Below, in pieces: positions 1 through 64,000 of a DNA stretch of 64,000 nucleotides. The notes below the pieces were generated by a model that made no database searches, had not been told where the DNA came from, and worked only from the letters and a program-made list of their open reading frames with translations. Both the position numbers and the translations under genes were made by a program. The number at the start of each line of letters is the position of its first letter. Positions within the stretch are counted from its first letter, which is position 1. Source of the DNA: Octopus sinensis (lineage: Eukaryota); the NCBI RefSeq assembly GCF_006345805.1, contig NC_043003.1, positions 65,844,001-65,908,000 of the forward strand, read 5' to 3'.

Positions 1-329
1 CTCGGAGTTTCACGTTCCCGTTCAGTTATATATATGTATATATATATCTATATATATATATATATAATATATATATATATATATTTATGCGTGTGTTCTT
101 GTGACAGTATTTACCCCCCAAATGTCGCTTGACTACCGATGTTGGTGTGTTTAGGTCCCCCTAACGCCAGTGGTCCAGCAAAAGAGACTCATAAGATAAG
201 TACTAGGCTTACAAAGAATAATTCCTAGGATCGATTTCTTCGTCTAAAAAGCCCTATAAGGCGATGCTCCAGAATGGTCGCAGGCAAACAAATGAAATTA
301 CTGAAACGCACACACAGAACCCTCCCCCC

Positions 330-376
<47 letters not shown>

Positions 377-421
377 GAGAGAGAGGTGGAAAAGCAAAAT
401 GCAATTCCGAAGATTCAAATC

Positions 422-461
422 CACTACAATTGTTTCGACGCATTCTGCACCGCTTCAGGTG
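422..461 (-). ncRNA. Degenerate minimal type I hammerhead-like motif
   Basis: The reverse complement is CAC-CTGAAGC-GGTGCA-GAA-TGCGTC-GAAA-C-AATT-GTA-GTG. Stems I, II and III can all form, but core A9 is changed to C. Confidence 0.5.
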
Positions 462-1099
462 ACGTTTTAGACAAGTATCTCAGTATTTTTCTGCACCGTT
501 TCATGTTTGCATTATGCACTTGTGATGTAAGACGATTGAACGGTCAGCGTCTCATCTAGAAGCTACAAGTTTAGAGTGTGTCGCAACAACTGTAGTGATT
601 TGGAATAATGAGTCACGTGTGTTCTATTTTCTCTTTCTGATTTAATTTTTCTATAAAGTCTACGGACTCCAAAGAATTACTAATGTAAATCCGGTACACA
701 TCTTATACAGTTTCTGTTTACCATTTAAATGTTTGTTGAGTTTGCAAAATGCTGAGGTGAAAATTACAAAATAACGTAGGTAGTTATACGTAGTATCAAA
801 CCGACAAAGGCAAATTCAGTAGTGGCAACGGTCACATAATTTTACAGACGAATCTAGTCTACCCCACTGATCTAGAATAATTTATGAGGTGGTTATCTCT
901 CCTGTCCGTATAAGAAAATATGCTTCCTTGCAGCAGTTCTAAGGGTTTTAACTATGATTTCTAGCAAAATAGGTGCTACACAGCACCCTAAGTCACAATT
1001 AGTGAGAATTTTATAGTGCCTTAAATCACTCCAATACGCTACGACACATGAACCTTTTGAACTTTCCTGAACTTATTTTGTTGTTTGTGTTTTTTCTAT

Positions 1100-1310
1100 T
1101 TTTTTTTTCATTTTTTTCTTACTCTGTTTCTTTTCTGAAAGCTTTCTTTTTTTCATTCTCTCACTGATTTATTTTCTCGTGTTCCTTTCTCTTGAAGAGC
1201 GCAGGCTCGAAACGTAAAAGATCTTCTCACCTTCCCGAGCGTTAAATTAATACACCTGTTTGTTGTTTACATATCTGTCTTCGTCTTCTTTTGTAAATTA
1301 CAACTATATA
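1100..1310 (+). mobile_element. Hammerhead-motif repeat, family GAAGAGCGTAGGCTCGAAACGTA
   Basis: CTTT-CTCTTGA-A-GAGC-GCAG-GCTC-GAAA-CGTA-AAAG at 1185-1220, then a shared tail (TAATACAC.TGTTTGTTGTT) ending in (TA)n. Homologous to 51180-51330 and 59500-59620. Confidence 0.65.
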
Positions 1311-1317
1311 TATATAT

Positions 1318-1840
1318 AAATTTATCTAGCTTCTGTGTTCCTAGCACATATTTCGCCTTAATGTACTGATATATGAAAAATATATGGCTTGTGCTAGAAA
1401 TACCAGCTAAAATAATTATTTTTATTTTATCGCAATTTGATTTGTTTACATATTTCTCGATAAATTTTGAGCGCTAGACGATATACCAGAAATCCCTAGT
1501 TTTGTCGGGACGTTCGGAGTCTGCGCAGTGATCTGATTAGTTAGAGAGAGTAAATCATTAGAAGCACATGCTTCTAGTGAGTTAGGATCTCAGAACAACA
1601 GGGCTCTTACCGATGAATTCTCCCTGAGCAAATAAATTATCTTTATTGCTGAAAAGAAAGAAACTGCAGTCTAAGAGTAACCGAGTTAGTAAATGTTTTT
1701 ATCTTCATTTCACTAAATTTATCTAGCTTCTGTGTTCCTAGCACATATTTCGCCTTAATGTACTGATATATGAAAAATATATGGCTTGTGCTAGAAATAC
1801 CAGCTAAAATAATTATTTTTATTTTATCGCAATTTGATTT

Positions 1841-1845
<5 letters not shown>
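1318..1845 (+). repeat. Identical ~131-bp direct repeats (1318-1448 and 1715-1845) flanking 266 bp of unique sequence
   Basis: AAATTTATCTAGCTTCTGTGTTCC...GATTTGTTTA occurs twice at offset 397. Confidence 0.9.
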
Positions 1846-2185
<340 letters not shown>

Positions 2186-2329
2186 CACAGATACATACAT
2201 ATATGTGTGTGAGTGTAAAAGTTTGTTCTATTAAATTCCCAGCTGTGTTATTTTATTTTATAATTTTCCTATAGTGATATTAGTTTTTATTCACTTAATT
2301 TGGAATAAAAATATTACTAAAATCATATT

Positions 2330-3150
2330 CTTTTCTTTCAGACATTCAACATAATTGCTTTCAACATTTGTCGCTTGTGCTCTTTCTTATATTCTGTTTG
2401 AATTCCTGTAGATTTTCCCGTCAGTATTGATTATTCTTTCTTTCTTTACCTTTTAGGCGCATCCTTTAACATTTCCGTTTTAATTTGTTGCGGTGAAATT
2501 CTTCGCAGTTGGTGTGTCGTGCCAAAAAGCATATGTTGCGTTTGCGACGCGGATATTGATTGCGTGTTTATTTTGGTATTTTATTGCGATATGAGTATGG
2601 CTTCCGTGATTAATCTCCTATTTGTGTGATGATTTTTGCTAATTACGTAAGTATTCTCTTTCAGTATTTTCTACTTAATTTCATTTTGTGGAGTGTGGTA
2701 GAGTGTTTCACAATAAATCCTTATTGCAAATACACGGTGTGTCTGCAAGTGATTGCTGTTCTAGTAAGTCCAACGTCACAGCTAAACAAATTTTTAGGTT
2801 ACATTGGTCATTCGTGGCTTGTTCACAGGGTTACACGCTTGTGTTATTGGTAAAGCTGCATTCTGTTTTCGCATGTTTGTATTATATTGTTAGTTTAAGC
2901 TAATGATGACATGTGATGTATTTTGCGTTCGATTTTACGATGGTTTCCATTACGTATTCGTCTGATTCATAGTTCTTATGCATTTGATTCATATAAATTT
3001 TAGGTGCGGCTCGTATTAAGTGTATTCGGAGATGTATTTGATTTATCATGTTTTTGTCTATATGCTTCTATCGCTTAATCTACTCACCTGTTAGTATATC
3101 CAGTGTTAACGCTTGTTGGGTTCGATATTTTCCTTGCTCTGATGAATTGT
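2330..3150 (-). mobile_element. Decayed Penelope-like element ORF (post-RT region plus GIY-YIG endonuclease)
   Basis: Manual minus-strand translation across stops and frameshifts gives PKIYMNQMHKNYESDEYVMETIVKS, LKLTI*YK, TNVT*KF, VGLTRTAITCRHTVYLQ and RRLITEAILISQ. This matches the Penelope linker and GIY-YIG pattern (YxNQM..YK.DE, NVVYxF, YIGxT, RL.IxEAILI). Confidence 0.72.
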
Positions 3151-3419
3151 TTATCGATGTGAATATAGCATAAATGACTTACAAAGGACATCTGTTCTGT
3201 GGACATTCACTGTATCTATGTAGGTAAATACATTTCTTTGATTCTTCGATGAGTTCTGACGGGACCTTTTATCGTTATTTTTCCTTCTCATTTGACTGTA
3301 GCCCAGCTGGGGTGTCGGGCTGAAGAATTATTGTCAGATTAATCGATCCTAGTACTTTTTTTTCAAGCCTGGTATTTAATCTATCGGTCTTTTGTGGAAG
3401 TGCAAAGTAACATTTATTT

Positions 3420-3800
3420 GTTTATCCGTCGTTATCGACGATGCCTAAGAAGATCACATGGGGGAAAGAGACGGAACAGAGTGTGTCCGACAGTGGCCAA
3501 CCAGTTCGATGTGTGCATAGAAGGCTGTGCCGTAGATCGGGTTTTAGAGATCTGTTGGCTCTGAAGACACGCAGATAGCTCTGGACTCGCATAGTGCGAG
3601 TTTTCTTTGTGCTCGGGCATTGCTGTTCTGTTCGTATGAGGTGGTACTTCGGTTGGTGTAGCTTCACCAGGCTGTGCAGTCCTCTGCTTGCGCTTCCCAA
3701 GAGTGCTTTCGGAGCCGTAAACACACCAACAACGGTTGAAGACAAACACAGAAACAAAAACCGTGCGCGCACGTGTGTTCGAGGGGCTTCTTACAGTTTT
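3420..3800 (-). mobile_element. Possible decayed 3' end of an RTE-clade LINE ORF2
   Basis: GC-richer island. Minus-strand frames give HSLVK, NRTAMPEHK, ASPELS and LRVFRANRSL..THRT, resembling the RTE C-terminus (W.SLV..G...E.R, C.RxFRAxIGLxSHxRTH). Similarity is weak and split across frames. Confidence 0.4.
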
Positions 3801-3992
3801 CGTCTTTCAAATCTACTATCAAGAACGTATCTGTTTCTTCAGTTACACATATTTGTATTTTAAAAAATAGGATCACATTTGTATTATTTTGAAACGAAAA
3901 GAAATTGAAACATATCTAAAATAACAAAGATAAAACTTGAACGAAGTGGTGGCTTTAATAAAACGTGAATAAAAGAAAAATTGCTTCACGTT

Positions 3993-4485
<493 letters not shown>

Positions 4486-5839
4486 AAGTTACACACAAGT
4501 ATATACGTTTATATATTGTTCGAATATATTTGAGATAACAAGGGCCTGTTTTTGTTTTTTGGTTATATTTCTTTGTTTTATATATTCTATTTTTGTTATT
4601 TCCATGCTTGCTAGTACGCCGGGGTAAAATGTTTTCCGGCATTTCTTCCGTCTTTACGTTCTAAGTTCAAAGCCCGCGGAAGTTAACGTTGCCTATCATC
4701 CTTCCCTTTCATCCTTTCACCCACTCGAATACGGGGTCGATATAATCGACAACCCTTCCCTCAGAAACTGCTGCCTCTGTGCTACAATTTGAAACCAATA
4801 TCGTAATAATATATTCAAGTCTATATATAGTTATTGTTACATAGATTCAATGCTTGATATTTTGGGCTTAAGAAACGTTAGAGTACACTTTGGAATAAAC
4901 AAATCTTTCCCGAAGAATATGGAATAACTTTGTACGTTTTAAATTACTTCTAACCGTCAAACTGTAGATGCAACAACACGTATTTCTTTCTTATATAGGA
5001 GTATATAACATTTTTATTCGAAAGACCAGCCGTCGATTACATTGGCCTCATTAAATAAGCGTGCAATATTTTACCGACCGCATTATGATTTGAGCACATA
5101 ACAATAATTTGACCAGATACAGTAAAGCATGTAATTTATTTCAATATGGTGTTGGCTAGAATAACACCTTCTCTAAAAATAACAATTTTAGAAATATTTT
5201 GTAATGTTTCCAAGAAAAGTTTTGTATGTCTTCAATGATGCTGTTATCAAGTAACACATATCAATAGATTTCTATTTTTGTGTGTGATATTTATGAATTT
5301 TAATATCATTCGTTGTACTAATGTCAGTAGCATTCGCCATAATCTGAAATAGGTACTAAAATGAACACTTTTGGCAAAAACCGAACTGAATGAAGTGAAG
5401 AAGTTAAGAAAAAAAGTTTATCCATTTTCGAAACTTATTACATAAAGTCTTCCGAAGAGAAAAGAAGACATCACGCATCGTAATTAGTTTCGCTACCAAA
5501 TAAAATAGAAAGAAACTAAATGGAATCTATAAAATAAAAATGGATAAATAACGATTATTAACCACAGAAAGACTTCCCATTTCGTCCAGAAATACGAATT
5601 CTTAGAAGGTCTGTCTGAGAAAAAAAAAAGCCAAATGATTTTTCCTTCATAAATGAGGAGCTACAATACGGCAATCCCGCACACGGTAAACTGTACGTAG
5701 GAACAAAAATAGATAGCATAAAATATTTGAATATGTAGATCAGAAAGAAAAGCAAGAAAAATATGTTATCAAAGAATGTACAACGTTTTCTCTTTTGAAC
5801 ACCTGTAAAAAAATTTTCAGCCTCCTTGTCTTACGGGAA

Positions 5840-6290
5840 ATTTTCACACACACACAAACACACACACACACGCATGCGCGCGCACACGCAGAAACATACA
5901 TATAGACACTCAAAAACGTACATGCACACACACACACACACACAAACACATACACATGCAAAAATACACATACACACATGCACATACACGCACAAATACA
6001 CATACGCACTCAATCACATACATGCACACACACACAGACGCAAAAATACTCATACACACTCAAACAGATGCACTCACAGACACATATGCGCAAAGAAACA
6101 CATACACACTCAAACACACATATGCACACATACATGCGCAAACACACACACAAACACACACCGCACACACGCACCGACAGAGGCATAAACACCCACATAT
6201 GTACAGTGAGAGCTGTTGCACACAAACACACACAGATGCACGCACACACACGCATATACATATACAGTGCTGGTAAATATATATATACAA
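5840..6290. repeat. Cryptic (CA)n-rich low-complexity tract
   Basis: Directly visible; it accounts for several spurious HT/CV-rich ORFs. Confidence 0.9.
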
Positions 6291-6482
6291 ACCCTACAGA
6301 AATTAGGTATCGAATTCAGGTTAATATACCCATTTGTTGAATGCGTGTACTGACGGGCAGCTATGAGAAATTCACATTTCCTTGCGAAAGTGGTTTTGAT
6401 GCTCATCTAACTACGCGTACTAATCGACTGCTAAAATCGTATATATGGCATTTTAGCGCAAGAAAATTGTGTTCGCATGATA

Positions 6483-6513
<31 letters not shown>

Positions 6514-7096
6514 CGAGGGTGAGTCAAAAAATGATGCCATTTTATTTAGGACAGGTATAATATCCAGTACAGGAATATATATCATACATCAAAATGAAGC
6601 TGGTCCTCTGTCGATCACATCACTACTTCTCAACATAGTCACCGTTTCTCTCAATAGCAATGTTCCACGTTCGAATGAGAGCATGTATCCCTGCCCCGTA
6701 ACATTCTATTAAATGTTCTTTGAGCCACTTCTTCACTACAGTTTTTACTTCCTCGTCACGGGAATAATGTTTGCTTCTCAAACCTTCTTTCATGGGACCG
6801 AAGAGATGATAGTCCAGTGACGATGATAGTCCAGTGACGATGATAGTCCAGTGACGAGGAAGTGAAAATTGTGGTGAAGAAGTGACTCAAAGGACAGTCC
6901 ACAGAATTTTACGGGGCAGGGATACATGCTCTCATCCGAAGGCGGAACATTGCTATCGAGAGAAACGATGACTATGTTGAGAAGTAGGGATGTGATCCGC
7001 AGCGGACCAGCTTCATTTTGATGCATGATACAAGTTCCTGTGTTGGTAATTATACATGTCCTAAACAAAATGGTATTACTTTGTGACTCACCCTTG
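6514..7096. mobile_element. Mariner-derived fold-back non-autonomous element made of two inverted 3' ends
   Basis: TIRs (TA)CGAGGGTGAGTCAAAAA and TTTGTGACTCACCCTTG(TA), with TA on both sides inside a (CATA)n tract. Each arm encodes the mariner transposase C-terminus: left arm (minus) GPMKEGLRSKHYSRDEEVKTVVKKWLKE..GIHALIRTWNIAIERNGDYVEK*, right arm (plus) SSDEEVKIVVKK..GIHALIRRRNIAIERNDDYVEK*. Confidence 0.9.
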
Positions 7097-7099
7097 TAC

Positions 7100-7130
<31 letters not shown>

Positions 7131-7674
7131 CATACATACATACATACATACATACATACATAGATACATACATGCATACATACATACATATGTATATATA
7201 CTTGCATTTATATATAAAGAGATAGATGAAGTTATACACACACTCATAACTTTGTTGTTTATTCTGAACTTCCTGTATTTATATAGGAAAAGGAATGGAA
7301 AAAGAGGTCTGGAAAATATCTTTATAACATATGGGTTGAGAGAAACGGACGGTGCAGAAAGTTATCCTGGTTTGATACAGGGATATTACAACTGTTTAGT
7401 GTACAATCAAGCATGCATGTAAAGGAACAAAACAAGATGTGGCATATATCATAATTTCTAAAAATTTTCCTGGGATTAAGTGTGATTCCTGTCATATAAC
7501 CACGGTCTGGTGCAAGGTTACTCTTCACAAAATCCCTTTATTCATAAAACAGGTTTAACATATAACAGAGCAAAGACCACATAATGGTCGAGTATATGTT
7601 GGTATTAGGAGATTTATTTAAAGCAATTCTATACTAGATCTTTTCAAAAGACTTAAAATGAAAGATTATGTGAA

Positions 7675-8058
7675 TATTCTTTTCTACTCTAAGCACAAAG
7701 CTCAAAATTTTTGGAGAGGGGGTCAATCGATTAGATCGACTCCAGTATACAACTGGTACTTAATTTATAAAACCCGAAAGGATGAAAGGTAAAGTCAAAC
7801 TCGGTGGAATTTGAATTCAGAACGTAAAGATGAAATACCTATTTAGAAATACCTATTTCCACAGAGAGGACAAACAAGGACAGACAGACATATTAAGTCG
7901 ATTACATCGAATCCAGTGCGTAACTGGTACTTAATTTATCGAGAGGATGAAAGGCAAAGTTGACCTCGGCGGAATTTGAACTCAGAACGAAGCAGCATAC
8001 GAAAAACCGCTAATCATTTCGCCTGGCGTGCTAACGTTTCTGCCAGCTCGACGCCTTA
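7675..8058 (-). mobile_element. Dimeric tRNA-derived SINE family 1 (Deu/Nin-like central domain)
   Basis: Head GGCG.CGAGCTGGCAGAA.CGTTAGC, box B GAGTTCAAATTCC and domain GCCGAGGTC.ACTTTGCCTTTCATCCT..GATAAATTAAGTACCAG, the last present twice. Confidence 0.8.
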
Positions 8059-9041
8059 GATTATGTAAATATTAGCTCTCTAATTGATGTCATATAAACG
8101 GAGGGAAGAACAGGCATATAAATGGTTATATATCATGATGAAGCGAATAACTGCAACTAATATCCCATTCATTTAATTCAGACTACCAGCACAAACTTTC
8201 TTCGCCTTTCACATTTTCAAACTAAGCGACACCGTATTTTCATCGACATTACTCCACCTAGCAAAGGATCATCCTGCTAAAAGTTATATGAAAGTAGAAT
8301 GACCAATATACACTACACTTTTTCATAAAGATTCCTCATAACTTTCCCAATACAGATACACAGACTTCCCCTTCTTATTGTCATTGAGCTATCTGTCTGT
8401 CTGTCTGTCCGCCTGTCTCTCTATATATATACAGAGAGAAAAGACATAGATAGATGGATAAACAGATTGACAAACAATGCAAACATTACATCAATTTAAA
8501 ATGTTTGCATTGCTCAATTAAATGGAGTCGCATGAAACGGTCGTACTGCATTACCTCTGGATATCCTTGATATTTATTATGATTATAATCACCCCATTTT
8601 GAATTATATTGATAATACCATACTAAATTCTGGTACCTTCAACTTCAGTACCATATTCCTCTGAATCTACTTTTTACTGAACTTATATATATATATATAT
8701 ATATATCGTTAGATGGGAGCCTTTTTCTTTTTTTGAAACATCGTTTTTTAATTACAAATAAATAATAATATGATAAATGTTCTTCATTTAAACACCACCT
8801 GTACCCAAAGACGTATTTCGAGATATGGCCGATTCAAAAGCTCACGAATAACTGGCAGAAGTAGGATTACGTTATTTTAGCTGATAAAAACCACTGGTAA
8901 CAATGATTCTGTTGACAAGAAATGACAACAAAATGAACAGCGTTAATAATAATCGAATGAATAGCGAAGGGCATAAATATAGTTCCAAACACTTTATTTC
9001 TTATAGGCATATTACTTTTACATGACTCAGAGCGAAAATTG

Positions 9042-9077
<36 letters not shown>

Positions 9078-9789
9078 ATATATATACACTATGTATGTAT
9101 ATGTATGGTTATATATGTGTATATATATATTTGTACGTGTGTATATGTATATGTGCATATATGTGTATATGCATGTATATATTATAACATATCTGAGATG
9201 TGTGTATGAATGTATGAGTGTGTTTTATTAGACAGTATAACGTTCAACTTAAATAGTGTTTACTAATTATATTTTATAATTTGTTCCCCGTCTTTCGACG
9301 TAAACATTGAAACAAGACAAAATAGAAATTAAATTTCATGTTTGATGTCCAACATGATTTCTTCTTTTTTTTTCCGCAGACACTAATGAAAACGTCTTTT
9401 GCTAAGTTATAACGGAAGGAAAGAAATCATACATTTGTTAACGACGCAAAATATTTCTATATATGCGTCTGTACTAAGTGTCTGCTTGTACTGAGTCTGC
9501 GACCGTATGCGAGTGAATATATATTTGTGTATAGCTACATATATGTGTATCTGTTTGTAAATGTGTGTATGTAATTTTCCTTCGTGCAGACTATGCAGAA
9601 GGCTGTGTATTGCTGCGAAGGCTACTGGATGAGGAACGAGATTTTCTACTTGAGACAATTAACAAAATCCTAGTCCCATTAACTGCGATTTTCGGCTGAA
9701 TCATTCAGCCAGAGAAATAACAGACTCCAAGGTTATATCCTTTTGATACACTACAGGAAAACATATGTCAGGAGTCTTGTTTCATTTCA

Positions 9790-10110
<321 letters not shown>

Positions 10111-10413
10111 TATGGTTTACCGAAAATAGTTCTAAGGAAGGAAAAGACACGTTTCTGAAGGAGTTCTGTGAAACAAAATAGAGAAAAGATATGGATTTGT
10201 ACCATGGTTTGGTTACCAAACCACTACCACGTTATTCATTTGAATAATTCTCCTGTTTCACAGATTTCAATTACATTTTTCATAGAAAAAATAATATTCC
10301 AACTACAAAAGCTGTGCTTTCAAAACAACAGCGATAACGGAGAAACTTTTTTTGATTACATTTATGATGAAGATGTTGGTAATGAGAATGAAGGAGAATA
10401 TGACTGTTTAAGG

Positions 10414-11035
10414 TTAGGGCCAACGAAAATCTCTATTGACCATACGATAAAACTTCTCGTTAAATGGTCGGTAAAAATCTCTGAGGCGTTTAAGTATTGT
10501 TATATCAACAGTTGGATGCGGTCTCCCTTTCGTTTTCCCTAAGCAATGAGGGTGTCCGCTTCCTTCCGATTTCTTCAAACATGGGAATCCTTTCGTTTCA
10601 TTAAAATAGAAATGCTTCTCCGAAATTATCCTTTTCAAGCCAAGAAAATCTTGCACCCGCCCAAGTTCTCGAGCCGGGTCTGATATCAATTGCTCTCCAC
10701 TGACGAAATGTATTTGTGACAATGGAAAATAATTGAGCCATCGTTCTAGGTATTTCGCATAAACACCAATGCGTATAATATTTCTACTCGTATCAACAAT
10801 ACGTGTCGATAGATTGAGAAACGCTAAATCTTCAAAGCGATGCATTTTGGTAATTCCTTTAGAGGCCAACTGGGTATAGTCAGAAATAGCACGAGTTACT
10901 GGATCACGTACAATTATCAGGATTTTCATATCTTTAGACATGTTATATATCCTTCTTGGAACATCTTTGGTAATAAAATAACTTGGAGTTTTCTCGATTG
11001 TCATTTGTCCTTCGATAGTCGCGGGCATTTTCTTC
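10414..11035 (-). CDS. HS3ST: Terminal coding exon of a heparan sulfate glucosamine 3-O-sulfotransferase (HS3ST2/3/4/6- or Hs3st-B-like)
   Basis: The ORF has the family motifs [20 protein letters not shown] (3'-phosphate-binding region), FPCL...[12 protein letters not shown] and a C-terminal FRWP. A splice acceptor ttttacaatttcag|G AAG AAA ATG lies at 11036/11035. This phase-2 junction matches the conserved intron after the WYR motif in HS3ST genes, so the ORF-track ATG at 11028 is an internal Met. Confidence 0.95.
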
Positions 11036-11326
11036 CTGAAATTGTAAAAGTAAAATGCAAAGCATTATACACACATATTATATACTGTCACATAAATACA
11101 TTAAATAATTCTTTTCAACCATTACACATCATTGCCATTCTTTTCAACCAATTATTACATTCCACAGTACCACAGTTGAATAGAATATATATACCTATGT
11201 ATACACACAAAAACACACATACTCACACGCACACAAACATATATATCTATTGATGTGTCCGGGAAGAGACATGTGCTCGCGCGCGCGCGTATGAGTTCCA
11301 CAGCTGAATAAAAGTATATATATATA

Positions 11327-11583
11327 TTGTTGTATCTGGGGAGAATCATTCTCTTTTAGGACCTCATTATTTAACACCTTCATCGGTGTTCAAGGACTAT
11401 TGAAAATGTTGCAAGACGCAACTAAAATTTTTTGGGAAATAAATGAGTGAATGAGTGGAAACTAAACCGGTGTGTTAAATAATGAGGCACTAAAAGAGAA
11501 TGACTCTATCCAGACGCAACAAAATATGCTTCAACGCACGAACTCTCACAAGGAATCTTGCAAACCAAATCCAAAAGCGAAAT

Positions 11584-11585
<2 letters not shown>
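11327..11585. mobile_element. Palindromic MITE-like element, copy 1
   Basis: Inverted arms TTGTTGTATCTGGGGAGAATCATTCTCTTTTAG..TTATTTAACAC and GTGTTAAATAATGAGG..AAAAGAGAATGACTCTATCCAGACGCAACA. Homologous to 35041-35420. Confidence 0.75.
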
Positions 11586-11614
<29 letters not shown>

Positions 11615-12059
11615 TACACACACACACACTCACACACACATATATATATATATATTTCGTTTTTATATGTGGTTTGCAAGATTCCTAATCTGAATTCGAG
11701 TTTTGAAACAAATTTTTTTTTTGTGTGTGTTTGGGGAGAGTTATAAGTGCTTGAATGTAACACACCAGTTCAATTTCCTTTTATTTATTTATTTCATAAA
11801 GATTTTTCACTGATGCATTTGAGACCTTATTAATAAATTTTGACTCTGAGTCGCTAGTTTATGCAAAATTTCGAAAGTAAACTTTACGTAATGCATTAGG
11901 TATTAGAATAGAACTTCATGAGACTTGCATGAAATGTGCGCTTTCTCATTCTGCGTGCTCCAGGATTGTCTTTTGGTTTATATAGGGAGGAAGCAAAAAG
12001 CAAATAAGAGTGTGGCTAGGGGATGAATAACAAGCGTAGAGGACATGTGGGGGACGATA

Positions 12060-12225
12060 TAGATGAAGAATACGAAGAAGAGAACAAAGTAGAAGGAGAA
12101 GAAGATGAAGAAGAAGAAGTAAAGGAGAAGAAAAAGAAATAAAAGTAAAAAAAGAAAAAGAAGAAAAAGAAGGAGAAGAAGAAGAAGAAAAAGAAGTAGA
12201 AGAAGAAGAAGAAAAGAAGAAGCAT
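12060..12225. repeat. Polypurine (GAA)n-like tract
   Basis: Almost exclusively G/A on the plus strand. Confidence 0.9.
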
Positions 12226-12789
12226 CTACGTAGGACCATATATATCACAAAGGCTTTATCTGGAGTAAGTCTTTTCAAAGCGGTCGGTTAGTACAACCAT
12301 GCCACTGGTACCTAATTGGGTGGGATGGGGAGAAATGTATTTGACCACCAGACGACATTCACCAGCAACGAAAGTGACGGAAGAGAAAAATCGACTAAAC
12401 TGATAACTCTGACAATTGCTAAGGGATAAAGATAATAAGGATACTCGTGACCTGGTGATGTATGTGGTAGGGAAGTAGTGTGACAAATAGTAGGATAGCA
12501 TAAATCACCTACTGGCTAGCAGACCTATTCTGTGACCTTAGAGTTTGTAAACAGCAACGGATAAAAGATGCAAAAGTAGAAAAAATGGGAGTGCCCCAAA
12601 GAGTTGAAGCAGAAATTATGAATTTAGAGTTTAAATGAAAAGTGGTCAAGAAAATTATAAATTATGTTAGTTTGACCGAATATAAGTTAGGTGAATTGCA
12701 TGTATATATACATACATACATATGTTATCTTACCATTTTTATCATATATATATATATATATATATATATTGTCTTACCATTTTATCAAC

Positions 12790-12859
<70 letters not shown>

Positions 12860-13343
12860 GTATGTATGTATGTATAACAAAAAAGGTGAATATTCAGCAA
12901 ATGCAGAGAGACCTAATATAGAAATTATGAATAAATAAATAAATAGATAAATAGGTTCTATACATTGAAAATTAATACTTTGCTTGTGTTGCGTAAGTAA
13001 CAGCCCTATGAAGAATATTGAGGATGAAAGTGATTAAGGTAAATATATAATATACTACGTTTAGAATTAAAAAAAAAATTAAAATGGAAAAGTAGATTAT
13101 GATTAAGAGACTAGAATTAGCAAAAACAAAATATAAAAATATATATTAGTTATGGCGTAAGTTAGGAGCATATAGGTCATGAGGTTAAATTGGGATTAGG
13201 GTTGAATATGTAATGTATTACGTTCGAATATTTAAAGAAAATTAAACGTCTACATTTGTAGGTCATTGAAATAAACACTCCGTTCATTTACCTCGTCGTC
13301 GTCATCATTATCATCATCATCATCATCAGTAATGGTGGTGATG

Positions 13344-13382
<39 letters not shown>

Positions 13383-13675
13383 TAGTAGCAGCAGTAGTAG
13401 TAGTAGTAGTACAGGCATATGTATGGCAGCGAAACGGCAGAATTTTTAGGACGCCGAAAACAAAATGATTAGCGTTATTACATCCGTCCTTACATTCTGA
13501 ATTCAAAACCCTACTGCGGTCTATATTGCTTTTCATTCGATATAAAAGGGTCCAATTGAGTGTTTAGATCGATGTTATCGACCTAGCTCCTTTCCCACAA
13601 TTACAGACATGTTGCCGAAATTTGAAACCACTATTATATATTTGTGCTTATACTTATAAATACAGGTATATATAT

Positions 13676-14310
13676 AATTAGAAATATTGCATTCTAAACC
13701 TCTCAGAGAGATTTATACAGTAGCAGCACGATATGGCGATGGTTTGTTGCCAACTTAATGTGGCAGTCACTGAAAAGGGGGAAGATTGCTATTGCTATTT
13801 AGCCCCAGGAAACACCGTTACAATTGGCTATGTGACACAGGCTTTCTGTGTCCTTACGTTTTCAAACAGGGGAGTTAAGCACCTCCTCCCAGCAAAGCCA
13901 GCAGCCAGAGACAAGTTTTGGAGGCATTGCCTTTCATCAGTCTGGAGTAGCTTTGCAGTCTTCCCTTTCTTGGAACTGCCACAGTAAATTGGCAAAAAAC
14001 CGCCACTTTATCGTACTGCAACTTTATATGTCTCTCGGGGAGATTTAGAAATGCAATATTTCTAATTTTGTAGATCAGTGAATATATTTCACTTGACAAT
14101 AAGTTTTCAAAGGTGATGAAGCATCGACCGCTAGCAAGCTAAGCTACTCCAAACTGATGAAAAGCAATGGCTCTGAAACTAGTCTCTGGTTGCTAAGTTT
14201 GCTGGGTGGCAGTTCTTATCTCCCCTGTTTGAAAACGTAAGGACACAGAACGCTTCTGTCACATATCCAACTGGAAACGGTGTTTCCTGGTGCTAAATAG
14301 CAGTAGCATT
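13676..14310. mobile_element. Complex inverted insertion of a hammerhead-motif-bearing (Penelope-type terminal) repeat
   Basis: 13676-13790 is the inverse of about 13960-14068, and 13785-13955 is the inverse of about 14135-14310. Hammerhead-like motifs at 14149-14189 (+) and 13905-13945 (-). Confidence 0.7.
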
Positions 14311-14376
14311 TTTCTCTTTCCTGGGACTGCCACTATTTATATATTTTATTCATATATAAATCGTGATGAAAATATA

Positions 14377-14379
<3 letters not shown>

Positions 14380-14423
<44 letters not shown>

Positions 14424-14580
14424 TATATTTTTTTATATATTTTTTTTATTTTTAATTTTTTTTTTTATTTTATTTTTTTATTTTATTTTTTTTTATTTTT
14501 TTTTTATTTTTTATTTTTTTTTTTATTTTTTATTTTTTATTTTTTTTTATTTTTATTTTTATTTTTTTTTTTATTTATCT
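14380..14580. repeat. (TA)n followed by a ~160-bp T-rich tract with interspersed A
   Basis: Directly visible. Confidence 0.9.
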
Positions 14581-15879
14581 ATTCTTTCATCTAACTTACC
14601 ACTGACTCCTTGACCACTCCCCAAGTATGATATTTTGCGCTATGCCTACCCCCAAAAAGTCCCCACCACCACTCCTTTAAAACCTGCTAAATGTATAAAT
14701 GCTAATACAATTCTTGTTAAATAGCTTCCTGAAGATTTCTCTTGAATGAACAGTACTAGTCCTGTAGAAGCTCCTTCATATAATAAATTAATTTTACTCT
14801 GCTATATTTTACTGCTATGAGTACTTACTTACTGTGGTTAACCCCGGATCAACCCGGGACCTACATATATATAATATATATATATAATATATAATATATA
14901 TTATATATATATATATATATATTATATATATTCATGCATATATGTTTGTATATATTTGCATATGCGTATGTACGTGTGTGTGTGAGCTTTCGTTTTGTCA
15001 CGAAGTGAAGCACTGATATTTTCATTTTACGTATTCTTTGGAAGTTACTATGAAATATGGCGTCGTGACATTTATATGGGGATGAACGTTCTAAAATGTT
15101 TTCCTAGTAATATAAGCATAAACCTTACACTTTCTTTACACTTATATCGATACACACACATACATATACATACATATATATATATATATATTCTGACTTA
15201 CGGGAATAGTATGTCAATACAATAGTCAATGGTTGTGAGTCGGATGTGTAAATTATAATTCCCCCGGGGCACTTTGATAAGAAATGTATTCTCTTAGAAG
15301 TAAGTTTGTATAATTATATTTACATGAGAATGGTATTGGTGCTATTTAAAAAAATCGCATAATGTTCATGGGATTCAATAGTGCTAGCGACATAATTTGC
15401 CTTTCACACTTTAGCACGGATTTTGATTGATGGATATTTATCCTTCTTCATTTCAACATGTCTCCTGTAAGTCTTCTTGAATGCATTTCTCAGTTTTTGG
15501 GCTCTTATATAAGGAAATTTAAAAAAAAATATTCAAGAGCAAATATCTTATTTTCTATACATCATATACGTATAAATATTGATAGTAAATTTTGGCACAA
15601 GGCCAGCAATTTTGGGGGAGGTGTAAGTCGATTAAAACGATCACAGCGTTCAAGTGGTTCTTATTTTATCGACCCTGATAGTATCAACGGCAAAGCTGAC
15701 CTCGGCGGAATTCGATCTCAGGACGTAAAGACAGGCAAAATGTAGTTAAGAATATTGCTCCGCGTGCTAGCAATACTGCTCGTTGGCCTTCTTTTGTGCG
15801 TATAAATATTAATTGTAAATTTTATCTTTATTAAAACTGTAAATCTCTCCAGCTTGCTGATTAATAGTTATATCCAAAT

Positions 15880-16280
15880 AAGCTGGCGAGCTGGCAGAAA
15901 CATTACCACGCCGGGTGAAATGTTTTGTCGTATTTCGTCCGCCGCTGCGTTCTGAGTTCAAATTCTGCTTAGGTCGACTTTGCCTTTCATCCTTTCGGGT
16001 TGATAAATTAAGTACCAGTTATGCACTGGGGTCGATATAATAGACTTAATCCGTTTGTCTGTCCTTGTTTGTCCTCTCTGTGTTTATCCCCTTATGGGTA
16101 GTAAAGAAATAGGTATTTCCTCTGTTTATACATTCTGAGTTCAAATCCCGCCGAGGTCAGCTTTGCCTTTCATCCTTCCAGCTCGATACGTTAAATACCA
16201 GTTGCCTACTGGAGTGGTTCTAATCGACTGCCATCTCCCCCAAAATTTCGGGCCTTGTGCCAAGAGTAGAAAATAATATT
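15880..16280 (+). mobile_element. Dimeric SINE family 1
   Basis: Head, monomer with tail B (…GGGTAGTAAAGAAATA), then a headless monomer with tail A (…GGCCTTGTGCC.AGAGTAGAAAA). Confidence 0.85.
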
Positions 16281-16399
16281 TCTATATATTAATATTTACA
16301 TATATTCAAATATCGAAGTAATAAGGTTAAATAAAATTTTATATCATAATTCCTATACGCCTTTCAAAATTGTTAGTTTGGAACTCTGCAATAGGTGTA

Positions 16400-16830
16400 C
16401 GTACTCTTTACTTGTTTCAGTCATTTTACTGCGGCCATGCTGGAGCTCCGCCTTTAGTCGAGCAAATCGACCCCAGGCCGTATTCATTGTAAGCCTAGTA
16501 CTTATTCTATCGGTCTCTTTTGCCGAACCGCTAAGTTACGGGGACGTAAACACACTACCATCTGTTGTCAAGCGATGGTAGGGGACAAACATAGACACAC
16601 AAACATATACACAGACACATACACACACATACAAGCCTCAAAGGCCTTCAAGGCTCAAAATTCTTCATGCACCCCTCGTGTGTCTATATATATATATATA
16701 TGACGGGTTTCTTTCAGTTTTACCAAATCCAATTACAAGACTTTGGTCGAACCGAGGTTAGAGTTGAATACACTTGCCCGAGGAACCATGTAATTGGTAA
16801 GCAACATCTCACCACAGAGCCATATCTGAG
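16400..16830 (-). mobile_element. SINE family 2
   Basis: Reverse complement of the family-2 tail (TTTTACTTGTTTCAGTCATTT.ACTGCGGCCATGCTGGAGC) through the head. Confidence 0.8.
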
Positions 16831-19800
16831 TTTTTAAATACTCACATATATTCCATTATATTTATATATCATTTCACTACGTATTAACAAATATTTTCAA
16901 TACTATATTAGCCATGTTTTATCTTTCTACATAGTGTGGGGTGTAATATGAAATTAAGAAGTATTCGAACTCAGGGTGTACTTTGCAACATATATACATT
17001 CGTACTGTGTAGACCGCTGCCTTCTATTGAAGAAGCACTGCTTTATTTATGTGTATTTTAAATATAGACTTTGGAAATGCATTCCGCATTATATATGTGT
17101 CTACTGTTTTTCTTTTTTCTTTTCAATAATCTCTCAACATTATACGATTATTTATTTTGACTGAGGAATAAAATAATATAAACTAGAAGTTCAAGTTGAA
17201 ATGGATTCAGGTTCTTTTTCTTTTATATACTTGAATACAACTGAAGTTTATTGAATCAATAGATGAATATTGGTAATTGCAGTGAGGACTATGGTATAGC
17301 CATGAATAACATGACAAAATCAGGCGTCATATACATTACAATGTTTCATAGAGTAAAAGGGTTATAAATTATTGGATTTTTTTGTAAATTATGCAGTGAA
17401 TCACCGATTTGGCTATCCTTGATAAGTGGTATATCATTAGATGATTTCTATTCTTGAATTTCTAGGGTGATTTCGTATTTCATTCTAGAAAAATGAATTA
17501 AATTAGGTGCAGTAGATGAAAGTTCGTTCCAGTGTAAATGAAAACTAATCAAGTTGTCTACAAAAATGAAGACGAATCAATAGAATCTCCACCATTTAAA
17601 GAAGATATCGCAGTCGATAAGTTTACCGCTGCTAGCGAGCTAACAGCAACAACAACAACGACAGCAACAACAACAGCAACAATGGCAATAGCAGCAACAA
17701 CATCAGTAATAATGACAATTCAATAGGGAATGTTATTATGAATATGACAGTAGATGCTCCAAACAGTGCTGCTGTGATGTAGTAGCTCCGTCTACTTTTG
17801 ACGACACGCCATACCGAGATATTCCACAGCTTTGAAAGCATACATATTATCCTGGTGAGAAAAGCAATTTCTACGAATCTACCAAAGTTAAGTTCATTTT
17901 AACGAAAGCCTTCGGAAACTGACAGCTTTCCATGCAGAATATTTATCTCCCATGTGTGTATGCCCTATATGCATATTGAAAGCATTTGACTGTCAAATAG
18001 TTGCCTAATTCACTAATTTCATGGCCCTGTGTAGTACATATCCACAGTGTGAGAAGTATGAGCAGTGGATAATTACAAATGTCTCATAAAAATCGCCATT
18101 TATTTTGGATTTAACTCTTGCTGAGAAGGAAGACTGGAGGTTATGGATTCATTTTAGTGCGTAGCATTAGAAGCATTCTATTAGGAAAGCATCGTTAGGT
18201 AAAGATACATTATCGTTCTTTTTCTTTTACGGAAGCGTGATGGTTAAAATAAATTACTAAGGTACCATGGAAACAAGCCATTAGTTACATGATGACACAT
18301 GGTCTAATGGTTCTGGTGTTGCACTCACGATCTCAAGACCGTGGGTTCATTTCCTAGACCGAGTGGAGAGGTATGTTCTGTTGCTCAACAATCACCTCGA
18401 CACCTGACTCGTGATACACCGTGTACCTGTTCAAGCAACGTCGATTTGATGGAGGAAGTGAGTTAATACACAGAATATGAATTCGATCACTCTAATACTT
18501 CGTCTACGACGGGAGTGTCCGCCATACTGGTTTCTTATTTTAGTAGAAAGTAATTTTTAGGAAAGTGCTTTTTCTCAACCACCGAACCCAGTACTAGACT
18601 TTTACTTTCATCACAATTTCTGGAGAGATATAATACAAAGCTGAGTTCAGTGGGGTTTGAACTCAGGATCAAAATAACCGGGAGAAAAGACAGAAGTCAT
18701 TTTAGCTGATGTTCTAACGATTCCACCAAGCCTCAAAACCTATTACCATAAATACTTTTGCGCGAAGTCGTTTGCGGATAACATCAACAGTAGTACTTGA
18801 CTGCTAATTCATATTTATAGGTGATGAAAACGACGAATTATGAAGTTAATCTCGGCGGGTCTCAAGCTCAAAATAGGAAGAGTCGTAGCAAATACCACAA
18901 AGTAAATTATCCAGCGCTGTAACAATTCGCGCAACATAACACTTTATTTGTAGTTACTATGAATAAGAATAATAAACATGTCTGTAGTTTTAGTTCTTTT
19001 GTCTCTCTTTTTTTTTTTTTTTTTTTTGAAAATCTGAAAACATCTGCAATTTTCATAATTTCAGAACACAGAAATTTTTGAAGTACGAAGGAAAAAAAAA
19101 AAATTGACACTTGTTCTATAATCGCTCAATCAATGTTGGAAACGTGCCAAAAATGTCAGCGTTTACATACGATAGACGCTTAATTTGCCGCACGTTAATA
19201 ATAACAAATTTGCCAAAGGGGAATAAAGATTTAGTGACTGAACTGAATCTATCACGGTACAAAATATATATATTGAGCATAAAATAGAACCGAAATGTTA
19301 GTATTAATCTATTGTTGCATTAGTTTATTGTGGCCCGAATTTACAGCATTTCAATATGCGATTTCAGAAATTATGTCGTCTGAAGGCACAACTTGCAAGT
19401 GTTAATTCAGACAACAATGACGATTTCCGGCTCTGTGGATGAAAGCGATGAATGCGCAGACTGAATGGTTTTCTACTACGATTATTATTATTATTTCTTT
19501 TTTTTAATCAATCTGTCTATATTCTATACCTTTGTAATGAAATAATTTTCTATTGAATGGGACATATATATTAAAAAAAGTAAACGGCAACAATGAGAGA
19601 ACGAAAATACACAAAAATAGTTGAATAAATAACAAAGGATTTGATTGTGAAAAGATCTGATTCAGCGAATTGAAGCAATTTTGTTTCCCAATTATTTTCC
19701 AATTAACATTGTTTGTAAATAGCTGCGAATATTTCTATAAAGTAATGGACGACTGGTGTAAAACAATAGAATTTTTTTTGAAACGGCTGTCTTTTTTACT

Positions 19801-20123
19801 GAAAGCTATTTCGCGTTACTAATATTATCTATTGGAAATGTATGTCCATCACCAATTCCTATTACTACCGATAATGAGTTAGGTTATCAATATATCTAGA
19901 AAATATAGAATCTACTATTCTGACAACCGAATCCTAATATCATGAGATATTGTTTTCATGTATACTACCGAATTTACTAAAAGGTGTGAAAAAATTAGGT
20001 ACTGGCATATCTGATCCACAACCTCATTGCTTCAGGTCCAGCAAGGGACTTCTACAATAGTCTCGGGTCGGTTAATGTCTTCTGAGTAGATTTGGCAGAT
20101 GAAACTGAGAGAAGGCCGTCGTT

Positions 20124-20124
<1 letters not shown>

Positions 20125-20199
<75 letters not shown>

Positions 20200-20218
20200 T
20201 AGATAGATAGATAGATAG

Positions 20219-20280
<62 letters not shown>

Positions 20281-20293
20281 ATATTATATATAT

Positions 20294-20328
<35 letters not shown>

Positions 20329-20356
20329 TAGATAGATAGATAGAGATAGATAGATA

Positions 20357-20392
<36 letters not shown>

Positions 20393-20395
20393 TTA
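20125..20395. repeat. Compound (TA)n/(GATA)n microsatellite
   Basis: Directly visible. Confidence 0.95.
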
Positions 20396-21703
20396 GAGAC
20401 ACGTATTCTCTAAATCATTCCTTCTTTAAACTCCTTTGTTGTCAGCACCTGAAATGTAAAATTCTTACCTGAAGACGGAGGCTGGTATTATCCGATGATG
20501 GAATCAAGTTACAAGGATTATTTTGGACTACTAAGCCCCAACCCGAAGCAGCTGTTGGTCTCGTAAAACTCCTTCACAACTCTTTTATTCCCCGATATCA
20601 TTCCTATTCTTTGTAAGTCAGACTTTTTTATATGTATACATATGTACACTTTTCTCTATCGAATTGCCTAATTTGCTTGTCCTTACATTTACTCCAATAC
20701 ATATATATAAGCACAAGTCCGAACAAGGTTATGTATGGAAAACCACAGTCGCCCGTGCATACCAGCTTCCTCTCTACACGTGATGAAGGAAAGGCAAAGG
20801 CCGATACAGCCTGGCACCAGTAACGATTTAGTGAAAGTACATTTTAATATACTTTGATTATATCTTTTCCCGCTCTGTGCCTTTAATATCCATCTAGATC
20901 TCATGGTGGCATCATATGGTTTCTAGTGTAGGCCCCTTTATTTGATAATAATAAAGGAATTTATGTCACCCATATCCTACCTCTTTTTCTGGACATTCAC
21001 CACTATCTCATTGACTCCTTCTGATATCTGTTTCTTCACATGGCCAAGGGAATTTATAGCCATATGGAATTAAGGTTTGGGAGAACATCTAATAATATTT
21101 ATTTATGGCCAGCTGCTAGATCTGAACTGTCAACTCCTAGTGGTCTTAATTCTCAATAAACGCAGTATACTAGCTGCATTAGACCATTTGATGATGATAA
21201 GGAGATAGATAAAAATTTGGAAATGAATTACAATCCCATGCCCCCCACCACCACTGCGATACACTTATGCAACTCCAAAATTGTAGTTGTTTTATATATA
21301 TATATACACACATACACATACATATATATTTACATATACAACTATGTGTTTATATCTATGTATGTATATATAAGGAGTACGTGTACTGTGCATATATGTG
21401 TGTACGTGTATGTATATACAGTTTCTGTGTATGCATGTATGTGAATATGTATGCAGAAGTGTGTTCATCTAATGTTTGTCCCCACTGCAGCTTGGAAAAT
21501 TGTGTTTCTTATTTACACCAACTAATTTACTGTTTCGGCAAAGACGGACTGATTGTGTAAGTGGCAGACACAATAGTAAATAACGGGGTGATTTACTTGA
21601 CAAAAAGAAATTCAAGGCGGTGACCCCAAATCGCCCTTGTCTAAGGAAAGGAACAAGTAAAAGATGCAAAAGATAAAAGAAATGTAATGAAAAATACTTA
21701 TGA

Positions 21704-22078
21704 AAGCGTGGCTGTGTGGTAAGAAGCTTCCTTCCCAAGTACATAGTTCCGGGTTCTGTCCACTGCGTGGCACCTTGAGCAAGTGTCTCCTACTATAGCT
21801 TCGGGACAACCAAAGCCTTATGAGTGGATTTGGTAGACGGAAACTGAAAGAAGCCCGTCGTATGTACATATATATATATCAGTGTGTGTGTAAGTGTGTG
21901 TGTCTGTGTTTGTCTCTACACTATCGCTTGACAACCGATGTTTGTGTGTTTATGTCCCCGTAACTTAGCGACTCGGCAAAAGTGACTTATAGAATAAGTA
22001 CTAGGCTTACAAGGATTAAGTTCTTGGGCCGGTTTGTTCGACCAAAGGCAGTGCTCCAGCATGGTCGCAGTGAAATGA
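21704..22078 (+). mobile_element. SINE family 2, full length
   Basis: GCGTGGCTGTGTGGTAAGAAGC (box A), GGGTTCTGTCC (box B), CACCTTGAGCAAGTGTC (CORE-like), internal microsatellite and tail. Confidence 0.85.
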
Positions 22079-22099
22079 ATATAATATTTTTGTTCTGTC

Positions 22100-22485
22100 A
22101 TTCTTTTACTTGTTTCAGTCCTTAGACTATGGCTATGCTGGGACATCGCTTTGAATTTTGAGCCGAGTTTGTCGACTCCAGTACTTATTTGTTAAGTCGA
22201 TAGAAGTTTATTCCCAAACCGCTAATTTACGGGGACATGAACACACCAACATCGGTTGTCAAGCGATGATGGGGGCGTTAACACAGACTCAGAAACACAC
22301 TCATACATAAATAGGCATATATACGACGGGCTTCCCTCAGTTTCCGTCTCCCAAATTCACTCACAAGGCTTTGGTCAGCCCAAGGCTATAGTAGAAGACA
22401 CTTGCCTAAGATGCCCTGAAGTGAGACTGAACCCGGAACCATTTGGGAAGAAAACTTCTTACCAGACAGCTATGCCTGAGCCTAC
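22100..22485 (-). mobile_element. SINE family 2, full length, tail-to-tail with the previous copy
   Basis: Reverse complement of 21704-22078, separated by about 20 bp. Confidence 0.85.
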
Positions 22486-22531
<46 letters not shown>

Positions 22532-22884
22532 CTCATTCCAAATACAAACACATACACGCACGTGCACACACACACACACACACACATACTCTATTTCTCA
22601 CTTTCTCCTCATCCATCACCCTCTTGTACTGTCTTATATTCCTCCCCACCACTACAAACTCAATAACACTGTAAAATGGTCAAAACTTTTCCCACAGGAA
22701 CTTTGATTTGAAAACCCAACTAGAATAGGAAAAAGCCCTAATATATGAACTAAGTTATCTAATGTATAAAAAATGTAATATACAAATAAATACCTGTAAA
22801 TATAAACCATCCGATTTTCTGAGTACCTCATTTCTTCTAATATAAAATACCTGTACATTATCTCCAAACCTTTCAATAAATATT

Positions 22885-23190
<306 letters not shown>

Positions 23191-24544
23191 TGTGTGTAAG
23201 TAAATGACTGAGAGCGCGCGTTGTTAGAAGCTCGATATTTATGGTAGAATGGATCGGGAGTTGAAACGATGTGTAGTAGAAGAAGCGTGAAAATAATCTT
23301 GATATGTAGAACAATTCTTCTTAACACTAAGCACTTGAAAACAATGCTTTCATCATGTAAAGTTATAAGACAGCAAACGATATTTCTTTCTGTTATTTTC
23401 CATAATATATCTACTCTACTTTTTCGTATTATATGCAGAGAAATTGTGCATAAAGAAAAAAATTTTAATTCAGTCTAGTTTTCAGAAAGTTTCTATGGAA
23501 TTTCGATTATAATTTGAATTATAGAATATTTGTTATGATACCTAAAATTTTATCATATCGTCAGTCTCCATAGGATACCGCCTCCACAATCGATACAATA
23601 TAAAGCGAAATAAGGAGATCGGCAGAAAGCAAAGCTTTTAGATAAAAGTGAAGTGGTGCATGTATTATTTTACAGAATATTTTTTTTTCATGTAAATTAA
23701 ATGCTGCAAGCCGTATCGATATTGTCTGACTACCGAACGAATTTTTCATAATATATATCCAATACATGTTCCACATAACATGCGTATAACAAAGGGATTC
23801 GACTCCGAAATACTTTGGATGGCAAACGTTGTAATAATTATGTGTGAAACAATTTAATGTGGAAACAACAAACATTATTGAACTGTTTCTTTGCTGACAA
23901 GCTGAGTGAAAGAACTTTCCACGAGAAATTCTTTCATCTAAGGGACATGCAAAAATTCATATACATGAAAATGTCTGCTAAAATTGTGAATAACTAGCGG
24001 TTCGTATTCTCTCAGGTGTTGCTTTACCTCTTGGGTTTAGACTTATTATTCTCATCGGAAGACACAGTTTAACTCATAAATACATCAAGCAATGATATTC
24101 GCTGCTTAAACCAGCGCCATTTATAATACAACTAAATAATTACATTAATATTTTTGATATACTGAAGAATTTATGAGTCTTAACTGGTTTCTTTATCGTA
24201 TAAATCCTGGTATATACAATCATTCGTGTTTTCCTTTTAGTCTGAGAATTCCTACCCAGGATTGTATTGGAGTGCATGTTTCAGTTTAAATCAAAATTTG
24301 TTGTGATATAGCAGTGATTGGCAGAATTTTTCAACCCACATATAACTATATATAACAGTTATGCCAATTATGAGGACAATTAACATTTTGCAAATCAGGC
24401 GCAGTATTGATAAATAATTAGCCTTAGTTAGTCTCCACTGTACGTATATCCAAAGAACGGGAAACGTGTAGCAAACCTTACTCTGGCTGTCCTTTCTTGC
24501 TCTCTCTCATTACGTGATAGAATGCTGTAAGACAGTATGCTGTT

Positions 24545-24546
24545 TC

Positions 24547-24626
<80 letters not shown>

Positions 24627-24754
24627 GTCTGTCTGTCTATCTGTCTGTCTGCCTGTCTGTATGTCTATCTATCTATCTATCTATCTGTCTACCTACCTGT
24701 CTATCTATCTGTCTATCTATCTGTTTATCTATATGTCTACCTATCTATCTATCT

Positions 24755-24790
<36 letters not shown>

Positions 24791-24805
24791 CCTATCTATC
24801 AATCT
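24545..24805. repeat. (TCTA)n/(TCTG)n microsatellite
   Basis: Directly visible; similar tract at 52790-52950. Confidence 0.95.
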
Positions 24806-25299
24806 ATGTGCGTGTGTGTATGTATGTTTGTGTGTACATATTTGTATGGTTATATTTAAGCATTTGCGCATACTATCGCTTACTTTTGAGTATGTCTGTC
24901 TGTGAATGTAAGCAATCAGGTGATATGAAGAAATGATATTTAATCAGCAATGGACAGAGTCAAGCGTTGCCAACTTATTATCTCGCTTATCTATGACTAT
25001 GCATTCGATATTAGGAAGAGGAAAATAAAAGAATAATATTTTATGTATTTTGTAGTTTGTCACATCTTTGAAGTTTAAAGTATTAGAAAACGTAATTGCA
25101 TTACGACGTTGCTATCATATTCTCCCATGTATTCGATATGCAAAAACAAAAGTAACAAAGAAAACATGTGGATATTTTGTTGAATTTTAAGGCTAATTTA
25201 ACTCTAGATATTAGTCGTATGTGTTGGTAATACAAAACTAATCTCGTTTGACCGGGTTTACATCTTGTACTTATTGAACCTAATACAGAACCTGAAAAT

Positions 25300-25900
25300 A
25301 GCAGCGAGCTGGCAGAATCGTTTGCGCGCTGGATGAAATGCTTAGTGGTATTTCGTCTGCCGTTACGTTTTGAGTTCAAATTCCGCCGAGGTCGATTTTG
25401 CTTTTCATCCTTTCGGGGTCGATTAAATAAGTACCAGTTACGCACTGGGGTCGATATAATCGACTTAATCCGTTTGTCTGTCCTTGTTTGTCCTCTCTGT
25501 GTTTAGCCCCTTGTGGGTAGTAAAAAAAAAAGGTATTTCGTCTGTCTTTACGTTTTCAGTTCATATTCCGCAGAGATCAACTTTGCCTTTCATCCTTTCG
25601 GGGTAAATAAATTATTTACCAGTTGTGTACTGCTGTCGATCTAATCGACTGGACCCCTCTTCCGAAATTTCGGGCCTTGTGTCTAGAGTAGAAAAAGTTG
25701 TTTGCACTCCGGACAAAGAACTTAGCAGCATTTTGTTTTTCTTTACGTTCTAAGTTGGAATTCCCCCGTTGTCGACGTCGTATTCTATTCTTTCGGTGCG
25801 GATAAATTAAGAACCAGTTGACACTGGTGTCGATGTAATCGGCTTACCCACCTTCTCTGAACCTGCTGGCCTTGTGCCAAATTTTGAAACTAATATTGAA
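25300..25900 (+). mobile_element. Trimeric SINE family 1 array
   Basis: The same dimer junction, followed by a third decayed monomer. Confidence 0.8.
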
Positions 25901-28659
25901 TTTAACGAGGCAAAATATAGGTTATGGTTTTAGATTAGCGAACCAGTGATTGTGTATCTCAAGGAGAAGTGAGAACTGCTAACATTGATTTTCTCGTCCC
26001 GCCTCACATTGTTAAGTGACTGTTACCTCCCTTCGTATTGATAGTCATCCGGATCGCCCTTCGTGTGTAACATTATACAGTATTACCCAAAAGGAACTGT
26101 TAAAGGTTTCATTATAGAATTATAAAGGACGAAAAGGTAAGTGAACATGATGTATATAGATGTATGTTTTATAAATATTAAATCATTTGATTGTCTATGA
26201 AATATAGAGAATATTTACGGTAAAATGGCCAAACAGAATAAACAGTGTCTTTCTGCCGATGAGCTTTCAATCAATACCTTACATCTATTTGATTTGAAAC
26301 AAATACTTCAAATATACGAAAATGTATTACTCCACTGTAGCGAAATACTATTTTGCCAATCATATAAGCATTTTGAGATCAAACTGAATTTACTCCTTTC
26401 TTAGTTAGAAGTGGTCAGTCCAATCGAATTGAAAAATTGAATGGTGCTAGCAGTGCTATGTTCTTTGGACAGAATAGTTTCAAATGTATCATGAAGAATA
26501 GATGAGAAGAACCAAACGTAATGCAGTGGAAGTGGAATTCTTTTAAATTGAAATTGAAATTAGAAGTCGGGTTCACTTCACTGACCTTTAGTTTGTCCCA
26601 TTTTTGGTACTTTTCTTAGAACGCGATCATAAAAGTGTAGTCATCGTAATTAGCATATACTTTACGTGTTATCTAGGTAGTTTAGTGACAGGAAAATTTA
26701 TTTATAGATTATAGTAGAAAAGCGAAACTCCAGTAACAACAGAGGCTAAAGAAGAGAGTGGAGATTCTACATCATTAATTCCGATTTTCAATTTTGTATG
26801 CGTTGGTTCAAAGTACAACTACAATTAAGCCAACGGTCATGCTTCTTTTATTTAGGTTGTACACGTATTACTAAAGGAAACTACGATAAAATAAATGCTA
26901 GATTACTCTGTGCGGCTCGTTATATCAACGGGATTTACTGCTTTGGTAATTGCCAGGCTACACACTCACCCTGTAGAATTGTTCGAACAATCACATTTGG
27001 CTTATGCTATGAATTCTATTGTGTAATCTATAAATTACAAATACTTGGATATCTCTCGTTTCAGCACTATACTTTACATTACAATTATATTTAATATATA
27101 TTCGTAGTTGGTTTTAATGCAACTAGTTAATGAATAAAGCTTAGTAAGATCCAACTATTTATGTTGGTTATAAACATTGTGTTAGCAGAATATACTTGTC
27201 GTGCTGAGTTCCAAAATTTACTTCATTCCTCAGCTCTCTTACATCGACATCTGCAACGAAAATGCTTATTCTATCTTCTTGTGTTACATATTCTATGGTG
27301 AACCGAAGATGAAAACGTTTATACCATATTGTTAAATAAATGAATTAATTTTGCACATTTTCAGGTGGTAATTCCGTTAAGAGGATACTTTAACTGATTT
27401 GCGGGAGGAATCATATCTAAATCAAGATTTTCATAATTATTTCTTTATAATTAATGTCTATGTTTTGAAATTCCGAAACATGCAATCTATTTTCTTTTCT
27501 TAATAAACTGTTTCTCATGATGTAAGTGACCAAGATCACAGAATCCTGACCCGGCTAAACGGGACTCCAGTATGTTTTAGGATTCAAGGAAAACTATGTT
27601 TCGAGGGGATGGGAGCATGTTGATCTCAACGATCTCTTACTTTACTGGTACTTAATTTCATCAACCGCGAACGGATGAAAGATAATGTTGACCACAACGA
27701 GATTTTAACTAAGAACGTAACGCGCCAGAAGAATTGCCGCTAAGCTTTTCGTCCAACGTACTAACGATACTGTCAACTCACCACCTTAAAATATGCGAAT
27801 ATGCAATAAGAAGGGCATATATATATATTATCAAAATTTCCTCTCTAGACATCAGAGAATGCATAGGGCTCTTGTAAACATATACCACATGGATTATGTT
27901 TGGTGAGTTCGTTAGCATTTTGTACATATTCTCAGTTTTAATTTAGATACTGTATAGTAACCTTATTATTGGTATGATCCTAATCAGGTGAAGGTGTTTA
28001 TGCAAAGTCTTAAATGGGAAGGTAAAACAGTCGGAACAGACAACGCAAGGATTTTCTCCTGGCGTTTTAACAATTCTGCTGTGAGGTGAGCAGATGAAAA
28101 GCACTGGTGCCAACACTGAGACTTAGACTCAGAATTTAAAGCCGCAAGAGTTTGGCGTAGTGTATTCTATTAAGTATTAACGATTTTTCTAATTCGCAGT
28201 TCACACGTTAATTCATCGATTAACACATGTCTACAATTTCTTCTGACAAATTTTATTTGGCCTTGGAAATGTTCTCAATAAAATATGTTTGATACTTTGT
28301 AATAAAGTTTGAGCACACTAAGTATGATAAACTGTGTCTTCATCTTGTAGCTTCAGGACAGTGATCGATAGTTGCTTAGGTACAGAGCATCAATAGCATA
28401 TCTAAAGTTTACAAGTGGTCTGGTAACTCATATTCCGTTGTATTTGTTTGTCTGAATATTCGCTGCGGATAAAATTCATGATTTCTTTTAATGTTGGATC
28501 ACGTTTAATCATCATAAGAAATGTACTCCAGTGATCGATTAACACTGGGATGAATGCATTACTGATTGATTCGATCAGGAAGATATTGTTTAGATCACAT
28601 TAAGTTTACCAGGAAGAAGCCCTCGCATATCTTAGTTTAACAACACTGTTTATATATAT

Positions 28660-28703
<44 letters not shown>

Positions 28704-29338
28704 GTGCGTGCGTGCGCGCGTGTGTGTATTTGTGGATGCGTGTATCTATGTAGTATGTATATATGGCAGAATAGCTAAACTAGAGAGCCAAATACTTTAC
28801 ATTAAGTTCAAGTCTCATTGAGGTTAACATACATACATACTTACATACATACACTTATGTTCGTTTGTATGTATGTGTGTTTGTGCGTGTGTATGCGCGT
28901 GTGTGTGTTCTAATTCCATTAAATCTAGTAACGCTAGTACTAGATCGGCATCAAAGAGAATAAAAAAAAAATTATAGTCTACAGGGATAAAAGGAAACTG
29001 GAGAAGGTGATTCCCAGATTCTCAATCTTTGTACCATGGGATCGAATTCTGAGAATTTACCAACAGTAAATCTTCTGACATTAACTCAATAATATTGAAA
29101 CTCTCTGCAATAAGATGGGTGCTCTCACAGTCCCAATAACTGATATGTTTAGAATAAAGCTTTACTTACCTTATATATTTCAAAATGATCAACTAAGGTA
29201 GGTGACTATGGAAGGGTTACTTTACATGATTAGTAGAAACATGTATATTAAATATATTCGAAACATCAACAATAGGTTTCTTCCTTATTTTCACATATAT
29301 AAATGCATATGCATGCACACTGGGTGAATAGATTTAGT

Positions 29339-29790
29339 GCAGGATTGGCTATGTGATAAGAAACTTGCTTCCTGACCAAATGGTTCTGGGTTGATTCACA
29401 CTGCGTGGTACCTTGAGCAGATGCCTTGTACTTTGGCCTCGGGCCAACCAAAATCTTGTGAGTGGACTGGGGAGACGGAAACTGGAACAAGCCAATCGCA
29501 TATATATATATATATATATATATATACACGTGATTTTGTGTTTATGTGTGTATCTATATATGTGTGTCCTTGTGTCTGTCTTGTGTTCGCCAGCATCAGC
29601 TTGACAACCAGTGTTGGAGTGATTACGACCCCGTGATTCGAGCCTTTTGGCAAAGGAAACAGGTAAAGTAAGTACCAAGCTTAACAAAAAAATTAAGTAG
29701 TGAGGTCGATTAATTCGACTGAAAATTCTTCAAGACTGCCCCAGCATGGCCGCCGCCTAATGACTGAAATATGCAAATGAAAGAGATAAA
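29339..29790 (+). mobile_element. SINE family 2
   Basis: Same head, CACTGCGTGGTACCTTGAGCAG centre, internal (TA)n and tail. Confidence 0.8.
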
Positions 29791-30664
29791 AGATATAATG
29801 CGCACATATACATACACACATGCACACAAACAAACGCACATCACACCACACATACACACAAGCACGCACAGACACGAACGCACGCACACATGTATGTAAT
29901 TCAAAGACTGTACCTTCCAAAGGGATTCGAAAACCGCATATCTCTTGTAGATAGCGATTACATTCACCTTAAATCGTGTTTATAGTTTTGTCCTACTATA
30001 TTTGTTAAATCCCTATGTTCAGCTGCTGACCTTACAATGGTAGTCTGCATTATATCTGTAACCAACATCGCTGCTATCTTCGCCGTAAAAAGATACAGAA
30101 GCCATTTTTATCGGAACGTACTCCTGTCATTATCTTTGGCAATTAATCTCACAGTTTTAGTTGACATTGTTTTGGGAGTAGGATTTCGTTGCAGGTAGCG
30201 TTGCACATCATCTTAAACATTTGAAACGCATCAATAGAATCTCATTCAAGAGAGAGTAAAGTGATCACCCCATGTTGATTTATCGAATTATTCACAATAG
30301 TTATACATTCAAATTCATCCTCACCTACGCATAACAATATTTCCAAAGTGAATAGCATCGTGTTCCTATGGATTTTGTTCATTACGTGCATTAAAACGCT
30401 GTAAGTACAGTGGTACACCATTTATACTGTCTGCGAGCTTCTCAGTTGGATTCTTGAATATTAAGAATATTTTCAGACTTGAAAACGGACCAATGAAATC
30501 ATATCTGTGTGGAATGTATTTGTTTTCTTTGGTTTGATGGTGGATCAATTCTTTCTATGACTTCACCAGGAGCACACAGCTCCAAAGAAAGTGAAAGTTG
30601 TTTGTATGTCAGTAATTCGTTGATGATGTCTAGGAATGACCGCCACAGTCTCATTTGTTAGCAG

Positions 30665-30830
30665 AACAGAACAGCCTGAACCGGGCGATTCGTTGTGTTT
30701 TTGAAGTAAACATTTCAATTCACGTTGTTCCAATCCACAAAACGGGCAAAAACGAGTAATCTTGCTATTGACCAGCGTCCCGTCCCAGGTGGGGAATATA
30801 TACGCCATGAAAACCGGGAAATAGACCTTT
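30665..30830 (+). mobile_element. Decayed SINE body (family 3) directly upstream of the minisatellite
   Basis: CCGGGCGATTCGTTGTGTTTTTGAAGTAAACATTTCAATTCACGTTG ... GCGTCCCGTCCCAGGTGGGGAATATATACGCC..AAACCGGGAAA aligns with 48085-48325 and 50921-51165. Confidence 0.7.
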
Positions 30831-31102
30831 ATGAGTTTATATGACTCGCGAAGGAACTTTACTTATGAGTCTATTTGACACGCGAAGGATCTTTACTTCT
30901 GAGTCTATATGACTCGCAAAAGAACTTTACTTACGAGTCTATATGACTGGCGAAGGAACTTTACTAATGAGTCTATATGACTGGCGAAGGAACCTTATTT
31001 AGGTGTCTATACGTCTCGCGAAGGGACTTTACTTATGTGTTTATATGACTCGCGAATGAACTTTACTTCTGCGTCTATATGACTCGCGAAGGAATTTTAG
31101 AT
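30831..31102 (+). repeat. Minisatellite of 8 x 34 bp (consensus ATGAGTCTATATGACTCGCGAAGGAACTTTACTT)
   Basis: Units start at 30831, 30865, 30899, 30933, 30967, 31001, 31035 and 31069, with no spacers. Each has an internal GAGTC-TATAT-GACTC hairpin. Confidence 0.95.
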
Positions 31103-34100
31103 TTTATAAAAAAACACAGATTCAAACAATGAATTAAATCTGTAGGATACTGTCACTCTGAAGATGTTTAATTATGCACCGTATTCACACGTGATAGTCG
31201 ATTCGACGCTTTCAAACAGGACAGAAAGCATGCTATTCTGGTATTTAGGTGTGGAAAAATAACGTAGTTGATTTTCTTTATGTATCGTCAGTAAAATCAT
31301 TCTCATTCTTGACGATTCTAGTGTTGGTGATTCCTTTTCGTATACATGAATAAAGTATTCACTTCTTTTCTGATCTACATTTTCCCTTCGCTTATTCATT
31401 TCAAAACAATTAAACTGATAAACAACAACATCGCCAGAACAGTTTTGACAGATATGCAGTTATCATGGTTCCCACTGTTTTCACTCCAACTAAACGTATT
31501 AAAAATCTCAAAATATGTCAACAGTTCACTGATTTTTGTTGGTATCTTAAGTATTTCATCTACTCGGAAACTCGCCATAATAGATATAGCGTTCATATTC
31601 CTTTAAATTCATGATTTTGTTATCATACGTAAGAACAATTAATAAAACAAAGTAAGCAACAGTTTTGAATATTGTTTTCTAATTTTTAAGTCTCAAAGAG
31701 TTTCTTCTTGTCAAAACCTTCTCCGTGGATTTTACCAGTACTTATTTCCATATCTCCATTATGTAACAAACTGAAAAAACATCTGGAACCATAGCTCTAC
31801 CACCTTAAAAGAAGATACGATAAATTATGTCTTATAAGTGTGGGGTATACTTATATTTTCTCTAAAATATATATACGTGATGGTGATGTCTTCAATGTCT
31901 TTGATCATGCAACTTCCGTAGAACAAACAATTAGGTTACTTTAGTTATTTTATTCCCGATCTAAGTCTAAGCAGCAACAACTTCGTATTTGTCAGCTTCT
32001 GGAACATTTAGAGGTGTTAGTTGATTGAATTTTCCATTACATACTACATTGCATTAGTAACTATAGTTTGAACGAAACATTACATTGTTTTACTAAAAAA
32101 CAATACACACGTCTGTAATTTATAGCTTAGAAAATATACCTATTTCCCCCCCATCCCTTGATATTTCTTTAAAATAGATTGAATTAGAAGACTAAGTGAA
32201 ATATAAACGAAACATTTCTTTCTTGTGGAGAGACGTATTGCACATTTTTTATGATTTATGGACGAAGGAAATGTTATGTTTCTGTTTGCCAAAAACATTT
32301 TCTTGAAACCACTAACATTTATATTTATGCTTTGTTTAATGTGAATAAAATTTAAAGAGAGATAAAAGACAAAGGAAAATGCAAACATTTGTTTGTGAAT
32401 ATGGCAGATACCACAAAGTGTGTGTATTGCTTTTTCGTTGAATATAAACATGTTTGACAATATATGACAATATAATAGAACCCAAAATATATTTTGCAGA
32501 AAATGAAATACTGCCAATGTTACTCAGTCAAATATTGGCAATCTTGTTACATTTTCTGCAAAGTGGTGGCGTTGTCATTCAAATAAATGTAGCTAAGGCC
32601 ACCGAATATTTGTAAATCGAGAAAACAAAAATAAACGAATGATAAACAAAACAAGAGAAGAAATATATTGGTTGGAACTTAATAGAAATAGCGAATTCAT
32701 ATCTAAAAGAAACCAAGTCAAATTGATCAATCAAAAAGTGACATGAATGACAGTTTCTTAGCTTTGTAGGGAGCGAGAAATAAAAACTAGTTTCATAAAA
32801 ATAAGTACATATGACCAGTTAAAAAAAATGATATTGTTGCAAATACAAATTTGAAAGTCTAGTCTCGTATTTAGAAATGTATTTAGAAGTCGAGTGTGAG
32901 AAATATTTAAATACATTTACGTCGTTATACATATAGAAGGCATCACATATTTAGGGGAAAAAGTAAATGGTTTTGTATAAAGTAACAATATTTGTAATGG
33001 CCTATCCTTTTATATTTTGATACACGTTAGATCTCAATAGAACATTTTATGGAAGTTCTTTAAAGTAGCATGGATATTTCAGTTGAAAAGTTTAACAATC
33101 AAAGACCTAGTTTTACTATCGATTGAACAAGCACTTCTTGTTTTACTCGTGTCTGATACAAACACAGTAAAATCAACAAAATTCGACGTCAGTCAGATGG
33201 AATAAAACATTTTTTTGATAAACTCTGACAGGTGAAGAGTGTTTCGGTGTGTACATTTAGGAGAAATATTTTAACAGAGTTTGTTTCATACTAAATGTAT
33301 AAAACTTATTGATAAGTATTAAAACTTACCTATGGATTTTATAAATATTATTTAATTTACTCTCTTGATGAGTAAAAACGTGTTAAACCTATTCTGCAAC
33401 TGACAGTGGACAAAATTCTTAATTATTGTTTACAAACGACATCTATGAAGGAAATATAATGAACGCTAAATGGACATAATTATATAACACGTAAAATGAA
33501 AGAGTATTATTCATTTAGTATTACAATTTTTCATTCTTTCGGCAAAAACAGAAGCAACTCCAATTGATTATTACAGTTATTAGACTTCCTCAGCCATGTT
33601 TAACTTCCTTGTAAATGTCCAAGTAACAAGGCTCATTAGGTCACCTAAATCATTTTAATAGGCCAGAGGTTAAATTACTTGATTTTGGTTAATTATCAGG
33701 GAAATTAACTTGTTGCCACCTTGCAAACTCTTTATATTTTGATGTCATATTTTGATTTACATTTCTGCCGATTAGAATGGAATATTTGTGGAGATAACAT
33801 TTAAGGTTTTAGCTTGTTTATGTTTCATTTAGGCACAAGCAACTACAGACATTTAATTATCAAATTTAATTTATTTTTAATCTACTTCGTGCCACAAACA
33901 TATTGATTTCATACTCGAGCATCTAAAGGACTATGTTGACAAACATGTTCTTTGTAGTATTTAGTGAAATGTGATAGGCATTTTATTTTCAGTTCTATTG
34001 ATGGAACCTATATAGGTTTTTGCCACTGTCATAAGTGCACAATAAACTAAACACCTCTATCAATAATCTATAACTGTCTCTTTCTCTACTTAGCTTCTAA

Positions 34101-34444
34101 TTTACAATTTCGCTATAACACTCAGATAATTGTTGGTTTCATAAAATCAAACAACCTTTGGTTTTTATGTGACTTAATTAACTCAATTATTATTCACTGA
34201 ATCTCAACAACGTCCACAAGAACTGATCTTTTAAATTGATAGCCTCTCATCTTCATAACTGACCAAAGGAAGGGTCGAATCATTATAGTTAACAATATTT
34301 TTTAAGTATTCTCATTTTATTTATTTAGATATGATGTTTATTGTTTAATCAGTTATACTTTTATTGATAATGAAACAATAAAAATATTTCTAAACAAGTG
34401 CTTATGCAAAATAAAATTTCATGAATTTCAAGGACTTATATTTA

Positions 34445-34790
34445 ATTGGTTTCAAATTTTGGTACATGAACAGCATTTTGGGTGTGGGGTAAACCGATTA
34501 ACTTGAACCCAGTTCTCAACTGGTATCTATTTCATCGAACTCAAAAGGATGAAAGGCAAAGTCGACCACACCGGAAATGAAAATCAGAACATGGAGAAAG
34601 CAGGATCGTCAGCACGCCGAGCAAAACGCTTAGCGGCATTTCGTCCATCTTAACGTTCTGAGTTCAAATTCAGTTGACGTCGACTTTGCAGAGTCAATAA
34701 AATAAATAACACTCAAATACTGTAATCGATGTAATCGACTTACGCCCTTTCCCGAAATTGTTAGCCTTTGGGAAAATATGAAACCAATAT
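34445..34790. mobile_element. Head-to-head inverted pair of decayed family-1 SINEs
   Basis: Minus copy about 34445-34590 (GGATGAAAGGCAAAGTCGACC) and plus copy about 34598-34790 (GTTCTGAGTTCAAATTC..GTCGACTTTGC). Confidence 0.65.
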
Positions 34791-35040
34791 TAGACAGATA
34801 TACTGAATGTATTAGAGTATTTCTTTTGAATCATTCTCATGATATGATCTGGAATTATATTTGGTCTAAATTGATGAATAGCTATCATTGACACACTTAA
34901 GATAATTCAATTGACATTTGTGTTTATACCTTCGAAATTTACAGCTGTAGTGATCAAATGAAAATAATGGTATCTGAGAGCGTTCAGTCTTTTATAATAA
35001 AATGTCCAATAGTTTTATCAGTAAAAATTATCCTTATTTT

Positions 35041-35420
35041 CTGTTGTGTCTGGGGAGAATCATTTTCTGTTCGTGTCTTATTATTTAACACACTCACCGG
35101 TATAATTTCCATTTATTTCTTATTTTTATTTTCCTAAAATTTTCGTTGCATGTTGCAACCTTTTCAATAGCTTTGTTCCTAAAATGTTCGTTGCGTGTTG
35201 CAACCTTTTCAATGGTTTTGACTCTCAAAACTATTGAAAAGGTTGCAACACGCAACGAAAATTTTAGGAAAATAAAAATAAGAAAAAAGTGGAAATTTTA
35301 CCGGTGATGTGTGTTAAATAATAAAGCACGAAAAGAAAATGACTCTCCCCAGACACAACAGAATATGCTTCAACACACGAACTCATATAAAGAATCTTGC
35401 AAACCAAATCTAAAAACGAA
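35041..35420. mobile_element. Palindromic MITE-like element, copy 2 (about 320-bp fold-back)
   Basis: Arms from CTGTTGTGTCTGGGGAGAATC (35041) to GACTCTCCCCAGACACAACAG (35361) pair almost to the centre near 35225. The left arm has an internal ~45-bp tandem duplication. Confidence 0.8.
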
Positions 35421-35589
35421 ATATCCTTATTTTCTTATTTCTAAAAATTCATTTCATGATTTTGAAATACAAATGACGTTGGTAATTATAGGTAATAATT
35501 ATAATAACAAAATACATAATTAGCATTGATTAACATCACTTCACATTAACAGTATAAACATATTGTAGATAATGAAAGTGCGGGCCCGT

Positions 35590-35825
35590 CGTTTAGCGAT
35601 TACCGTATTGCATCCATAATCGCAAGATTGTATTTTCAATATTTGGATCGTGCGAAAACTTCTGCTCTTCAGCAAAACACTTTATTTCCCGTTGCTCAAT
35701 TCCACTCAGCTGACAAAAATTAGTCAACCTGCGCTGCACCGGTTTCCTATCCAGTGGGGAAATATATACGCCACAAATTCCGGAAAATCGACCAGATGAC
35801 CCTGTGGATCGGGAAGGACCATTGA
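35590..35825 (+). mobile_element. Decayed family-3 SINE
   Basis: CAGCAAAACACTTTATTTCCCGTTGCTCAATTCCACTCAGCTG..AAAAATTAGT and CCAGTGGGGAAATATATACGCC match the other family-3 copies. Confidence 0.6.
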
Positions 35826-35984
35826 TCATGATATTAGGTAAGCAAAATATGAAGAATGCAATGGATATTATTGTCATAATTGTTTACCGAGAAAACGTTT
35901 ACAACTCCGATTATTGTTATGTATTCAACATATGCAACAATATCATGAACAACATGTAAACTCGTATATTGTACAGTAAACTGT

Positions 35985-36165
35985 AGGCGTAGGAGTGGCT
36001 GTGTGGTAAGTAGCTTGCTTACGAACCACATGGCTCCGGGTTCAGTCCCACTGCGTGGCACCTTCGGCAAGTCTCTTCTACTATAGCCTCGGGCCGACCA
36101 AAGCCTTGTGAGTGGAAAGAAGCCCGTCGTATATATGTGTATATATATATATATATGTATGTATG

Positions 36166-36243
<78 letters not shown>

Positions 36244-36480
36244 ATGTATGCATGTATGTATGTATGTGTGTGCATATGTTTGTGCGTCTGTGTTTGTCCC
36301 CCTAACGTCGCTTGACAACCGATGCTGGTGTGTTTACATCCCCGTGACTTAGCGGCTTGGCAAAATAGACCGATAGAATAAGTACTAGGCTTACAGAGAA
36401 TAAGTGCTGGGGTCGATTTACTCGACTAAAGGTGGTGCAACAGCATGGCCACAGTCAAATGACTGAAACAAGTAAAAGAG
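35985..36480 (+). mobile_element. SINE family 2 with a long internal microsatellite
   Basis: GGAGTGGCTGTGTGGTAAG, GGGTTCAGTCCC, about 150 bp of internal TA/TG repeat and a complete tail. Confidence 0.85.
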
Positions 36481-36739
36481 TATATAATATTCGTGTTCCA
36501 GAACTGAATATTGCAAGGAAAAAAAAATTTCTATGAGTAGCTTCCTTTCCGGCAATGAGCACCATACCAAGAAATCTACAGGTATTTCTTGTGTATATCG
36601 AACGTACAATACTGGGACATCTCATTCCAGCAATGTGTTTTATTGTCTATGAATTTCAAAAACGTTATAACTCTCAGATCATGGGACTATACACCACTTA
36701 ATATATATATATATATACATATATACATACATATATACC

Positions 36740-36958
36740 AAAAGGGGCTAAACATAGAGGAGACAAACAAGGACAGACAAACGGATTAAGTCGATTATAT
36801 CGACCACAGTGCGTAACTGGTACTTATTTAATCGACCCTGAAAAGATGAAAGGCAAAGTCGACCTCGGCAGAATTTGAGCTCAGAACGTAACGGCAGACG
36901 AAATACCGCTAAGTATTTCCACCGGCGAGCTAACGATTCTGCTAGCTCGCCGCCTTAG
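36740..36958 (-). mobile_element. Monomeric SINE family 1 (tail B)
   Basis: Full head, central domain and tail B, without a second monomer. Confidence 0.85.
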
Positions 36959-39079
36959 TATATATATATATATTAATGCAAGAATATATTCGGGGTTTTC
37001 AACATACTTGTCAAAAAAAAAAATGATCCGTTGTGCTCTGTATGGCACAGTTCAAGTTTAAAAAAATACGTATCTTTAACTTAATTTTGTTTAATTACTG
37101 CCCTTGATTTTCTGCCCCAGGTTTAATAATTCAGCGTCTTTCCCACAAAACGGAAGTAATTTTAATTGTTTTTGGTACACTAAATTAACCATATGATCCT
37201 TCAGTCGGATGAATTATATTGTTCCATGGACAAGGAAGTAATTATCCCTAGCATACAGCAACATTTTAATAAATTGATAACATAGCACTATAAAACGTTT
37301 GGTCCTGTCAAAAACTCTTTGAAAGCACTATCGTCGCCATCATCATTTGTTTTGGGGTCTTTTTGTGCGTGTGTCTGTGTGTTTGCAGGCACGCGTACGC
37401 GGCCTTCTGCCAAATTAGAAAAACCATTAAAATATATAATATAAAAATTTACAAGTGGTATTATTTGGCCTGCCAAATCACCTCACAGAGGCGAATAATG
37501 TGCCAAGTTTTGATTAATAAATTCAAATGTGCTTAAGTGTGCTTACTTAATAGTTAAATAGCCCATACTTCAATATAATTAAAATAATCGTGTTTTACTC
37601 AATATGAAATAAACGAATTCTCATATTTTTCACAAACATTAAACGACTTTTAGCATCGAAGTCATACAGAGAAAATGAAGCTAGTTTATGTTCTGACCAC
37701 ATTTCTCTTTCATTTCTCTGTCTCTTTCTTTCGTCCCAGGTGATCAAGATATGAAACGAATAAAGTTTTATTAATATAACTATCTCGATGCACAGATTCA
37801 GCATTTTACGGCCTGCGGCAAATAAACGTCATACAGGGGAGTTAGCGTTCTGTTGTAACGCAGCCCACTGAAAGATATAGACTGAAGACTATTTAATATT
37901 CTATTCAATATTTTATAATGATGTGACAATATATGTCATTTATAATGTTAGATTTTCTCATAACAAATTTCCATAATCCATCGTTCATTTCTAAAATTTA
38001 TAGCCTTGGTGTTGAACGTTTGAAAGCGCAAGAGCAATGCAAGCCAATTACCGAAACTAGATTTTTTTCCTAGTAAACGTCAATTCATATTACTTACGCA
38101 ATTAATATTCTAGAAAATGTCACGAAAATTATATAATTTTATTTGCCTTCCCTATAAATTTCTGAGAATTTTGCGAAAATAAAACTTCAATTCTTCTAAC
38201 GCAGTGGTAGTAATAACTGATATATATGGAAGGAACGCCGTCGATAGAGTCAAATATATTAAAGGTTTTGCGTCGGGTAATTGGGAAGATCAGGTGATTT
38301 ACATATCCAGCAAGACATCAACTGCTGAAATATGCAAAGAATCTTTATTTATTCATATTTAGATAACAAATTAAAAGCAACATAAAATTAAGTATTGGCA
38401 CGATGATGCGAGTAAATATGGAATTTACACACCTTGGTAATCATAAAATTTATTTTTATGAGGAAAATATCTTTTTCTTGTATCAAAGTTTTAAAATACT
38501 TGCAAATAAAGGTATGACATGTCGTTAAATATTGATCATAAAGGTGGAAATATTTATATTCCTCTTACTAATTAAATCAATCAATATATGCTGCTATTAA
38601 GAAGAAGTATCGACAATTATCACGTAATACTATTGATTTGTTTCGATTATAGAGAAAGCCAATAGCTACCAGGCTGCATTAGTGTACACAAACACAAAAC
38701 TGAATCATCACAATCACGATATAGCTGGCACACATAGTCGTAAATTATAAGTCGGTATTGGTGAATACTTGACTTCAGAGCTAAACTAACGTAACGATAT
38801 ATAAGGGTTTCAGTTATAACAGAGCCCATCTCTGATAACACTGCACTACGTGAATACATCGTTAGCTAATACACGTACAATGTCGATTTTGCGTAGCCTT
38901 TAGTTACAAAGCCTTTCCGAATTACTGATTTCTTCCGGATCAGGGGTGATCACCTTAGTCAACAGACCCTAAAGTAGACTAATACTAAATTTATTTAAAT
39001 AATTTATTGACATGCATATACCTGTACATTACTATAAATGTATATTACTATAATTTACTATAGTCACTTATTGCATTAT

Positions 39080-39300
39080 TGCCCACAAGGGGCTAAACAT
39101 AGAAGGGACAAACAAGGACAGACAAAGTGATTTAGTCGATTACATCGACCCCAGTGCGCAACAGTACTTAATTTATCGACCCCGAAAGGATGAAATGCAA
39201 AGTCGACCTCGGGGGAATTTAAACTCAGAACGTAACGGTAGAAGAAATACCGCTAAGTATTTCGCCCGGCGAGCTAACGATTCTGCCAGCTCACCGCCTT
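39080..39300 (-). mobile_element. Monomeric SINE family 1 (tail B)
   Basis: Same structure as 36740-36958. Confidence 0.85.
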
Positions 39301-40480
39301 TTTTTTTATATATAGTTACTACAGACATTCCGACGATGGCTGCTCCATTTGAACCGATCAATGGAACAGCTGGCTACTGGAATTAGTATGCAAGTGGCTG
39401 AGCACTCCACAGACACACATGCCCTTAACAAAGTTCTCAATGAGATTCAGCGTAACAGAGAATGCGGTAGGCCAGGCTCTTTCAATTACAAGTACAACAC
39501 ATTTGCCCAAGTTACTAGCATGCGGAAGGTAACTATAATCTACTCTGGGAGCGGCGGGAGTTTGAAGTTCCTGTTTGTAAATGAGTGCGAAGTATAAGAG
39601 GTTGCTGACAATTTGTATCCGGAAGATCAGTGTTGTACATGTAATTCCGGTCAAAGATAAATATCTATAAGATAAAGATAAATATCTAGAAGATAAATAT
39701 CTAGATATATATCTAGAAGACATAACATAACGTTGGGCTAAATGTGTTCACATAATTCTACATTTTGGCTTCAAATTTCATTTGATTTTGTTTTTATACT
39801 TGTAATTCATTTACTATTACAACTGAATTATTACATGCATTAGACTACAGTGACTGAAGCAAACGGCCTTGCATTTTCTGCAGAATAATCAGGTTTGCAA
39901 CTACGTATTCCAAAGAACAAAATGCAAATTTGATATAAGGCAATAAGATATTGGATGAAGATATAGATATTTAATAATAAATTTTCGCACCTAAATTAAT
40001 GATGTAATTGGAATGAAGTTGTAACTTAAATATCCAATATCCAATATCAATCGTTTATTGTAATGAAACATTAAAGAGGTTCTCTAAAACTTACTACAAA
40101 CTTACTCACCTGTGAGCTACGAAATTTTCTTTTAGAGAATTGCAGAAAATCAATACTGAAAAAGCACGATATAAAAAATGGTATATTTTTCATCATATCA
40201 GAGTACTATTAAAAGAGTTTAACACCGATAAGACGTCGGTCATCTCATTCTCGATCAGAGTATGATGGTTCATTTGCAGTGAATGACTGGAATCTAATTA
40301 TTATACTTTTATATGAAATGCTATTGAAATCTGTTGAGTTGAATAACTAAATGATAATAAAGAACGATTTCAGTAGATCAATGCATAAGATCTACGACTC
40401 CGATTAATTCCAGCTCTGTGGCAACTAACATGATTCGTCATACATTCTTGACTGAGCGATAATCCTATTAAGCCAAAGAG

Positions 40481-40598
40481 ATAAGCTGTTATTAAATCAA
40501 CGAGACGAGGTGATGAAACAATCTACAAAGAGGTTGTAAAGCAACAGCTTAATAGCGACGAGAGGCAAACAGCGATGTCCTTAGAAATCATTGTTGCT
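40481..40598 (+). repeat. 118-bp segment identical to 43094-43211 and to its duplicate near 44538
   Basis: ATAAGCTGTTATTAAATCAACGAGACGAGG...ATCATTGTTGCT is present three times. Confidence 0.9.
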
Positions 40599-40819
40599 TG
40601 GAAATTGCAGACCAATTGAATTTTCTGCGCACGTATAAAATTATAGTACACGTACATATGCATACACAATGCAATCCACATTTACACACACTCACAACGT
40701 CTAACGAATATGCATATATGTGTGCGTGTGTGTGTGTGCGTACATACATAATATATGCATGCATGTATATATACATATACATACACAAACTGGCATAGAA
40801 ATAGATAGACAGACAGACC

Positions 40820-40850
<31 letters not shown>

Positions 40851-43001
40851 AAGAGAGAGTGGGAGAGAGAGAGAGACAGACAGACAGAGACAGAGAAACA
40901 GAGGGAATTATAGTATACTACTTCAAGTTCTGAATGACGAGACACTGTTTGTCCATTTCCACATCATTACATTGGTCCGTACCATGCTTTGTAGGGCTTT
41001 CAAAAACAAAAAAAAAACACTATTTCCTCTCTCGGTCGATTTGAAGATGCCAACACCGACAAATTTCCTCAAAATGCCTGCATTGTAGACGGGTTCGGTT
41101 GCTGGCGGCTTCAACTCGCCCGTACCTGTAAATCTTACTTTGATTAGATAATGCATGTCCGTTGTATAATATATATTATCATATCCTTAAAATTAACGAG
41201 AAGAAATGATCTTGTCGACAAAGAATGATCTTGTCGACGGTTAGAATAAATTTCATCTTATCGTTGCTCATATCTTCCAGGACCCCTGTACAGAATGTGC
41301 AAGTTGGTTTTCCACCATCTATATGGACTAGAAGAATAAAGGCAGTGAAAACCTGACAACAGTTATCAAAGGTGAAACTTCTATCAGTGATTGATCAACA
41401 CTAGGCTCATTGCAGATATGTTAGTCTGCCAAAACGGTACTGGGCAGTAATCCGGATTTTTTAAAACAAGTTAATGCCAAATCGACTCCCTGACTCAAGG
41501 AACTGTCCAAACCCGTCGATAATGTCGCCAGAGTGATATAAATTTCAATTCTTCTCCTCCCATTTCTGGACGAGGGTGATCAACCAAACTAATGGAAATA
41601 AATATGATCAAAATTAAAGACAAATATTTCTCAAGATAATGTTAAGTAGTATTAAAAAATCATATATCTCCCTACAGACCAAGGATTGTAACCTCCAAGA
41701 TACTAACATGAACTAAAGCAAATTGCAAACCAGACCATTGCGTACTTAATGTAAACGAACAAGAATTCGCTTACGCCAAGTTACAAAGATAAGCGCGCGC
41801 TCCGTCAGATCCGCTAATACAGATTTACAAAATCATAAAACATACCTAACAAATTGGAGGGCAAATATGTAGAGAGAGAAAATAAAAGAAATTAGTTGAA
41901 CTTTAATGTAAGTAATATATATGATAGACGCAATTATGAAAAACGAAGCAACGCTTGTAACGAGAAATACTTTCTAAATAGTATCAACACAAAAAAGTTG
42001 AGACAGTTAGTTGAATGAAGCGGTATTCGACTCCAACCCCAAAAGTTTATGAAGAACATGTGACTATACTTCTTATATGTGGGTCATGGAAATATTTGCT
42101 AGGAATAAAATAATAGCATTAGAAAGAAAGATGAAATATATCTTGATGAAATGTCATTCATAAGTGGCAAACGATTCTACAGATACTGACAGAGGGAAAC
42201 GTATAAAGCAGCCAAATTCGTAAACTTTTCATAACAAGAGGAATATTTCAACTAATTTCTAGTGTTCATCTGTCAGAGAAAGTTCTAGCGAAGGCAATAA
42301 GGCAGGACAATATTGCAGAAGATCTCACTTCGCACAATCCTTTCAAATTGCTATTTACTTTTTTTTTAGCCTTTATTATTGATGTGATGTAATTCGGCAA
42401 GATGGCAGAATTTTTGTGCGTCGGGAAAAATAGTTAGCGGCATTTCTTCCAGCTTTACGTTCTAACTTCAGATTCTGCCGAGGTCTTTTTTTTTCCCATT
42501 CATATTTCCGCGGTGGAGACCGAGGATCATTGCCATCAACTGTCTCCACACCTCCAAAATTTCTAGCCTTCTGCCCATAACAATAAGAATTATTTTCATG
42601 ATAACGAGAAGAAAAGTGTGTGCTCATGCGTTTTCTTGTTGTTGTTGTTGTTGTTGTTGGTATTATTGTTACTTTTCATTATACTATTCAAATTTGTGTT
42701 TTCGGAAATTAAATTGTGACTGGACGTAAGAGAGTATTAAAATATTTTAATATCATTTTTTCTTTGTTCATCTTCATATATTTACCAATATATTTATTTA
42801 TTTGTTTATTCGGAAATATGTTTATCTTTCAATTTTTATTCTTTTATTTGTGTGTTGAAAAAATATATTACCGTTTCTTGTTTCCTTTTCGATGACTCGC
42901 TTACTTCAGTAAGCTAATTCATGGTTATTTTCTAATTTTGTTTCGAAGCTTACTGCTCCGCCTAGTAAACAATGTCATTTTCAAAATTAGCTTCAACAGT
43001 G

Positions 43002-43022
43002 TATATATATATATATATATAT

Positions 43023-43062
<40 letters not shown>

Positions 43063-44466
43063 ATAGCGGTGTGTGTTTGTGACTAGAAGAATAATAAGCT
43101 GTTATTAAATCAACGAGACGAGGTGATGAAACAATCTACAAAGAGGTTGTAAAGCAACAGCTTAATAGCGACGAGAGGCAAACAGCGATGTCCTTAGAAA
43201 TCATTGTTGCTGGAAACATAAGTGAAGTTGTTTTTGACCTCTTGCCTCACCCATGTATCACGTGGCACACAGACACGTTTCCTTGGCATCCATGCATCAT
43301 ATATGATATACATTCCCAATAGTACTCCTGTCTACCTCGTGTATTGATGCAAACCTTCCTACTTTCCAAACAACTCATGTCTGTAAAACTAAAGAAAAGA
43401 AAGGTAATGATATATGTCCCATAAAACTAATCAATAAAACAAAACGGCCTTGAGATACGTCCATTCATGACAAACACAAATGTTTGATAATGAATTTTGC
43501 ATAGGTATAAGGCTTGAATATTAAATCGACCCCACAGCTGGTCTAGTTTTATATTTTATCTAACACGGAGGGATGGAGGCAAATTGATTTTCCACGGCTG
43601 AATTCAGAGCGTATAGATCTGGATGAAATATCGTATTGCATTTCGTCCAGTGCTTTAACAACTCTATAAATCGGTCACCAAGATTTAGATAATTTTTTAA
43701 CTAATTTTGTCAGAATGTCATCAATTTTGGAGGGAGTGGGAACGTCTATTACATTGACATCAGTATGCGGTTGGCACACATTTCATCAACTCAGAAAGGA
43801 TGAAAGCAAAGCTGACTTGAGCGGGATGTAAATACAGAACGTTAAGAACCGGAAAAAAATCATTATTCATTTTGTCCGGCGCTTTAACTATTTTAGCAAT
43901 ACACTGTACCAGCAATAACAACCCTTTCTTCTTTAGGGACACATTTTGAAACTTTAGGAGAGGCATTGCTGGTTCAAGATGAACTCTATAGACAGAGTAG
44001 ATTTCTTTTGGCAAACAGGTCCACCATACATAACACCTTGATCACCTTGACCGACCAGACCGTCGAGCATCCATTTGATACCGCTGGTCACAGCACGCTG
44101 TCCACTCCTCTCTGAATCGCGGCTTTCTCATCCACGTTATCCCAATCAATGAGTCAACAGCATTGATATTCGCAGATAAATTCAGTTTAGAATTATACCA
44201 CAATATATGTATGGTGATATGGTGGTGGGTTCACCATATATATATTGTGGTATAATCCTATGCTGAAGGTATCTGCGAATATCAAGACTGTTGATTCACT
44301 GAAACACGGTGACTTCCGGCTAAAATAATATGTCTTGTCTCTAGATCTGGCCCTGAAGTGATGATAGTATCCGAAGGATAGTAAGGGAAGTGAATAAGGT
44401 TTAGATATCTACATGTAACTTCAATATTACAATCACCATAAGTCTTATATATATATATATATATAT

Positions 44467-44506
<40 letters not shown>

Positions 44507-45912
44507 ATAGCGGTGTGTGTTTGTGACTAGAAGAATAATAAGCTGTTATTAAATCAACGAGACGAGGTGATGAAACAATCTACAAAGAGGTTGTAAAGCA
44601 ACAGCTTAATAGCGACGAGAGGCAAACAGCGATGTCCTTAGAAATCATTGTTGCTGGAAACATAAGTGAAGTTGTTTTTGACCTCTTGCCTCACCCATGT
44701 ATCACGTGGCACACAGGACACGTTTCCTTGGCATCCATGCATCATATATGATATACATTCCCAATAGTACTCCTGTCTACCTCGTGTATTGATGCAAACC
44801 TTCCTACTTTCCAAACAACTCATGTCTGTAAAACTAAAGAAAAGAAAGGTAATGATATATGTCCCATAAAACTAATCAATAAAACAAAACGGCCTTGAGA
44901 TACGTCCATTCATGACAAACACAAATGTTTGATAATGAATTTTGCATAGGTATAAGGCTTGAATATTAAATCGACCCCACAGCTGGTCTAGTTTTATATT
45001 TTATCTAACACGGAGGGATGGAGGCAAATTGATTTTCCACGGCTGAATTCAGAGCGTATAGATCTGGATGAAATATCGTATTGCATTTCGTCCAGTGCTT
45101 TAACAACTCTATAAATCGGTCACCAAGATTTAGATAATTTTTTAACTAATTTTGTCAGAATGTCATCAATTTTGGAGGGAGTGGGAACGTCTATTACATT
45201 GACATCAGTATGCGGTTGGCACACATTTCATCAACTCAGAAAGGATGAAAGCAAAGCTGACTTGAGCGGGATGTAAATACAGAACGTTAAGAACCGGAAA
45301 AAAATCATTATTCATTTTGTCCGGCGCTTTAACTATTTTAGCAATACACTGTACCAGCAATAACAACCCTTTCTTCTTTAGGGACACATTTTGAAACTTT
45401 AGGAGAGGCATTGCTGGTTCAAGATGAACTCTATAGACAGAGTAGATTTCTTTTGGCAAACAGGTCCACCATACATAACACCTTGATCACCTTGACCGAC
45501 CAGACCGTCGAGCATCCATTTGATACCGCTGGTCACAGCACGCTGTCCACTCCTCTCTGAATCGCGGCTTTCTCATCCACGTTATCCCAATCAATGAGTC
45601 AACAGCATTGATATTCGCAGATAAATTCAGTTTAGAATTATACCACAATATATGTATGGTGATATGGTGGTGGGTTCACCATATATATATTGTGGTATAA
45701 TCCTATGCTGAAGGTATCTGCGAATATCAAGACTGTTGATTCACTGAAACACGGTGACTTCCGGCTAAAATAATATGTCTTGTCTCTAGATCTGGCCCTG
45801 AAGTGATGATAGTATCCGAAGGATAGTAAGGGAAGTGAATAAGGTTTAGATATCTACATGTAACTTCAATATTACAATCACCATAAGTCTTATATATATA
45901 TATATATATATA
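43002..45912 (+). repeat. Near-perfect tandem duplication of a ~1444-1445-bp unit with (TA)n at each junction
   Basis: The offset is 1444 at the start (43081 vs 44525) and 1445 later (identical ORFs at 43760 and 45205). The only difference I saw is ACACAGACAC vs ACACAGGACAC. Confidence 0.95.
44146..44302. repeat. ~72-bp-arm imperfect hairpin with a 13-nt loop (duplicated at 45591-45747)
   Basis: TCAATGAGTCAACAG..TTGATATTCGCAGATA..ATTATACCACAATATATGTATGGTGA pairs with TCACCATATATATATTGTGGTATAAT..TATCTGCGAATATCAA..CTGTTGATTCACTGA. Confidence 0.85.
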
Positions 45913-46374
45913 TTCTTACCAAGGCAAGGTATTATTGAGGTAATTATCCCTCGCGATCTCCTGCAACCATATAAGAACTAACAACGCTTCATGCTTTCTC
46001 GATTATAACCTTTATTACCCTAGCAAATTGTTTGCATTTCCATGGCTTGGAGCACATTCTTTAACACTAGCAAACATAGATCCTGTCATAAGACAAAGAA
46101 AGTTTGTAACAGCCGAGACTACCAACACGTTTTTCAACTGTTTTTTTGCTTATGAATCTGTTTTATTGTATTTACTGACTGTCTCTCAATTAGTATTATA
46201 AACACTACTTTATTTAATCTAATCAACATCAAAATAATCGTTTTCATTACAATTATGATTTATAATTTACACTAGTGCTCTAATTATCCACTTAACTTAT
46301 TCATTAATTTGGCCAATGTGGGTTTTTATGCAACAATCGATCTATAATTTCTTAATCACACTGTCATATGACAA

Positions 46375-46780
46375 ATAATCTTTTCTACTTTAGGCACAAG
46401 GCCTGAAATATTGGGGGAGGGGACTAGTCGATTACACCGACCCCAGTGTTGCATTGGTTCTTAGTTTACCGACCCCAAAAGGATGAAAGGCATAGTCGAC
46501 CTCGGCGGAATTTGAACTCAGAACGTAGCGGCAGACGAAATACCTATTTCTTTTTTCTACCCACAAGGGGCTAAACACAGAGAGGAAAAACAAGGACAAA
46601 CAAACGGATTAAGTCGATTATATCGACCCCAATGCATAACTGGTACTTATTTAATCGACCCCGAAAGGTTGAAAGACAAAGTCGACCTCGGCGGAATTTG
46701 AACTCAGAACGTAACGGCAGACGAAATACCGCTAAGCATTTTGCCCGGCGTGCTAACGATTCTACCAGCTCGCCCCTTAG
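46375..46780 (-). mobile_element. Dimeric SINE family 1
   Basis: Same tail-B to headless-monomer junction (…AAAGAAATA|GGTATTTCGTCTG on the minus strand). Confidence 0.85.
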
Positions 46781-47277
46781 TATATGACAAATAATATAAC
46801 GTACGCTAGATTAGGTTTCCGTCATGAAAGTAAAAACTACCTTAGTATATCCTGAAGCAGTATCTTTCAACGCGGTCTTCTTTATTCACTTCTAACAATA
46901 GAAGAACTAGCTATATACGGGTTAATTTTCTTCGTATCCATTTATATTGTCGTGGTAGCTTATGTTGTCAATGGTAAATTAAAATGTCGTGCTATTATTT
47001 ATTCATAGCCTATTTATACTAACGTAGAAGCAGTGACTTTCATATTCTCGTATATGTATATGTGTGTGTGTGTGTGTGTGTGTGCGTGTGTGTGTGTGTG
47101 TGTATGTGTGTGTTTGTGTGTACATATTTACATACACACGCACATGCACACATATGTATTCACGCACTCGCAAAATCTCACACCAGTATTTCCATGAGGC
47201 ACCTTTGAACAATTGTGATCATCCATGGTCACACATACAAACATACACATAATTCTCTTGTACACGCTCACACATAC

Positions 47278-47496
47278 ACAGAGTTGAAACGCTGTTTGAT
47301 TTTTCTTTTCAGCGTTGAATGTTCACCATCCTAATTCCATTGCGCGCACACACACACACACACACACAAACCCATAGCTCCCTTTTACATTGACACGCAT
47401 ATACTCAGACAGATTTGATAAGCTGTTTGGTTTTTATTAGCATTGAATGCTCACCATCCCACTTCCATTCACACAAACACACACACGCGCGCGCGA

Positions 47497-47541
<45 letters not shown>

Positions 47542-47612
47542 CACATACCTCCCTTTTACATTCACGCACATATACTCACACAGAGTTGTAACGCTCTTTG
47601 ATATTTTTTTTC
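47278..47612 (+). repeat. Old tandem repeat (about 2.3 units) containing a variable microsatellite
   Basis: CAGA(G/T)TTG..A.GCT.TTTG starts at about 47278, 47410 and 47581. The first two units share TTGAATG.TCACCATCC and CTCCCTTTTACATT. Confidence 0.75.
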
Positions 47613-48084
47613 ACCGTAGTATTTCCATTATCCCACTACCATTTCGCTGTCACTCCTTCCTTATTCATTTATCATCTCTTCCTTTCTCATTCATATGTTG
47701 CGACAAAGAAAGACACAACAGTATTATTATAGTAGATTATTTTCTGACAAAATACTTGCCAGCATTTCGCCGTTTTTGCGTTCAGAGTTCAAATTGCACA
47801 CAGGTTGACTCTGGCTTTTATCATTTCGAAGTTGACAAAATAAGTATCACTTGAATACTGGGACCGATTTAATCGATTAGCACTCTCTCTAGAAATTGTT
47901 GGCCTTAATCTGGAAATAATGGTTCCAGATTCTGGAATCATTACTTGCCGTTTTAGTAAGGCGTCGGACAGACAAAATCGGAGGCAGGCCAGGAAAATGC
48001 TTAGCAGCATTTCGTTCGTCTTCACGTCCCCTCAAAAACTCTTGGCCCTCTGCCAGAATTTGAAATCAATATTTCCTGCTTTGT

Positions 48085-48325
48085 GGAGGTACGTGGCTTA
48101 GTGGTTAAGGTGTCAGCATCATGATCGTAAGATTGTGGTTTCGATTCCTGGACCGGGAGACGCATTGTGTTCTTGAGCAAAACACTTCATTTCTCGTTGC
48201 TCCAGTCCACTCAGCTGGCAAAAATGAGTAGCGCTACGATGGACTGGCGTCCCGTTCAGCTGGGGATCATATGCAATTGAAACCGTGAATCCAGGCCCAT
48301 GAGCCTGACTAGGCTTTAAAAGGGT
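48085..48325 (+). mobile_element. tRNA-derived SINE, family 3
   Basis: Box A TGGCTTAGTGG, box B GTTTCGATTCC, central TGTGTTCTTGAGCAAAACACTT and tail ATGAGCCTGACTAGGCTT. Confidence 0.8.
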
Positions 48326-48329
48326 TCAT

Positions 48330-48640
48330 TTGTGGAGGCGCAATCGCCCAGTGGGTAGGGCAGCGGACTCGCAGTCGGAGGATTGCGGTTTCGATTCCCA
48401 GACCGAGCGTTGTGTATTTATTGAGCGAAAACACCTAAAGCTCCACGAGGCTTTGGCAGGGGGTGGTGGCAAGCTCTGTTGTACTCTTTCGCCCCAACTT
48501 TCTCTCACTCATTCTTCCTGAATCTTGGGTTACGCTGCGATGGACGGGCGTCCCGTCCAGCTGGTGGGAACACATACGTCACAGAAACCGGGAAACCGGG
48601 CCCATGAGCCTGGCTAGGCTTGAAAAAAGCACATGAAAAA
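48330..48640 (+). mobile_element. tRNA-derived SINE, family 3 variant, in tandem with the previous copy
   Basis: Head GGCGCAATCGCCCAGTGGGTAGGGCAGCGGACTCGCAG..GTTTCGATTCCC; shares the 3' part GCGTCCCGTCCAGCTGG..AAACCGGGCCCATGAGCCTGG. Confidence 0.75.
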
Positions 48641-49099
48641 TAAAACGTTCCTGCTTTAGTTTCGTTTTAGACTGAAGCAGTGAGATATATTCAAACAGTA
48701 AGACATGCAGTATTTAGTGTTGTCTTTCTTGCAGCGCTCGGACTGTCATTACTTTTGGTTTGAATAAATATCTATCACGTATTGATAAAAGCGTGTTGTC
48801 TAGTTATTAGGGGGTGTTGCTCGCACGATCGCAGTTATAATTACTGGACTGGGTGGTGCGTTGTGTACTTGGGCAAATCACTTCATTTTATGTCGTTGCA
48901 GGAGTAATTCTGGGACGGGCTAGTGTCGCGTCCAGGGAGAATGTTTTAATCCTGGTCGCATGTATAACATGCAAAGCGGGTGATACTATGAAACCTACAG
49001 TTTGAGACAGAAGTATCAAAGGGTTAATGGCTGCTGCTGCCCCTGCTAGTAATGATGATAATGATGACGATAAAGAGAGGAATATCATATGTTTTTATT

Positions 49100-49435
49100 C
49101 CTTTACTTATTTCAGTCATTTAGGAGCGGCGATGCAGGAACACCGGCTTGAAGGGATATAGCCGAACAAAGCGACCCGAAGACTTACTTTTAAGCCTAGT
49201 ACTTATACTCTTGGTATTGTAGCCCCACCGCTAAGTCACGGGGTCGTAAACACATTAGATACGAACACATATTTATATGACAGGCTTCTTTCAGCTTCCG
49301 TCTGCCAAATCCACTTACAAAGGTTTATTCGGCCCGAGGCTATAGTAGAGGACACCTAAGGTTCCGATCAGTGGGACTGAACTCGGGACCGTATGGTGGG
49401 GTAGAAAGCTTCTTACCCCACAGCCACGCCTGCAC
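49100..49435 (-). mobile_element. SINE family 2
   Basis: Reverse complement of the tail through the head (CTTACCCCACAGCCACGCCT). Confidence 0.75.
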
Positions 49436-49488
49436 GCTACACTCGGTATAATTGGTTATAACGATATTTCAAACAGTATTACCTTGTA

Positions 49489-50392
49489 CATTATTTACAT
49501 TTGACGGGAATATGGTGTAGTGTTTAAGAGCACGGGCTACTAACCCCAAGATTCCGAGTTCGATTCTAGACAGTGACCTGAATAATAATAATAATATAAT
49601 AATAATAATAATAAAAGCCCTGATGCAGTACCAGACAGTGGCTCTCATGGCTTCTCATCTAAACTGATTGGAAGTGTTATCATGTGTATTCTTTTGTCTT
49701 GATATAAATGATGGGCTACAGCAAATATTCTGCTCAGTACCACAGATTTGCTTGTCAGTTGTTTGACCGTAACCATTTGACCATATCCCATAGTGGCTGA
49801 TGAAAATGTGCATCTCTGATCATGAGCAGAAGTAGTGGGGGAGCATTATAGCCATGTATTGAAAGGAATTCTTGGAAGTTTGGATAATTCACTTTTGGAA
49901 ACATGGGTGGTTCGTTCAACATCCTTAAACGATCCTTATTCTGTGACCTTTTGAGCGGGATGGGCTACTCGACCAGAGGAAAATTCTAACTGGCCCCCAC
50001 CTGCCAGGTTATGCGCTGTTTATCTTGATATGAGATCACCATGTCGCGCACATATGGTTGTGATGCATGAACCTGGTGTACTTTTATCAGATGGGTAGTC
50101 ATGATGGGTATACTGGGCTTCGTATATTTTTACCCCAGTGATGGCATGCACTGCTCTCTCACTCAATAATAATTATAATAACAACAACAACAACAACAAC
50201 AAAAACTATAATAATAATAACATCGAAAAATACCTTAGGAATGACAACCCAGATTCAAAATTTCTCCAAGACACCTGATGAAGCCTGGAGTGTATATCAG
50301 CCAAAATGTTAACAACAAACAAGATGAGGACAAATAAATGTAAATAATGTAAATAAAGTACATAATTTCTCATCTCTTAAGTATAGAACTCT
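49489..50392 (+). mobile_element. tRNA-headed element with (AAT)n tract and hammerhead-motif tail; complete insertion with 14-bp target-site duplication, interrupted by a nested repeat
   Basis: Box A TGGTGTAGTGTT (49513), box B GAGTTCGATTCT (49556) and anticodon-like arm GGG-CTACTAA-CCC. ACAC-CTGATGA at 50271; tail ends ...AGTATAGAACT. AGTATTACCTTGTA flanks both ends (49475-49488 and 50393-50406). Confidence 0.8.
49613..50164. mobile_element. ~550-bp non-coding repeat nested in the (AAT)n tract of the host element
   Basis: Sequence from AAAGCCCTGATGCAGTACC to CTCTCTCACTC is bounded by (AAT)n on both sides. It is absent from the homologous element at 57622-57915, where the ATT tract is uninterrupted. 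Confidence 0.7.
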
Positions 50393-50920
50393 AGTATTAC
50401 CTTGTATTACTCAAATAATATATTCGGTCAAATACCAGTGGTTGGAATTTCAAAGCTAAAATGTTGCGCCCAAATGATTGAAAGTCTCTTGTATTAATTA
50501 GGAGGTGTGCAATATTGTTTTCGTGGTTGCGCAAAATTTAATTGTTTCGTTAGTCGTCGTATTAATGGAATTGTCAAGATGGTGGCAGTGATAGTTACCG
50601 AAGAAAAAAGGGAGTCGAGGGTCTTTTTATCCTCTCGTCCAAGCGTGAAAATGAAAACCCTAATATCGACGAACCACCTGGTTATCAACCATTTCATGAT
50701 GGACGCAATGAAATATGAATGAAAGATTAGTTGTTGAGGGAATAATTTATCTCTTTTCAGCAAAATGTTTCAAAAAAATTTTAAGTCTAATTTCAGAGGA
50801 TTAATGATCCCAACATAATGCCTTCAGGATCTACAGTGATTGCAGAAATAATGTATTCAACAACTAAATCAACAGGTGAACGAAATAATTCATACGTGCA
50901 TATATACATAAATAAAAAAA

Positions 50921-51165
50921 TAAATATTCCTTCTCGAGCCATGCCAGGCTCATGGGCCCGGTTTCCTGGTTTCAGTGACGTAGAAATTCCCCCACCTGGA
51001 CGGGACGCCGGTCCGTCGCAGGATTACTCATTTTTGCCAGCTGAGTGGACTGGAACAACGAGAAATTAAGTGTTTTGCTCAAGAACACAACACGTCGCCC
51101 GGTCCAGGAATCGAAACCACAACTTTACGATCATGAGTTCAACACCTTAACCACTAAGCCACGTT
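50921..51165 (-). mobile_element. tRNA-derived SINE, family 3
   Basis: Reverse complement of the 48085 copy; tail ATGAGCCTGGCATGGCTCGAGAAGGAATATTTA. Confidence 0.8.
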
Positions 51166-51179
51166 TCTCCACACATACA

Positions 51180-51335
51180 TACATACTTTTCGCTTATTCC
51201 TTTCTGTCGAAGAGCGTAGGTTCGAAACGCCAAAGACTTTTCCCTTGTTCTCCAGCGCCAAACTAATACACTTGTTTGTTGTTCCTCCACTTGTCTTCTC
51301 TTTCTTTTTCTATAAATTTGAACTATATATATATA
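51180..51335 (+). mobile_element. Hammerhead-motif repeat, same family as 1100-1310
   Basis: CTTT-CTGTCGA-A-GAGC-GTAG-GTTC-GAAA-CGCC-AAAG at 51200-51235, with the same tail to (TA)n. Confidence 0.65.
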
Positions 51336-51595
51336 TATATATATATTCCTTTAGTCGTTTATTCTTTTACTTGTTTTAGTCATTTTGACTGTGGCCATGC
51401 TGGAGCACCGCCTTTAGTTGAGCAAATCAAACCCAGGACTTATTCTTTGTAAGCCTAGTACTTATTATATCGGATCTCTTGCCGAAACGCTAATGTATGG
51501 GGACGTGAAAGCACCAACATCGGTTGTCAAGTGATGGTGGAGAGACAAACACACACATAAACATATCCATATATACATAATATATAAATATTAAG

Positions 51596-51653
<58 letters not shown>

Positions 51654-51759
51654 TTATAAAAACTTAGATAAACATAGAAATGTTTCGACCAAAGATTGGC
51701 CCAGGCCATGTCTTACTTAATAGCAACACCTGATAGGATTATCTAAATCATTTTACAGT

Positions 51760-52140
51760 CAAGTTTTGTGGCATCGTGGTCCAATTAAGTAATGGTTTCT
51801 TGATGAGTGAGTTGTTTCCAGGTATAGGTGGTTTATCTGGTATTCCTTGAAGAAATTGGTCCAGACTCCGTTTAAAGGTGATGAGATCCATTTGAACTTT
51901 GATCAGTTTTCGGACATGTTAACAGGGAAGAAGGGCCTGTTGAGGAAAAGAAATTGTGTCGCAGTGTACCTATAAGTTGTGATCCTTAATTGGGCAGGGG
52001 ACTGTGGCCCGTGATCCCAGCTTTGGATGAACCTTGAAGCTAATGTTCAGGTCGTTAGGGCAATGCTGGTGGTATAATGTACCGCTCGCTGGAGAGAGTT
52101 GAGTTTCAAGGCTTTAAGTCAGTCCCAGTAATAGAGATCA
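51760..52140 (-). mobile_element. Decayed 3' end of a CR1/L2-group LINE ORF2
   Basis: Minus-strand translation gives YWD*LKALKLNSLQR and MDLITFKRSLDQFLQGIPDKPPIPG. This matches the CR1/L2-type C-terminal pattern YWERLKxLxLYSLQRRRER ... FKxxLDxFLxxIPDxPxxPG. Confidence 0.75.
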
Positions 52141-52791
52141 GTGATGCTCTTAATTCGTATATATAATTATTTATGTATATATATGTGCCTTTTGGGGAAA
52201 TCTCTTTGTATATTGATAAAAAGAAAGCGGTAGAAGTTAAAATGACTTGGGTGCAAAACAACCACAAAAAATCCGTTTGTGGCAAAATCCCCGAAACCCC
52301 GAAACATTACTTTCTACAATTAACAACGAAATCACCAGCTACTCACCATCGTGGTCTTTCAATAGAAATATACTGGATACGCAGTCAAAGATATAGAACT
52401 GAAAATATGATATTGGAATTACTGACGTAACTGAAACTCGTTGGATCACAAGACATTTTGAATAGGGAAACCGCAAAAGAAAACCGCTAGGCAGCTTTTG
52501 ATTGACTACTGAACATAAAACAAAGGTTGTGGGCAGGGCAGTAGTTATACCCGCATTGCTATGCAGAATCAATCAATATTTTCAAGTACCTCTGAAACGG
52601 GGAGCTGGCTGTGAATTGGGGCGACCCGCTTTCTAGCAAATTTGCTAACAGAGTAGTGAAATTGTCGAGAATGTCTCCGCTGAATAAGCTTGTGTTCACA
52701 CCGCAATATAATCAGAGCCCAAAAGCTGCTAGAAACAACCCACCATTTTAATTCAAAGTAACCTAGAATCTATATTTTTCTTATCTGTATG

Positions 52792-52903
<112 letters not shown>

Positions 52904-53025
52904 GTCTGTCTATCTATCTATCTATCTGTCTGCCTGCCCCTCTGTCTATCTACCGATCGATTGAGTGATCTGTGTGTATGTATTGTTTGCCTTTCACTCT
53001 CTTTTCTATCTCATAACACAAACAT

Positions 53026-53143
<118 letters not shown>

Positions 53144-54609
53144 CGTATAACGAGTGAGAGAAAGAGAGGGAAAATTCATATTTTCCTTTTTTTGGGAGGT
53201 TCGTATTTATGATTGAAAATGGAAGCAAATAAAGAAACTTTGATCAAGGGATAAATTTATTGCTAACCAATCCCAAGTATTTATCTTCGTTCTCTGAGAC
53301 ACACTGTAGAGAATTCTTTGATATCAGAATGCATTAGTTGTATAACTTGACCTAATAAAGGGCCTCTATATTTTTGCTTGAACATCAAAAACTTGAAGCC
53401 AGATCTCTTAAAATTCACTTTGATATCTTAAAGAAGAAAACAGAAACATCAGGGCTGGAATTTGTATATAGGTTTCCTTGCAGGTCAAACAAAACTAGTA
53501 TGAAAAATGACAGCATATAACTTAAATGTTATTGCACTATTGATAGCTACGTGTAAGGTGGCGAGCTAACAGTATCATTATGTGTCTTTCTGATGCACTA
53601 CAAGAGGTTGTGTCACACAAAAGAAAACATTGAAAAATTGAAAGAGTTAACTATAAACTCATTGGATTTTGTTTTTTGTTGCGTATAACATTTCGTTCAC
53701 CCTCGAGATCTGTAGTACCTCTCATGTAAACAATGTTGACAATGAATCGGTAAATATCCATATAATTGTAGGACGTCACACAGAGACTGAGATTCAATCT
53801 CTCCGGCGAAGGAGAAAATCAAAATCAAAACGAAAAAAAAATTAAATATTAATCTGTACATATATGACGACATCTTCAAGCATATATTAACCTCCGATTC
53901 AAGTATGAAACTAACATAACGCCTGCAAATATACTTTATAGTACTTTTCTTTTCAACTTACATTGCAGTCTTCTGTATATCACACTGGTTTATACGCTTC
54001 AACATACACATTACGTTAAAATTATACTTCTTGTTTTTCACGACATAAGAAGCCATTTTCTTTTGTCTTTCATCTCTCTCTGCAACTCACAAATAAAGAC
54101 AGAAAAATATACATACATACACATATACATGCGTATACTTTTACATAAATATGATGGACAACACCAAGTGAACGGTGAAGAAGCGGGCGACATTTTTTCA
54201 AGAGTATACTCAACATTTATATAATAGGCGAAACTTAGGTAAAGATCTTTTGTATAAATATTCTGAGTGTACAACGAAGGCTAACTGGACTAACGTTCTG
54301 AAACAGAAACTTGGAGGAGGAATACTCAATATATTGGCTAAAGGTGTATATACCTCAAGATAGAAAACAATATAACACTAAGAAAAGTTGTTTTCTCTGT
54401 GACAAATTGATCATATTTCACATAGAAGGTTAGGCCATTGCTATCCACGAAAATATTTCAGTTACTAGATATCTGTTAGCAAGAAAGATAAGGATGCTTC
54501 TAATCCTCTAGGTTGTGAAAGAAAATGTCGATTGTGACATCCTCTTTGAAAATGTCCGCCTCCTTCACATGATTTGTGGCATTGTCTTAAAGAAAATAAC
54601 AACTAGAAT

Positions 54610-54890
54610 GCTCTTCTATATTTAAGAGATGAGGAATTATGCACATTATTTACATTATTTAAAATTGACGGATATTTGTCCTCATCTTGTTTGTTGTTAA
54701 CACAACGTTTCGGCTGATATACATTCCAGCCTTCTTCGGGTATCTTGGGGAAATTTCGAACCTGAAAACCCAGGTTCGAAATTTCCTCAAGACACCTGAT
54801 GAAGGCTGGAGGGTATATCAACCAAATCGTTGTGTTAACAACAAACAAGATGAGGAAATATATCCGTCAAATGTAAATAATGTAAATAAT
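54610..54890. mobile_element. Head-to-head inverted pair of the hammerhead-motif tail (same family as 49489-50392)
   Basis: Long palindrome centred on AACCTG-AAAACC-CAGGTT (about 54759-54776). Hammerhead-like motifs at 54700-54743 (-) and 54792-54835 (+). Confidence 0.8.
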
Positions 54891-55009
54891 TGAAATGCTG
54901 TCCAGAAGAAGGATTATTCTGATGGATAAATACTATTCCCATGGGTAGAAGTAAAATGTCATACATTGTTCTCACGAACAGCGAGCAAAAATCCTATAAT
55001 AATCCACTT

Positions 55010-55790
55010 ATCAACTGCCTTAAGAACATGAAAGCCGCCCACAAAAAAGCTGCTATTTTGAGGCGACACATTTAATTTTGGCAATTGAAAGAAATCGTTC
55101 TAGGTTACAATAGATTCATAAAACAGGAAACATGATTATCCTAGTAGAAGCAGTCGAGTTTTATCTCGATTTAAATGAAGAGTAATAGGGAAGAAAGACT
55201 AACTATATTCCTATAAGCCTCTTGTTTCATTTAAACAAGAATTTTACAAAAGTATTGATACATCTCGTTGATCAACAACCAAATAGGCAAGTAGCTATTC
55301 GACAGACAGCGTACATTCAGTCTAACAACTTCCTGAATTAGCGAAATATTACAAGCACCCCTCTTGATATCATCTTCTTAGATTGCAAAAACGTATTTGA
55401 TAACACCGAGAGGAATACTATGCTGAAGTCCCTGAAAATGCAAGAAGTTGATTGAAAAATCTCTCAAGGAAAGGATCTTGAGTTATACAAATGATATAAT
55501 TCCCTTGTTGCCAACCAATGAGATTTCCAATCAAGAAAGGAATCCAAGAAGAAGATACTATGCTTCGAAAGCTCGTCCCGACTTCAATACAAAAGGGACA
55601 GTGGAGATATTGACTGGAAAGATGATGAAAGCCCCAACAGTGAACTAACAGGTCTACAGCTATCAAACAATATCATGTACATCACAGAAACCTCAGATCA
55701 ATAGTGAAAGAGGTTCAGAGACGAGACAACATCAGTTCACAACTGAAACTCAAAATAAACTTGACACTAAACACTTTTGAAGCTTTGCGG
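55010..55790 (+). mobile_element. Decayed RTE-clade LINE reverse-transcriptase region
   Basis: The frame from 55201 reads NYIPISLLFHLNKNFTKVL..QPNRQVAIR..PLDIIFLDCKNVFD, followed by RFPIKKGIQEEDTM (55521) and LKLKINL. These correspond to the RTE motifs NYRPISLL, QP.EQAGFR, FxDxxKAFD, FPIxKGVRQGD and GLKIN. Stops and frameshifts are present. Confidence 0.8.
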
Positions 55791-56123
55791 CTGCTTCACT
55801 TGCATCAAATCTCGTCAAGATACGTGGCTACTATGCACTTTGCTTGGCGCAACAATATATTCTTCAAACAGGAATTTCATAAACTAAATTATAGGTATTA
55901 GTCTTGAGAACCTCTTCATGATGATTATGCTTCGGCTAAAGCTACCATTTTTATAGTATTTATGCCGCAAAACGGCTAAACCTAATAGACTTTACAAAAT
56001 AATACACACAGATACACATCCACACAGACACACATACACACACACGCACATATATACATATCTGTGTGTACGTGTGTGCGTGTGTCCGTGTCTATATATA
56101 GGTTATTCTTAAACAATACGGAA

Positions 56124-56210
56124 AACAGTGAATTCGAAGTTTCGGCCTCTTAAGCCATCGTCGGACTGCCGATGATGGCTTCAGTGGTCGACTACTTCGA
56201 AGCCACTGTT
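56124..56210. repeat. ~41-bp-arm inverted repeat with degenerate hammerhead-like arms
   Basis: AACAGTGAATTCGAAGTTTCGGCCTCTTAAGCCATCGTCGG and CCGATGATGGCTTCAGTGGTCGACTACTTCGAAGCCACTGTT. A related hairpin lies at 60585-60650. Confidence 0.6.
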
Positions 56211-56336
56211 AACAGAATAAGCTTGTTCACTACAAGTGTTGAGTAATCCCTCATATTACTCAGAAATTCTTTTCATTATAACTAAACATCAGAAAGTATT
56301 ACCATGTCTCTGTCTCTCTATCTATCTTTCTCTCTG

Positions 56337-56409
<73 letters not shown>

Positions 56410-56414
56410 CATAT

Positions 56415-56825
56415 AGACGCTAGAATGGCTGTATGGTAAGAAGTCTGCTTACCAACCAATTGGTTGCGTGTTCTGTTTCAATGCGTAGCACCCTAGGCAA
56501 GTCACTTCTACAATAACTTCGAGCTGACCAAAGCCTTGTAAGTGGATATAGTAGACGGAAACTGAAAGAAGCCCGTCTTATATATATATATGTGTGTGTG
56601 TGCATATGTGTTTATATGTTTGTGTGCCTATGTCCCACCAACATCGCGTGACAACCGATGCTGGAGTGTTTACGTATCTTTAAGTTAGAGGTTCGGCAAA
56701 GGAGCACGATAGCATAAGTACTAGGCTTACAAAGAATAATACCCGGAGTCGATTTGTTCGACTAAAAGGCGGAGGTCCAGCATGAGTGCAGTCAAATGGC
56801 TGAAACAAGGAAAAGAAATAAAAGA
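56415..56825 (+). mobile_element. SINE family 2
   Basis: Head TGGCTGTATGGTAAGAAG, CORE-like CCCTAGGCAAGTCACTT, internal repeat and tail. Confidence 0.8.
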
Positions 56826-56883
56826 AACATTGATAGATAGATTATTTATCATTACTTACACTCACACACACACACACACACAC

Positions 56884-56923
<40 letters not shown>

Positions 56924-57621
56924 CATACATACATGTGTGTGTGTGTGTGTGTGCGTGTGTACGTACATAGTTCTCCTTGAATGAGAATCTAAAGCACATA
57001 CACTCGAATGTGACTTCAGCATCGTTGCCTAAAACATTGCTCACACACTACATATTATTATAACTACTTCAGAACATTACTCCATATCAGAAATACAAAT
57101 GCATTGTAATAAATACCTGATACCTGAACTAAAAAAAAAAAATAATAACAACAACAATAATAGAATAAAAGTGAATAAAATTTTCCAGAATATAATTCAA
57201 TGAGTCATTTTGACAGCACATGCTATTTTAGCCAAGTAATGAGTCAGGTGTCAGACACAAAAGCTGCTTTGTTGATGAAGAGGGTTTATTGTGGCAATGA
57301 AACAATTTATTGGTGATTTAGTCGCTCATATCAAAAGTGTAGGAGAGAGAAAGACCGAAGGAGATAATATATTTTAACACACATATACACAAATATTGTA
57401 CAACAAAACGATACAATCACTTGGAAATTTATATATATTAGTATATTTATTGATAATTTATTTTACTGAAGTAAATATAATTTAATAAATGTTTCTTAAG
57501 GAGTTTTGTTAATATTATATAATATATAGTGTGGAAATCGCTTAGTGTAATCAATTTGGAACAGAAGCTTTACATTCGATTAAGAATGTCCGGCTGAAAA
57601 CATTATACAACATATACAACA

Positions 57622-57767
57622 CAGTTCTATATTTAAGAGATGAGGAATTATGTACTTTATTTACATTATTTACATTCGACGGATATTTGTCTTCATATTG
57701 TTAGTCTTGGAGAAATTTCGAACCTGGGTTCTCATTTCAAAGATATTTTTCGATGTTATTATTATTA

Positions 57768-57843
<76 letters not shown>

Positions 57844-57955
57844 ATCAATGCTTGTAATCGAATTTTGAATCTTTATGCTAGTAACCCACGCTCTTAACCA
57901 CTACACCATATGCCCGAGTATTTCCCCAACACACCTGATGATGGCTGGAGAAACT
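57622..57955 (-). mobile_element. Third copy of the tRNA-headed/(AAT)n element, with an internal deletion over the hammerhead and an inverted hammerhead fragment beyond the head
   Basis: Tail AGTTCTATATTTAAGAGATGAGG at about 57623, (ATT)n at 57755-57840 and head complement CTCTTAACCACTACACCATA at about 57891-57910. Plus-strand TTTCCCCAACACACCTGATGATGGCTGGAG follows at 57921-57950. Confidence 0.75.
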
Positions 57956-58500
57956 AACACCGGTTGTCAAGAAGTCGTAAGGAAAAATCTGACGCAAAGA
58001 TACACACACATACACGACTGGCTTCATTCAGATTCCGTATATCAAATCCACTCACAAAGTTTTGGTCAACCCGCGTCTAAAGTACTATGCACTTGGAGAA
58101 ATTTCGATGCAGTAGGGCTGAACCTAGAACCATGCAGTTCAGAAGTAAACTTCTTACCATACTGACCCACACAGAACAATTATTTTCAACTATACTTGAT
58201 TCTGTGGTGTTGTTTTAAACTTTCAAAGGAGCAGTCAATGGTGTCTTGACAACATTTTGTCTGCAAGGAAAAGATTTCTCCATGACAAACTGCAGTGAAT
58301 AAACTTTCTTCAGGTTCAAATATTTCTCAAATATATTTGAAATGCTAACAAGTTTATATTTATGTTAATCACTGCTTAGGGCTTCTAATCTGTGTTTCAG
58401 AAGACTTTAACAAGCCCCAAACTACTTTTCAATCGTCTAGCTCGATTCTTACTTTGATTCGTTTGAAATATTTGCCAATGAAACGCCGCCTTTTTATGTT

Positions 58501-58690
58501 ATTTAGCATCGGGCAATTGTTACTATCTGGTTACTCGTAGCCATCAGCGCAGTAAATTTTCAGAACATTTTACGGAACCAAGCAACTAAATATGTATTTA
58601 GTATCGGGCAATTGTTACTGTCTGTTTACTTGTAGTCATTAGAGAAGTAAATTTTGAGGATGTTTTACAGAACGAAGTCACTAAATATAT
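58501..58690 (+). repeat. Diverged tandem duplication, 2 x 95 bp
   Basis: ATTTAG(C/T)ATCGGGCAATTGTTACT...CTAAATAT at 58501 and 58596. Confidence 0.85.
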
Positions 58691-59499
58691 ATTTTTATAA
58701 CTTTACTTTGATTGGATTGGGGACGACATGATGTGTTACATAATTTTTTGGAAGCACAGTGATGAAATTTCATTCACTGCTGGAACTCATGTAATTACGA
58801 GGCCCTTTGATCAGGGACAACATGACGCTAAACGGTAAAAAGTGAAAAGCTTTACTCGCCATATGATACGCAGCAAAACTTTTCAGTTGATATCCGACAT
58901 ACCATTATATGGATATCCTTCTATATATGTAATTAGAAACAAAAAAGTGAATTAAACGATGATTGTTCACCAAACTTTTGAATGTGCTTTAATTAGATTA
59001 ACAGCTTAAAAGCTGAGATTATTAGGAAATTTCAAGTTGTTCGACATTTGTATAGATTCCATTTGAGTTTCTGCATTGATATCTTAAATAAATAATTTTT
59101 AAAATTTTAAGAAAACAGGTTTAGCAGATGTATAGACAAATTATTATACACGCGATAAATTATTATACACGAATAATAATGTATAATTCCGAAGTTGAGT
59201 ATATAATTATGTTTTCAGCAGTCTTCAGAGCAGGGGTGGGGAAACTTTATAGGGTGGCAGACAAATAATTCCAAGGAAAATTGTCCGCGAGCGGATCACA
59301 AGTTCTCACTCTTATATCTCTGTTAATCTTGTATATATCAATATATAATTCGATATACATTATTAAAGATAAGCGTAAGACATTAAATTAACATACAACA
59401 TCCTCATTAACGCCGCCACTGAATTTATGACGTTTATATTACTTATGAGGTATTCTATATTTTTCAGCTAGAGCGTAACTGGGTCTCAGGTGCTGTAGA

Positions 59500-60200
59500 A
59501 AGCAAACAGATGAATTAGTCTAACGCTCGGGAATTGCAAAGGTCTTTTACGTTTCGAGCCTACGCTCTTCCACAGAAAGGAACACAGAAATAAACAAGGA
59601 CAGAAACAAGGAGAGAAAAAAATTGGGTGTAGTGGCTACTTATCTATCATGGACGGAAGGGTCACACAGGAGAGCGAAGAAGTAGGGGAGATAAAGTAAT
59701 AGTGATCCCAAAACGAAGGTGCGCGTGTGTAAGAGAGAACGTATGCGCGTGTGAAAGAGGGCTGGTGGTCTTGACGTGTGCGTGTGTGTATGTATAGGTG
59801 TGAAAATGTGGGGATGGGAATTGGTCAGTGCTGGGGTGTGGGTGGTGGTGTGTTGAGATATGATGTGTTGTGTGGTATGGTGTAGTGTTGCGTGGTGTGA
59901 TCTTGTTGGGAGGTGGGGAGGTGAGAGTGGGAAATCATGGGTGGAGTGTGGGTTATACTGAGGGTTGGGGTAGAGTTGGGGTATGTGGGTAGGCAGAGGG
60001 TGGGAGTATAGGTAGGATATATGGAAAAGGGTGTAAGGGATGGTATGGGGTGTGATGGGAAGGATACGGAAGTTGGAGCAGGAATGTGTAGGGGTGGAGT
60101 GGGCTTATGGGGAAGGGTTGACGATGAAGGGGGAAGGGGAAGGTGGGTATGAAAGAAGAGAGAAAGAGAGTAGGGGTGAAGAGAAGTAGGAGTGAAGAGA
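59500..60200 (-). mobile_element. Penelope-like 3' region: pyrimidine-rich UTR leading to a hammerhead-like motif
   Basis: The minus strand is C/T-rich and ends in CTTT-CTGTGGA-A-GAGC-GTAG-GCTC-GAAA-CGTA-AAAG (59544-59579). Homologous motifs occur at 1185 and 51200. Confidence 0.55.
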
Positions 60201-60213
60201 ATATATATATATT

Positions 60214-60244
<31 letters not shown>

Positions 60245-60261
60245 CTGTATGTGTGTGTTCG

Positions 60262-60470
60262 GAATGTCTTTGCACAGAGACAGAATTTAATCTTTTCCCT
60301 TCATATTTTTGCTCGAAACGGCCTTAATTCGCTACCTCTCTTCATCTAACACCAACCCCACACATATCCCCATGTACCTTCCACCTTTACCTACCTCTCA
60401 CCTCCTCTCCACTTTCTCACCTGGACACCGCCTAAGTCGCGCACACAACACACCAAGTTCACTTGCTTGT
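60262..60470 (+). mobile_element. Penelope-like GIY-YIG ORF C-terminus plus C-rich 3' UTR, inverted relative to 59500-60200
   Basis: Translation QRQNLIFSLHIFARNGLNSLPLFI* (stop at 60349) resembles the Penelope endonuclease end (E..LIFxLxTxxPxGLN). A C-rich tract follows. Confidence 0.5.
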
Positions 60471-60584
60471 TGTTCATGCATTAATATTTCTTTACGTGTT
60501 CATTTACATAAAAAACAATGTTGCCTTCATCTAACAGATTACTCTATACTTTTGTACAGAACAGATTTATTATTATTAAACAAG

Positions 60585-60650
60585 AGAGTGACTTCGGCTA
60601 CCTAAGCCATCGTCAACAGCTAGACGAGGGGTTAGTTGGTCGAAGCCTCT
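60585..60650. repeat. Imperfect inverted repeat related to 56124-56210
   Basis: AGAGTGACTTCGGCTACCTAAGCCATCGTC and GACGAGGGGTTAGTTGGTCGAAGCCTCT; shares TTCGGC..TAAGCCATCGTC with the 56.1-kb copy. Confidence 0.5.
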
Positions 60651-61074
60651 AGGTATGTACACAGATCTTCACGTATACTGACAGTCACATACTCACACTT
60701 ACACACAAATAAGTGGTTAGTTAAAATATGCTTGTTTAGTATATCTTAGACTGATTGCTTATGTCAGTTAGAAGGATTTAGAAAGTCGTACAACACAATT
60801 TGCATTACATTTTATATAACCGTCTAAATTGATTTTCTAATATTTTTGTACAATATGCAATATCGATTGTTGAAAATATACAACTAGATTTTAGGTATTG
60901 TTAGGAATTCATTCTCTTATTGAAAACCGTCGCTTTCATTTCTTTTGAAGTTTTGGAAATCCTTTATAACTCTATTTTAGTCGTAAAAAGGTTCTGTCTT
61001 CCTTCAAATAGCGTCTTTGGAGTGAACACACAAACACACACACACACACATTCTCTCTCTCTTCTCTCTCTTTC

Positions 61075-61145
<71 letters not shown>

Positions 61146-61429
61146 CTCTTTTACTCTTTTACTCTTTTACTGGTTTCAGTCATGTGACTGTGGCGATGCT
61201 GGAAAACCGCCTTTAGACGAGCAAATCAACCCCAGGATTAAGTTTTTCTAAGCCAATTACTTATTCTATCGGTCTCTTTTGCTGAACCGCTAAGTTACCC
61301 TAATCCTAACTTGGCTGAAGATTTATTTCCTTTCTTTCAGATGTCGTATACACTTACATTTCTTACCACAATCTTATCTTATTTATATTAAATTCACTCA
61401 TCTTTTATCTTTTATTTGTCGCACTTATT

Positions 61430-62050
61430 GTTTTCTACTCTAAGCACAAGGCCCCAAATTTTTGGGGTGGGGTACAGTCATTTACATCGATTCCAGTATG
61501 CAACTAGTACTTAATTTATGGACCTCCAAGATGATGAAAAGGCAAAGTCGACCTCGGCGGAATTTGAACTCAGAACGTAAAGACAGACGAAATACCGTTA
61601 GGCATTTCGCATGGCGTACTAACGTTTCTTATTTCTTTATTGCCCACAAGGGGCTAAACATAGAGGGGACAAACATAGACAGACAAACGGATTAAGTCGA
61701 TTACATCGACCCCAGTGTGTAACTGGTACTTAATTTATCGACCCCGAAAGGATAAAAGGTAAAGTCAACCTCGGCGGAATGTGAACTTAGGACGTAAAGG
61801 CAGACGAAATACCTATTTCTTTACTACCCACAGGGGGTTAAACACAGAGAGGACAAACAAGGACAGACAAACGGATTAAGTCGATTATATCGATCCCAGT
61901 GCGTAACTGGTACTTATTTAATCGACCATGAATGGATGAAAGGCAAAGTCGACCTCGGCGGAATTCGAACTCAGAACGTAGCGGCAGACGGCTCTTGGCA
62001 TTCTAAGCATTTCGCCAGGCGTACTAACGTTTCTGCCAACTCGTTACCTT
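61430..62050 (-). mobile_element. Trimeric SINE family 1 array
   Basis: Three central domains, two tail-B modules and a terminal tail A. Confidence 0.85.
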
Positions 62051-62059
62051 AAGACAAAT

Positions 62060-62278
62060 GAATATTCTTTTCTAATCTAGGCACAATGCCCGAAATTTTG
62101 GGGAGGGGGCAGTCGATTAGATCGAGCCTAGTACGCAACTGGTACTTAATTTATCGACCCCGAAAAGATGAAAGTGAAAGTTGGCCTCAGCGGAATTTGA
62201 ACTCAGAACATAAAGACAGACAAAAACTGCTAAGCATTTCGCCCGTCATGCTAACGTTTCTGCCTGCTCGCCGCCTTA
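62060..62278 (-). mobile_element. Monomeric SINE family 1 (tail A) abutting the 5.8S copy
   Basis: On the minus strand, the head TAAGGCGGCGAGCAGGCAGAAACGTTAGC begins 4 nt after the end of 5.8S homology. Confidence 0.85.
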
Positions 62279-62282
62279 GGGA

Positions 62283-62428
62283 TCGGACGGGGTCCCGAGA
62301 CAGTGGGATCCCGAGGCCGCAATGTGTGTTCGAGGAGTCGATGTTCACTGAGTCCTAAAATTCGCATAAGTTCACGCGGATAGCCGCGCTCTTCATCGAC
62401 GGACGAGCCGAGTGATTCCCCCGTCGCA
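62283..62428 (-). rRNA. Solitary, nearly full-length 5.8S rRNA-derived sequence (probably a pseudogene)
   Basis: The reverse complement reads GAATCACTCGGCTCGTCCGTCGATGAAGAGCGCGGCTATCCGCGTGAACTTATGCGAATTTTAGGACTCAGTGAACATCGACTCCTCGAACACACATTGCGGCCTCGGG. It is colinear with metazoan 5.8S (GGATCACTCGGCTCG..GTCGATGAAGAACGCAGC..GAATT..AGGACACA.TGA.CATCGAC..TCGAACGCAC.TTGCGGCC). Both flanks are SINE sequence, with no ITS, 18S or 28S. Confidence 0.88.
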
Positions 62429-63149
62429 CTTATTGAACTGTAGCCATGCTGGAGTTCTGCCCTGAAGAATTTGGTCGAAGAAATCGAGACCTGTACTGAT
62501 AGGTGCGCGCACGCGCGTGTGTGTATTTGAGTATATGTATGTATGTTACTTCTCTATTTAATTATAACTCTTCCTCTGAGGAGGGATTCGGTTTCCAACT
62601 AAGATACAAGGCTCCATCTTTTGGGATGTAGTTAACACAGACAAATTCATATTTGGAACTTGAGAAAAGTCCTGCATATTTTTACTGTTCCATTCACAGA
62701 TTGTACTTGTAATGTACGAATTAGCCAGTCGATTTCTCTTTCTGAAAACTCCAGTTTATCCAGATTCTGCGAGTGCTCAAATTATTATTTGTATGAATAT
62801 AAATTCATAGTCTGGATACAGAAGCTGGAGGTTTCGAAGCAGTTGTCCATCGATATTCTAATTTTCTTTGATTTTGAAAGAGATATTTAAATCTGCTGGG
62901 CAGCTGACCTTTATGAGGGTACATACTTTTGGCCCTCGGTCCTATACAACAATATCCGGCCTGTCATGTTTACATTTGGTATGTAAGTATGTTTTTATGG
63001 GAGTCTGTTATTTTATTTTATCGATCTCTTCCGTAGAATTGCTAATGATGCGGGGACTTCAAGAAAACAACACTGGCTGTTAAGCAGCCCAGGGGAATAA
63101 AAACAGACAGAAACACACATGCAACTTACACAAACATACATATTTATAC

Positions 63150-63200
<51 letters not shown>

Positions 63201-63216
63201 TGTGTGTGTGTATATG

Positions 63217-63274
<58 letters not shown>

Positions 63275-63288
63275 GGTTTGTATGAGTG

Positions 63289-63321
<33 letters not shown>

Positions 63322-63741
63322 GGAAAAAAGCAACAGAATGGATCAATATTTCGGTACAATTGTTTCGTACGAAGACATCTTTAATAAGGCTACAAAAATT
63401 GCAGTAAATATAAGTGACCCGTACTCATCAGCCGAAAAAACATCTGAGATCTCCAAACATCAAAGGGGGTAATGTTACACTCGTGAAACATCATGGAAAG
63501 TTCTATAAAAATGAGATTTAGATAATAAATTGACTTCTAAAAGTTCTTTTAGTATTGCACAGTCATATATCAGGTTTAAAAATTTTTTTTCAAAACCTCT
63601 AAGATGAAAGTGAGGATCACCCCACTTTGTCGTATGGTTAACACCATATAAATTTCGGGTGCATCCAAGTTAAGTACCATATTCATGTGAATTCAACAGA
63701 ACTCACTTGAATCTTAATTGCTTGTACCGTATATATATATA

Positions 63742-63799
<58 letters not shown>

Positions 63800-64000
63800 A
63801 TATATATAATATATATATATATATATATACTATATATATATATATATATACACATATATACTTCATGGATGAGAATCAGATATTCTCCATGTAGAATACA
63901 CTTAATAGTTCTCAAGAAATTTAAACATGAGCGGGTAGAGGAGTAAATGTAAGTATAAGCAAGTTAGGCATTTCGATATACAAAGAATTTTAAATCGATT

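What the first reader, a model, noticed from the sequence alone, without database searches (positions are those of the whole stretch)
62263..62432. Solitary 5.8S rRNA copy joined 4 nt upstream of a SINE head: possible rRNA-SINE chimera
Seen: about 145 nt of 5.8S homology with no ITS or other rDNA, lacking roughly the last 8 nt. It is followed on the same strand by TCCC and a complete family-1 SINE. Differences from the usual metazoan sequence preserve pairing (GCAG/CUGC becomes GCGG/CCGC, and the 3' hairpin CUCGGGA/UCUCGGG still pairs), so it may reflect a divergent functional rRNA rather than random decay. Established: chimeric retrocopies with a small RNA 5' and a retroelement 3' exist (U6-L1 type), and SINE heads derived from 5S and 28S rRNA are known. 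Inference: either a retrocopy of mature 5.8S fused to a SINE or chance adjacency. I found no target-site duplication around the pair.
Basis: partly seen in the sequence, partly recalled or inferred. Interest (0 to 1): 0.7.

Follow-up and report, generated by a model that had tools for sequence, protein, structure and literature searches.

The report
Dead 5.8S rRNA copy in SINE retro-insert
A decayed, spacer-less copy of 5.8S ribosomal RNA sits at the front of a 992-base insertion made of four SINE units, bounded by a 13-base target-site duplication: an ordinary by-product of retrotransposition, with an RNA partner (5.8S) that the chimera papers I read do not list.

Summary
The 5.8S homology is real. 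Rfam RF00002 gives 71.5 bits, E 9e-16, on the minus strand at 62432..62280, and it is the only rRNA hit in 64 kb. There is no ITS, 18S or 28S. It abuts the first base of a complete family-1 SINE with no spacer needed.

CAATAAGTGCGAC occurs at 62435..62423 and again at 61430..61418. It brackets 992 bp: 5.8S (about nt 12-145) plus four SINE units. No inner element has its own duplication. Joining the two flanks restores a continuous tail of an older family-2-like SINE.

The 5.8S therefore entered as the 5'-most module of one retro-insertion primed on a SINE tail. The modules were most likely joined by reverse-transcriptase template switching (U6/L1-type, multipartite).

The copy is a pseudogene. 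It scores half of real genes (134-142 bits), and GAAUUGCAG has become GAAUUUUAG. Pairing is kept somewhat better than random decay predicts, so some differences probably come from the host's own functional 5.8S.

Only 1 of 9 SINE heads in the window carries 5.8S, so nothing here suggests a 5.8S-headed SINE family. This is a new member of a known kind, of modest interest. Whether other copies exist in the genome could not be tested.

The parts
62423..62435 (-). Target-site duplication, 5' copy (CAATAAGTGCGAC). It is part of the older family-2-like SINE tail.
   Evidence: An exact 13-mer is repeated at 61418..61430. The 12/12 match was reached by 0 of 500 shuffles.
62280..62422 (-). Processed 5.8S rRNA pseudogene, about nt 12-145 of about 157, with no ITS.
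   Evidence: Rfam RF00002 gives 71.5 bits, E 9e-16. Aligned with real environmental 5.8S genes. Differs at 11-12 of 89 columns that are >=95% conserved. Real genes score 134-142 bits.
62061..62279 (-). Family-1 SINE unit E2: a complete 'A-type' monomer, from head CTAAGGCGGCGAGC to tail ...GATTAGAAAAGAATATT.
   Evidence: blastn against the window consensus gives 86-90% identity. The head starts at the same base as duplication-bounded copies.
62053..62060 (-). 8-nt filler CATTTGTC between the E2 tail and the E3 head. Together with the preceding AATATT it forms a 14-nt stretch that looks like a 3' trailer or old duplication of the E2 source copy.
   Evidence: Read directly from the sequence. No matching copy lies upstream.
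61814..62052 (-). Family-1 SINE unit E3: a complete 'B-type' unit, from head TTAAGGTAACGAG to ...GGGTAGTAAAGAAATA.
   Evidence: 88.9% identical to the consensus. 89-93% identical to unlinked B units.
61629..61813 (-). Family-1 SINE unit E4: B-type unit starting at consensus position about 57, as in the canonical dimers.
61431..61628 (-). Family-1 SINE unit E5: A-type unit starting at head position about 19-20 and ending in the canonical tail ...TTAGAGTAGAAAA, directly before the 3' duplication copy.
61418..61430 (-). Target-site duplication, 3' copy (CAATAAGTGCGAC).
62436..62512 (-). Upstream half of the interrupted older family-2-like SINE 3' region (...GGTCTCGATTTCTTCGACC...CTCCAGCATGGCTACAGTT).
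   Evidence: Motif search. Aligns colinearly with five family-2 tails.
61380..61417 (-). Downstream half of the same interrupted SINE tail (AAATAAAAGATAAAAGATGAG...).
   Evidence: The joined flanks align without a break to family-2 tails ...TGAAACAAGTAAAAGAGTAAAAGAG.

Best explanation
The 5.8S segment is a dead, processed retro-pseudogene of the host's 5.8S rRNA. It forms the 5'-most module of one 992-bp composite retro-insertion (62422..61431, minus strand) with the order 5.8S(~12-145) - SINE A monomer - 8-nt filler - SINE B unit - SINE B unit (from position 57) - SINE A unit (from position 19).

Shown:
- The whole block is bracketed by a perfect 13-bp target-site duplication.
- It ends in the canonical family-1 SINE tail.
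- It interrupts the tail of an older family-2-like SINE, which is restored when the flanks are joined.

Inferred:
- The reverse transcriptase of the family-1 SINE's partner LINE primed at the nicked target on a SINE RNA tail.
- It then switched template several times, each time at or near the 5' end of the RNA being copied. The last switch was onto mature 5.8S rRNA about 12 nt from its 3' end.
- It copied 5.8S to about 11 nt from the 5' end before the cDNA was joined to the upstream target end.
- The copy has no function and has been decaying since.
For: 1. Perfect 13-mer CAATAAGTGCGAC at 62435..62423 and 61430..61418. The match was reached by 0 of 500 shuffles.
2. The joined flanks align colinearly with five family-2 SINE tails across the join.
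3. No direct repeat beyond chance surrounds 5.8S alone, 5.8S+E2, E2, E3-E5, E3-E4 or E5.
4. The duplication length (13) and its AATA start match the family's own insertions: 14-bp AATATTyACATAAT around 8059..7671 and ATTATTTGTCATAT around 46780..46374.
5. Both full SINE heads inside the block start at the same first base as duplication-bounded copies. This fits junctions at RNA 5' ends.
6. The 5.8S has no ITS, 18S or 28S nearby, and its ends lie within about 12 nt of the mature termini.
7. Units inside the block are no more alike (84-85%) than unlinked copies (77-94%), so this is not a local tandem duplication.
8. Literature: LINE template-switch chimeras carry small RNAs at the 5' side and are flanked by duplications, including tripartite ones with 14-bp repeats (PMC2104539, PMC4476161, bioRxiv 10.1101/2025.02.02.635956). 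U5 and U3 segments are 3'-truncated through internal switching (PMC4476161).
Against: - Three to four consecutive template switches in one event is more than the one or two documented.
- The apparent microhomologies at the junctions are not significant. The 5.8S 3' end against the SINE head gives P about 0.22, and the 5.8S 5' end against the target gives P about 0.68.
- The 5.8S differs from highly conserved states at 11-12 of 89 columns. Meanwhile the duplication is perfect and unit E3 is at most about 7% from its nearest relative. That is more 5.8S divergence than expected if canonical rRNA was copied in this very event, unless the host's true 5.8S is itself unusual.
- Only one locus could be examined. 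No genome, reads or orthologous site were available.
Confidence: 0.6

Rival explanations
1. Secondary copy of an older composite. The 5.8S-SINE joint formed earlier at another locus. A transcript of that composite region, ending in the A-type SINE tail, was later retrotransposed here as one piece.
For: - This explains why the 5.8S (differing at 11-12 of 89 conserved columns) and the A-type units (77-86% pairwise) look older than the perfect 13-bp duplication.
- The 14 nt AATATTCATTTGTC after the E2 tail has the length and AATATT start of this family's duplications. E2 could have been inserted conventionally at a source locus, with its 5' duplication copy then lost by 5' truncation.
Against: - The 5' end of the retrocopy falls within about 12 nt of the natural 5.8S 5' end. 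That would be roughly a 2% coincidence for random 5' truncation of a transcript of about 1 kb or more.
- E3-E4-E5 still lack internal duplications, so RNA-level joining is needed somewhere in any case.
- The apparent excess divergence may only reflect an unusual host 5.8S.
Confidence: 0.2
2. Chance adjacency. The 5.8S retro-pseudogene and the SINE units arrived by separate, sequential insertions into a SINE-rich hotspot, and their individual target-site duplications have been lost.
For: - The region is dense in SINEs: about 20 family-1 hits and 6 family-2 tails in 64 kb.
- SINE units at 10-18% divergence could have lost recognisable 13-14-bp duplications.
Against: - The only significant direct repeat brackets the whole block, and it is perfect.
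- Later insertions would each have had to land exactly at element boundaries.
- Neither 5.8S alone nor 5.8S+E2 shows even a degenerate repeat (best 7/12, shuffle P 0.65-1.0).
Confidence: 0.1
3. A 5.8S-headed SINE, or a copy of a divergent functional 5.8S variant. Either the 5.8S+SINE is a propagating element, or the divergence reflects a second functional rRNA type.
For: - The compensatory A-U to G-C change lies at columns where all 103 environmental genes have A and T.
- Only 3 of 25 pairs are broken, against 6-8 expected for random decay (P 0.007-0.10).
- SINE families with 5S- and 28S-derived parts are known (PMC10946416).
Against: - Only 1 of 9 SINE heads in the window has 5.8S.
- The pair has no duplication of its own.
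- The 5.8S is truncated at both ends and scores 71.5 bits against 134-142 for real genes.
- The near-universal GAAUUGCAG is GAAUUUUAG and GAACGCA is GAACACA.
- From general knowledge, 5.8S is made by Pol I processing and has no internal Pol III promoter.
Confidence: 0.05
4. A DNA-level rDNA fragment (orphon), filler DNA captured at a break, or an assembly artefact.
For: Repeat-rich regions are prone to misassembly. A perfect 1.4-kb tandem duplication elsewhere in the window may hint at assembly problems.
Against: - There is no ITS or other rDNA.
- The boundaries coincide with RNA termini.
- A misassembly would not create a matching 13-bp duplication plus an empty site that can be reconstituted.
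Confidence: 0.03

Closest known systems
U6/L1-type chimeric retrocopies formed by LINE template switching (Buzdin et al. 2002/2003 as cited in PMC4476161; bioRxiv 10.1101/2025.02.02.635956)
   Same: - A small structural RNA sits at the 5' side, in the same orientation, fused directly to a retroelement whose 3' tail abuts the target-site duplication.
- The whole is flanked by a 13-15-bp duplication.
- It is a dead-on-arrival, single-locus product.
   Different: - The partner RNA is 5.8S rRNA. It is not among the partners listed there (U1-U6, U3, 5S, 28S, tRNA, 7SK, 7SL, Y), and '5.8S' has 0 occurrences in both texts.
- The 3' partner is a set of full-length SINE units rather than a 5'-truncated LINE.
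- The host appears to be a cephalopod (from my memory of the SINE sequences, not tested), so the enzyme is not mammalian L1.
Tripartite chimeric retroelement of Magnaporthe grisea (WEIRD - Mg-SINE - MGL LINE), PMC2104539
   Same: - Several different transcripts are fused head to tail.
- They are flanked by one pair of identical short direct repeats (14 bp there, 13 bp here).
- This is taken as evidence for more than one template jump in a single LINE-mediated event.
   Different: Here there are five modules, which implies three to four joints. Four of the modules are SINE units of one family, and no LINE segment is included.
U5/L1 and U3/L1 chimeras with 3'-truncated small RNA (PMC4476161)
   Same: The small RNA lacks its 3' end, which is explained by an internal landing of the switching reverse transcriptase. 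Here about 12 nt of the 5.8S 3' end are missing.
   Different: The RNA species, the host and the retroelement partner all differ.
rRNA-derived SINEs: SINE3/5S-SINEs and SINE28 (PMC10946416)
   Same: rRNA-derived sequence is physically joined to a SINE or LINE-dependent module.
   Different: Those are propagating families with many copies. The 5S heads carry a Pol III promoter. Here a single copy is seen, with no evidence of propagation.

Membership tests
Functional 5.8S rRNA gene (Rfam RF00002 within an rDNA unit) | Matches the covariance model above the gathering score | tested here: met
   71.5 bits against gathering 42.
Functional 5.8S rRNA gene (Rfam RF00002 within an rDNA unit) | Lies between 18S and 28S with ITS1 and ITS2 | tested here: not met
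   No SSU or LSU hit in 64 kb at E<=1. The flanks are a duplication plus SINE tail on one side and a SINE head on the other. Real comparators do sit between SSU and LSU.
Functional 5.8S rRNA gene (Rfam RF00002 within an rDNA unit) | Full length with conserved motifs intact, and a score like real genes | tested here: not met
   About 11 nt are missing at the 5' end and about 12 nt at the 3' end. GAATTGCAG has become GAATTTTAG and GAACGCA has become GAACACA; 11-12 of 89 conserved columns are changed. Score is 71.5 against 134-142 bits.
Template-switch chimeric retrocopy (U6/L1 type, bi- or multipartite) | Small cellular RNA copy fused directly, in the same orientation, 5' of a retroelement copy | tested here: met
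   5.8S ...CCGATCC is followed at once by the SINE head CTAAGGCGGCGAGC on the same strand.
Template-switch chimeric retrocopy (U6/L1 type, bi- or multipartite) | One target-site duplication flanks the entire chimera and none flanks its parts | tested here: met
   A perfect 13-bp repeat surrounds the 992-bp block, and nothing significant surrounds the inner elements. The empty site is reconstituted.
Template-switch chimeric retrocopy (U6/L1 type, bi- or multipartite) | The 3' end is the retroelement's own tail next to the duplication, at a target typical for that element's endonuclease | tested here: inconclusive
   The canonical tail ...GAGTAGAAAA abuts the duplication. Duplication length 13 compares with 14 and 14 in two other family-1 insertions, all starting with A(A/T)TA. 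There are only three sites, and the partner LINE is not identified.
Template-switch chimeric retrocopy (U6/L1 type, bi- or multipartite) | All parts inserted at the same time (presence or absence as one unit at orthologous sites) | not testable with these tools
   No host or related genomes were available. The junction 25-mer is absent from the metagenome and prokaryote collections, and a protein-space trick found nothing.
rRNA-headed SINE family (as 5S-SINEs, SINE28) | Many dispersed copies share the same rRNA/SINE junction | tested here: inconclusive
   In the window only 1 of 9 family-1 heads is preceded by 5.8S, and there is no second 5.8S hit. The genome-wide count could not be tested.
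rRNA-headed SINE family (as 5S-SINEs, SINE28) | The rRNA+SINE unit is bounded by its own duplication | tested here: not met
   No repeat surrounds 5.8S+E2 (best 6-7/12, shuffle P 0.75-1.0).

The most novel reading that the evidence does not exclude
The block records three to four consecutive template switches by a cephalopod LINE reverse transcriptase within a single integration, ending on mature 5.8S rRNA. 5.8S would then be a new RNA partner for such chimeras. The segment copied (about nt 12-145) would be the part left after excluding the two terminal stretches which, from general knowledge, pair with 28S rRNA, suggesting that ribosome- or pre-ribosome-bound 5.8S was the template. A further possibility is that other copies sharing this junction exist, making it a young 5.8S-carrying composite repeat.
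Probability: 0.15. Interest if true: 0.55.

Novelty: new member of a known kind. Interest (0 to 1): 0.3.

Why it matters
Chimeric retrocopies are natural records of how LINE reverse transcriptases behave in vivo. A duplication-bounded five-module chimera in a mollusc, with 5.8S rRNA as the last template, would extend the known range of partner RNAs. It would also suggest that multi-jump template switching, the process thought to create SINE dimers and new SINE families, is frequent in this SINE-rich genome. In practice it is a caution for annotation: solitary Rfam 5.8S hits of this kind are retro-pseudogenes, not rDNA. The locus has no evident function, so the significance is modest.

Tried and rejected
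1. I translated the 90-aa ORF that spans the junction and searched the 5.8-billion-protein collection, hoping to find spurious ORFs from the same or orthologous loci. There were 2 candidates and none scored.\n\n2. I scanned metagenome contigs and genome contigs for the exact junction 25-mer and found 0 hits. This is uninformative, because those collections apparently hold no host DNA.\n\n3. I scanned genome contigs for the GCGGC...CCGCG variant and found 27 hits. All are chance matches in GC-rich bacterial genomes, mostly Pseudomonas.\n\n4. I tested microhomology as the guide for the switches. The SINE head CTAAGGCGGCGA resembles the 5.8S 3' end CTGAGGGTCGGC, and the target TAAG resembles the 5.8S 5' end. 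Neither is significant (P 0.22 and 0.68), so this is not claimed.\n\n5. I tested a local tandem duplication as the origin of the SINE array. It is rejected, because units inside the block are no more alike than unlinked copies.\n\n6. I searched for nested duplications around every inner element, both exact and with mismatches. None was found.\n\n7. I tried to identify the species through the HS3ST-like exon. The best relative is 85% identical and unnamed, so the 'octopus' attribution rests only on my memory of the SINE sequences.\n\n8. ARAGORN and Rfam find no tRNA similarity in the SINE heads, so the tRNA origin of the heads is not shown here.

Full report
**Observation**

Rfam's 5.8S model matches the window once, on the minus strand at 62432..62280 (71.5 bits, gathering 42, E 9e-16). 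A permissive scan (E<=1) of all 64 kb finds no 18S or 28S and no second 5.8S. All other hits are microsatellite artefacts, and ARAGORN finds no tRNA. The solitary 5.8S homology without other rDNA is therefore real.

**The neighbouring SINEs**

- blastn of the neighbouring repeat against the window finds about 20 family-1 SINE pieces.
- Aligning nine 5' ends shows that the head starts (C/T)TAAGGCGGCGAGCTGGCAGAA.
- The copy 8059..7671 is bounded by a 14-bp duplication (AATATTyACATAAT) that ends directly before CTAAGG. The copy 46780..46374 has ATTATTTGTCATAT.
- The SINE next to the 5.8S therefore begins at 62279, straight after 5.8S-derived ...CCGATCC.
- This SINE (E2, 62279..62061) is a complete monomer, 86-90% identical to a crude window consensus.
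- The family is modular. There are B-type monomers and B+A dimers. The A-type monomers occur only in this block.

**The target-site duplication**

Upstream of the 5.8S on its own strand lies the 3' region of a second SINE family (motif CTCCAGCATGGC, six copies in the window). The 12-mer AATAAGTGCGAC, which cmscan had aligned to 5.8S positions 1-13, occurs exactly twice in the window: at 62434..62423 and 61429..61418. Extended by one base, the repeat is the 13-mer CAATAAGTGCGAC at 62435..62423 and 61430..61418.

- The second copy follows directly on the canonical tail (...TTAGAGTAGAAAA) of the last of four family-1 SINE units.
- Joining the two flanks with one copy of the repeat gives ...CTCCAGCATGGCTACAGTTCAATAAGTGCGAC|AAATAAAAGATAAAAGATGAG.
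- That joined sequence aligns without interruption to five family-2 tails (...CAGTCAAATGACTGAAAC|AAGTAAAAGAGTAAAAGAG).
- A systematic search at every element boundary finds no exact repeat of 7 nt or more, and no 12-mer match above shuffle expectation, around any inner element.
- The outer pair is 12/12, reached by 0 of 500 shuffles.

The 992 bp from 62422 to 61431 therefore behave as one insertion into an older SINE tail. Its duplication has the length and AATA start typical of this family.

**Anatomy of the block (minus strand)**

| Module | Coordinates | Content |
|---|---|---|
| 5.8S | 62422..62280 | about nt 12-145 |
| E2 | 62279..62061 | A-type monomer, complete |
| filler | 62060..62053 | CATTTGTC |
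| E3 | 62052..61814 | B-type unit, complete head |
| E4 | 61813..~61629 | B-type unit from position 57 |
| E5 | ~61628..61431 | A-type unit from position 19-20 |

Units inside the block are 84-85% identical to each other. That is no more than to unlinked copies (77-94%), so the array is not a local tandem duplication.

**State of the 5.8S copy**

A degenerate pattern that allowed either GCAGC...CTGCG or GCGGC...CCGCG retrieved 103 environmental rDNA contigs. All carry the A...T state. Eight of them were checked with Rfam. Seven carry a 5.8S next to SSU and/or LSU; in the eighth (L051) only the 5.8S reached the threshold. Their 5.8S scores are 134-142 bits, about twice the window copy.

- The best identity to the window copy is 117/135.
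- Against 78 full-length comparators, the copy differs at 11-12 of 89 columns that are >=95% conserved. The comparators average 0.6 and reach at most 9.
- These differences include GAATTGCAG to GAATTTTAG and GAACGCA to GAACACA.
- By alignment it lacks about 11 nt at the 5' end and about 12 nt at the 3' end, and it has no ITS.

It is a processed pseudogene.

22 of the 25 Rfam pairs are standard. Placing the copy's differences from real genes at random breaks 6-8 pairs on average (P 0.007 against the majority sequence, 0.002-0.10 against individual close genes). None of the comparators is the host's own gene. The simplest reading is that part of the differences, perhaps including the compensated G-C pair, was inherited from the host's functional 5.8S, and that the hits in universal motifs are later decay.

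**Mechanism**

The signature is as follows:
- One duplication surrounds everything.
- A SINE tail sits at the 3' end.
- All modules have the same orientation.
- Full SINE heads lie at the internal joints.
- The small RNA sits at the 5' end, with both of its ends close to the mature termini.

This is the signature described for LINE-mediated template-switch chimeras:
- U6/L1 and related chimeras (PMC4476161; bioRxiv 10.1101/2025.02.02.635956).
- The tripartite chimera flanked by identical 14-bp repeats in Magnaporthe (PMC2104539).
- 3'-truncated U5 and U3 segments explained by internal landing (PMC4476161).

I infer target-primed reverse transcription on a SINE tail, followed by successive switches, the last onto 5.8S rRNA. 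This is an inference. The number of jumps (three or four) exceeds documented cases, and the apparent junction microhomologies are not significant.

**Tension and rivals**

The duplication is perfect and E3 is at most about 7% from its nearest relative. Yet the 5.8S departs from conserved states at about 13% of columns. Two readings are possible. Either the host's 5.8S is itself unusual, as hint, or the 5.8S-SINE joint is older and the block is a secondary retrocopy of a composite from elsewhere.

- The secondary-copy reading would also explain the 14-nt AATATTCATTTGTC after E2, which looks like an old duplication.
- It requires a coincidence, however: that 5' truncation fell within 12 nt of the 5.8S start.
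- Sequential independent insertions, a 5.8S-headed SINE family, a DNA-level rDNA fragment and misassembly are each disfavoured by the evidence above.

**Comparison with what is known, and novelty**

5.8S does not appear among the reported chimera partners in the papers I could search. It has 0 occurrences in 10.1101/2025.02.02.635956 and in PMC4476161. The review table in PMC10946416 lists only 5S- and 28S-derived SINEs. The kind of event is nevertheless well known. I rate this as a new member of a known kind, of modest interest.

**Limits**

No host genome, rDNA unit, reads or related species were accessible. Searches in protein space and in the DNA collections found nothing useful. The host was not identified by any tool. 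That the SINEs look like octopus SINEs is my recollection only.

Noticed in passing
window 10414..11028 (-): A 204-aa open exon encoding a sulfotransferase domain (Pfam PF00685, E 1e-26). Its relatives are heparan sulfate glucosamine 3-O-sulfotransferases. The best database relative is only 85% identical and unnamed, so the host species is not represented under a name.
   Followed up: partly
window 43002..45911: A near-perfect tandem duplication with a period of about 1445 bp. 43601-44466 equals 45046-45911 at 100% over 866 bp, and 44446-45000 equals 43002-43555 at 99.8%. This is either a very recent duplication or an assembly artefact.
   Followed up: partly
window, e.g. 46780..46374, 25301..25695, 15879..16280, 8059..7671 (dimers); 36958..36738, 39300..39066 (B monomers): The family-1 SINE is modular. 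There is a B-type monomer (head+body+B tail) and a dimer (B unit plus a head-less A unit with a different tail), with 14-bp duplications that start AATATT/ATTATT. A-type monomers were seen only inside the 992-bp block. The dimers may themselves be products of template switching.
   Followed up: partly
window 16428, 22054, 36438, 51388, 61187 (motif positions): A second SINE family has an internal TG/TA microsatellite, a conserved ...CTCCAGCATGGCCGCAGTCAAATGACTGAAAC 3' region and a (GTAAAAGA)n tail. The copy interrupted by the block is a divergent relative with an (ATAAAAG)n tail.
   Followed up: partly
window-wide (e.g. 56876..56960, 47088..47158, 9797..9867, 63184..63254): More than 120 sub-threshold Rfam 'microRNA' matches (mir-297, mir-3149, mir-1277 and others) all lie on TA/TG microsatellites and fall far below the gathering scores. 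They are artefacts of low-complexity sequence.
   Followed up: yes
window 62053..62066 (-): The 14 nt after the E2 tail (AATATTCATTTGTC) have the length and start of a family-1 target-site duplication, but no partner copy exists upstream. It could be the 3' trailer of the source SINE transcript, or a leftover of an earlier insertion at another locus.
   Followed up: partly
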